Origin: a virus | Taxonomy: Duplodnaviria > Heunggongvirae > Uroviricota > Caudoviricetes | Length of the DNA: 10,598 bases | IMG/VR virus record: IMGVR_UViG_2695420487_000003 | Coordinates: 1-10,598 of that record | Direction: 5' to 3' (one strand) | Shown: piece by piece, positions 1 through 10,598 of the stretch | How positions within the stretch are numbered: the first letter of the stretch is position 1 | How the letters are laid out: each line of letters opens with the position of its first letter | Position numbers and translations under genes: made by a program | Notes under the pieces: generated by a model | The model's database searches: none | Seen by the model: only the letters and a program-made list of their open reading frames with translations | What the model was told of the DNA's origin: nothing

Positions 1-326
1 GGGGTGATACTTTTGCCGTCCGCCGGTACCGGAATATTCGCAACCGCATCATTCACCGCCTGCTGCAGTACATCCGGATCATAATCACGACCATCACGCG
101 GTACCGGAATGGTCCCCACAGCGTCATCCACCATCGCCTGCAGAACCGGATGTACCTCATCCACCGTCACATGCTTCTGTAATACCGCCGACAGGGAAGC
201 CAGTTTCTCTTCAAACGCTTGTGCCTGCGCGGCCATCTTCTCCTCAAATGTGCGCTGTAAATCCGCCAGCACCGTGGCGAATTCTTCGCCCAGTGCACGA
301 ATAATGGACAGTTCCCGTTCCGTCAT
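1..326 (-). CDS. hypothetical phage head-module protein, N-terminal fragment (gene continues past the left edge of the window)
   Basis: Minus-strand ATG at 326-324 overlaps the portal stop (ATGA coupling). The frame stays open to position 1; my hand translation reads MTERELSIIRALGEEFATVLADLQRTFEEKMAAQAQAFEEKLASLSAVLQKHVTVDEVHPVLQAMVDDAVGTIPVPRDGRDYDPDVLQQAVNDAVANIPVPADGKSITP. Absent from the ORF track because it is truncated. No family recognised. Confidence 0.5.
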   Translation of the reverse strand, partial: MTERELSIIRALGEEFATVLADLQRTFEEKMAAQAQAFEEKLASLSAVLQKHVTVDEVHPVLQAMVDDAVGTIPVPRDGRDYDPDVLQQAVNDAVANIPVPADGKSIT

Positions 327-1687
327 TTTCGCAGTATCCCCCTCAACATCGCTTTCAACGCACCATGCTCTGTTTCACTGATTGCCTTATTACAGTCAGA
401 TGCGCCGTCAGGCAGTTGGGCTGAAACTCTTTTCCCGGACGACGCAAACGGATCTTCACGGGCATCACGACGGGACAGCGCCTCCAGACTGTAGTTCTGC
501 TGCTGAAGATACAGTGCATCACCGCCGGCCAGGGGCGGCAGGTTCTCACGTTTACGGGCCTCATTGGGCGTGAGAAGCGTATTTTTCACCGACTCACCCA
601 GCGTTTTCATGCGCCGTTCGCTGTCCATTCTCAGCAGCGTGGTGACGTCAAACTCCGTACTCTCGTTTTCCCCCGTTTCCAGCGCCTCATCCAGTAACAG
701 TTCAATGGACTCAATCAGCGTCTGCAGGCACTGGGAATAATACTGCTGCTCCAGCGCCTCCACGTTGTCACTGGAAGGTGGCTGGCCAACGCCAATCTTG
801 TAGGCCGGGACACGGAACACCGAACAGACAATTTCAGCGGTCATCTTCAGTTGTTCCACCGTCTGCGCATCCACCGGTGAAAACGTCGTGGGGTTGTATT
901 TTGCCCCGTTGCTCAGAATGGCCGTTTTCCCCGCATTTTCGCCGGTATACCCGCTGTCCCAGTTGCTCTTCAGTTTTTTCGCATTTTCTTCCGTAATACT
1001 GCCGGGGATCTCAATCACCCCGGACGGCCTGCCGCCATTTCTGAAAAAAGACGTCGAATTTTCCTGAATATGATGCCCCTGCGTGGCCGCCAGCCCGGCG
1101 GCATACACCGGCGGCAGCCCCACAAGCGGATGAAAAAAACAGTTAAACCGGTCGTGGATCACTTCCCGGGCAGGCACCGTCACCGCCTCCGTGATCCCGC
1201 AGTTCCGGTCCGGCGTGATGCGATAGAACACCTCGCCGTCATCCGCCACCAGAGGTTCAACCCGGTTCCAGTCCAGAATACGCAGTTCTTTGATCTGCCC
1301 CCGGGAGTTACGGATTTTCAGCACCACCGTATTGCCGTGACGCAGTTTGGCGTTCAGCCACAGTTCAAAAAACTGGATACGATTCTGCTGTGAATTGGGA
1401 CGACGACAGAGGCGGGCAATATCCCCCTGCCGTTTTTCACGGCGGATCCCCTGTGTATCTGTCTGCATCAGGCGCAGCCGCATTTTGGCGATATCCTGGG
1501 ATATCAGCGAAATGCAAGAAAACACCGCATGAAAGGAGAGGACACTTTCCGGATCGGCTTTCACACCCTGCTGCCAGGCGCCGGCAAAGGGCTCAGCCAC
1601 CGCCTGAAACAGGCTGGTCCAGCCCACCTCTTTTACATCACGTCCTGATTTCTGGTTTTTTCGGGTTCGTCGCAAAAAGTTCCACAT
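323..1687 (-). CDS. phage portal protein, HK97 family-like
   Basis: 454-aa ORF. Segments typical of HK97-type portals: AVFSCISLISQDIAKMRLRL near the N-terminus, FFRNGGRPSGVIEIPGSITEENAKKLKSNW, and SPVDAQTVEQLKMTAEIVCSVFRVPAYKIGV resembling the conserved portal FGVPPxLxG region. ATG at 1687 has GGAG about 8 nt upstream and an in-frame stop one codon further up. Sits in a terminase/capsid module. Confidence 0.8.
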   Translation of the reverse strand: MWNFLRRTRKNQKSGRDVKEVGWTSLFQAVAEPFAGAWQQGVKADPESVLSFHAVFSCISLISQDIAKMRLRLMQTDTQGIRREKRQGDIARLCRRPNSQQNRIQFFELWLNAKLRHGNTVVLKIRNSRGQIKELRILDWNRVEPLVADDGEVFYRITPDRNCGITEAVTVPAREVIHDRFNCFFHPLVGLPPVYAAGLAATQGHHIQENSTSFFRNGGRPSGVIEIPGSITEENAKKLKSNWDSGYTGENAGKTAILSNGAKYNPTTFSPVDAQTVEQLKMTAEIVCSVFRVPAYKIGVGQPPSSDNVEALEQQYYSQCLQTLIESIELLLDEALETGENESTEFDVTTLLRMDSERRMKTLGESVKNTLLTPNEARKRENLPPLAGGDALYLQQQNYSLEALSRRDAREDPFASSGKRVSAQLPDGASDCNKAISETEHGALKAMLRGILRK

Positions 1688-1898
1688 TCGCTATGCTCCG
1701 CATCATGTTTCTTTTTCTGACCCGCCGGACGTCGCGCTGTGATGTACTCCGCCTTCCTCAGGCGAACCAGCACCTCCGCACACGGCTGTGCGACATCCCG
1801 GATATCCCCGGGCCGGGCATCATGTGTACCCTGCAGATATCGGATTTTTGCCATCAGTTACTGCGGGACGCTCTCACCTCCCGCCCTCCTCATCAGAC

Positions 1899-3836
1899 TC
1901 AGCCGCCGGACGCACTGCCGTAGTTCACACCGGTGATCACAGCCACCGCCGCAGTACGGCGACGACGCCAGTTGATCCAGCGCTCCGCACGGATGGCCAC
2001 GCTGCCGGTCTGGAACATGGAAACCAGCTCCACCGGCGACGGTGTGGTGCTGTCGCCGCCCGGCTCAGACTGCATTTCCAGTGACGCTTCACGGGACATA
2101 TCCACTGCCACACCGCCGTCATCCGCCAGATAAATATCCGGTGCATTCACCAGTACCAGCTGGTCACCCACATACTGGGAGACAATCACCGGAAGCCCCT
2201 GAAAGATCCCGCCCAGCAGGGTCATGTCCGGATATTCCTTCTGACCCAGCGCATTTTTACGCATGGACAGCGCCAGGGCATTGGTGCTGGACATCAGCCA
2301 GACCGCACCAGTGGGCTGCAGATTTGCCGTCACAAACTGGCCAAACGCGGCCTCGGCATCCGCATCCGGGTTACCGGTTGATGCCGTGCCCTTCACATCA
2401 TGGGTGATGGACGCCGGGGAGACATCTGCCACTGCAGCTTTTTTCGGGTCCACAAAGTCTGTGTCCAGACGCGCCACCACCGCTTCTGCCAGCGCATTAC
2501 GGACCAGCGCATCAGCTGCCGGACTGGAAAAACGGATCAATTCTTCCGTCAGTACCGCAATGGCCGACACTTTCGCATGACTGAAGGTGATGGATTCAAA
2601 ATCAAACTTCGTCAGGGGTTTTGCCTTACCCTCACCCACCCAGCCGGCAGCACCGCCGGACACCTGGGCGTGCACACGGATATTGAACGGCACCTGACGA
2701 AGTGCAGGGATCCCGCCCTGACCAAATCGCCCGATAATGGTCTGCGGACGCAGGTAATCAATAAAGTCCTGTGCGTATTCCTGATATTCAGACAGGCTGC
2801 CTGCCCACTGCGGATCCGTGGTGGTCCCCGCGCCCACTGCCGATTTCAGGACATGATGCAGACGACTGTCATCCGGATACTGACGACGGGCCACTTCCAG
2901 GGCTTCAGATCGGACGCCTTTAGCCGCAGCCAGCGATTTGGCAAAGCGGGCGAAGCCAATCCCCTTCTCCAGTTTCTGCTCCACACGGATCACCGGCGCT
3001 GAAGCCACCGCGGCCACATTCCCGTTACCGGCCTGTTTCACCGGCTGCGCCGTGGCGGCCTTACCGGCTTCCAGTTCACGCAGGCGCTTCAGGTGCGCAT
3101 CCACCTGACGGATTTCCGCTGCGGTGTTGTCGTAATGCTCTTCCTCCTCCACATCCAGCGTGCGCCCTTCCTCTGCGGCTTTGGTCATGACCTCCTCAAG
3201 GGAGGCTGCCAGCGCTGCACGCTTGTTTTCAAAACTTTTAATCTGTTCGCCAATATTCATTATGGTCTTTTCCTTATGAAAAACGGTTGTTGACTGTGCC
3301 GCAGCGCCGGCAGAAGATGCGATTTTCACCACCGGTTTCCGGTTGCCGGACGCGGCAGAAAACGGGCGGTCGTAAGATTTAATGGTCCGGATGGTGCATT
3401 CCGCATTCGCGGGCACGGTGACGGCAGACACCTCCATCAGTTCCCAGCGCAGAAAATGCAGTCCGCCTCCGTCCAGAAAGGTGTATTCATGGGGACGGAA
3501 GCCCACGGACAGCCCCCTGACCAGCCCGGTCTTAATGGCCGCCCAGACCTCATCCAGCCGGGCTGCCATCTGGGAGGGCATCCCCGGCTCCGGCTTCACC
3601 AGCATTGCCGTGATTTCCAGCCCTTCCCTGACCCGACGCACCGTACACTGGCCTACAGGGCGGGAATGGTCATGCTGCCAGAGAAACGGGATCGTACTGC
3701 CAAACTCCGCCCCCTCCGGCTCCAGGATGTCACCATCCCGATCCGGAGAAGGCGTTGACGCAATCCCGGTGATCACCCGTTCATCCTCACTGAAGGATTT
3801 CACCGTCAGCAGGGAACAGGCCCGTTTAAGAGTCAC
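1899..3836 (-). CDS. fused prohead protease (HK97 family, S78/U35-like) and HK97-fold major capsid protein
   Basis: 645-aa ORF. GTG start at 3836 sits 5 nt downstream of a perfect AGGAGG. N-terminal part has prohead-protease-like motifs (RVITGIASTPSPDRDGDILEPEGAEF, LMEVSAVTVPANAE). A charged, coiled-coil-like segment follows (KRAALAASLEEVMTKAAEEGRTLDVEEEEHY, LKRLRELEAGKA). The C-terminal roughly 350 aa look like an HK97-type major capsid protein (GWVGEGKAKPLTKFDFESITFSHAKVSAIAVLTEELI, DTDFVDPKK). Assignment from motif memory, not a search. Confidence 0.7.
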   Translation of the reverse strand: MTLKRACSLLTVKSFSEDERVITGIASTPSPDRDGDILEPEGAEFGSTIPFLWQHDHSRPVGQCTVRRVREGLEITAMLVKPEPGMPSQMAARLDEVWAAIKTGLVRGLSVGFRPHEYTFLDGGGLHFLRWELMEVSAVTVPANAECTIRTIKSYDRPFSAASGNRKPVVKIASSAGAAAQSTTVFHKEKTIMNIGEQIKSFENKRAALAASLEEVMTKAAEEGRTLDVEEEEHYDNTAAEIRQVDAHLKRLRELEAGKAATAQPVKQAGNGNVAAVASAPVIRVEQKLEKGIGFARFAKSLAAAKGVRSEALEVARRQYPDDSRLHHVLKSAVGAGTTTDPQWAGSLSEYQEYAQDFIDYLRPQTIIGRFGQGGIPALRQVPFNIRVHAQVSGGAAGWVGEGKAKPLTKFDFESITFSHAKVSAIAVLTEELIRFSSPAADALVRNALAEAVVARLDTDFVDPKKAAVADVSPASITHDVKGTASTGNPDADAEAAFGQFVTANLQPTGAVWLMSSTNALALSMRKNALGQKEYPDMTLLGGIFQGLPVIVSQYVGDQLVLVNAPDIYLADDGGVAVDMSREASLEMQSEPGGDSTTPSPVELVSMFQTGSVAIRAERWINWRRRRTAAVAVITGVNYGSASGG

Positions 3837-3851
3837 ATCAGCCTCCTGAAA

Positions 3852-3874
3852 ATAAAAAAACCGCCGGAGCGGTT
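3852..3874 (-). terminator. short hairpin plus long U-tract between terL and the protease/capsid gene (attenuator or partial terminator candidate)
   Basis: Minus strand reads AACCGC-uccg-GCGGUU followed by UUUUUAUUUU, then AGGAGG and the GTG start of the next gene. Stem is only 6 bp, so strength is uncertain. Confidence 0.35.
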
Positions 3875-3899
3875 CGTGATGGTTACAGGGTGAGCAGGG

Positions 3900-5561
3900 T
3901 TATATGAAAAAAACCTCATACGCTTTCTTTTTCGGTTCCGGATTCAGGGACATCAGGGACACCGCATTGAAGAGCGCCATCAGCGGGTCAATTTTTCCCC
4001 GTCCGCTGGCCTGTTTGGTGATAAGAATGGCGTTACCTTTAGGCTCCCCCCGGGCATTGCCAACGCACCAGGCCATCAGTGGCTGACCACCATGCACCAG
4101 CACTCCCTCAGCCAGTTTGCGCTCGGTGGTTTTGATGGCCCCGCCCAGCTTCCAGCCCTGGCTTATCCCCACCACACTCTCATCGGGGATCCCGGCTTCC
4201 GCCAGTGAATCCAGAATCTGCCCCACACCTGACGGGGCAATACCGATATGGTCCAGTAACTCAGCCTCATGAATACGACGCACATACTCCGCCACTTCCG
4301 CCGTGTCATCCCCGACCCGACGGACAATCGTCATGTCTCCACAGGCCACAAAATCCTGAAACCGGGATGCCTCACTCTTCCGTCTGACCACCGCGGTTTC
4401 ATGCACCCAGGCATGGCCCCAGCCCAGCCATTCGCGGGTTTCCCTGTCACGGCCAGTCACGTACATTCCCAGCAGATCATCCAGGCCCCCGCCGTCAATC
4501 CCCACCGTCACCACATCAGCGCGCTGCAGGATATCGTCCAGGCTGACGCGCCTGCCCTGCTGCTCCCAGAAATCCGCGCCCGCCCAGCGGTCAGAACGCA
4601 GGGCAAGACCGATTTCCACATTGGCGTGTTTTGACATGAAGCCACGAAATGCTTCCTCACCAGCCTCCCGGGCTTTACGGTACTCCCGGTACAGAAAAGC
4701 CTCATCCACCGAATAACCGAGATTCGGGTTAACCATGGCGAGGTTTTCCATCAGCAGGTGAGCCCCGCTTTCCACCATTTCAGGAGGGTGTTCAAATATC
4801 ACCGGCAGAAAGTGCGGATCATGAATTTTGCCGTCACGGACATCCCGGGCGTACTGCAGTTTCTGTCTGAACACCCCGGCTGGCGGCTCATTCGACTGGG
4901 TGGTTGTGTACACCACAAATCCTTCCGGACGGGAGGCAAGCCCGCCGATGGCTTCACGTAGCATGTCTTCCGCTTTGTACTGCTTGCCAAACAGCCACAG
5001 TTCATCAATCAGTGTCCCCACGGACTTGATACCGGACACCGTATTCGGATCGGCTGCCACCACCTTCAGGGTGGTGTCCGTCACCCGATGGGTGATGGTC
5101 CGGATATGTGTCTGCACCTGACAGAGGTCATCCAGATCATCGTCCCGTCGCACCATATCCCTGGCAGGGTTGAAGGCGTTGGCCGCCACCTCCACGGTCG
5201 GGGCCAGAATGGTGTAGCCCGCCGCCTGCCGCCAGTTCAGTAACAGCGCCGTCATCATGATCCCCGCGGCCAGCGTGGACTTACTGTTTTTCTTGGGGAT
5301 AAGGATAAACACTTCCTTGATATGGCGTACACCGGTCTGCGCATCATAGGAGCCAAACAGGGCCGCCACCAGGTCAAACACCCACGGTGCGCAGGACTCC
5401 CCGAACGTCGGGCTACCCGGTGCATCCACAATCCGCAGTTGTTTAAAAATCGCCAGGGCATGTGCAGCCTGGTCCGGATAAATCGGAGCCGGAATAATCG
5501 ACAGTCCCTTTTGCAGGCGCTCTGCCCAGTCCGGACATGCCGTGCTCCATACAGGTATCAT
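3900..5561 (-). CDS. terL: terminase large subunit (Terminase_1 / COG4626-like)
   Basis: 553-aa ORF. ATG at 5561 overlaps the terS stop (ATGA). Deviant Walker-A-like ILIPKKNSKST; C-terminal GKIDPLMALFNAVSLM typical of the nuclease end of this terminase family. Lies directly downstream of a small-terminase gene. Confidence 0.85.
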   Translation of the reverse strand: MIPVWSTACPDWAERLQKGLSIIPAPIYPDQAAHALAIFKQLRIVDAPGSPTFGESCAPWVFDLVAALFGSYDAQTGVRHIKEVFILIPKKNSKSTLAAGIMMTALLLNWRQAAGYTILAPTVEVAANAFNPARDMVRRDDDLDDLCQVQTHIRTITHRVTDTTLKVVAADPNTVSGIKSVGTLIDELWLFGKQYKAEDMLREAIGGLASRPEGFVVYTTTQSNEPPAGVFRQKLQYARDVRDGKIHDPHFLPVIFEHPPEMVESGAHLLMENLAMVNPNLGYSVDEAFLYREYRKAREAGEEAFRGFMSKHANVEIGLALRSDRWAGADFWEQQGRRVSLDDILQRADVVTVGIDGGGLDDLLGMYVTGRDRETREWLGWGHAWVHETAVVRRKSEASRFQDFVACGDMTIVRRVGDDTAEVAEYVRRIHEAELLDHIGIAPSGVGQILDSLAEAGIPDESVVGISQGWKLGGAIKTTERKLAEGVLVHGGQPLMAWCVGNARGEPKGNAILITKQASGRGKIDPLMALFNAVSLMSLNPEPKKKAYEVFFI

Positions 5562-6121
5562 CCGCTTTCCTCATTCTGGTTATTCACCACCAGCCGGGGA
5601 GGTGGTGGCACCGCAAAACGGTTAGCCGCTTTTTTCGCGGCATCACCTTTTGCCGATTTTTTACCGGCATCGCCTTTTTTATGGTGCGTGAACTGCGCCA
5701 GACGCCAGGCCGCATCCAGTGCCAGTTTCGGATCAATGCAGAGGTTTTCCACCAGGATCCGCCCCATGGCTTTCACCGGATCGGGAAGACCATCCTCCAT
5801 ATATTCAATACCAGGAGACATCACCGCGGACGGTGGCATCTCCGGATTGTTTTCGTCCGGCTGTGGTATTGCAGCCACCTCACGGCGACGGGGTTTATCC
5901 TCCTGCTCTGATTTTTTCTGCCGGTAAACAGGAACCTCATCCACCTCCACCGTCTCGCACTGTTTACGGGCTATAAACGCGAGCACCTCCGGATCTTTTG
6001 CCAGCTGCGAGCCTTTAACCCTGGCGGTCTTCGCCGAATAACCGGCGGCAATGGCTGACGCTGTTTTGTTTTTCCCGGACATGAGCGCCAGCGCAAATTT
6101 TCGTTTTTGCGTTGTCAGCAC
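5558..6121 (-). CDS. terS: terminase small subunit (P27 / Terminase_2-like)
   Basis: 187-aa ORF. GTG start at 6121 preceded by GGAGGAGG. N-terminus LTTQKRKFALALMSGKNKTASAIAAGYSAKTARVKGSQLAKDPEV matches the conserved helix-turn-helix start of Terminase_2-type small subunits. Lys/Ala-rich C-terminus. Stop overlaps the terL start. Confidence 0.75.
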   Translation of the reverse strand: MLTTQKRKFALALMSGKNKTASAIAAGYSAKTARVKGSQLAKDPEVLAFIARKQCETVEVDEVPVYRQKKSEQEDKPRRREVAAIPQPDENNPEMPPSAVMSPGIEYMEDGLPDPVKAMGRILVENLCIDPKLALDAAWRLAQFTHHKKGDAGKKSAKGDAAKKAANRFAVPPPPRLVVNNQNEESG

Positions 6122-6410
6122 AGCCTCCTCCCGGGTCCAGAACGCACTCAGCCGGGTATGGTTCAGCCCATTTTTCCCGGCGTCTCATGCCGCAAATGTT
6201 AACTGCTGCCTGGTTAACATTTGCTGAAAAAGCCAGTTAACATTTTTTTCGCACAACAAACTGAATAATAAAGATAAAAACCGAAAAAATGCCCGGGCAG
6301 CCAGTTAACATGTTAACTGGCCTGAAACAGGAATTTTTTCTCTGCATGAGACGGGGGGCGGTGTCCGGGGCGATCGTTTTTTTCGCCGGATGATCCCCCC
6401 CCGGGTCGGG
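6122..6410. other. non-coding packaging-recognition region, candidate cos site (cosN/cosB-like)
   Basis: 289-bp interval between the HNH stop and the terS start with no convincing ORF. Contains the GTTAACAT repeat array, an A/T-rich tract (6244-6290) and a GC-rich segment (6351-6410) with G6 and C8 runs; its core GGGCGGTGTCC resembles the lambda cohesive end GGGCGGCGACCT. The HNH-cos-terS layout is typical of HK97-like cos phages. Confidence 0.4.
6192..6320. repeat. array of CAGTTAACAT / ATGTTAACTG decamer repeats including a perfect 20-bp palindrome
   Basis: Copies at 6196-6205 (ATGTTAACTG), 6211-6220 (tGGTTAACAT), 6234-6243 (CAGTTAACAT), 6302-6311 (CAGTTAACAT) and 6311-6320 (ATGTTAACTG). 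Inverted pair gcaaatgttaac (6192-6203) / gttaacatttgc (6213-6224); perfect palindrome ccagttaacatgttaactgg at 6301-6320. Confidence 0.8.
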
Positions 6411-6776
6411 TTACAGTCCGATGATGTCGTCTGCTCTGCCATGACCTCCGGACACCTCCGGCAGCATCGGGTCCGGCATACCACTCACCGCTTCACGAGC
6501 AGACTTTTGTCGATGGCATTCGGTACAGAGCGTCCAGAGATTCGTCTCCTCATTACCACCACCGAACTGAAGTGCAATGCGGTGATCGAGTTCACTGTCA
6601 CAGAGGTCAACCACACGACCACAGAGACAGCACTGCCCGGCATCCCTGAGCCAGATATGACGCTTGAGGGAAACACGTGCACTGCCACTGACACGACGCT
6701 GTTCCCCCTTCAGAATATTCACCCGTCGGGTGTTCAGAGTTTTGATTCTGCTCTGGAGTGTACGAAGCTCAGCCAT
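6411..6776 (-). CDS. HNH endonuclease (terminase-associated type)
   Basis: 121-aa ORF. ATG at 6776 with GGGGA 6 nt upstream. HNH/zinc-finger motif CCLCGRVVDLCDSELDHRIALQFGGGNEETNLWTLCTECHRQKS. Lies immediately upstream of the candidate cos region and terS, as in HK97-like phages. Confidence 0.85.
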   Translation of the reverse strand: MAELRTLQSRIKTLNTRRVNILKGEQRRVSGSARVSLKRHIWLRDAGQCCLCGRVVDLCDSELDHRIALQFGGGNEETNLWTLCTECHRQKSAREAVSGMPDPMLPEVSGGHGRADDIIGL

Positions 6777-6817
6777 GTAAAATCCCCGTCATATGGCAAT
6801 CAGTAAAGGAAATAAAT

Positions 6818-7018
6818 ATGTCATCGAAAAACCGGACCCGCAGAACCACAACCCGCAATATCCGTTTCCCCAATCACATGATTGAACAGATCAACATCGC
6901 CCTTGAGCATAAAGGGTCCAGTAACTTTTCAGCGTGGGTTATTGAAGCCTGCAGGAGAAGGCTGGCAACAGATGCAACGCATCTGCGTACGGCCAGCATG
7001 ACAAATAACGAGAAATGA
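6818..7018 (+). CDS. small basic protein, DUF3950/YlcI-like (prophage-associated)
   Basis: Internal ATG at 6818 of track ORF 6758..7018, preceded by AAAGGA about 8 nt upstream. 66 aa: MSSKNRTRRTTTRNIRFPNHMIEQINIALEHKGSSNFSAWVIEACRRRLATDATHLRTASMTNNEK. From memory this resembles the YlcI/DUF3950 family of E. coli prophages; unverified. Only convincing plus-strand gene in the window. Confidence 0.55.
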   Translation: MSSKNRTRRTTTRNIRFPNHMIEQINIALEHKGSSNFSAWVIEACRRRLATDATHLRTASMTNNEK

Positions 7019-7207
7019 ACGTTCGGTTTCTTCCACCATCGTACCGGACAGGCGACTATGAGGGGACAACGCCGCGCTCCGTTAACGCGGTAAACCCCGG
7101 TGTGTATCGTTTTTGATTATCCCCGCACACTCGCGCAGAGGAGTCTCCCTGTCGGGCTACGGTCATGGTTAATGCGGAAATACGGCGACGATACAGCGCA
7201 TAATGTG

Positions 7208-7756
7208 TCAGGCTTGAATACCTTTATCGAATCCCGGTAATAAAAACTGTCCCTGTCTCTCCAGACGTTCCAGCTTTGCAAGCAATTGAGGTTTTTTCGT
7301 TCTCCCCCAGCGATTGAGCAGACGGCCTGACATGCTGGCGACATCCTTCTCTTTCATGTACTCCAGCATTACGACGTTACGTTCTGCTTCATAACTTTCG
7401 CTGTACTTACGGAGTTCTGCTGACATCCAGTTAAACGCATTGATATAGGCTTCTTTAACAGCATCGGCTTTTGCCCCGTTAAATCCCATAACCAGCATAA
7501 CGAAGCCACTAAAGTCCATGCGGTAGTAAATCTGTTTCTTGTCAAAAATACCTAAGTCATTGATTTTCTCGACGGCCCCAAAATGGGTTGTCGAGAATTC
7601 CTCAGAACATCTCAAACATTTAATAGCCCTAATCACATGCTGATGGCGTTTACCAAATGCCCTGGCAATCTGGAAGGTGTCAGTTACCGGTTGACCTTCT
7701 GCTGCGGTAACTAACTGGCGAAAGTCGAAGTCATGATTCGCAATTAATTCATTCAT
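7208..7756 (-). CDS. Rha-family phage regulatory protein (Phage_pRha domain)
   Basis: N-terminal region QPVTDTFQIARAFGKRHQHVIRAIKCLRC...FSTTHFG...YYRMDFSGFVMLVMGFNG matches the Rha domain pattern (xVTxSxxIAExFGKRHxxVLRxI). Start placed at the ATG at 7756 (MNELIANHDF...); the track ORF extends to a GTG at 7825, which is an alternative start. Composition is more AT-rich than the head genes. Confidence 0.6.
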   Translation of the reverse strand: MNELIANHDFDFRQLVTAAEGQPVTDTFQIARAFGKRHQHVIRAIKCLRCSEEFSTTHFGAVEKINDLGIFDKKQIYYRMDFSGFVMLVMGFNGAKADAVKEAYINAFNWMSAELRKYSESYEAERNVVMLEYMKEKDVASMSGRLLNRWGRTKKPQLLAKLERLERQGQFLLPGFDKGIQA

Positions 7757-7910
7757 GGCGTTGCCTGCTTCTTTGAAATGAACCTTTGCCGCACAGGAAA
7801 CCAGCCCACCGAGGCTCGCCAGCACTAACTGGTATCCTCAAAGGCCCATTCCAAAGGGTCAGGTTCGGTGTTTATTGTGCGCTGCGGTGCGCGGTGAAAT
7901 ACCGGTACAA

Positions 7911-7936
7911 AAATGCCCCGCATCTGCGAGGCATTT
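7911..7936 (-). terminator. weak hairpin plus short U-tract downstream of Rz (possible terminator or RNA-stabilising stem)
   Basis: Arms aaatgcc (7911-7917) and ggcattt (7930-7936) with inner cgca/tgcg pairing. On the minus strand the stem is followed by TTTTTGT. About 40 nt downstream of the Rz stop. Confidence 0.25.
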
Positions 7937-7974
7937 TCCTGAAAGTCACTTGTTAAATTTCAGTGAAATTAAAA

Positions 7975-8412
7975 TTATTTTAAGCACTGCGTCCTGATGT
8001 ATTCCTGCAGGTAGTTAACCTGCGCGGTTATCTTGTCGATTCCACCTCGGAGACGGTAATAATTGAGTTCAGCATCTGCTGTAAGTCCTGGGCTTTCTCC
8101 ATCGCCCATGCTGCTGGCTCCGGTCGTTGACTTTGCACAGGTGGCGGAGACTTGCAGGCGCTTACGCCCAGCAGAAACATCAGCACGGAGACTTTCGATA
8201 GTCGCATTAGCATCAGCAAGCTCCTTTGTGTATCTGGCGTCAAGTTCTGCTACATCACGTTGCCGCTTCTGCATATCAGCGATGATGGATGTGGCTTTAT
8301 CGCGCTGCTCTTTGTAGGCGATGGCGTTATCACGGTAATGATTAACAGCCCATGAAAGGCAGACGATGAGGCAGATGACCAGAACGTAGATAATCGCGGT
8401 TACTCTGCTCAT
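7975..8412 (-). CDS. Rz: i-spanin Rz
   Basis: ATG at 8412 overlaps the endolysin stop (ATGA). N-terminal transmembrane segment [20 protein letters not shown] followed by a charged, coiled-coil periplasmic domain. Position is immediately after the endolysin. The track ORF has a 4-codon GTG extension that I reject. Confidence 0.75.
8028..8213 (-). CDS. Rz1: o-spanin Rz1 (outer-membrane lipoprotein), embedded in Rz in another frame
   Basis: ATG at 8213 with AAGGAG 8 nt upstream. [20 protein letters not shown] gives a signal peptide with a lipobox-like VSAC Cys, followed by the proline-rich [16 protein letters not shown]. Wholly nested inside Rz, as in lambda and phage 21. Confidence 0.65.
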
Positions 8413-8906
8413 TGTTGCCCCCACAAACAGACTTCACGCTCAATCTCACGGCGAGTCATCAGCCCTTTCCATTGCTTACCGCCAGCGTATGTCCAGCGCC
8501 GTAGCTGATCACATGCGCCTTTGATATCGCCCTGGTTTATTTTGCGAAGAAGCGTCGATGTTCTGAAATTGCCAGCGCCCACGTTGTAAACGAACGAGTA
8601 AAGAGCGCCGCGCGTTGTTTCCGGTATATCGACTTTGATGTACGGGTTTATTTGTCTGGCGACCGTGGCAAGGTCTTTATTCAGGAGGGCTTTGCATTCT
8701 GCTTCGGTATACGTTTTACCGGGCATGATGTCTTTTCCGGTGTGTCCATGACATACAGTCCATACGCCAACGATATCTTCGTATGGTATGTAGCTGACAC
8801 CTTCCAGGCCATCGTCACCACTCGGACCAGTGATGAGCACAGACGCTATGGCAACAGCCCCACCACCAATAGCAGCAGCAACGGCTTTTCGTAATGATGG
8901 AGGCAT
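8409..8906 (-). CDS. R: SAR endolysin (phage-21 R / lysozyme, signal-anchor-release type)
   Basis: 165 aa. N-terminal Gly/Ala-rich weakly hydrophobic SAR segment [30 protein letters not shown]. Catalytic E35-x8-D44-x5-T50 spacing in [17 protein letters not shown]. Resembles the R21 / DLP12 RrrD lysozyme family. Start overlaps the holin stop (TAATG). Confidence 0.9.
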
Positions 8907-9112
8907 TATTCACCTCTCGCAGCCTTGCGCTTATCTTCTTTAATCTTGAAATAAAGGTTTGTCAGATACGTCAGCAGGCCAAACAGCAGACTCCCCAGCA
9001 CACCGATTGCCACCCACTGGGACGGAGAGACTTTGTCCAGCAGCTGCAGTAACCAGTATCCCGTCCCCACCGCTGACGTGGTGTATGACACACCCGTTGT
9101 GATTTTTTCCAT
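8906..9112 (-). CDS. S: class II holin (pinholin, phage-21 S-like)
   Basis: 68 aa from the ATG at 9112: [68 protein letters not shown]. Two transmembrane segments and a charged C-terminus. Paired with a SAR endolysin, which is the pinholin signature. The track's GTG-initiated 23-codon extension is rejected. Confidence 0.85.
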
Positions 9113-9367
9113 CTGATGTATGTCTCCGTCACCGCCGACAGAAAATGAAAGTAAAGGAAAACAAAAAGCCGCCAGTGTCACCCACTGACGGCCAACTCCG
9201 GGAGCCGTGATTATGGCATTCAGGCTCTGCTAAAAATGCCAGATAACATTCCGACCAACCCCTGATTCAGGTTATAAATGACACAATATCTTGACAACAT
9301 CCGTCACTGTCTGTCAGAAAATGTACTGCCAGATATAAGTATCATGTGAAACCCAACTATCCTTCTT

Positions 9368-9410
9368 AGCCAGTACTTCTCCGACGAAAGTCAGTACTGG
9401 CTGTTTTTTT
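9368..9410 (+). terminator. Rho-independent-terminator-like hairpin plus T7 tract, functional orientation on the plus strand
   Basis: 10-bp perfect stem agccagtact (9368-9377) / agtactggct (9393-9402), inner gac-GAAA-gtc GNRA tetraloop, followed by gttttttt (9403-9410). On the minus strand the hairpin is followed by AAGAAGG, so it is not a canonical terminator for the late operon. Confidence 0.4.
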
Positions 9411-9411
9411 A

Positions 9412-10598
9412 TTATGCTGCCGGTGCATTTATCTCCAGCACCAGACTTTCTATCTCAACGCCATACGCTGCATTTTTTGTAACATCCGTCAGCGTCAGCA
9501 CATTCAGTCCCAGTGTCAGACTGTCTTTTATAACCTGGAATGCCGGGCCAGCCACTCCATTCAGTTTCGGAGTAACCGTGGCACTGCCGGCGGTGAACAC
9601 CAGCTCCAGCGTCTGCCAGTCGTTACCGTAATCGCCGAACTCCCCCAGCTTCGTGTTTCCGGCTTTCCTGTGATGCATCAGATTCACTCTGCCGTCAGTG
9701 GTCTGAGTGAAGTACGACATCAGGAACGGATTACCGGTACCCGTCATCGCCACACCATCAGGAACGGGAGCATCCGTATACAGATAAATCCCCAGCCCGA
9801 ACTGATTGTTGGTCAGTGCGCCTGACAGGCGGAACTTACAGTTCAGTCTGCCGCCCTGTGTCAGCAGGGTAATTGCGTCATCCACCGGATGCGTCAGGGA
9901 CCAGGNNNNNNNNNGACAACTGAATTCCGCCATCCTTAATGCTCCAGCCCTGCGCAGCAGCCTCTCCGGCTGCCGGCAGCAGGGAGATTGTGCGAACGGA
10001 CGTATCTGCAGACGGACCCGATGGCGTGTTGCCGCCGGGCGAGGGTTTGATTTCCGGTGCCTTACCACTGATGAAGGCTGAGGTGCGCCCGGCTGCGTTC
10101 AGAATAGCGGTTGCCAGACGATCCGGAATAATGCTCCTGCGCGCCCATGAACTGAAATGTGTCGGGCGGTTTGATGATACCTGGTTTCCATTCGTTCTCG
10201 ATGCCGCACCGTAATATCCTGATGCCGGAATATCCGGATCTTCTGCCGGCGCGTTAGTGGCGGTATTGACGCCGTTACCGTCTGTCATGAAGGGCACAAA
10301 ATAAACGCCCTCACTCTCCCTGTTTTTATACCCGCCGTACACGGTGTCGTACTGGGTAGCGTATGTATTTTTCCAGTAATACGTCGTGTCACCACAAATC
10401 CACGGCACATTTACAGCACTGCCACCATGACACTGCGCGTTAAACACAGTGAGGTCAGCACGAAACTGCTTCAGCATGGCTGTAAACAGCGCAGGTTGCT
10501 GTGCGTAGGTGGCGGCGCTCATGTCAAACTCTCCCTGCATCCAGCACACCGCCAGCAACACATTTTTCGGGTTCTTCTGTAATGCAGCTTTAGTGCGC
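9412..10598 (-). CDS. large esterase-like late-region protein, probably NanS-p-type sialate O-acetylesterase; partial (N-terminus beyond right edge) and broken by an assembly gap
   Basis: Track ORFs 9878..10561 and 9412..10068 are one gene whose frame changes across the N-run at 9906-9914. The upstream frame remains open to 10598 (RTKAALQKNPKNVLLAVCWMQGEFD...). Stop TAA at 9412-9414. Sits immediately upstream of holin S, where lambdoid/Stx prophages carry the nanS-p (yjhS-like) gene. Family call is from context and memory, not a search. Confidence 0.5.
9906..9914. other. run of 9 N (assembly or scaffold gap)
   Basis: Literal nnnnnnnnn in the sequence; the reading frame of the enclosing gene differs on the two sides, so the true gap length is probably not 9. 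Confidence 0.95.

Follow-up and report, generated by a model that had tools for sequence, protein, structure and literature searches.

The window, a 10,598-nucleotide stretch of a Caudoviricetes virus record (IMGVR_UViG_2695420487_000003, positions 1 to 10,598), contained a head-gene block whose order was terS, terL, a fused protease-capsid ORF, a small ORF, the portal gene and the 5' part of a post-portal gene. The following features of this block were identified:

5558..6121, minus strand: terS, encoding the small terminase subunit of 187 aa; the stop codon and the start of terL overlap (ATGA) (Terminase_2, E 1.4e-8; phrog_641, E 2e-68)
3900..5561, minus strand: terminase large subunit gene, 553 aa (TerL_ATPase and TerL_nuclease; phrog_9, E 1e-144)
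3858..3875, minus strand: terminator-like hairpin with a 7-bp stem and a T-run, between terL and the fusion (from a consensus scan only)
1899..3836, minus strand: one ORF of 645 aa comprising protease, linker, delta-like segment and HK97-fold capsid (phrog_617 over its full length, E 1e-258; profiles; AF2; Foldseek)
1633..1854, minus strand: ORF of 73 aa that lies between capsid and portal and overlaps the start of the latter (phrog_829, function unknown, E 5e-37)
323..1687, minus strand: gene for an HK97-family portal protein of 454 aa, located downstream of the capsid gene (Phage_portal, E 4e-81; TIGR01537, 356 bits)
1..326, minus strand: conserved post-portal gene, first 108 codons, the rest lying beyond the window; the portal stop and the ATG of this gene (324-326) overlap (ATGA)

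The 73-aa ORF was labeled hypothetical by PGAP and was detected in just 11 enterobacterial loci. The post-portal gene was present as a full 245-aa version in locus L002 and adjoined the portal gene in 65 of 80 loci. Searches of Pfam, NCBIfam, PHROGs and PDB sequences with these two ORFs returned only a sub-threshold CBM_5_12 match and PHROGs of unknown function.

Domains of the 645-residue protein

The fused ORF was divided into the following parts:

3375..3806, minus strand: HK97-type (S78/U35) prohead serine protease domain, residues ~11-154 (Pfam S78; BLASTP)
3261..3374, minus strand: disordered, indel-rich linker or protease C-terminal tail, residues 155-192, including KPVVKI (pLDDT; variable alignment columns)
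2832..3260, minus strand: delta-like scaffolding segment, residues 193 to ~335, its C-terminal limit being approximate (AF2; TIGR01554 match from residue 204)
1902..2831, minus strand: HK97-fold capsid body, residues ~336-645, followed by the stop codon at 1899-1901 (Pfam Phage_capsid; Foldseek)

A sequence-only reading of this DNA had proposed that the ORF combines a prohead protease, a charged coiled-coil-like segment and an HK97-fold capsid domain, and Pfam, TIGR01554, the AF2 model and Foldseek all bore this out. Pfam mapping placed Peptidase_S78 (PF04586) at residues 48-152 (33.7 bits; cut-off of 21) and Phage_capsid (PF05065) at residues 386-635 (51.5 bits; cut-off of 24.2). The 45.5 bits obtained with TIGR01543 were below its stricter equivalog cut-off of 59. 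The protease part matched HK97 gp4 in BLASTP (E 2e-8), and His55 (3672-3674) and Ser110 (3507-3509) aligned with His65 and Ser114, the catalytic residues of gp4. Moreover, H55, S110 and E135 were invariant among 40 relatives that were 36-78% identical.

The capsid part gave no significant BLASTP match to HK97 gp5, from which it is too diverged to be aligned in this way, and its identity thus relied on profile and fold evidence. TIGR01554 (major_cap_HK97) matched residues 204-584 with 76.3 bits (cut-off of 27.5). In the AF2 model, the protease domain (~11-143) was followed by a disordered linker (144-192, pLDDT <50), two long helices (195-223 and 229-261), a further helical region and, from residue ~342, the HK97 fold, whose pLDDT was 80-94 over residues ~450-640. 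Foldseek searches with this model retrieved the capsids of Bxb1, HK97, D3 and GTA (E 1e-15 to 1e-9), with TM-scores of up to 0.74 when normalized by the target. A search of PDB sequences with the whole fusion returned only a weak match to the Bxb1 capsid and no protease structure. Both the extent of the delta segment and the N-terminus of the mature capsid protein come from models and are approximate.

Similar to the HK97 head module, the present one has a protease of the S78/U35 family with aligned His and Ser, the same capsid fold, an N-terminal helical segment of the delta type (~140 aa, versus 103 aa in HK97), an HK97-type portal, connector genes resembling gp6, gp7 and gp10, and an HNH gene beside terS. 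Also similar to HK97, no separate scaffold gene was found between terL and the connector genes among the window ORFs or in annotated relatives. Different from HK97, however, in which the order is terS, terL, portal, protease, capsid and the last two are separate genes, protease and capsid share one frame in the window and the portal gene follows them.

Distribution and gene order among relatives

At 90-99.8% identity and in the same order, the head-gene block occurred at 2988 places in 1255 of 5426 complete E. coli genomes, as well as in 94 phage records that included Stx1a and Stx2c phages, BP-4795 and phi330. The Pankowvirus-type head module was 96-99.8% identical at the DNA level over 5.9 kb, with the order terS, terL, fusion, small ORF, portal, post-portal ORF and connector genes. 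In Stx-converting siphoviruses and prophages (BP-4795, YYZ-2008, 1717, Stx2a_WGPS8, the Pankowvirus phi330 and O157 prophage head modules), the fused gene was 96-98.5% identical and its order the same; the phi330 copy was 98.5% identical. The window is a member of this group and does not differ materially from it. Phage phi330 is plaque-forming, with a head of 55 nm (PMC12502783). Relatives annotate the fusion as "major head protein/prohead protease", and its family is PHROG 617.

The family search returned 12440 representative-cluster matches, of which 1153 had E <1e-30; nearly all of the best 150 of these 12440 matches were fusions of 640-670 aa. The order TerL, protease/capsid, portal was kept in ~150 of 160 related loci, and the remaining ~10 were truncated by contig ends or lacked a detectable terL or portal. 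Among viral contigs, terL lay upstream and the portal downstream in 73 of 80. The genome loci, from Alpha-, Beta- and Gammaproteobacteria and other phyla, had terL upstream and the portal downstream wherever both were detected.

These comparisons bear on whether the fusion and the displaced portal gene could have arisen by misassembly, by a recent rearrangement or in a frameshifted, defective prophage. A short run of Ns (9905-9914) marks the window as a scaffolded assembly, prophage genes frequently decay, and PGAP flags the neighboring portal as "frameshifted" in relatives. However, the run of Ns is 6 kb away inside an esterase gene, and the "frameshifted portal" is in fact two genes with an ATGA overlap. 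Moreover, 1255 complete genomes and isolated phages able to form plaques share the ORF and its gene order, practically all distant relatives keep this order as well, and the catalytic residues are invariant. An artefact or decay is thus very improbable. The sequence-only reading had left a choice between a distinct but natural head-module architecture and a rearrangement. The former proved correct, and the latter is contradicted by the identical order in the complete E. coli genomes, the phage records and every related locus of other bacteria in which both neighboring genes were detected; complete genomes likewise contradict a portal between terL and the protease.

The block is the ordinary and already annotated head-assembly module of a prophage of the Pankowvirus, or Stx1a-Stx2c phage, type, a lambdoid siphovirus of E. 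coli. The fused gene and its placement are already known and neither new nor rearranged. It belongs to an extensive and old clade of head modules resembling that of HK97, in which the ancestral order was terS, terL, protease and capsid (fused or not), portal.

The joint between protease and capsid

Two translation start sites were assigned to the fused ORF:

3834..3847, minus strand: start of the full-length protein, with AGGAGG (3842-3847), a 5-nt spacer and GTG (3834-3836) (from the sequence; homologs start at the same aligned position)
3258..3275, minus strand: putative internal start of a 453-aa delta-capsid protein, with AAGGAA (3270-3275), a 9-nt spacer and ATG, Met193 (3258-3260) (conserved start codon and Shine-Dalgarno [SD] sequence)

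The protease start of homologs was mostly ATG with a good SD, and it was GTG in the window. A weak upstream start as the cause of a low protease dose was ruled out by the strong protease SD and by the prevalence of ATG in relatives.

The joint coincided exactly with Met193 (3258-3260). Capsid-only relatives among the family search matches started at residue 193 or 194, and the disordered linker of the AF2 model stopped at residue 192, with the delta helices starting at 195. In 16 of 80 loci, protease and capsid were separate genes that were split at this joint. Four of them (L048, L065, L076 and L078) had a single in-frame stop at the joint that lay on the SD itself (TAAGGA). The protease of split relatives ended with PFVIRxIKR in the linker region. 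Some fused and split relatives differed by a stop codon or a frameshift at the joint, and at least 10 switches between the fused and split states were found on the capsid tree. The 645-aa ORF arose because no stop codon ends the protease gene, whose frame continues into that of the capsid at Met193.

A start codon was found at the joint in all 64 fused loci (60 ATG, 2 GTG and 2 TTG). The mean anti-SD duplex energy upstream of it was -6.8 kcal/mol, and 87% of the values were -5 or lower. In a comparison set of 800 other in-frame ATGs, the mean was -2.7 kcal/mol and 17% were -5 or lower. The difference from other in-frame ATGs had a Mann-Whitney p of 1e-23. Such p-values overstate the independence of the loci, which share a phylogeny, although the junctions of this set and of the replication comprised 60 + 40 distinct sequences. 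In a replication with 40 distinct viral-contig junctions, 39 had ATG and 1 had GTG, and 93% of the energies were -5 or lower. The SD of fused joints was not weaker than that of split loci (mean of -5.7 kcal/mol). Moreover, a GGA/GAGG core held its position at -14 to -9 while the encoded residues varied (KEG, EEG, KKG, KG, HKEK), and in split loci this core persisted out of frame or in non-coding sequence. The linker around the joint was otherwise rich in indels and unconserved.

The conservation of both start codon and SD at the joint means that the gene most likely yields two nested products. That the apparent fusion is a nested two-product gene, in which the Met193 start gives a free delta-capsid protein and the upstream start a protease-tethered copy, is accordingly a reading that we regard as likely on the sequence evidence. 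Most capsid protein would then probably be made without an attached protease. The earlier suggestion that every capsid subunit carries its own maturation protease is probably wrong, given the conserved capsid start codon and SD inside the ORF.

Alternatively, the 645-aa protein may be the sole product, a polyprotein in which each capsid subunit starts with its own protease that is cleaved off in cis or in trans; the conserved Met and the motif upstream of it would in that case mark a site of cleavage or recognition, or be left over from evolution. The ORF is uninterrupted and its upstream SD strong, a rough volume estimate suggests that a T=7 procapsid would still have room for 415 copies of protease plus delta, and Met, Val and Leu, taken as amino acids at this position, also form a conservative set. 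Against this reading stand an SD core that is kept at the nucleotide level as the residues change and that survives where it is out of frame or non-coding, non-ATG joints that are specifically GTG or TTG, an SD as strong as where the joint is the only capsid start, and a motif that is kept within an otherwise variable linker. We consider a single product unlikely.

Several points weigh against the two-product reading. With a strong upstream start, the full-length protein may be made in quantity, and ribosomes in elongation could cover the internal site; moreover, the Met/Val/Leu with its Lys/Glu-Gly motif could serve the protein itself, for example as a self-cleavage site. Since the upstream protease start is strong, the sequence does not tell in what ratio the two products would be made. 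Taken as a whole, a natural head block whose fused gene is a nested, 3'-coterminal pair at Met193 is the best explanation and, in our judgment, quite a likely one.

Proposed nested products and known assembly systems

According to the two-product model, initiation at GTG 3836 would give the 645-aa protease-delta-capsid protein and initiation at ATG 3260 the 453-aa delta-capsid protein, and the two proteins would assemble together on the portal. The protease would enter the procapsid interior with the fused copies, covalently tethered to the inward-facing delta domain. The HK97 protease reportedly enters proheads via a non-covalent C-terminal tail, and the covalent tether would replace this targeting tail of gp4. 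The protease would then excise itself and the delta segments, which would leave a mature capsid protein of ~300 residues.

Lambda C/Nu3 and HSV-1 UL26/UL26.5 each make an N-terminal protease product and a shorter, 3'-coterminal product from an internal in-frame start. The nested protease and scaffold genes gp17/gp17.5 of HFTV1 follow the same scheme (bioRxiv 10.64898/2026.09.13.751334). Similar to these pairs, the window has an in-frame internal start with a ribosome-binding site at a domain boundary, and its protease would be delivered into the procapsid through a shared assembly domain. Different from them, the shared C-terminal part would not be a free scaffold but the delta scaffold together with the capsid protein itself, and the lambda protease belongs to another family. 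The two products were shown experimentally in lambda, HSV-1 and HFTV1, whereas those of the window gene are inferred.

The three-part architecture in a single gene has been described before. Two reports describe protease-(scaffold)-capsid fusions in Pseudomonas phage MD8 (gp5), Arthrobacter clusters AM, AU and AN, and Rhodococcus phage RRH1 (PMC8508860, PMC5513430); in the former, the MD8 protease is ClpP-like and phage Mu is reported as the closest capsid relative (PMC8508860). Another described case is the "capsid and protease fusion" of Microbacterium cluster EE, as is the family NF045541 ("prohead protease/major capsid protein fusion protein"). All of these share the architecture of the window gene but belong to different sequence families. 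NF045541 itself matched only residues 49-289 of the 645-aa protein with 54.2 bits and missed its cut-off of 525; by sequence, the architecture is shared and the family is different. In the portions of the reports on the MD8, Arthrobacter, RRH1 and Microbacterium EE fusions that were consulted, no mention of an internal start was found.

The literature searched contained neither ribosome profiling nor N-terminal sequences nor a peptide map of virions for this family, nothing on head-protein processing of BP-4795, YYZ-2008 or Pankowvirus, and no description of a nested start or of a scheme of fused-split interconversion. The phi330 study and its supplement give peptide maps for podoviruses only (PMC12502783).

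For a very common E. coli prophage head module, including that of Shiga-toxin phages, such a fused gene in this position is standard and has long been annotated. Two annotations would benefit from correction: the ORF is probably two nested genes rather than proof of a protease on every subunit, and what is flagged next to it as a "frameshifted portal" consists of two genes. A true internal start would extend the scheme of lambda C/Nu3, HSV UL26/UL26.5 and HFTV1 gp17/17.5 to a capsid protein as the shared part. With at least 10 interconversions between fused and split genes, some by one stop on the capsid SD, these loci form a natural series on protease targeting into procapsids. If the internal start is confirmed, they would offer many natural fused and split pairs for studying how the protease is dosed and delivered into procapsids.

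Gene content and gene order of the head module

The analyzed window represents the late region of a lambdoid prophage of E. coli.

Features of the window, with (-) strand genes in transcription order
9412-10068 and 9878-10561, (-), SASA/NanS-p-type esterase, two ORFs, N run at 9905-9914 inside
8906-9181, (-), holin
8409-8906, (-), lysozyme
7975-8424, (-), Rz
7208-7825, (-), Rha-family gene
6411-6776, (-), HNH endonuclease gene, just upstream of terS
5558-6121, (-), terS
3900-5561, (-), terL
1899-3836, (-), 645-aa ORF
1633-1854, (-), 73-aa ORF in the capsid/portal gap, 55-nt overlap with the portal start
323-1687, (-), portal
1-326, (-), post-portal gene, first 108 codons
6758-7018, (+), YlcI/YnfO-family gene, on the strand opposite to the HNH gene

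The esterase gene was split into two apparent ORFs by 9-10 N (9905-9914), and the window is thus derived from a scaffolded assembly. This gap is ~6 kb away from the head genes, which are unaffected. A partnership between HNH endonucleases and terminases is described in HK97-like cos phages, which the HNH gene next to terS fits, and the 290-nt gap before terS (6122-6410) is likely the cos region. In the 63 nt that separate terL from the 645-aa ORF lies a terminator-like hairpin, recognized by consensus match only (3858-3875 (-), GAACCGC-TCCG-GCGGTTT followed by TTTTATTTT), immediately 5' of the protease-start AGGAGG. Q-antiterminated late transcription presumably reads through this candidate terminator.

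In HK97, the gene order is terS, terL, portal, protease and capsid, of which the latter two are separate genes. The sequence-only reading placed the portal gene downstream of a protease-capsid fusion, and this order was found in the window and in related loci. When 1.84 billion representative proteins were searched, 12440 hits were obtained, including 1153 with E < 1e-30; the best 150 of the 12440 (38-53% identity) were almost without exception fusions of 640-670 aa. We examined 80 genome loci, drawn from Alpha-, Beta- and Gammaproteobacteria as well as several further phyla, and another 80 on viral contigs. In the genome loci, terL was immediately upstream and an HK97-type portal gene downstream wherever both were detected; ~10 had no detectable terL or portal gene (contig truncation or divergence). 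Among the viral-contig loci, 73/80 had the order TerL, protease/capsid, portal, and the remainder were truncated or ambiguous. Thus, this order is an ancestral trait of the entire clade.

Different from HK97, the portal gene and a conserved post-portal gene lie between the capsid and gp6-like connector genes in this clade. The post-portal gene (~245 aa; full copy at 2290-3027 (-) of related locus L002) overlaps the portal gene by 4 nt (ATGA). It is annotated as 'portal protein' or, as in locus L001, merged with the portal gene as a 'frameshifted' pseudogene, and in PHROG 2271 the two are modelled as a single protein of 859 positions. These annotations are mistaken: the product, which has a coiled coil at its N-terminus, PxxDGxD repeats and a C-terminal domain that matches CBM_5_12 below threshold, is not portal-like. 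Given its position directly 3' of the portal gene in 65/80 distant loci, it is a conserved head-module gene, whose product is possibly a decoration or portal-associated protein. The 73-aa ORF matched phrog_829 and was found in only 11 loci, all enterobacterial; in the remaining members of the clade, a different small gene occupies the capsid/portal gap.

Domains and occurrence of the 645-aa protein

As proposed from the sequence alone, protease and capsid are encoded in one ORF. Peptidase_S78 (residues 48-152), Phage_capsid (386-635) and TIGR01554 (HK97 major capsid; 204-584) all scored above their curated cut-offs, and PHROG 617 matched the whole protein end to end (E 1e-258). The catalytic residues, His55 and Ser110, aligned to His65 and Ser114 of HK97 gp4 (BLASTP, E 2e-8) and, together with Glu135, were invariant among 40 relatives of 36-78% identity. 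The AlphaFold2 model (mean pLDDT 73.9) consisted of a protease domain (~11-143), a disordered linker (144-192) ending right before Met193, long helices at 195-223 and 229-261, more helices and, from ~342, an HK97-type fold, which matched the Bxb1, HK97, D3 and GTA capsids (Foldseek E 1e-15 to 1e-9). The domain, structure and gene-order results thus bear out the earlier description.

The same reading left open whether this was a distinct but natural architecture or a rearrangement. Of 5426 complete E. coli genomes, 1255 contained matches to a 2.4-kb query spanning both ORF junctions, at 2988 sites in total and as many as 7 in one genome, mostly at 95-99.8% identity and with constant annotation (terminase large subunit, phage major capsid protein, hypothetical protein, phage portal protein). 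A 5.9-kb block was found in 94 phage records, chiefly Stx1a-, Stx2c- and Stx2a-converting phages, where the fusion gene is called 'major head protein/prohead protease' or 'phage prohead protease'; elsewhere homologues are named 'HK97 family phage major capsid protein/HK97 family phage prohead protease'. Phage vB_EcoS_phi330, a Pankowvirus siphovirus that forms plaques and has a head of 55 nm (PMC12502783), encodes a homologue 98.5% identical to the window protein, so this head module builds functional virions. The 1255 genomes, the 94 records and the working phi330 rule out an assembly artefact or recent rearrangement. In unrelated families, protease-capsid fusions have been described in Pseudomonas phage MD8 (PMC8508860) and in Arthrobacter clusters AM/AU/AN and Rhodococcus RRH1 (PMC5513430). 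Annotators of actinobacteriophages routinely use the term 'capsid and protease fusion', and an NCBIfam model exists for a different fusion family. Thus, the architecture is natural and already known.

The joint between protease and capsid

Several representative relatives consisted of the capsid part alone (~460 aa), and their first residues aligned to residue 193/194 of the fused protein in the window. The frame was fused in 64/80 genome loci and divided into separate protease and capsid ORFs in 16/80, where the break was invariably at residue ~193. In four split loci (L048, L065, L076 and L078), both ORFs shared one reading frame and a single stop codon lay between them, 4-6 codons 5' of the capsid ATG and on a Shine-Dalgarno (SD) motif (TAAGGA). 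These findings indicate that the fused frame reflects nothing more than a missing protease stop codon, and Met193 reads as the initiator of the capsid itself. Mapped by parsimony onto a neighbour-joining tree built from the capsid parts, the two states changed at least 10 times.

The linker (3261-3374 (-), residues 155-192) contained the short conserved motifs AASG (~161-164) and KPVVKI (167-172), as well as AGAAA (176-180), where the family consensus is P-G-A/V-S-G. In split relatives, the protease ended in PFVIRxIKR, the counterpart of a linker motif, directly before the stop. These motifs could be a capsid-targeting tail of the protease or self-cleavage sites.

In two diverged relatives (P0123 and P0130; 47-53% identity, ~1090 aa), an AAA ATPase domain is fused N-terminal to protease-capsid. 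Locus L164 has such a gene (3047-6331) at the equivalent position (TerL, small gene, fusion, small ORF of 116 aa, portal), and the joint Met is retained in it with GAAAGGA upstream.

Internal start signals and probable nested products

A start codon was present at the aligned joint in 64/64 fused loci (60 ATG, 2 GTG and 2 TTG). The 16S anti-SD was predicted to pair with positions -20 to -4 at a mean of -6.8 kcal/mol, and 87% of the junctions were at or below -5, versus -2.7 and 17% for 800 in-frame ATGs elsewhere in these ORFs and likewise for all 37162 codon positions (joint versus other ATGs, Mann-Whitney p ~1e-23 over 60 distinct junction sequences; because the loci are related, p is not a true probability). 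The joint SD was not weaker in fused than in split loci (-5.7), where the site must serve as the capsid start. The GGA/AGG core peaked at -14 to -9 although the encoded residues vary (KEG, EEG, KKG, QEG, KG; HKEK in the window), and the surrounding linker is rich in indels. Similar results came from 40 distinct viral-contig junctions (39 ATG, 1 GTG; 93% at or below -5). In the window, AAGGAA (3270-3275 (-)) precedes ATG (3258-3260 (-)) by a 9-nt spacer. The upstream start is strong too (AGGAGG, 5 nt, GTG; ATG in most relatives).

These signals suggest that the fusion gene probably yields two nested products; a single polyprotein, in which the joint start would go unused, is unlikely. Two 3'-coterminal products, a 645-aa protease-delta-capsid and a 453-aa delta-capsid, would co-assemble. 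Because delta domains face inward, the tethered protease would be placed in the procapsid interior, and proteolysis would afterwards strip the protease and delta segments. The earlier suggestion that every capsid subunit carries its own protease is, given the conserved internal start, probably wrong. Lambda C/Nu3 and HSV-1 UL26/UL26.5 are nested protease/scaffold genes. Ribosome profiling showed the same for archaeal virus HFTV1 (bioRxiv 10.64898/2026.09.13.751334). The proposed scheme shares their logic; different from all three, however, the shared part would include the capsid protein.

The fusion is thus an ordinary, previously annotated member of a very large family, to which this study adds, modestly, evidence that an internal capsid start is conserved, the recurrent change between the fused and split states and the mis-annotation of the post-portal gene.

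Follow-up and report, generated by a model that had tools for sequence, protein, structure and literature searches.

The sequence specificity of small terminases (TerS) has been described as not fully understood (PMC7672466). In phage HK97, cos lies between the HNH gene (gp74) and terS (gp1), which is followed by terL (gp2). The 10-nt 3' ends of HK97 are experimentally established, and its TerS recognises one 15-bp site at +15 to +29, an A-tract included (PMC11331095). A G9 run stands 42 nt before the cut, the stretch up to the cut ends in the 10-mer CGCCGCCAAA, and terS follows after a gap of 49 bp. Phage lambda ends are 12-nt 5' extensions. Lambda cos consists of cosN, I2 and a cosB ordered R3-I1-R2-R1, which gpNu1 binds (PMC4856287). 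SF6 and SPP1, whose small terminase is G1P, are headful (pac) packagers, and the SPP1 TerS sites pacL and pacR have no common word (PMC4856287).

The window (the whole 10,598-nucleotide stretch analysed here) holds a locus laid out like that of HK97 (Table 1). Its genes follow the order HNH, gap, terS, terL, all on the minus strand, and the gap from the HNH ORF to terS measures 289 bp (6122-6410). Read in gene direction, HNH is followed by the G-run, the cut site, the palindrome, the A/T tract, three further copies of a short repeated word, and terS. HNH homologues in phage records are labelled HNH endonuclease or DNase. The window TerL is of one family with HK97 TerL, its sole PDB sequence match (6z6d, E = 4e-8), whereas the HNH proteins of the two show no significant pairwise similarity. 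TerS also differs, being a Terminase_2 protein with an N-terminal helix-turn-helix rather than a gp1 type. Residues 1-56 form the predicted helix-turn-helix domain (AlphaFold pLDDT >92 for residues 1-50), with residues 33-41 as predicted recognition helix; Foldseek matches the domain to the DNA-binding domain of the SF6 small terminase (4zc3; TM 0.84, rmsd 1.6 Å, 30% identity), and the motif AIAAGYS is common to the window TerS and SF6/SPP1 G1P. Unlike the pac phages SF6 and SPP1, the window is cos-type and has an exact repeated word. Taken as a whole, the interval is probably the cos site of an HK97-type module, in which five words make up a cosB-like array bound by TerS (probability roughly 0.7).

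Table 1. Coordinates of the packaging locus and its neighbours in the window.
Feature	Position	Strand	Details
terL, HK97-type large terminase	3900-5561	minus	Pfam PF03354 + PF20441
terS, small terminase, GTG start	5558-6121	minus	Pfam PF03592 (Terminase_2), 35.9 bits (cut-off 26.1)
terS leader	6122-6195	minus	Shine-Dalgarno GGAGGAGG at 6124-6131
Sites D + E	6196-6220	both	inverted repeat ATGTTAAC-CAGGCAGCA-GTTAACAT, 9-bp spacer
Site C	6232-6246	minus	AAAATGTTAACTGGC on the minus strand
A/T-rich tract	6244-6290	minus	23% G+C; separates the palindrome from the distal copies
Palindrome, sites A + B	6300-6321	both	perfect 22 bp GCCAGTTAACATGTTAACTGGC; two head-to-head GTTAACAT copies
cosN core	6330-6366	minus	GGACACCGCCCCCCGT joined to CTCATGCAGAGAAAAAATTCC; record ends of Lys8385Vzw fall at the junction
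Predicted 10-nt 3' cohesive end	6351-6360	minus	CGCCCCCCGT; by homology to the published Lys8385Vzw cos CGCCCCCCCT
G8 run (C8 on plus)	6395-6402	minus	upstream of the cut by 45-52 nt; conserved in relatives
HNH endonuclease gene	6411-6776	minus	Pfam PF01844, 29.7 bits (cut-off 21.4); last gene before cos
DUF3950 protein ORF	6758-7018		neighbouring ORF
Rha ORF	7208-7825		neighbouring ORF

The cut site is already published for a near-identical phage, Lys8385Vzw, whose TerL is 98.6% identical to that of the window. PhageTerm assigned Lys8385Vzw, from virion-derived sequence, to the class of cos phages with 3' ends and gave cos as CGCCCCCCCT, the 10-mer alone being reported (PMC7946995). The Lys8385Vzw record ends in GGACACCGCCCCCCCT and begins with CTCACGCAGAGAAAAAATTCC...CAGTTAACATGTTAACTGG, which maps the cut to 6350/6351 in the window; by homology, the nicks would fall at 6350/6351 on the minus strand and at 6360/6361 on the plus strand. 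The window 10-mer differs from the published one by a single base, and relatives vary at position 9 of the 10-mer. The end position for the window derives from this one PhageTerm result in a relative. Lys8385Vzw is the only record in the phage collection that starts or ends within the interval. Burkholderia vB_PR5 and Pseudomonas CF53a were considered as a second end mapping, but their records start a few bases before terS and not at the homologous cut, and were therefore set aside.

The surroundings of the cut are strongly conserved. More than 130 loci, TerL-less elements included, have an almost unchanged cosN core, and within it AGAGAAAAAATTCC at +8 to +21 does not vary in the family. Positions +12 to +17 of the core form a conserved A-tract, in a position comparable to that of lambda I2; HK97 likewise has an A/T-tract within ~30 bp inside the left end. 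Every relative, from Enterobacterales to Burkholderia and Janthinobacterium, has a run of seven to ten G residues at the same distance from the cut, and so does HK97; the window has G8, 44 nt before the cut. A reading of the DNA made from the sequence alone had placed cosN in the G+C-rich block 6351-6410 and had compared the locus with HK97, and both proposals held: the block (72% G+C, with G6 at 6353-6358 and the C8 run) opens with the ten bases of the predicted cohesive end, and the layout of a G-run 42-44 nt from the cut and a 10-mer starting CGCC is shared with HK97, as are 10-nt 3' overhangs, found in HK97 (PMC11331095) and in Lys8385Vzw (PMC7946995). The same reading had also likened GGGCGGTGTCC, located at 6356, to the lambda cohesive end GGGCGGCGACCT. 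This likeness is superficial: 9 of 11 bases match, the orientation to the terminase genes is reversed, and the HK97-type 10-nt 3' ends predicted for the window share only 5 nt with GGGCGGCGACCT. An inverted repeat of GCATGAGAC, at the cut and at 6176-6190, was dropped from the mechanism because it is not kept in the diverged lineages L239, L166 or L169. The single-stranded DNA fold has z = -3.15; the fold consists only of palindrome and G-run/C-run pairing and was not counted as evidence.

The repeated word GTTAACAT occurs in five exact copies, all within 6196-6317: 6196-6203 (minus), 6213-6220 (plus), 6236-6243 (plus), 6304-6311 (plus) and 6310-6317 (minus). In the whole window 0.14 copies would be expected (200 dinucleotide shuffles), and none of the 200 shuffles reached five, which confirms the repeats that had been noticed between HNH and terS. 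Four of the five are full decamers (CAGTTAACAT at 6234 and 6302, ATGTTAACTG at 6196 and 6310), as had been claimed for all of them; the copy at 6213 reads TGGTTAACAT. The palindrome had been given as 20 bp (6301-6320); it is perfect over that length and in fact measures 22 bp, and the A/T tract was likewise upheld. The five repeats are found inside the left end, 31-155 bp from it, with the cut on one side and terS on the other, the three distal copies at +105 to +155. Spacings from copy to copy are 8, 68, 23 and 15 bp, and simple helical phasing is absent. The palindrome is centred 40 bp from the cut both in the window and in Salmonella phage FSL SP-016. The terS gene itself has further GTWAAC words at +380 and +420, where the conserved codons for Ala-Phe-Ile and Arg-Lys-Gln lie; as chance alone would give about one GTWAAC word per kb, they were given no weight. 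An ORF of 24 codons starts at an ATG within the palindrome. Read by eye, its frame is intact in L169 and disrupted in L239, L257 and L166; it is not a gene.

The repeats are neither a product of chance nor free of selection. Among 60 haplotypes, the non-coding stretch from cut to terS has a nucleotide diversity (pi) of 0.016, equal to that of terS codon positions 1+2 (0.015) and 3.6 times below that of third positions (0.058). Within this stretch all five repeat cores are invariant among 52 unique close relatives. The lowest polymorphism of all is found in the terS leader (pi 0.0056), where RNA folding is not significant (z = -1.26); an Rfam search of 5900-7100, at E up to 1, gave no match.

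One rival view is that the copies are neutral. In short-spacer relatives (FSL SP-016 and some 25 further distinct sequences) ATGTTAAC forms the start codon region of terS at +40, and the window has ~190 extra bases between the +40 word and its GTG start. Moreover, sites D + E resemble ATGTTTAyA-CCCCAGCr-GTAAACA, a segment within the terS ORF of these short-type relatives. The copies might then be leftovers of a repeatedly duplicated ancestral terS 5' end (ATG TTA ACx, Met-Leu-Thr) plus an insertion of ~190 bp, by which the gene would have been moved downstream. However, the diversity of the array is as low as that of non-synonymous sites, two of the five copies are inverted, and the architecture is maintained at 59-69% identity in L166, L169 and L257. 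In L166 all five copies have changed jointly and the symmetry of the palindrome is retained. An origin by duplication is also compatible with functional copies, and neutrality itself is very unlikely. The codon usage at the word speaks for the cosB-like reading and differs between the two arrangements: where terS starts at +40, Leu2 is TTA in 26/26 distinct sequences, giving GTTAAC, whereas with a start beyond +200 Leu2 is CTG in 44/44, and GTTAAC is still found at +40, non-coding. Two further lineages, L102 and L105, have a displaced start too, ATG CTG ACA, nearer the cut.

Diverged relatives keep the architecture and change the word. Their cut-site core, a palindrome near +40, an A/T tract with an IHF-like word and three further copies are all kept, and the repeated word changes alongside the DNA-binding domain of TerS, from GTTAAC to GTTTAT/GTTTAC and to GTTACAC. 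Lambda and phage 21 differ in the same manner, word and TerS DNA-binding domain changing together. The L166 interval is 59% identical to that of the window and has ATGTTTAy in place of ATGTTAAC in all five copies. Both palindrome arms are altered symmetrically, to TATAAACATGTTTATA; site C reads ATGTTTATACCC, and the D/E inverted repeat, ATGTTTAC-AGGGCAGCG-GTAAACAT, has changed symmetrically too. The L166 TerS has seven differences in the DNA-binding domain, of which A30E, T32S and V35C are at the predicted recognition helix. TerS-only elements, lacking an adjacent TerL or HNH gene, have the same cut-site core with AAGTTACAC repeats and a TerS with KGW instead of KGS. As three different words occur among elements of one host species, E. 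coli, a binder encoded by the element is favoured over a host factor. The sample comprises only about eight lineages and, as these are few and related, the link between word and TerS residues is suggestive and not statistical. Placement of the array is not universal, since Morganella L105 and Janthinobacterium L110 and L111 have similar repeats upstream of the G-run.

The protein that reads the words need not be TerS. HK97 TerS binds +15 to +29, A-tract included, so the window A-tract could be the true TerS site, and the invariance of the +8 to +21 segment agrees with such a role; the words would then be bound by HNH or TerL, or act via DNA shape. HNH has diverged as much as TerS between the window and L166 (HNH 78.5% identical), so that this pair alone cannot separate the two proteins. 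TerL, in contrast, is 96.6% identical between these lineages with different words. The TerS-only elements have a private word beside the shared core although they lack HNH and TerL, and an invariant segment cannot account for lineage-specific words. The window TerS, with its SF6-like helix-turn-helix, moreover belongs to another family than HK97 gp1. Recognition of the words by HNH, TerL or shape is thus unlikely, and the repeats are most likely sites at which the small terminase of the phage itself docks.

Operators typically consist of palindromic or inverted words, and the sequence-only reading had offered as an alternative that the repeats serve a nearby regulator (Rha, the DUF3950 protein or another). 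They would then act on expression of terS or HNH and not in packaging. The repeats do form a weak sigma-70-like match (9/12, plus strand, 6214-6243), and the gene strand has no promoter match. Since the word overlaps the terS start codon in short-type relatives, some effect on terS expression is conceivable. However, the same array stands beside other neighbours, namely KilA in 2851 and phi330, PerC in L174 and Rz1 in L166, which contradicts a function as operators of Rha or the DUF3950 protein. The word tracks TerS rather than the neighbouring genes, it keeps a fixed distance from the cut, and the array is also found in TerL-less elements. In lambdoid phages, late transcription normally passes through cos from the late promoter, which also counts against a local operator. 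Such a role is exceedingly improbable. Conservation, a fixed distance from the cut and co-variation with the TerS domain, TerL-less elements included, bear out the cosB-like layout that had been suggested.

The array resembles that of lambda, where the elements follow one another on the terS side in the same order (PMC4856287): a conserved A/T segment, a first TerS-type site, an A/T-rich segment with an IHF-type word, more copies, and terS. At least three copies of one word lie on the terS side of the cut, as in lambda, though as a sequence pattern only. HK97, by comparison, has its one TerS site, whereas the window has five copies of an 8-bp word in a 229-bp gap. In the A/T tract of the window, ATTCAGTTTGTTG (6254-6266) agrees with WATCARNNNNTTR in 12 of 13 bases, and the window contains 21 matches of this quality; ATTCA....GTT of this word is invariant in eight diverged lineages, and its flanks vary. 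The IHF site is putative, and a role of the tract in IHF binding or bending may be supposed from these features. The differences from lambda are several. Window-type ends are 10-nt 3' (measured in Lys8385Vzw), not 12-nt 5'. The terminases are Terminase_2 plus TerL_ATPase/TerL_nuclease rather than gpNu1/gpA types, and there is an HNH partner. The copies number five instead of three, two of them overlapping in the perfect palindrome that makes up the first site. The repeat array is thus an ordinary kind of element in a previously undescribed form, and no new kind of system.

The following mechanism is proposed. TerL, aided by the HNH protein, would nick the two strands at the positions given above with a stagger of 10 bp, leaving 3' overhangs CGCCCCCCGT. 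The terS-bearing end would be packaged first and would contain the five GTTAACAT words as its cosB-like array, with the palindrome group separated from the three distal copies by a bendable A/T tract carrying the IHF-like word. Binding of the words by the helix-turn-helix domains of the TerS oligomer would anchor the enzyme and position TerL and HNH at the cut site.

A wider, tentative possibility is that the family uses a packaging address of two parts, a near-universal cut-site core and a private, fast-changing TerS word. If so, the core would be common to Enterobacterales through Burkholderiales, with HK97-like geometry, and the private words would be GTTAAC, GTTTAy, GTTACAC or GTTAAAG. Two or three residues of the recognition helix would read the word (Thr32 with GTTAAC, Ser32 with GTAAAC, Trp38 with GTTACAC), and up to seven co-resident prophages could each distinguish their own DNA. 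TerL-less satellites, with a TerS and their own word beside the shared core, would redirect the TerL and HNH of a helper to themselves. The ancestral site would have overlapped the terS start codon, where self-regulation is possible, and in the Stx-phage lineage the growth of the site to five copies, in a lambda-like array, would have released the start codon.

The same element, at 95-99% nucleotide identity, is found in 94 phage records, including the Pankowvirus-type Stx prophages 2851, BP-4795, 1717, YYZ-2008 and Lys8385Vzw (MT225100). Of 5426 complete E. coli genomes, 1244 (about a quarter) carry it, with up to seven copies per genome. The packaging module is present in many Stx1 and Stx2 converting phages. 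Prophage ends and packaging type can be called from sequence once the cut site and the likely TerS words are known. The words also suggest which co-resident prophages and TerS-only elements a given terminase can package, which bears on the mobilisation of toxin genes, and the matched variants of TerS and word form a natural series for work on DNA recognition by cos-phage small terminases of the helix-turn-helix kind. In the records examined neither repeats nor cos are annotated (feature column 'none' at the match), and literature searches for GGGCGGTGTCC, CGCCCCCCCT, GTTAACATGTTAAC and others returned no phage paper among the top results. A search of the literature on Pankowvirus, 2851 and BP-4795 found only the Lys8385Vzw paper and SfI; the packaging module of SfI is another one, and its cos is TGCCCGCCCC.

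The genes framing the interval lie on the minus strand in the order Rha-like gene, HNH, gap, terS, terL, protease-capsid fusion and portal, with the DUF3950 gene on the plus strand. The fusion is a single 645-aa ORF placed before the portal gene, with Peptidase_S78 prohead protease and Phage_capsid major capsid domains. The element in the gap is unexceptional in kind: a cos site accompanied by repeats that, judging from sequence, the terminase probably recognises through TerS.

Features of the window and their coordinates
Feature	Position	Strand	Remark
Rha-like gene	7825..7208	minus	
DUF3950 gene	6758..7018	plus	
HNH gene	6776..6411	minus	
Gap HNH-terS			289 bp
G+C-rich block	6351-6410		G+C 72%; G6 and C8 runs
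10-mer homologous to that of Lys8385Vzw	6360..6351	minus	CGCCCCCCGT
First base of left end	6350		
Palindrome	6300-6321		perfect over 22 bp
Copies of GTTAACAT	6196-6317		exactly five in gap, none elsewhere in window
A/T tract	6244-6290		G+C 23%
24-codon ORF	6237-6311	minus	MLTGCPGIFSVFIFIIQFVVRKKC
Leader, site E to terS start	6122-6192		
terS	6121..5558	minus	GTG start behind GGAGGAGG
TerS linker	5820-5930		residues about 65-105
terL	5561..3900	minus	
Protease-capsid fusion	3836..1899	minus	
Portal gene	1687..323	minus	

The cut site has already been published for a near-identical phage. Escherichia phage Lys8385Vzw (MT225100), whose TerL is 98.6% identical to that of the window, was sequenced from induced virions, and its record has the right terminus ...GATCGCTCCGGACACCGCCCCCCCT and the left terminus CTCACGCAGAGAAAAAATTCCCGTTTCAGGGCAGTTAACATGTTAACTGG. 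HK97 has a 10-nt 3' overhang (PMC11331095) and, at the right end, the sequence GGGGGGGGGATCA...(42 nt)...GACCGCCGCCAAA, where the window reads GGGGGGGGATCA...(44 nt)...GACACCGCCCCCCGT, which is independent support for the placement. From the ends of the Lys8385Vzw record and the HK97 layout, the window cut site is therefore HK97-type, its end positions being taken from the published measurement on a relative. The lambda-like word pointed out by the sequence-only reading shares only 5 nt with the true overhang and, with respect to the terminase genes, runs the other way round. That reading's assignment of the interval as cos was essentially right.

Relatives gathered both via TerS and via the core word itself carry the core GGGGGGG-(35-45 nt)-GGACACCGCxCCCCxT|CTCAyGCAsAGAAAAAATTCC (| marks the cut). 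Their hosts include Atlantibacter, Kluyvera, Enterobacter, Citrobacter, Erwinia, Pantoea, Serratia and Morganella, with weaker versions in Burkholderia and Janthinobacterium. The interval is 95-99% identical across 94 phage records, which are Stx1a, Stx2a and Stx2c converting phages including 2851, BP-4795, 1717 and YYZ-2008 (phages 2851 and phi330 are classified in genus Pankowvirus). Of 5426 complete E. coli genomes, 1244 have it, at up to seven copies each, and it carries no annotation among the E. coli genome matches listed. One prophage locus (L298 1046-2504; LC567818, PPompW prophages) has the IS110-family ISEc20 adjoining the G-run ~48 nt before the cut (~window 6399). The annotation there shows neither lysis nor HNH genes between the Q/tRNA region and ISEc20, so this prophage has lost its HNH partner and kept cos, terS and terL. 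Just upstream of the G-run, the HK97 right end (L297 510-570), L092, L097, L098, L100 and L103 have A/T-rich repeats of the kind tgaaatcatttcaaatg and aatgataNcaattatca, which loosely resemble a Fur box and are absent from the window.

The five copies of the repeat word compare with 0.14 expected from shuffles, and five were reached in 0 of 200 shuffles. Two form the palindrome arms (sites A and B); site C stands alone, and D and E form an inverted pair. The repeats, palindrome, A/T tract and G+C-rich block had been described accurately from the sequence, except that the full decamer is matched by only four copies. A 24-codon ORF starts at the ancestral terS ATG in the palindrome and stops in site C; its frame is kept in the relative L169. 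The frame is broken in L239, L257 and L166. The ORF has no Shine-Dalgarno sequence and is probably not a gene.

Alignment of eight lineages (window, L184, L239, L240, L257, L169, L166 and L170) gave 51-96% identity to the window between cut and terS. All but L170 share the order core, palindrome near +40 (bp from the cut toward terS), A/T tract, one copy, inverted pair and terS. Where this architecture is shared, ATTCA....GTT in the A/T tract is invariant and the inverted pair has a 9-bp spacer; the word flanks differ by lineage (TGG, CGAC, CGGC, TACC, CACC). The array occurs irrespective of which genes flank it and has no promoter match on the genes' strand; both points speak against the repeats being operators for the Rha or DUF3950 protein. 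Among 60 haplotypes of close relatives, pi was 0.016 in the non-coding DNA from cut to terS, 0.015 at terS codon positions 1+2, 0.058 at terS position 3 and 0.093 at HNH position 3, and the five 8-mers were all invariant across 52 unique sequences. The leader has the lowest polymorphism of the whole HNH-terS region (pi 0.0056), with no significant RNA fold or conserved ORF, and is diverged in L239, L166 and L169.

The window TerS belongs to the Pfam family Terminase_2. In its AlphaFold model, a four-helix N-terminal domain predicted with confidence (pLDDT above 92, residues 1-50) is followed by a disordered linker (residues 68-100) and a helical C-terminal part. In superposition with the DNA-binding domain of the SF6 small terminase (4zc3), the N-terminal domain gives TM 0.84 and rmsd 1.6 A; it is also similar to small terminases of phages PaP3 and NV1; likeness to known small terminases extends to the sequence level. 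The linker (pLDDT below 50) is prone to insertions and deletions, as in a 138-aa form (P0032) without ~49 residues and a 202-aa form (P0002) with a 15-residue tandem duplication.

The word changes together with TerS. L166, whose TerS (P0020) is ~80% and TerL 96.6% identical to those of the window, has ATGTTTAy in place of ATGTTAAC at five of five copies; its palindrome is TATAAACATGTTTATA and its inverted pair ATGTTTAC-N9-GTAAACAT, symmetry being retained in both. Its TerS is nearly the same as that of the window in the C-terminal half but carries seven substitutions in the N-terminal domain; A30E, T32S and V35C, three of the seven, fall where the predicted recognition helix begins. More widely, the helix motif ...KTAR... 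goes with GTTAAC, ...KSAR... with GTAAAC or ATAAAC, ...KGW... with GTTACAC, and a fourth TerS class with AAGTTAAAG. The presence of three different words in one host species, E. coli, speaks against a host factor as their reader. No description of the array or of its co-variation with TerS was found in the literature searched.

Two E. coli element types have terS with no terL after it and no HNH among the called upstream genes. L170/L171 have AlpA, then TerS (about 1270-1500; in L170 an IS200-type transposase, AlpA and TerS P0055); L172/L173 have a primase (AAA_25 or D5_N), then TerS P0064 (243 member sequences), then a capsid-like gene (about 1330-1500). Their cut-site core is almost unchanged, but they have their own AAGTTACAC repeats. 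They look like satellites that could borrow TerL and HNH from a helper and still mark their own DNA as the target. TerS is the sole DNA-binding protein common to all the elements that carry the different words. A reading in which HNH or TerL binds the words and TerS, on the HK97 pattern, recognises the invariant A-tract is disfavoured by these TerS-only elements and by the near-identity of TerL in lineages using different words.

Most relatives, including Salmonella phage FSL SP-016, have an HNH-terS gap of only ~100 bp, and their terS begins 40 bp past the cut (GGAGGGTGTAAAC ATG TTA ACA), so that ATGTTAAC there encodes Met-Leu-Thr; together with the GTAAAC before it, this word makes an imperfect palindrome. 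The window palindrome is centred at the same position, +40. In distinct sequences with the start at +40 the Leu2 codon is TTA (26 of 26); with the start beyond +200 it is CTG (44 of 44), and there GTTAAC remains at +40 as non-coding DNA; the word has therefore been kept as DNA and not as codons alone. Further displaced-start lineages, with the start closer to the cut, are Pantoea L102, which retains non-coding GTTAACCC repeats near +40, and Morganella L105. Duplication of the terS 5' end may well be the origin of the copies; however, conservation and concerted change argue for a present function rather than neutral remnants. Short-type relatives (e.g. L003, L086, L091, L188) have an extra GTAAACAT copy ~30 nt before the cut. 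At about +250 to +270, where terS encodes the linker (residues NVYTPAVN), they also have the inverted pair ATGTTTAyA-CCCCAGCr-GTAAACA. This pair resembles window sites D and E, spacer included. A packaging signal may be embedded in their terS ORF.

The mechanism proposed on top of the anatomy, conservation and word-TerS co-variation observed here combines an HK97-type cut site, on which TerL and HNH would act, with a lambda-like cosB on the terS side, where TerS oligomers on the word copies would hold the enzyme in place and determine where it nicks. Lambda has the order cosN, I2 (a conserved A/T-containing segment), R3, I1 (the IHF site), R2 and R1, and Nu1 (PMC4856287). The window order, core, conserved AGAGAAAAAATTCC, palindrome (A, B), A/T tract with ATTCAGTTTGTTG (12/13 match to the IHF consensus), C, D and E, and terS, appears to be a close parallel. 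Morganella L105 and Janthinobacterium L110/L111 have GTTAAC/GTTAAT or AACAT/ATGTT repeats across the cut, in the chromosome's right end and 50-150 nt upstream of the G-run, so the wider family has no fixed placement of the repeats with respect to the cut.

What the first reader, a model, noticed from the sequence alone, without database searches (positions are those of the whole stretch)
6818..7825. Moron-like insertion of a Rha-family regulator and a convergent YlcI-like small basic protein between the lysis cassette and the packaging genes
Two genes unrelated to lysis or morphogenesis sit between Rz and the HNH/terS module: a Rha-family regulatory protein (minus strand) and a 66-aa basic DUF3950/YlcI-like protein, the only plus-strand gene in the window, convergent with Rha. 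The segment looks more AT-rich than the flanking head genes, consistent with separately acquired cargo. Rha-domain proteins are often annotated as antirepressors or regulators. Functions of both are essentially uncharacterised, and their position next to the candidate cos repeats raises the possibility that one of them binds the GTTAACAT motifs.
Basis: partly seen in the sequence, partly recalled or inferred. Interest (0 to 1): 0.45.

Follow-up and report, generated by a model that had tools for sequence, protein, structure and literature searches.

The report
Prophage Rha and YlcI cargo genes
Between the lysis and DNA-packaging genes of this E. coli lambda-like prophage sit a P22-type Rha regulator and a tiny YlcI/YnfO protein; the layout is common and already annotated, but YlcI, which is in 77% of complete E. 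coli genomes and in phage lambda, looks like an unrecognised ribbon-helix-helix DNA-binding protein.

Summary
Rha (7208-7825, minus) hits Phage_pRha and ORF11CD3. The 66-aa basic protein (6818-7018, plus) hits DUF3950/YlcI_YnfO. A 98.6% identical E. coli prophage in RefSeq carries the same annotation.

They are not one insertion. Rha is swappable cargo: GC is 0.447, and sister prophages carry KilA-N, TonB-like, DUF6979 or nothing in its place. It is 84% identical to P22 Rha, which occupies the same slot after Rz.

ylcI is a separate unit found wherever a packaging module begins, always on the strand opposite the late operon:
- It is in 4184 of 5426 complete E. coli genomes.
- It is beside cos in lambda, where RefSeq leaves it unannotated.
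- It is under strong purifying selection (19 synonymous versus 5 non-synonymous codon changes against lambda).

Models and fold searches point to a ribbon-helix-helix fold, without statistical significance. Distant relatives occupy the single counter-oriented slot of P4-like/PICI satellites, and some are fused to a TerS N-terminal domain.

The idea that Rha or YlcI binds the GTTAACAT repeats is not supported. The repeats follow the HNH-terS module, so TerS is the likelier binder.

Verdict: ordinary and already known. YlcI's function remains an open lead.

The parts
7208..7825 (-). rha: Rha-family regulator with an N-terminal Phage_pRha winged-helix domain (aa 48-135) and a C-terminal ORF11CD3 domain (aa 144-197). 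Ortholog of P22 rha/orf201.
   Evidence: Pfam, NCBIfam and PHROG hits. 84.4% aa identity over residues 1-199 to P22 rha, which lies directly after Rz/Rz1 in P22. GC 0.447.
6818..7018 (+). ylcI/ynfO-family gene: 66-aa basic protein with an invariant core (aa 1-50) and a hypervariable C-terminal tail. Predicted strand-helix-helix, ribbon-helix-helix-like.
   Evidence: DUF3950 and NF041551 hits. Core against tail conservation. Against lambda: 23 of 29 nucleotide differences at third codon positions, 19 synonymous against 5 non-synonymous codons. AF2 models. Foldseek top hits are RHH proteins at E 0.6-5.
7019..7207 (.). Conserved, unannotated non-coding spacer between the convergent ylcI and rha. 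It recurs in thousands of prophages with different neighbours and is probably a recombination linker at the edge of the cargo slot.
   Evidence: 5127 copies in 1999 of 5426 E. coli genomes, no annotated feature in most listed records. Neighbours vary. No significant RNA fold, z -0.75 to -1.36. No Rfam hit.
7905..7938 (-). Intrinsic terminator hairpin (13-bp stem plus U-tract) downstream of Rz and upstream of rha.
   Evidence: RNA fold -21.4 kcal/mol, z -3.75, followed by UUUUUGU.
6411..6776 (-). HNH endonuclease, first gene of the packaging module. Its start lies 41 bp from the ylcI start, divergent.
   Evidence: Pfam HNH, phrog_589, PGAP annotation in L001.
6196..6319 (.). GTTAACAT/ATGTTAAC repeat cluster between HNH and terS (candidate cos/terS-binding sites). 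It belongs to the packaging module, not to Rha or ylcI.
   Evidence: 8 GTTAAC in the window against 1.5 expected, five of them here. Retained unchanged in prophages without Rha, absent near lambda cos.
5558..6121 (-). Terminase small subunit (context). Its N-terminal about 55 aa are the domain found fused to YlcI-like domains in satellites.
   Evidence: Terminase_2 hit. 62% identity to the C-terminal domain of P0189.
7975..8424 (-). Rz spanin, with Rz1 embedded at 8028-8243. Last gene of the lysis cassette and upstream boundary of the cargo slot.
   Evidence: Phage_lysis, E 1.1e-34.

Best explanation
The segment is the variable cargo slot that lambdoid phages keep between the lysis cassette and the packaging module. 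Here the host is an E. coli Stx-phage-like prophage with an HNH/terS/HK97-type head module. The slot holds two unrelated units.

(1) rha. This is the ortholog of P22 rha, a winged-helix regulator with an ORF11CD3 C-terminal domain. It lies on the late strand behind a strong terminator that follows Rz. I infer it is made mainly during lytic growth, when Q-modified polymerase reads through that terminator. I infer it then acts as a late DNA-binding or anti-repressor-type regulator. By homology to P22 and phi80 Rha, it should be harmful to phage growth when IHF is absent.

(2) ylcI. This is an independently inherited, protein-level-conserved 66-aa gene that marks the upstream edge of packaging modules of different types. 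It is always transcribed against the late operon. I infer it encodes a dimeric ribbon-helix-helix DNA-binding protein: a basic N-arm, a strand at RNIRFP and two helices. I infer it is made from its own promoter in the prophage state and silenced by head-on late transcription after induction. I infer it works as a small repressor or insulator that keeps transcription out of the nuclease and terminase genes until induction.

Shown: gene identities, orthology, independence of the two units, orientation, purifying selection, prevalence and the terminator.
Inferred: timing of expression, the RHH fold, DNA binding and the gatekeeper role.
For: Identity. A 98.6% identical prophage has the same PGAP annotation.

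Rha:
- 84% identical to P22 Rha, in the same slot after Rz/Rz1.
- The literature describes it as a late-operon gene inhibitory in IHF mutants (PMC4936722).
- Terminator after Rz: -21.4 kcal/mol, z -3.75.
- No sigma-70-like promoter found upstream of rha.
- Cargo status: GC 0.447 and replacement by other genes in sister prophages.

ylcI:
- Opposite to the late genes in all 17 loci whose neighbours I inspected.
- Next to HNH here, and 389 bp from Nu1 across cos in lambda-type modules.
- 9566 copies in 4184 of 5426 E. coli genomes.
- Against lambda, codon-position differences are [6,0,23], with 19 synonymous against 5 non-synonymous codons.
- ybcW-ylcI is listed among convergent overlapping transcript pairs (excludons) that an RNA-seq survey reports for E. 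coli (PMC12288877).

RHH fold:
- Two AF2 models give an extended N-terminus, helix 19-32 and helix 34/37-63, at pLDDT 71-73.
- Most of the listed Foldseek PDB hits are RHH proteins: NikR, Arc, ParD, MazE9-N, TacA, HicB, CopA, MatP, CdbA.
- Weak HicB-like PHROG hit, E 0.0037.
- hhalign puts NIRFP on Arc NLRWP and Mnt NFRMP in the correct register.

Analogy: distant homologs sit as the only counter-oriented gene between alpA and the primase operon of P4-like/PICI satellites. One of them has an operator-like repeat array upstream.
Against: - No fold or profile match to RHH proteins is statistically significant: Foldseek E >= 0.57, hhalign probability <= 9%, and no PDB sequence hit.
- No dimer model could be made.
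- No repeat or palindrome lies near ylcI in the window.
- No sequence of 9 nt or more is shared between the ylcI upstream regions of the window type and the lambda type, so no operator is identified.
- The only promoter-like site upstream of ylcI is a 9/12 match at chance frequency.
- Expression of this copy was not measured.
- The IHF link for Rha is by homology only. The single IHF-consensus match lies inside rha and is at chance level.
- A review of lambda lysogeny lists only cI, rexAB, lom and bor as expressed in lysogens (PMC7067206), so ylcI expression in lambda lysogens is not established.
Confidence: 0.55

Rival explanations
1. One reading: Rha and YlcI form one moron-like insertion, and one of them binds the GTTAACAT repeats next to cos and so influences packaging.
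For: Both are predicted DNA-binding proteins and lie 500-900 bp from the repeats. Every prophage I inspected with this HNH-terS module also has ylcI. One more GTTAAC lies at 7081, in the spacer between the two genes.
Against: The two genes occur independently of each other. The repeats are unchanged where Rha is absent. Lambda, DLP12 and Qin-type prophages have a 90% identical YlcI core with an identical strand motif, but lambda-type cos regions contain no GTTAAC. The repeats co-vary with terS. A satellite protein carrying a related TerS N-domain sits beside its own repeat array, GTGCACAAACAC, which makes TerS the natural binder.
Confidence: 0.07
2. YlcI is a packaging-conflict factor, not a transcriptional gatekeeper. 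In this reading the RHH module acts on cos or terminase recognition, for example to block packaging of rival phages or satellites or to tune TerS binding.
For: ylcI is tied to the edge of packaging modules of two unrelated types, and in lambda lies 200-390 bp from cosN. In satellites, YlcI-like or other RHH-like N-domains are fused to the N-terminal HTH domain of a TerS (P0189, P0218-P0221). That domain is 67% identical to the TerS of the helper prophage in which one satellite is embedded, and 62% identical to this window's TerS. A published survey lists YlcI/YnfO family proteins among the genes of capsid-forming PICIs (PMC13612085).
Against: The gene is antisense to the late operon, so it should be least expressed when packaging happens. 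The YlcI core does not co-vary with the terminase or cos type. Only five fusion clusters were found, all from metagenome assemblies. No hit in defence-system profiles.
Confidence: 0.2
3. ylcI is not a functional protein gene. In this reading it is a shadow ORF, or only its antisense transcription matters, or it is an orphan RHH antitoxin remnant.
For: In satellites the YlcI-like ORF is fully overlapped by a 200-511-aa ORF on the other strand. Two phage-type records annotate that long ORF instead. Lambda RefSeq does not annotate ylcI.
Against: The ylcI frame shows the coding signature: no second-position changes, and 19 synonymous against 5 non-synonymous codons against lambda. Every antisense frame fares worse. 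In satellites the plus frame also has more synonymous and fewer non-synonymous changes than the long antisense ORF. That ORF lies in the wobble-sharing frame that typically yields shadow ORFs, and its peptide across the overlap is Ser/Leu-rich. The ORF is intact in over 900 protein clusters. No co-directional toxin partner exists here or in lambda.
Confidence: 0.06
4. Rha acts as an anti-repressor that inactivates the repressor of this or co-resident prophages, not as a DNA-binding transcription factor.
For: PHROG neighbours are annotated anti-repressor (phrog_20738, phrog_15204, phrog_63 'Ant'). The same slot holds KilA-N or 'phage antirepressor' genes in sister prophages. IdasGreatGrand annotates its ortholog as an anti-repressor.
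Against: These labels are annotation transfers, not experiments. The only genetics known to me for the ortholog is the IHF-dependent growth inhibition. No solved structure or partner is known.
Confidence: 0.2

Closest known systems
P22 Rha (orf201) and phi80 Rha
   Same: 84% aa identity to P22 Rha over residues 1-199. Same domain pair. Same genomic slot, immediately after Rz/Rz1 and before the packaging genes, on the late strand.
   Different: Here the downstream module is ylcI-HNH-terS (HK97-like cos packaging), not P22's ORF25/ORF80/ORF59C followed by gene 3 (headful). The IHF-dependent phenotype was not tested for this copy.
E. coli K-12 YlcI (DLP12) and YnfO (Qin), plus the unannotated lambda ORF at 48109-48303
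   Same: Same family. The core is 90% identical (5 differences in the first 50 residues). Same orientation against the late operon and same place at the upstream edge of the packaging module.
   Different: In those phages the neighbour is cos-Nu1, here it is an HNH gene. The C-terminal tail is unrelated.
Arc and Mnt repressors of P22, and RHH antitoxins (ParD, HicB C-terminal domain, CopG, NikR N-terminal domain)
   Same: Size, basic N-arm, predicted strand-helix-helix order, and an NxRxP strand motif in register with Arc and Mnt. These proteins dominate the Foldseek hit lists.
   Different: No significant sequence or structure score. No operator identified. No partner toxin. Dimerisation and DNA binding are untested.
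Lambdoid morons in the same region (lambda bor; the moron concept from the HK97/HK022 genome comparison, from my own knowledge)
   Same: Presence/absence polymorphism between otherwise homologous prophages, atypical GC, and location between late-operon genes. ylcI, like bor, is on the opposite strand.
   Different: Rha has no detectable own promoter and is described for P22 as a late-operon gene. ylcI is close to universal in E. coli, not sporadic.
Stl/Rpr master repressors of Gram-positive PICIs
   Same: In P4-like/PICI satellites of Enterobacterales the YlcI-like gene is the single gene oriented against the int-alpA-primase genes, divergent from the primase operon. One case has repeats in the divergent region.
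   Different: Different fold and size. No evidence of repression. This concerns relatives outside the window.

Membership tests
Rha family (Phage_pRha, PF09669 / TIGR02681) | Profile match above the curated cut-off | tested here: met
   PF09669 76.3 bits against 29.9. TIGR02681 73.5 against 45.95.
Rha family (P22/phi80 rha orthologs) | Full-length similarity to the genetically defined P22 rha, in the same slot after Rz | tested here: met
   84.4% identity over residues 1-199 of 205. P22 gene order is 13-19-15/Rz1-rha.
Rha family (P22/phi80 rha orthologs) | Rha phenotype: inhibits lytic growth in IHF-defective hosts, with expression controlled by IHF | not testable with these tools
   Known only from the literature as cited in PMC4936722. 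The single IHF-consensus match (7553-7565) lies inside the gene and is at chance level.
YlcI/YnfO family (DUF3950, PF13132 / NF041551) | Profile match above the curated cut-off | tested here: met
   PF13132 71.7 bits against 25. NF041551 35.4 against 30.
YlcI/YnfO family | Small protein encoded at the upstream edge of a lambdoid packaging module, on the strand opposite the late genes | tested here: met
   Window, L001, L002, lambda, DLP12, L092, L093, L095, L096, L004-L006, L017, L028 and L036-L038.
Ribbon-helix-helix (Arc/MetJ/CopG) superfamily | Strand-helix-helix topology of about 45 residues | tested here: met
   AF2 gives an extended 1-18, helix 19-32 and helix 34/37-63, at pLDDT 71-73. 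The strand cannot be assigned in a monomer model.
Ribbon-helix-helix (Arc/MetJ/CopG) superfamily | Significant sequence-profile or structural similarity to a known member | tested here: inconclusive
   The Foldseek hit lists are dominated by RHH proteins, but E is 0.57-5. hhalign against Arc gives E 0.0036 at probability 9%, and against Mnt E 0.068. No Pfam RHH hit and no PDB sequence hit.
Ribbon-helix-helix (Arc/MetJ/CopG) superfamily | Intertwined homodimer that binds DNA through the two-stranded sheet | not testable with these tools
No operator candidate was found.
Moron (autonomous cargo unit in a late operon) | Presence/absence polymorphism between otherwise homologous phages, plus atypical composition | tested here: met
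   Met for rha (GC 0.447). For ylcI the composition shift is weak (0.488) and the gene is close to universal in E. coli.
Moron (autonomous cargo unit in a late operon) | Own promoter and own terminator | tested here: inconclusive
   No promoter-like site upstream of rha. The one upstream of ylcI (6688-6716, 9/12) is at chance frequency. There is a strong terminator upstream of rha, but none between ylcI and rha.
Type II toxin-antitoxin (RHH antitoxin) | Co-directional adjacent toxin gene | tested here: not met
   No other plus-strand gene in the window, none beside lambda ylcI, and no defence-profile hit.

The most novel reading that the evidence does not exclude
The YlcI/YnfO family is an unrecognised class of prophage-state ribbon-helix-helix gatekeepers. 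In this reading each is a counter-oriented mini-gene placed in the path of a long inducible operon, just upstream of a module that is dangerous if expressed early: the HNH/terminase genes and cos in lambdoid phages including lambda, and the replication operon in P4-like/PICI satellites. There it could be the repressor said to be unclear for Gram-negative PICIs (PMC6092414). Some versions have captured a TerS DNA-binding domain.
Probability: 0.18. Interest if true: 0.65.

Novelty: already known. Interest (0 to 1): 0.28.

Why it matters
The locus as reported is routine. It is another copy of a mosaic slot that phage biologists have known since the P22 and lambda genomes, and annotation pipelines already name both genes.

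What is worth keeping is the lead on YlcI:
- It is one of the commonest prophage genes in E. coli (77% of complete genomes, up to 12 copies each).
- It is present but unannotated next to cos in the lambda reference genome.
- It is under strong purifying selection.
- It has no known function.

If it is a DNA-binding gatekeeper of packaging genes or of satellite replication, it would add a regulator to the best-studied phage. It would also give a testable candidate for the unresolved control of Gram-negative phage satellites.

Tried and rejected
- Rfam scan of the whole window at E <= 1: nothing relevant.
- Folding of the 189-bp spacer on both strands: not better than shuffles.
- IHF-site search upstream of rha: only a chance-level match inside the gene.
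- Operator search: no direct or inverted repeats in 6600-7230, and no k-mer of 9 nt or more shared between window-type and lambda-type ylcI upstream regions.
- PDB sequence searches with YlcI, the YlcI profile and Rha: no usable hits.
- Pfam at E <= 10 on 17 family members: no RHH family.
- BFVD fold search: uninformative.
- Defence-system profiles for Rha, YlcI and the fusion protein: none.
- Pfam on the long ORFs antisense to satellite YlcI-like genes: none.
- The original Rha paper (PMC177009) is not in the library. The lambda ribosome-profiling paper was not found in the library search.
- A PICI paper reporting a 'putative transcriptional repressor' turned out to concern a PerC-like protein, not YlcI.
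- I considered that the satellite similarity might be an antisense artefact of a real long gene. I rejected it because the substitution pattern favours the YlcI frame.
Full report
**What the window is.** All long ORFs but one lie on the minus strand. Reading with that strand, the order is:
- a SASA-type esterase gene
- holin (8906-9181)
- lysozyme (8409-8906)
- Rz (7975-8424), with Rz1 embedded
- Rha (7208-7825)
- the plus-strand 66-aa ORF (6818-7018)
- HNH endonuclease (6411-6776)
- a GTTAACAT repeat cluster
- terS (5558-6121)
- terL
- a prohead-protease/major-capsid fusion
- portal

Pfam confirms each of the genes I scanned, from holin to terS. A 98.6% identical stretch exists in E. coli Z1323HEC0393. 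There PGAP annotates 'Rha family transcriptional regulator', 'YlcI/YnfO family protein', 'HNH endonuclease' and 'terminase small subunit' in the same order and orientation. The window is therefore a late region of an E. coli lambdoid, Stx-phage-like prophage.

- Rha matches Phage_pRha (76.3 bits, cut-off 29.9) and ORF11CD3, TIGR02681 and phrog_518.
- The small ORF matches DUF3950 (71.7 bits, cut-off 25) and NF041551 YlcI_YnfO_N. It is basic, with pI 11.5.
- GC is 0.447 for rha, 0.488 for ylcI and 0.561 for the spacer between them. It is 0.50-0.51 for the lysis genes and 0.55-0.60 for the head and terminase genes.

The AT-rich shift is real, but it belongs to rha.

**The two genes are independent units.**
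- Only 12 of 5426 E. coli genomes carry the whole 6300-8000 stretch, yet 2425 carry parts of it.
- Phage JLK-2012 and many Stx phages have HNH-ylcI followed by a TonB-like gene and a KilA-N gene in place of Rha.
- Strain NCTC86 has only a 74-aa hypothetical there, an O157 strain has KilA-N, and strain 123 has TonB. A prophage with a lambda-type terminase and no ylcI has DUF6979 in this slot.
- Conversely, phage IdasGreatGrand has this Rha (89% identity) after Rz with no ylcI. P22 has it too.
- Homology with IdasGreatGrand starts at 7019, the base after the ylcI stop. Homology with Rha-less prophages ends at 7201-7207, just before the rha stop.

The slot between Rz and the packaging genes is thus a mosaic cargo site. 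Rha is one of several alternative occupants.

**Rha.** The protein is 84.4% identical over residues 1-199 to P22 Rha. The P22 gene lies directly after 15/Rz1 and before the packaging genes. The conservation includes the first 22 residues, which supports the GTG start at 7825. The literature describes P22 rha (orf201) as a late-operon gene whose product, like phi80 Rha, blocks phage growth in hosts lacking IHF (PMC4936722, citing Mozola and Friedman 1985 and Henthorn and Friedman 1995). I could not read the primary paper.

Between Rz and rha lies a strong hairpin with a U-tract on the late strand, at 7905-7938 (-21.4 kcal/mol, z -3.75). No sigma-70-like promoter was found upstream of rha. I therefore infer that rha is expressed mainly by Q-antiterminated read-through during lytic growth. 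The only IHF-consensus match lies inside the gene and is at chance level. No solved structure is related to it.

**ylcI is a real, strongly constrained gene.**
- Its first 50 residues are almost invariant across more than 900 protein clusters, while the C-terminal tail is unrelated between variants. A mosaic junction therefore lies inside the 3' end of the gene.
- Against the lambda copy, the 150-nt core differs at 29 positions. By codon position these are 6, 0 and 23, giving 19 synonymous and 5 non-synonymous codon changes. All antisense frames fare worse.
- The core is found 9566 times in 4184 of 5426 complete E. coli genomes, up to 12 copies per genome.
- Beyond close relatives the family is small: 102 representative clusters among 1.84 billion.

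**Where ylcI sits.**
- In K-12 DLP12 it is divergent from nohD, the Nu1 homolog.
- The lambda reference genome has an unannotated 64-aa ORF of this family at 48109-48303 on the minus strand, 200-390 bp left of cosN.
- In seven further Escherichia and Shigella loci, ylcI lies divergent from Nu1, 389 bp away in six of them.

The same conserved 150-bp coding core therefore abuts two unrelated packaging modules: cos-Nu1-A, and HNH-terS-terL here. In all 17 loci whose neighbours I inspected it is oriented against the late genes.

ybcW-ylcI is listed among the convergent overlapping transcript pairs (excludons) that an RNA-seq survey reports for E. coli (PMC12288877). Reading the gene names as K-12's, this is the only expression evidence I found. 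It parallels the rha-ylcI convergence here.

**What YlcI probably is.**
- Two AF2 runs, with shallow and more diverse alignments, give the same picture: an extended basic N-terminus to residue 18, helix 19-32, a short loop, and helix 34/37-63. pLDDT is 71-73.
- Foldseek against the PDB returns no significant match (best E 0.57). Even so, most of the listed hits for the second model are ribbon-helix-helix proteins: NikR, Arc, ParD, MazE9-N, TacA, HicB, VapB, CopA, MatP, CdbA and NikA.
- hhalign places RNIRFP on Arc's NLRWP and Mnt's NFRMP, followed by the helix and a glycine, in the correct register. Probability is low.
- PHROGs gives a weak hit to a HicB-like family (E 0.0037).
- Pfam and PDB sequence searches find no RHH family.

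I rate the RHH assignment at roughly 70%. No operator could be found. There are no repeats near ylcI in the window, and nothing is shared between the upstream regions of the two context types.

**Relatives outside lambdoid phages.** Distant homologs (34-60% identity) occur in Serratia, Xenorhabdus, Klebsiella, Enterobacter, Proteus, Pectobacterium, Rahnella and others. About half of these loci are P4-like or PICI-type satellites: integrase, AlpA, sometimes AntA, then the YlcI-like ORF on the opposite strand, then DUF4222 and small genes, then a Zn-ribbon/Toprim primase. A published survey also lists YlcI/YnfO proteins in capsid-forming PICIs (PMC13612085).

In these satellites a 200-511-aa ORF on the other strand overlaps the YlcI-like ORF, and two phage-type records annotate that ORF instead. 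The long ORF lies in the wobble-sharing antisense frame. Its peptide across the overlap is Ser/Leu-rich. The substitution pattern favours the YlcI frame, with fewest changes at its second positions and more synonymous changes. Homology among the long ORFs does extend beyond the overlap, so a real divergent gene probably starts nearby.

Five protein clusters from metagenome assemblies fuse a YlcI-like or other RHH-like N-domain to the first 55 or so residues of a TerS. They occupy the same counter-oriented slot. That TerS-like domain is 67% identical to the TerS of the helper prophage in which one satellite is embedded, and 62% identical to this window's TerS. Upstream of one fusion gene is an array of GTGCACAAACAC repeats.

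**The GTTAACAT idea.** GTTAAC occurs 8 times in the window against 1.5 expected. Five copies lie between HNH and terS. The same five copies are present in prophages that share this HNH-terS module but lack Rha. Lambda, with a 90% identical YlcI core, has none in the 3.5 kb at its right end or in the first 200 bp past cos. The repeats belong to the packaging module. TerS is the obvious candidate binder, not Rha or YlcI.

**Mechanism I commit to.**
- Rha is swappable late-operon cargo. It is a DNA-binding or anti-repressor-type regulator with the P22 Rha properties.
- YlcI is a separate, prophage-state RHH protein. Its gene faces the late operon at the entrance of the packaging genes, and its transcription and product act as a gatekeeper until Q-driven transcription overruns it.

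The identities and architecture are shown. The timing, fold, DNA binding and gatekeeper role are inferred. A packaging-conflict role for YlcI is the main rival.

**Verdict.** The finding is correct as an observation and ordinary as biology. The only part with discovery potential is the function of the ubiquitous YlcI family.

Noticed in passing
window 7019-7207: This 189-bp non-coding spacer is conserved at 85-99% identity in 5127 places in 1999 of 5426 E. coli genomes and carries no annotated feature in most listed records. It always lies in the lysis-to-packaging interval but with different neighbours (ylcI, TonB-like, DUF1398, KilA-N, Rha, DUF6979, Rz). No significant RNA fold and no Rfam hit. 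It may be a recombination linker or an unrecognised regulatory element.
   Followed up: partly
L084 3110-3304 (lambda NC_001416 48109-48303, minus strand): The lambda RefSeq record does not annotate a 64-aa YlcI/YnfO-family ORF lying 200-390 bp from the right cohesive end. Its first 50 residues are identical to those of K-12 YlcI.
   Followed up: yes
loci L004, L007-L035, L039, L040, L042, L066, L074: Contigs of about 3.5 kb or 48.5 kb carrying lambda's right end (ybcW, ybcV, bor and Rz homologs at 97-100%) appear in genome assemblies of unrelated taxa such as Nanosynbacter, Kitasatospora, Cohnella, Pedobacter and Streptomyces. They look like lambda control-DNA contamination of public assemblies.
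   Followed up: partly
window 9906-9914: A run of 9 N interrupts the SASA-family esterase gene, so ORFs 9412-10068 and 9878-10561 are probably one gene. The 98.6% identical prophage has a single 1851-nt CDS there.
   Followed up: no
window 7905-7938 (minus strand): A strong intrinsic terminator lies directly after Rz: 13-bp stem, -21.4 kcal/mol, z -3.75, followed by a U-tract. The simple terminator scan missed it.
   Followed up: yes
L090 4518-4646 and 4714-5103; L091 8001-8429: Satellites with an int-alpA-primase layout encode, on the opposite strand, a fusion of an RHH-like domain to the N-terminal HTH domain of a TerS. In L090 three direct copies and further inverted copies of GTGCACAAACAC lie 70-190 bp upstream. 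L091 is a satellite embedded in a prophage late region.
   Followed up: partly
L054, L058, L064-L069, L072, L075, L079-L083, L088, L089 (YlcI-like match regions): In satellites the YlcI-like ORF is completely overlapped by a 200-511-aa ORF on the other strand, in the wobble-sharing frame. Two phage-type records annotate the long ORF, one of them as 'transcriptional repressor'. Substitution patterns favour the short YlcI frame, so some of these long ORFs may be mis-annotated or 5'-over-extended.
   Followed up: partly
window 6196-6319: Five GTTAAC cores (GTTAACAT/ATGTTAAC) lie between HNH and terS. They are conserved unchanged in every prophage inspected that shares this module, which makes them good candidates for TerS binding sites or cos.
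   Followed up: partly

Follow-up and report, generated by a model that had tools for sequence, protein, structure and literature searches.

A plus-strand terminator hairpin in the esterase-holin spacer of a Stx-phage-like prophage and its relation to the PasA/PasC small RNAs

The esterase-holin spacer and its two terminators

The DNA analysed here, a stretch of 10,598 nucleotides that is called the window throughout, is the late region of a lambdoid, Stx-phage-like E. coli prophage in which nearly all the genes are on the minus strand, in the order SASA esterase, a spacer of 299 bp, class II holin S, lysozyme RrrD, Rz, Rha, terminase, capsid and portal. In the spacer, right next to the esterase stop codon, there is a hairpin followed by a run of T that has the form of an intrinsic terminator for transcription on the plus strand, and the closest plus-strand gene, a ylcI/ynfO homologue, is about 2.3 kb off. 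The question that this locus raises is what transcript such a terminator serves. The features of the spacer and its two flanks are the following.

9412 to 10598, minus strand: 3' part of the SASA-family 9-O-acetyl sialic acid esterase gene (ORF list and the annotation of a 98%-identical prophage in NZ_CP148357)
9412 to 9414, minus strand: esterase stop codon
9404 to 9410, plus strand: U7 tail, the termination point and presumed Hfq-binding 3' end (read directly from the sequence; the major 3' end of PasA is at the last T of the same run)
9367 to 9403, plus strand: terminator hairpin with an outer stem of 10-11 bp and an inner GAC-GAAA-GUC helix (fold energy and covariation)
9157 to 9193, minus strand: late-strand intrinsic terminator with an 11-bp stem that has 7 G-C pairs, GGCCGUCAGUGGGUGACACUGGCGGC, and then UUUUUGUUUU
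8906 to 9112, minus strand: class II holin S gene, with its ATG at 9112 (ORF list and NZ_CP148357 annotation)

The spacer extends from 9113 to 9411. An earlier note on this DNA had described it as a 300-bp spacer with no credible ORF, and the second part of this description was confirmed, as no ORF of at least 27 aa was found in it and the longest plus-strand ATG frame has 23 aa, the maximum given before. Its true length, however, is 299 bp and the holin ATG is at 9112; position 9182 is merely the end of a GTG-extended ORF and not the holin start. In the hairpin, AGCCAGTACT (9368-9377) pairs perfectly with AGTACTGGCT (9393-9402) to give an outer stem of 10 bp, to which RNAfold adds the pair U9367-G9403, and the inner helix is made by GAC (9383-9385) and GTC (9390-9392) on either side of a GAAA loop. 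Past the stem come G9403, the T7 run (9404-9410), an A and the esterase stop codon, and the T-run ends 1-2 nt short of that stop. The stem, the inner helix and the T7 run described earlier are all present at these positions. The segment 9340-9411 has a fold energy of -18.7 kcal/mol compared to -8.8 +/- 2.4 for shuffled sequences (z = -4.2), and none of 200 shuffles equalled it; the earlier note had raised the case of a fold too weak to form, and at this energy the fold is not too weak. A simple terminator scan missed the hairpin because its apical region is larger than the 8-nt loop limit of that scan.

The element that faces the late transcript is not this plus-strand hairpin but the terminator at 9193..9157, which is 45 nt upstream of the S start codon and lies in a segment, 9150-9205, that folds with -22.6 kcal/mol. 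It is kept in all four spacers that were aligned and is an annotated terminator in the phage 434 record. Because of it, the lysis genes probably need Q antitermination even when the esterase/moron region is transcribed alone. The curated phage 434 record has three terminators in the homologous spacer, and two of these are antisense to the late genes.

Homology to the PasA and PasC loci

Small RNAs antisense to the late genes have been described in homologous spacers; the family was found in 2014 as EcOnc51/52, named in 2021 (PasA and PasC) and surveyed in 2026. Hfq cross-linking in O157:H7 Sakai gave the peaks EcOnc51 in prophage Sp12 (2237479-2237555, plus strand) and EcOnc52 in Sp4 (1181998-1182075, minus strand) (Tree 2014, PMC4104026). 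In the Sakai regions that we fetched, EcOnc51 covers a PasA-type hairpin that is antisense to the Sp12 late genes, and EcOnc52 covers a second hairpin that adjoins the esterase stop. PasA was mapped to 743499-743415 on the minus strand of NC_011601, with a major form of 85 nt, and PasC to 1290909-1290832 of E2348/69 (Pearl Mizrahi 2021, Table S6, PMC8550237). In the same study a minor read-through form of PasA, 236 nt long, ends at 743264, exactly at the esterase stop, and the gene is flanked by the plus-strand esterase E2348C_0688 and holin E2348C_0689 in the arrangement '> < >'; the sizes of PasA and PasC were confirmed on northern blots, and in the activating condition both RNAs were lower in the hfq deletion, with log2 fold changes of -2.8 and -2.1, respectively (PMC8550237). 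The covered sections of a 2026 preprint (Zhu, Shabalina, Storz) locate pasA and pasC in Stx-type prophages, with the sialic acid esterase gene directly on one side and the holin-lysozyme genes on the other, name phage NC_011356 as a PasA carrier, give all Pas sRNAs a 3' stem-loop followed by poly-U and confine the PasA family to Escherichia and Shigella. Beyond the works cited here we found no further functional literature on PasA. Expression as an 85-nt RNA, loss in the hfq deletion, Hfq cross-linking and RIL-seq chimeras are thus data on homologues, and they would apply to the window by analogy.

When the spacers of the window, the PasA locus, the PasC locus and phage 434 were aligned, the plus strand of the window was found to be colinear with the PasA and PasC loci, and over about 140 bp upstream of the RNA the four sequences hardly differ. 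C9326 of the window corresponds to the mapped 5' end of PasC as well as to that of PasA, and the PasA 3' end falls on the last T, 9410. From this alignment two further features are defined.

9326 to 9410, plus strand: PasA-family sRNA gene, 85 nt, antisense to the late operon (gapless alignment and covariance model; the 5' end is taken from the RNA-seq/northern starts of E2348/69 PasA at 743499 and PasC at 1290909)
9291 to 9322, plus strand: candidate promoter, TTGACA (9291-9296) and GAAAAT (9317-9322), in a stretch identical to the PasA/PasC loci

The window RNA is identical to PasA at 70 of 85 positions (82%) without gaps, to PasC in 61 of 85 alignment columns (72%) and to the Sakai Sp12/EcOnc51 locus, the closest sequence, at 75 of 85 positions (88%). 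Its identity to phage NC_011356 (YYZ-2008) is 82.4% over 99% of the length. A covariance model made from 10 PasA/PasC variants, with the window left out, gave one match on the plus strand of the window, 9326-9409, which runs the full length of the model (positions 1-84 of 84) and scores 93.7 bits (E = 2.9e-19). Fig. S5 of the 2021 study (PMC8550237) shows a part of PasA, 5'-3' AAGUACAUCUAUCCUUUGAGCCAGCACCUCUCCACCGAAAGUCAGUGCU, that visibly matches window 9355-9398. The location is also that of the family, between the stop of a SASA esterase (9412) and the ATG of a class II holin (9112), and with the late genes on the minus strand and the homology and terminator on the plus strand the RNA would run antisense to them in the '> < >' arrangement.

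The 3' end of the RNA, a stem-loop of -18.7 kcal/mol followed by U7, also has the form given for the Pas sRNAs, and its outer stem covaries. Across 13 distinct family sequences 94.6% of the cells of the outer stem are paired, and of its ten pairs six are invariant and four are altered on both sides; the pair 9374/9396, for example, is C-G in PasA and U-A in the window, and the next pair alternates between A-U and G-C. This level of covariation was reached by none of 500 shuffles, and in slid controls the paired fraction fell to 22-55%. The inner GNRA-capped helix, on the other hand, is peculiar to the window allele, with 39% of cells paired in the family as a whole. Conservation of the hairpin, which the earlier note had proposed as a check, thus holds for the outer stem and not for the inner helix.

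The homology, the synteny and orientation, the stability and covariation of the hairpin and the identity of the promoter region with the PasA/PasC loci were all observed in the window. We conclude that the plus strand of 9326-9410 is very probably the gene of an 85-nt Hfq-dependent base-pairing sRNA of the PasA/PasC family, the family of EcOnc51/52 in O157 Sakai, and that the hairpin with T7 is the intrinsic terminator of this PasA/PasC-family gene, which runs against the late operon. By analogy with its homologues, the window variant would be expressed, use its seed and affect targets. An antisense or small RNA had been among the alternatives listed earlier, and the homology, the synteny and the covariance-model match support it. 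The earlier statement that no annotated gene needs a plus-strand terminator here is also correct, since PGAP annotates nothing at the position of the sRNA in any of the records examined and Rfam 15 has no family for PasA-type sRNAs; the point is one of annotation, in that a conserved sRNA gene looks like an orphan terminator in these prophage records.

Two other roles for the hairpin have to be weighed against these data. The hairpin could be purely a terminator or insulator that blocks the entry of antisense transcription into the esterase gene, with the released RNA having no function. The end of the terminator 1-2 nt before the esterase stop is what one would expect of an insulator, and PasA loci even have a second, back-up terminator, with the 236-nt read-through RNA ending exactly at the stop. 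However, an insulator would need no conserved promoter of its own 80 nt upstream, the conservation goes beyond the hairpin to the body of the RNA and its promoter region, and the homologues are made as abundant, Hfq-dependent RNAs of discrete size, with PasA ranking 12th and PasC 17th by interaction number in RIL-seq (PMC8550237). We regard this reading as very improbable. Alternatively, the inverted repeat could act on the minus strand, as a stem-loop that stabilises the 3' end of the esterase mRNA or as a processing site of the late polycistronic RNA. The reverse complement folds almost as well, with -18.0 kcal/mol, and begins 5 nt past the esterase stop. On the minus strand, however, the stem comes after A7 and is followed not by a U-run but by AAGAAGGA, and it is not a terminator of the late transcript; the conserved T7 has a meaning on the plus strand only, and the cross-linking of EcOnc51, which is on the plus strand in Sp12 where the late genes are on the minus strand, together with the mapping of PasA and PasC, puts the stable RNA antisense. 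That this is the role of the element is extremely unlikely, although some stabilisation of the esterase mRNA would be compatible with an sRNA gene on the other strand. Both roles had been suggested in the earlier note; they may occur as side effects of the sRNA gene, and given that gene neither of them is needed to explain the hairpin.

The start of the transcript is where the earlier account has to be changed. It had proposed a plus-strand promoter made of CTGTCA (9311-9316), a 17-nt spacer and TATAAG (9334-9339), with a transcript of about 60 nt that starts near 9346. The two hexamers are present in the sequence as described, but the 5' ends of the homologues, which correspond to 9326, are upstream of TATAAG and place this hexamer inside the RNA. 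In addition, PasA has TAGAAG in its place and the spacing in the paralogous module, described below, is 20 nt. The homologues are 85 and 79 nt long, and both the proposed promoter of the mature RNA and the 60-nt size are probably wrong. A better candidate is TTGACA with GAAAAT, although it is non-canonical in that its spacer is 19-20 nt (20 nt in the window). The mapped 5' ends of PasA and PasC are 4 nt downstream of GAAAAT, that of EcOnc52 is likewise just downstream, and the paralogous second module likewise has TTGACA, CTGTCTGT and GAAAA(T). A promoter scan of both strands of the spacer found no consensus sigma-70 promoter and did not call TTGACA/GAAAAT. According to the covered part of the 2026 preprint (Zhu, Shabalina, Storz), the mature 5' end of PasA may arise by cleavage of a longer transcript. 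In the mechanism that we propose, RNA polymerase would start inside the spacer at the gene's own promoter, transcribe about 85 nt against the Q-dependent late operon and be halted by the hairpin with its U7, 1-2 nt short of the esterase stop codon, so that the antisense transcript would stay out of the esterase gene. The hairpin and U-tail would then have a double role, as Rho-independent terminator and as presumed Hfq-binding 3' module.

Other RNA families were considered as well. AgvB and AsxR (Rfam RF02702 and RF02703) are likewise short Hfq-bound RNAs that lie antisense in the late/moron region of lambdoid Stx prophages, but they differ from the window RNA in size (51-60 nt) and in location (3' of PR' and 3' of stx2AB), and membership in either was rejected since a search of the whole window against Rfam with cmscan at E <= 1 matched neither AgvB nor AsxR, nor STnc100. 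A resemblance of 9332-9416 to the Bacillus RNA ncr982 is sub-threshold (28.5 bits, with a gathering score of 50), and a weak match to the archaeal C/D-box RNA sR44 at 4582-4625 on the minus strand, in the terminase large-subunit gene, is regarded as chance (22.5 bits, with a gathering score of 45, E = 0.048).

Locus types, tandem modules and distribution

PasA of E2348/69 (O127:H6, prophage PP2) is like the window RNA in its position in the spacer, in its antisense orientation, in its length of 85 nt with no indels between the two and in its terminator architecture with U7, and the 140 bp upstream are nearly identical. It differs from the window by 15 substitutions, among them the change of the seed from GCCAGCACCU in PasA to GCCAGUACUU in the window, and whereas in PasA loci the first module is followed by a paralogous one of about 147 bp and there is the 236-nt minor form, the window has a single module that abuts the esterase stop. 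The Sp12/EcOnc51 locus of O157:H7 Sakai has the 5' half of the window RNA, AUCAUGUGAAAyCCAACUAUCCUUCU, and an antisense Hfq peak, but unlike the window it has the unchanged seed and stem of PasA (GCCAGCAC/GUGCUGGC), and module 2 comes after them. It is probably the 'PasA-2' of the 2026 preprint, to judge from the description in the sections covered. PasC of E2348/69 prophage PP5 has, exactly like the window, one module with its terminator directly against the esterase stop, and its promoter region and first 25 nt are nearly identical to those of the window, but the RNA has 79 nt and its hairpin, GCCAGCGUCC/GGGCGCUGGC around an 8-nt loop, is a different and shorter one.

Loci that share a 41-nt word of the promoter region are of four types, namely PasA with the module 2 of about 147 bp, PasC alone, the window type, and PasA that has been cut. 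The window type, which stands alone, consists of the window and five IMG/VR contigs, and the fourth type is PasA with an insertion in the terminator 3' arm, like the PasA-3 of the preprint as described in its covered sections. Module 2 is a paralogue of module 1, with 82 of 105 bases identical (z = 8.7 compared to shuffles), and it carries its own TTGACA, CTGTCTGT and GAAAAAT blocks and a GCCAGCG...CGCTGGC-U7 hairpin. In an IMG/VR contig (L115) module 2 has the exact PasC hairpin, and because of this PasC looks as if a deletion had fused the 5' half of module 1 to a hairpin of the module 2 type. The window type in turn looks, from its sequence, like a module 1 from which module 2 was deleted at the T-run. 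The window allele is thus a variant of a known family, with an altered seed and without the tandem module 2.

As to the tandem arrangement itself, module 2 separates the PasA terminator from the esterase stop in E2348/69 PP2 (L002, 2765-2915, minus strand) and also in phage 434 (L001), Sakai Sp12 (L093) and Sakai Sp4 (L092), and it coincides with the EcOnc52 Hfq peak and with the 3' end of the 236-nt minor form of PasA. The 2026 preprint attributes multiple distal copies of pasA to superinfection and not to tandem duplication, and a tandem module is not mentioned in the sections covered.

Of 5426 complete E. coli genomes, 86 have the exact 86-nt window sequence (100% identical), and the carriers include O157:H7 PV15-279, O145:H28 RM13514 and O103:H2 FWSEC0007. 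In about 290 further genomes, which among those listed are mostly O157:H7, the match covers only nt 1-50 or nt 46-86. All three of the partial-match genomes that were inspected (FORC_044, O157:H7 Z570 and 53_142304; L089, L120 and L121) have IS1203/IS629 inside the terminator 5' arm, at the equivalent of about 9371-9375, and the window allele is therefore dispensable at least in these three IS1203-split genomes. Elsewhere, PasA is cut by another insertion in two loci (L042 and L084), and ISEc13 adjoins pasC in E2348/69, which suggests that the esterase-holin spacer is an insertion-sequence hot spot. No sequenced phage of the collection has the exact allele; the best is H-19B with 89%, and phages 434, YYZ-2008 (NC_011356) and the Stx1a phages have 82% identity to the window RNA. 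A search of species-representative genomes with an 18-mer, a pattern too short for a clean search, gave one true match, in Escherichia albertii, and 17 chance matches in unrelated phyla. This single true match agrees with the restriction of the family to Escherichia and Shigella given in the covered part of the preprint.

Seed and possible targets

The published seed of PasA is in the terminator 5' arm, and the homologous segment of the window and a candidate target site near it are as follows.

9369 to 9378, plus strand: putative seed GCCAGUACUU, in the terminator 5' arm (homologous to the published PasA seed GCCAGCACCU)
9434 to 9444, minus strand: CUGGUGCUGGA site in the esterase mRNA, within its final 11 codons, candidate target (identical to the E2348C_1246 site)

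In PasA the seed GCCAGCACCU is complementary to a CUG-N-UGCUGG motif that occurs in the RIL-seq partners (PMC8550237). The conserved PasA seed is absent from the window; GCCAGUACUU differs from it by two C-to-U changes, of which the one at 9374 is offset by a G-to-A change at 9396. PasC likewise differs at the seed (GCCAGCGUCC), and since its seed differs too, GCCAGCACCU defines strict PasA and not the wider family. Single-nucleotide changes are generally absent from the seeds according to the covered sections of the 2026 preprint (Zhu, Shabalina, Storz). The two altered positions may mean that the target range is different or that the allele is drifting.

The allele could also be a decaying pseudogene that makes no functional sRNA and has kept the hairpin by descent. 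The two substitutions in the published seed, the interruption of the same allele by IS1203 in the three genomes inspected and its absence in exact form from the sequenced phages of the collection all point in this direction. However, the promoter region is only two bases off that of the expressed PasC gene, the stem pair that went from C-G to U-A has changed on both sides and so stays paired, two pairs are added to the inner helix, and the same 86 nt are 100% identical in 86 complete genomes that belong to several serotypes (O157:H7, O145:H28 and O103:H2). Decay thus has a small chance of being the explanation of the window allele, and we return to the sRNA gene.

In such an RNA, as the homologues suggest, Hfq would bind the U-tail and hairpin and the 5' arm GCCAGUACUU would pair as seed with sites of the CUG-N-UGCUGG type in mRNAs. 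One such site is close at hand, since CUGGUGCUGGA at 9434-9444 is 24 nt beyond the terminator. In the published chimeras of PasA the 3' end of the esterase E2348C_1246, with 668, is at the top among the RIL-seq rows examined, and the neighbouring E2348C_0688 has 34 (PMC8550237). The predicted duplex of the window seed region with the CUGGUGCUGGA site has -15.7 kcal/mol compared to -16.9 kcal/mol for PasA, and both C-to-U changes still allow G-U pairs with it. By its sequence, the site at 9434-9444 is a likely base-pairing target. At the esterase-S junction, moreover, the sRNA has full complementarity to the Q-antiterminated late transcript. When RNAduplex was slid along the late transcript in search of trans sites, the duplexes were all long and loop-rich and none stood out clearly, and a full-length duplex fold of the sRNA was equally uninformative. 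The sRNA may act in trans on the convergent neighbour, the esterase, besides adjoining it.

It is conceivable that the seed-divergent allele is a functionally distinct sRNA whose targets have shifted and which, by way of its complementarity to the esterase-S junction and a partial site in the esterase 3' end, tunes the esterase or the lysis genes on prophage induction, but this seems rather unlikely. If it were true, a phenotype would be expected in O157:H7 where IS1203 disrupts the allele. The combination of an altered seed with a compensated stem possibly makes the window allele useful for tests of how seed changes affect targets in a horizontally acquired sRNA.

A minor observation concerns the late strand of the spacer. 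In the Sakai tables of Tree et al. (PMC4104026) there is no late-strand Hfq peak in the Sp12 spacer. The RIL-seq tables for E2348/69 (PMC8550237) have a late-strand fragment, 'pasA.E2348C_0689.IGR', at 743494-743512 on the plus strand of NC_011601, which corresponds to about 9313-9331 on the minus strand of the window, with 19 significant chimeras with PasB and totals of 798 in the non-activating condition. The fragment is a hint of an Hfq-bound RNA from the sense strand, for which the 9193..9157 terminator could provide the 3' end.

Follow-up and report, generated by a model that had tools for sequence, protein, structure and literature searches.

A contig-truncated nanS-p-type esterase gene in the late region of a lambdoid prophage

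The esterase gene and the late genes that follow it

The window analysed here (10,598 nt) is the whole of contig CYAD01000076.1 (assembly GCA_001283705.1) in reverse complement, its N-run included. This contig was found through an exact match to the large terminase, whose sequence is specific to the window; a window-specific 45-mer had no exact match among the genome contigs searched, and none of the 43 IMG/VR loci that share it is the source itself. The minus strand is open in one frame from 10597 to the N-run and in a second one from the N-run to a TAA stop at 9412–9414; jointly, the two frames make up 395 codons in the window as written. The initial annotation described a minus-strand ORF of at least 395 codons, running past the right edge and lying about 300 bp from the holin gene, and this description is accurate, the interval being 299 nt. 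The reading frame is real and did not arise by chance, as both of its pieces match solved structures (PDB entries 3PT5 and 6YP6, see below).

In relatives (complete E. coli genomes and phage records), the same spot is occupied by a 1851-nt gene, which is annotated as 'SASA family carbohydrate esterase', 'DUF6645 domain-containing protein' or 'yjhS: 9-O-acetyl-N-acetylneuraminic acid deacetylase'. Compared with this gene, nanS-p, the window encodes residues 213–439 and 454–616 of a 616-residue protein. The 5' 636 nt, coding for residues 1–212, are missing because the contig ends there; they correspond to DUF1737 and to the first half of the esterase domain, in which the GQSN serine lies. Since the contig end falls inside nanS-p, the record holds no sequence beyond 10598. 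The features discussed below are collected in Table 1.

Table 1. Positions, strands and supporting evidence of the features of the esterase gene and of the neighbouring late genes in the window
Feature	Position	Strand	Description and basis
Rz-type lysis gene	7975–8412	-	PF03245
Endolysin gene	8409–8906	-	PF00959
Class II holin gene S	8906–9112	-	68 aa, first gene of the lysis cassette; PF04971
Intrinsic-terminator-like hairpin between esterase and holin genes	9167–9193	-	11 bp, 7 GC, then TTTTGTTTT; pattern scan
Hairpin just 3' of the esterase stop	9368–9409	+	13-bp interrupted stem, then U7; fold -17.8 kcal/mol, z -4.5
nanS-p, 3' part	9412–10598	-	codons 213–616 of a 616-codon gene, and stop; translation, annotation of relatives
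C-terminal jelly-roll domain	9415–9903	-	residues 454–616; PF20350 E 2.6e-18, 6YP6 E 3.5e-27
Run of nine N	9906–9914		scaffold gap standing for 38 nt (codons 440–453); present in CYAD01000076.1 itself
C-terminal half of the catalytic domain (NanS-like SGNH type II, SASA), then Pro/Gly/Ser-rich linker	9915–10597	-	residues 213–439; phmmer against PDB
His359, RPTH motif	10157–10159	-	aligns with catalytic His301 of NanS
Q233-G234-E235 of the WMQGE motif (SGNH/SASA block)	10529–10537	-	identical in NanS; 3PT5 alignment

On the minus strand, the esterase gene is followed by the genes for the holin, the endolysin and the Rz-type protein, then by those for Rha, HNH, TerS, TerL, a protease–capsid fusion and the portal. 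The lysis genes were identified by Pfam searches of the gene calls of the source contig and from the PGAP annotation of L003, a complete genome. This succession of lysis, terminase and head genes bears out the initial placement of the esterase directly upstream of S in a lambdoid late operon. The gene thus has the location expected in a lambdoid late region, between Q/pR' and S; the Q side would lie beyond the contig end and is seen in L053, a 4.87-Mb contig (GCA_977064715.1). The endolysin is a widespread protein, with exact-protein matches in 861 blocks that belong mostly to unrelated prophages and include L053.

At the other end of the window (1–1687, minus strand), the 454-aa portal gene (323–1687) is followed by an overlapping ORF which runs off the left edge. 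In L053 (both genes together at 17220–19804) this ORF codes for 407 aa and has no Pfam match, and in L003 (11103–13687) PGAP merges the portal gene and the overlapping ORF into one 'frameshifted' portal gene. The arrangement may truly consist of two genes, or it may reflect a programmed frameshift or an annotation habit.

Two hairpins lie between the esterase and holin genes. That at 9167–9193 has a folding energy of -21.1 kcal/mol (z -4.9); it is also found in L053, and the phage 434 record gives it as a terminator. The one at 9368–9409 is followed by a U-run when it is read on the plus strand, and on the esterase strand its stem lacks a following U-run. The phage 434 record has an annotated plus-strand terminator at the matching place, and the 9368–9409 hairpin looks like a terminator for transcription that converges on the esterase gene, in the antisense direction.

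Domains, catalytic residues and known relatives

The two window pieces were translated directly, with no use of the sequence of relatives, and compared to the PDB. The translation of 9915–10597 matches 3PT5, which is the 9-O-acetyl-N-acetylneuraminate esterase NanS (YjhS) of E. coli, with an E-value of 2.5e-45 (phmmer); positions 1–167 of the query, which are residues 213–379 of the protein, align with residues 170–332 of the chain. The translation of 9415–9903 matches 6YP6, deposited as 'NanS-p', over 160 residues (E 3.5e-27). According to the literature, the domain crystallised for 6YP6 is the C-terminal jelly-roll of vb_24B_21, a phi24B protein. The proposal that the gene is a nanS-p (yjhS-like) esterase with SASA/SGNH homology is confirmed by these two matches.

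In Pfam searches, the only match of the reconstructed window fragment is DUF6645 (PF20350, E 2.6e-18), while a full-length relative matches DUF1737 (PF08410, E 2.1e-15), SASA (PF03629, E 1.1e-12) and DUF6645. The SASA match spans residues 66–262, most of which are off the contig. The full-length relative aligns with 3PT5 over residues 60–379 with an E-value of 2.2e-120, and DUF1737 is also found in the gene calls of L052 and L053 (PF08410). From the PF20350 match and the homology to 6YP6, the protein is predicted to have a lectin-like jelly-roll domain at its C-terminus.

The catalytic residues of NanS are a Ser19–His301 dyad, the usual Asp being absent (PMC9063846). The block that contains the histidine reads RPTHFSS in the window and RSSHFSS in NanS (3PT5), and the RPTH variant has been recorded for the NanS-p of the Stx2a prophage 86 (PMC10462455). 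The GQSN serine block is at positions 71–74 of the L053 protein, which is itself identical to the window over all the residues that the latter encodes.

The window pieces are 100% identical, at the amino acid level, to the intact 616-aa protein of L053, and 97–98% identical to the alleles of phage 434 and of the Stx1a phages. We consider it very probable that an intact nanS-p gene of the 616-aa subtype, carried by a lambdoid prophage whose head module is of HK97 type, is represented here by its 3' two-thirds, the draft contig ending inside this gene. That the 5' third is intact in the source strain is what we infer from L053, the one relative used for this point. Points that weigh against the reading are the position of the GQSN serine and DUF1737 outside the contig, the RPTH variant of the histidine block, and the replacement of one of the four proposed sugar-binding aromatic residues. 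The gene, its family and its position are all already known, and so are the differences between subtypes. The nanS-p gene is well described in lambdoid prophages of E. coli. The significance of the result lies mainly in the correct annotation of the locus.

The closest named homologues are the NanS-p of phage 434 (UMO75335.1) and that of the Stx1a phages (BCI49065.1, yjhS). They have the same length of 616 aa and the same RPTH block and DUF6645-type C-terminal domain, with few substitutions, and their genes are at the same place, directly upstream of a class II holin gene. What differs is the gene content further upstream, namely stx1AB in the Stx1a phages and membrane-protein genes in phage 434 and L053. 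The head module beside the 616-aa allele also differs, being of lambda type in L001 and of HK97 type here.

The NanS-p of 933W (L0105/z1466) and that of phi24B (vb_24B_21/gp84) are nearly identical to each other and are longer (645 aa, compared to 616 aa here). They have the same succession of DUF1737, SASA and jelly-roll domains (DUF1737 being taken here from a relative) and the same place in the late operon, between Q/stx and S. Relative to 933W L0105, the identity amounts to 71% in the catalytic domain, 62% in the N-terminal domain, with a deletion of three residues in the loop that bears the Tyr42 'tooth', and approximately 36% in the C-terminal domain. Among the aromatic residues proposed to form the sugar site in 933W/phi24B, three correspond to aromatic residues here (Y510F, Y515Y and Y540F), whereas the fourth does not (F611L). 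The histidine block is RASH in 933W/phi24B and RPTH here. The phages themselves are different, 933W/phi24B being T=9 podoviruses, whereas here the head is of HK97 type and the tail is long (the tail genes are seen in L003). The NanS-p of phi24B is reported to be an esterase that decorates the capsid and processes itself (bioRxiv 10.64898/2026.04.10.717836). The chromosomal NanS (YjhS, 3PT5) shares the SGNH type II fold family and the motifs of the Ser-His dyad, but it is a single-domain protein, with neither DUF1737 nor jelly-roll, and its gene belongs to the nan regulon and not to a phage late operon.

The N-run, the missing flank and Shiga toxin

L053 is the best proxy for the flank that is missing from the record: it has a single mismatch to window 1–9905 (99.99% identity) and is 100% identical to 9915–10598. 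Its esterase gene is intact and codes for 616 aa. Upstream of this gene are a strong terminator-like hairpin, a 52-aa DUF3927 gene, a gene for a 252-aa multi-pass membrane protein that is homologous to the product of phage 434 gene 68, and a lambda-type Q antiterminator gene (PF03589, E 4.3e-57). The ORF list and the gene calls of L053 contain neither stx nor tRNA genes in the interval between Q and the esterase gene.

As written, the two halves of the esterase are in different frames, and the gene calls of the assembly itself give split products of 214 and 173 aa, as would be the case for a pseudogene with a genuine frameshift around 9906–9914. However, the break is exactly at the N-run, and N-runs in draft assemblies may misstate the size of a gap: a short N-run need not equal the true gap, so that a change of frame across it is no evidence for a pseudogene. 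In all 27 relatives that contain both 14-nt anchors the spacing is exactly 38 nt, and in L001 and L002 the sequences that flank the N-run also align 38 nt apart. The difference between 38 and the nine N is 29, which equals 2 modulo 3, hence the apparent frameshift. When the 38 nt of the relatives are put into the gap, a single ORF of 404 codons is obtained, which ends at the TAA; the expected sequence of the gap is close to ATTTATTGCTCTGCTTGGCGATCTTAAATACACCACCC. Neither a stop nor, outside the N-run, a change of frame was found in the 1,178 determined bases, and the residues they encode are identical to those of the intact protein. A pseudogene is thus extremely improbable, and the frame break is an artefact of the assembly, not a lesion in the gene. 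The initial annotation was right about a frame break at an N-run located within 9850–9950 (it is at 9906–9914), but its view that the integrity of the gene could not be judged does not hold, given the spacing that restores the frame in 27 out of 27 relatives. The idea that two gap sizes explain the two classes of megablast matches (1476 and 1328 nt) was rejected: the 148 nt by which they differ lie in the esterase–holin spacer, and both classes have the same gap of 38 nt.

It may also be asked whether the scaffold is chimeric, with two nanS-p paralogues of one genome, parts of different prophages, joined across the N-run. The gene is indeed multi-copy: complete E. coli genomes with any match to the esterase query have it at a median of two places and at up to 11. 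Eleven of the 23 whole-contig loci from IMG/VR end inside nanS-p, and L003 is 98.8% identical to window 1–9905 and 88.5% identical to 9915–10598, which indicates a mosaic junction near the gap. On the other hand, the two halves are contiguous in L053, with 38 nt between them, and they both have matches of at least 99% in L001 and L002. As the join is spanned by contiguous sequence in L053, a chimera was rejected, and we rate it as very unlikely, only marginally less so than a pseudogene. The reading of a single intact gene cut by the end of the contig is therefore kept. Since nanS-p is present in several copies, it is a habitual breakpoint of contigs in short-read assemblies, which explains why the flank beyond 10598 is absent from the record.

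A mosaic junction inside the esterase gene, near the N-run (window 9906–9914 and flanks; L003 21906–21945), is an observation of its own. In L039 and L043 the right part is 100% identical to the window, and there is no alignment of at least 400 nt to the left of the N-run. Taken together, the patterns in L003, L039 and L043 point to recombination, within the gene, between nanS-p paralogues or alleles.

The initial annotation stated that stxAB lies upstream of nanS-p in Stx phages, and this is correct. In the Stx1a phages (L048, for instance), approximately 500 nt separate stx1AB from a downstream allele with 97% identity, and in 933W stx2AB is approximately 490 nt upstream of the 645-aa allele. 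One may thus imagine that the window is the late region of a Stx-converting prophage, with stxAB or another toxin immediately upstream, on another contig of the assembly, all the more as 22 of the 42 matches in the phage collection are Stx1a-converting phages. This collection, however, is biased towards Stx phages that were sequenced deliberately. The Q–esterase interval of L053, which differs from the window at one position in 10.6 kb, has no stx; nor do the sequences upstream of the esterase in L003 and L004, the best whole-window matches among complete genomes. No stx was found either in the sequence examined of the 43 IMG/VR loci that share a window-specific 45-mer, and in tblastn searches with Stx1A/B over the loci gathered before L053, the only match was L048. 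As for frequencies, in the 5,426 complete E. coli genomes the esterase query has 6,554 places (in 1,938 genomes), and stx2AB and stx1AB have 743 and 360, respectively (1,103 in total), so that at most about 17% of the copies can adjoin a toxin operon. NanS-p is encoded by both Stx and non-Stx prophages (PMC10462455), and the non-Stx phage 434 has the same 616-aa allele. We consider a Stx prophage to be as improbable here as a pseudogene. The suggestion of toxin cargo just past the right edge is not supported, the flank of L053 having Q, membrane-protein and DUF3927 genes instead, and toxin is not the cargo to be expected in this prophage. The esterase query has about six times as many places as stx1 and stx2 together and occurs in phage 434; an esterase gene upstream of S thus does not mark a phage as Stx-converting.

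The weaker claim, that the interval between Q and nanS-p is a cargo slot, is supported by relatives, since its contents are highly variable. Among the 43 IMG/VR loci that share a 45-mer with the window, the interval contains one of several gene sets: DUF3927 with a TerB-like gene, tRNA-Arg/Arg/Ile with a DNA methyltransferase gene, restriction–modification genes, or membrane-protein genes of the 434 type. In five loci (L014, L024, L026, L027 and L044), approximately 1.5 kb separate the start of the esterase gene from tRNA-Arg and tRNA-Ile(CAU) genes; this stretch has no match to the cargo-gene probes, and according to tblastn it is not stx. In the late cargo slot or just upstream of it, L003 (24691–28220) has a type I methyltransferase and S subunit fragments, and L002 (15697–17707) has an NgoMIV-type endonuclease and a cytosine methyltransferase. 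These restriction–modification genes exemplify defence cargo at, or next to, the place that stx occupies in Stx phages.

Expression and possible role in the virion

Enzymatic activity, expression from the late operon and a benefit to the lysogen or the phage are features that we infer from published homologues. By analogy, the protein would consist of an N-terminal DUF1737 (off the contig), a NanS-like esterase domain and a C-terminal jelly-roll, the latter being thought to bind carbohydrate. The SGNH type II domain, with its Ser-His dyad, would remove the 9-O-acetyl group of Neu5,9Ac2 and yield Neu5Ac, and the enzyme would also de-O-acetylate mucin sialoglycans. According to the review PMC8065619, every NanS-p allele that was tested from EDL933 and from O104:H4 strains was an active esterase and allowed growth on Neu5,9Ac2.

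With Q/pR' on one side and the lysis genes on the other, and with terminators at both its ends, the nanS-p gene would be part of a late transcript that depends on Q. In L053, terminator-like hairpins indeed flank the gene at either end; in the window, the downstream one is seen. Since the hairpins bracket the gene, substantial expression should need antitermination by Q, that is, induction of the prophage. The position in the late transcript and the bracketing terminators also suggest that NanS-p is made mainly after induction and released at lysis. Such a dependence on Q is in line with published work in which nanS-p mRNA rose under inducing conditions (PMC10462455).

In phi24B, the homologue gp84 is reported in a 2026 preprint to be a virion protein, whose DUF1737 binds as a hexamer in the pores of the capsid hexons and which then undergoes proteolytic processing (bioRxiv 10.64898/2026.04.10.717836). 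By analogy, the NanS-p studied here might be a component of the virion, in which DUF1737 would plug the hexon pores of the HK97-type head (that with the S78 protease–MCP fusion) and display the esterase and lectin domains; we hold this to be unlikely, albeit much less so than a pseudogene or a Stx prophage. As an accessory gene, nanS-p would let lysogens use the O-acetylated sialic acids of mucus, and in phi24B its product decorates the capsid.

The first 60 residues of the esterase, which include the whole of DUF1737, are identical beside heads of two types. The lambda-type head (S49 peptidase, lambda-type portal and gpW) is found in L001, at 1–5084, with the esterase gene at 9261–11111, and also in phage 434. 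The HK97-type head, with its S78 protease–MCP fusion, is found in L053, at 12786–18584, with the esterase gene at 7645–9495, and also in the window, for which the shared DUF1737 is deduced from L053. Either DUF1737 is a generalist that binds the hexons of unrelated heads, or only podoviruses like phi24B have decorated capsids and the domain has another role here. L049 is also listed for this shared DUF1737.
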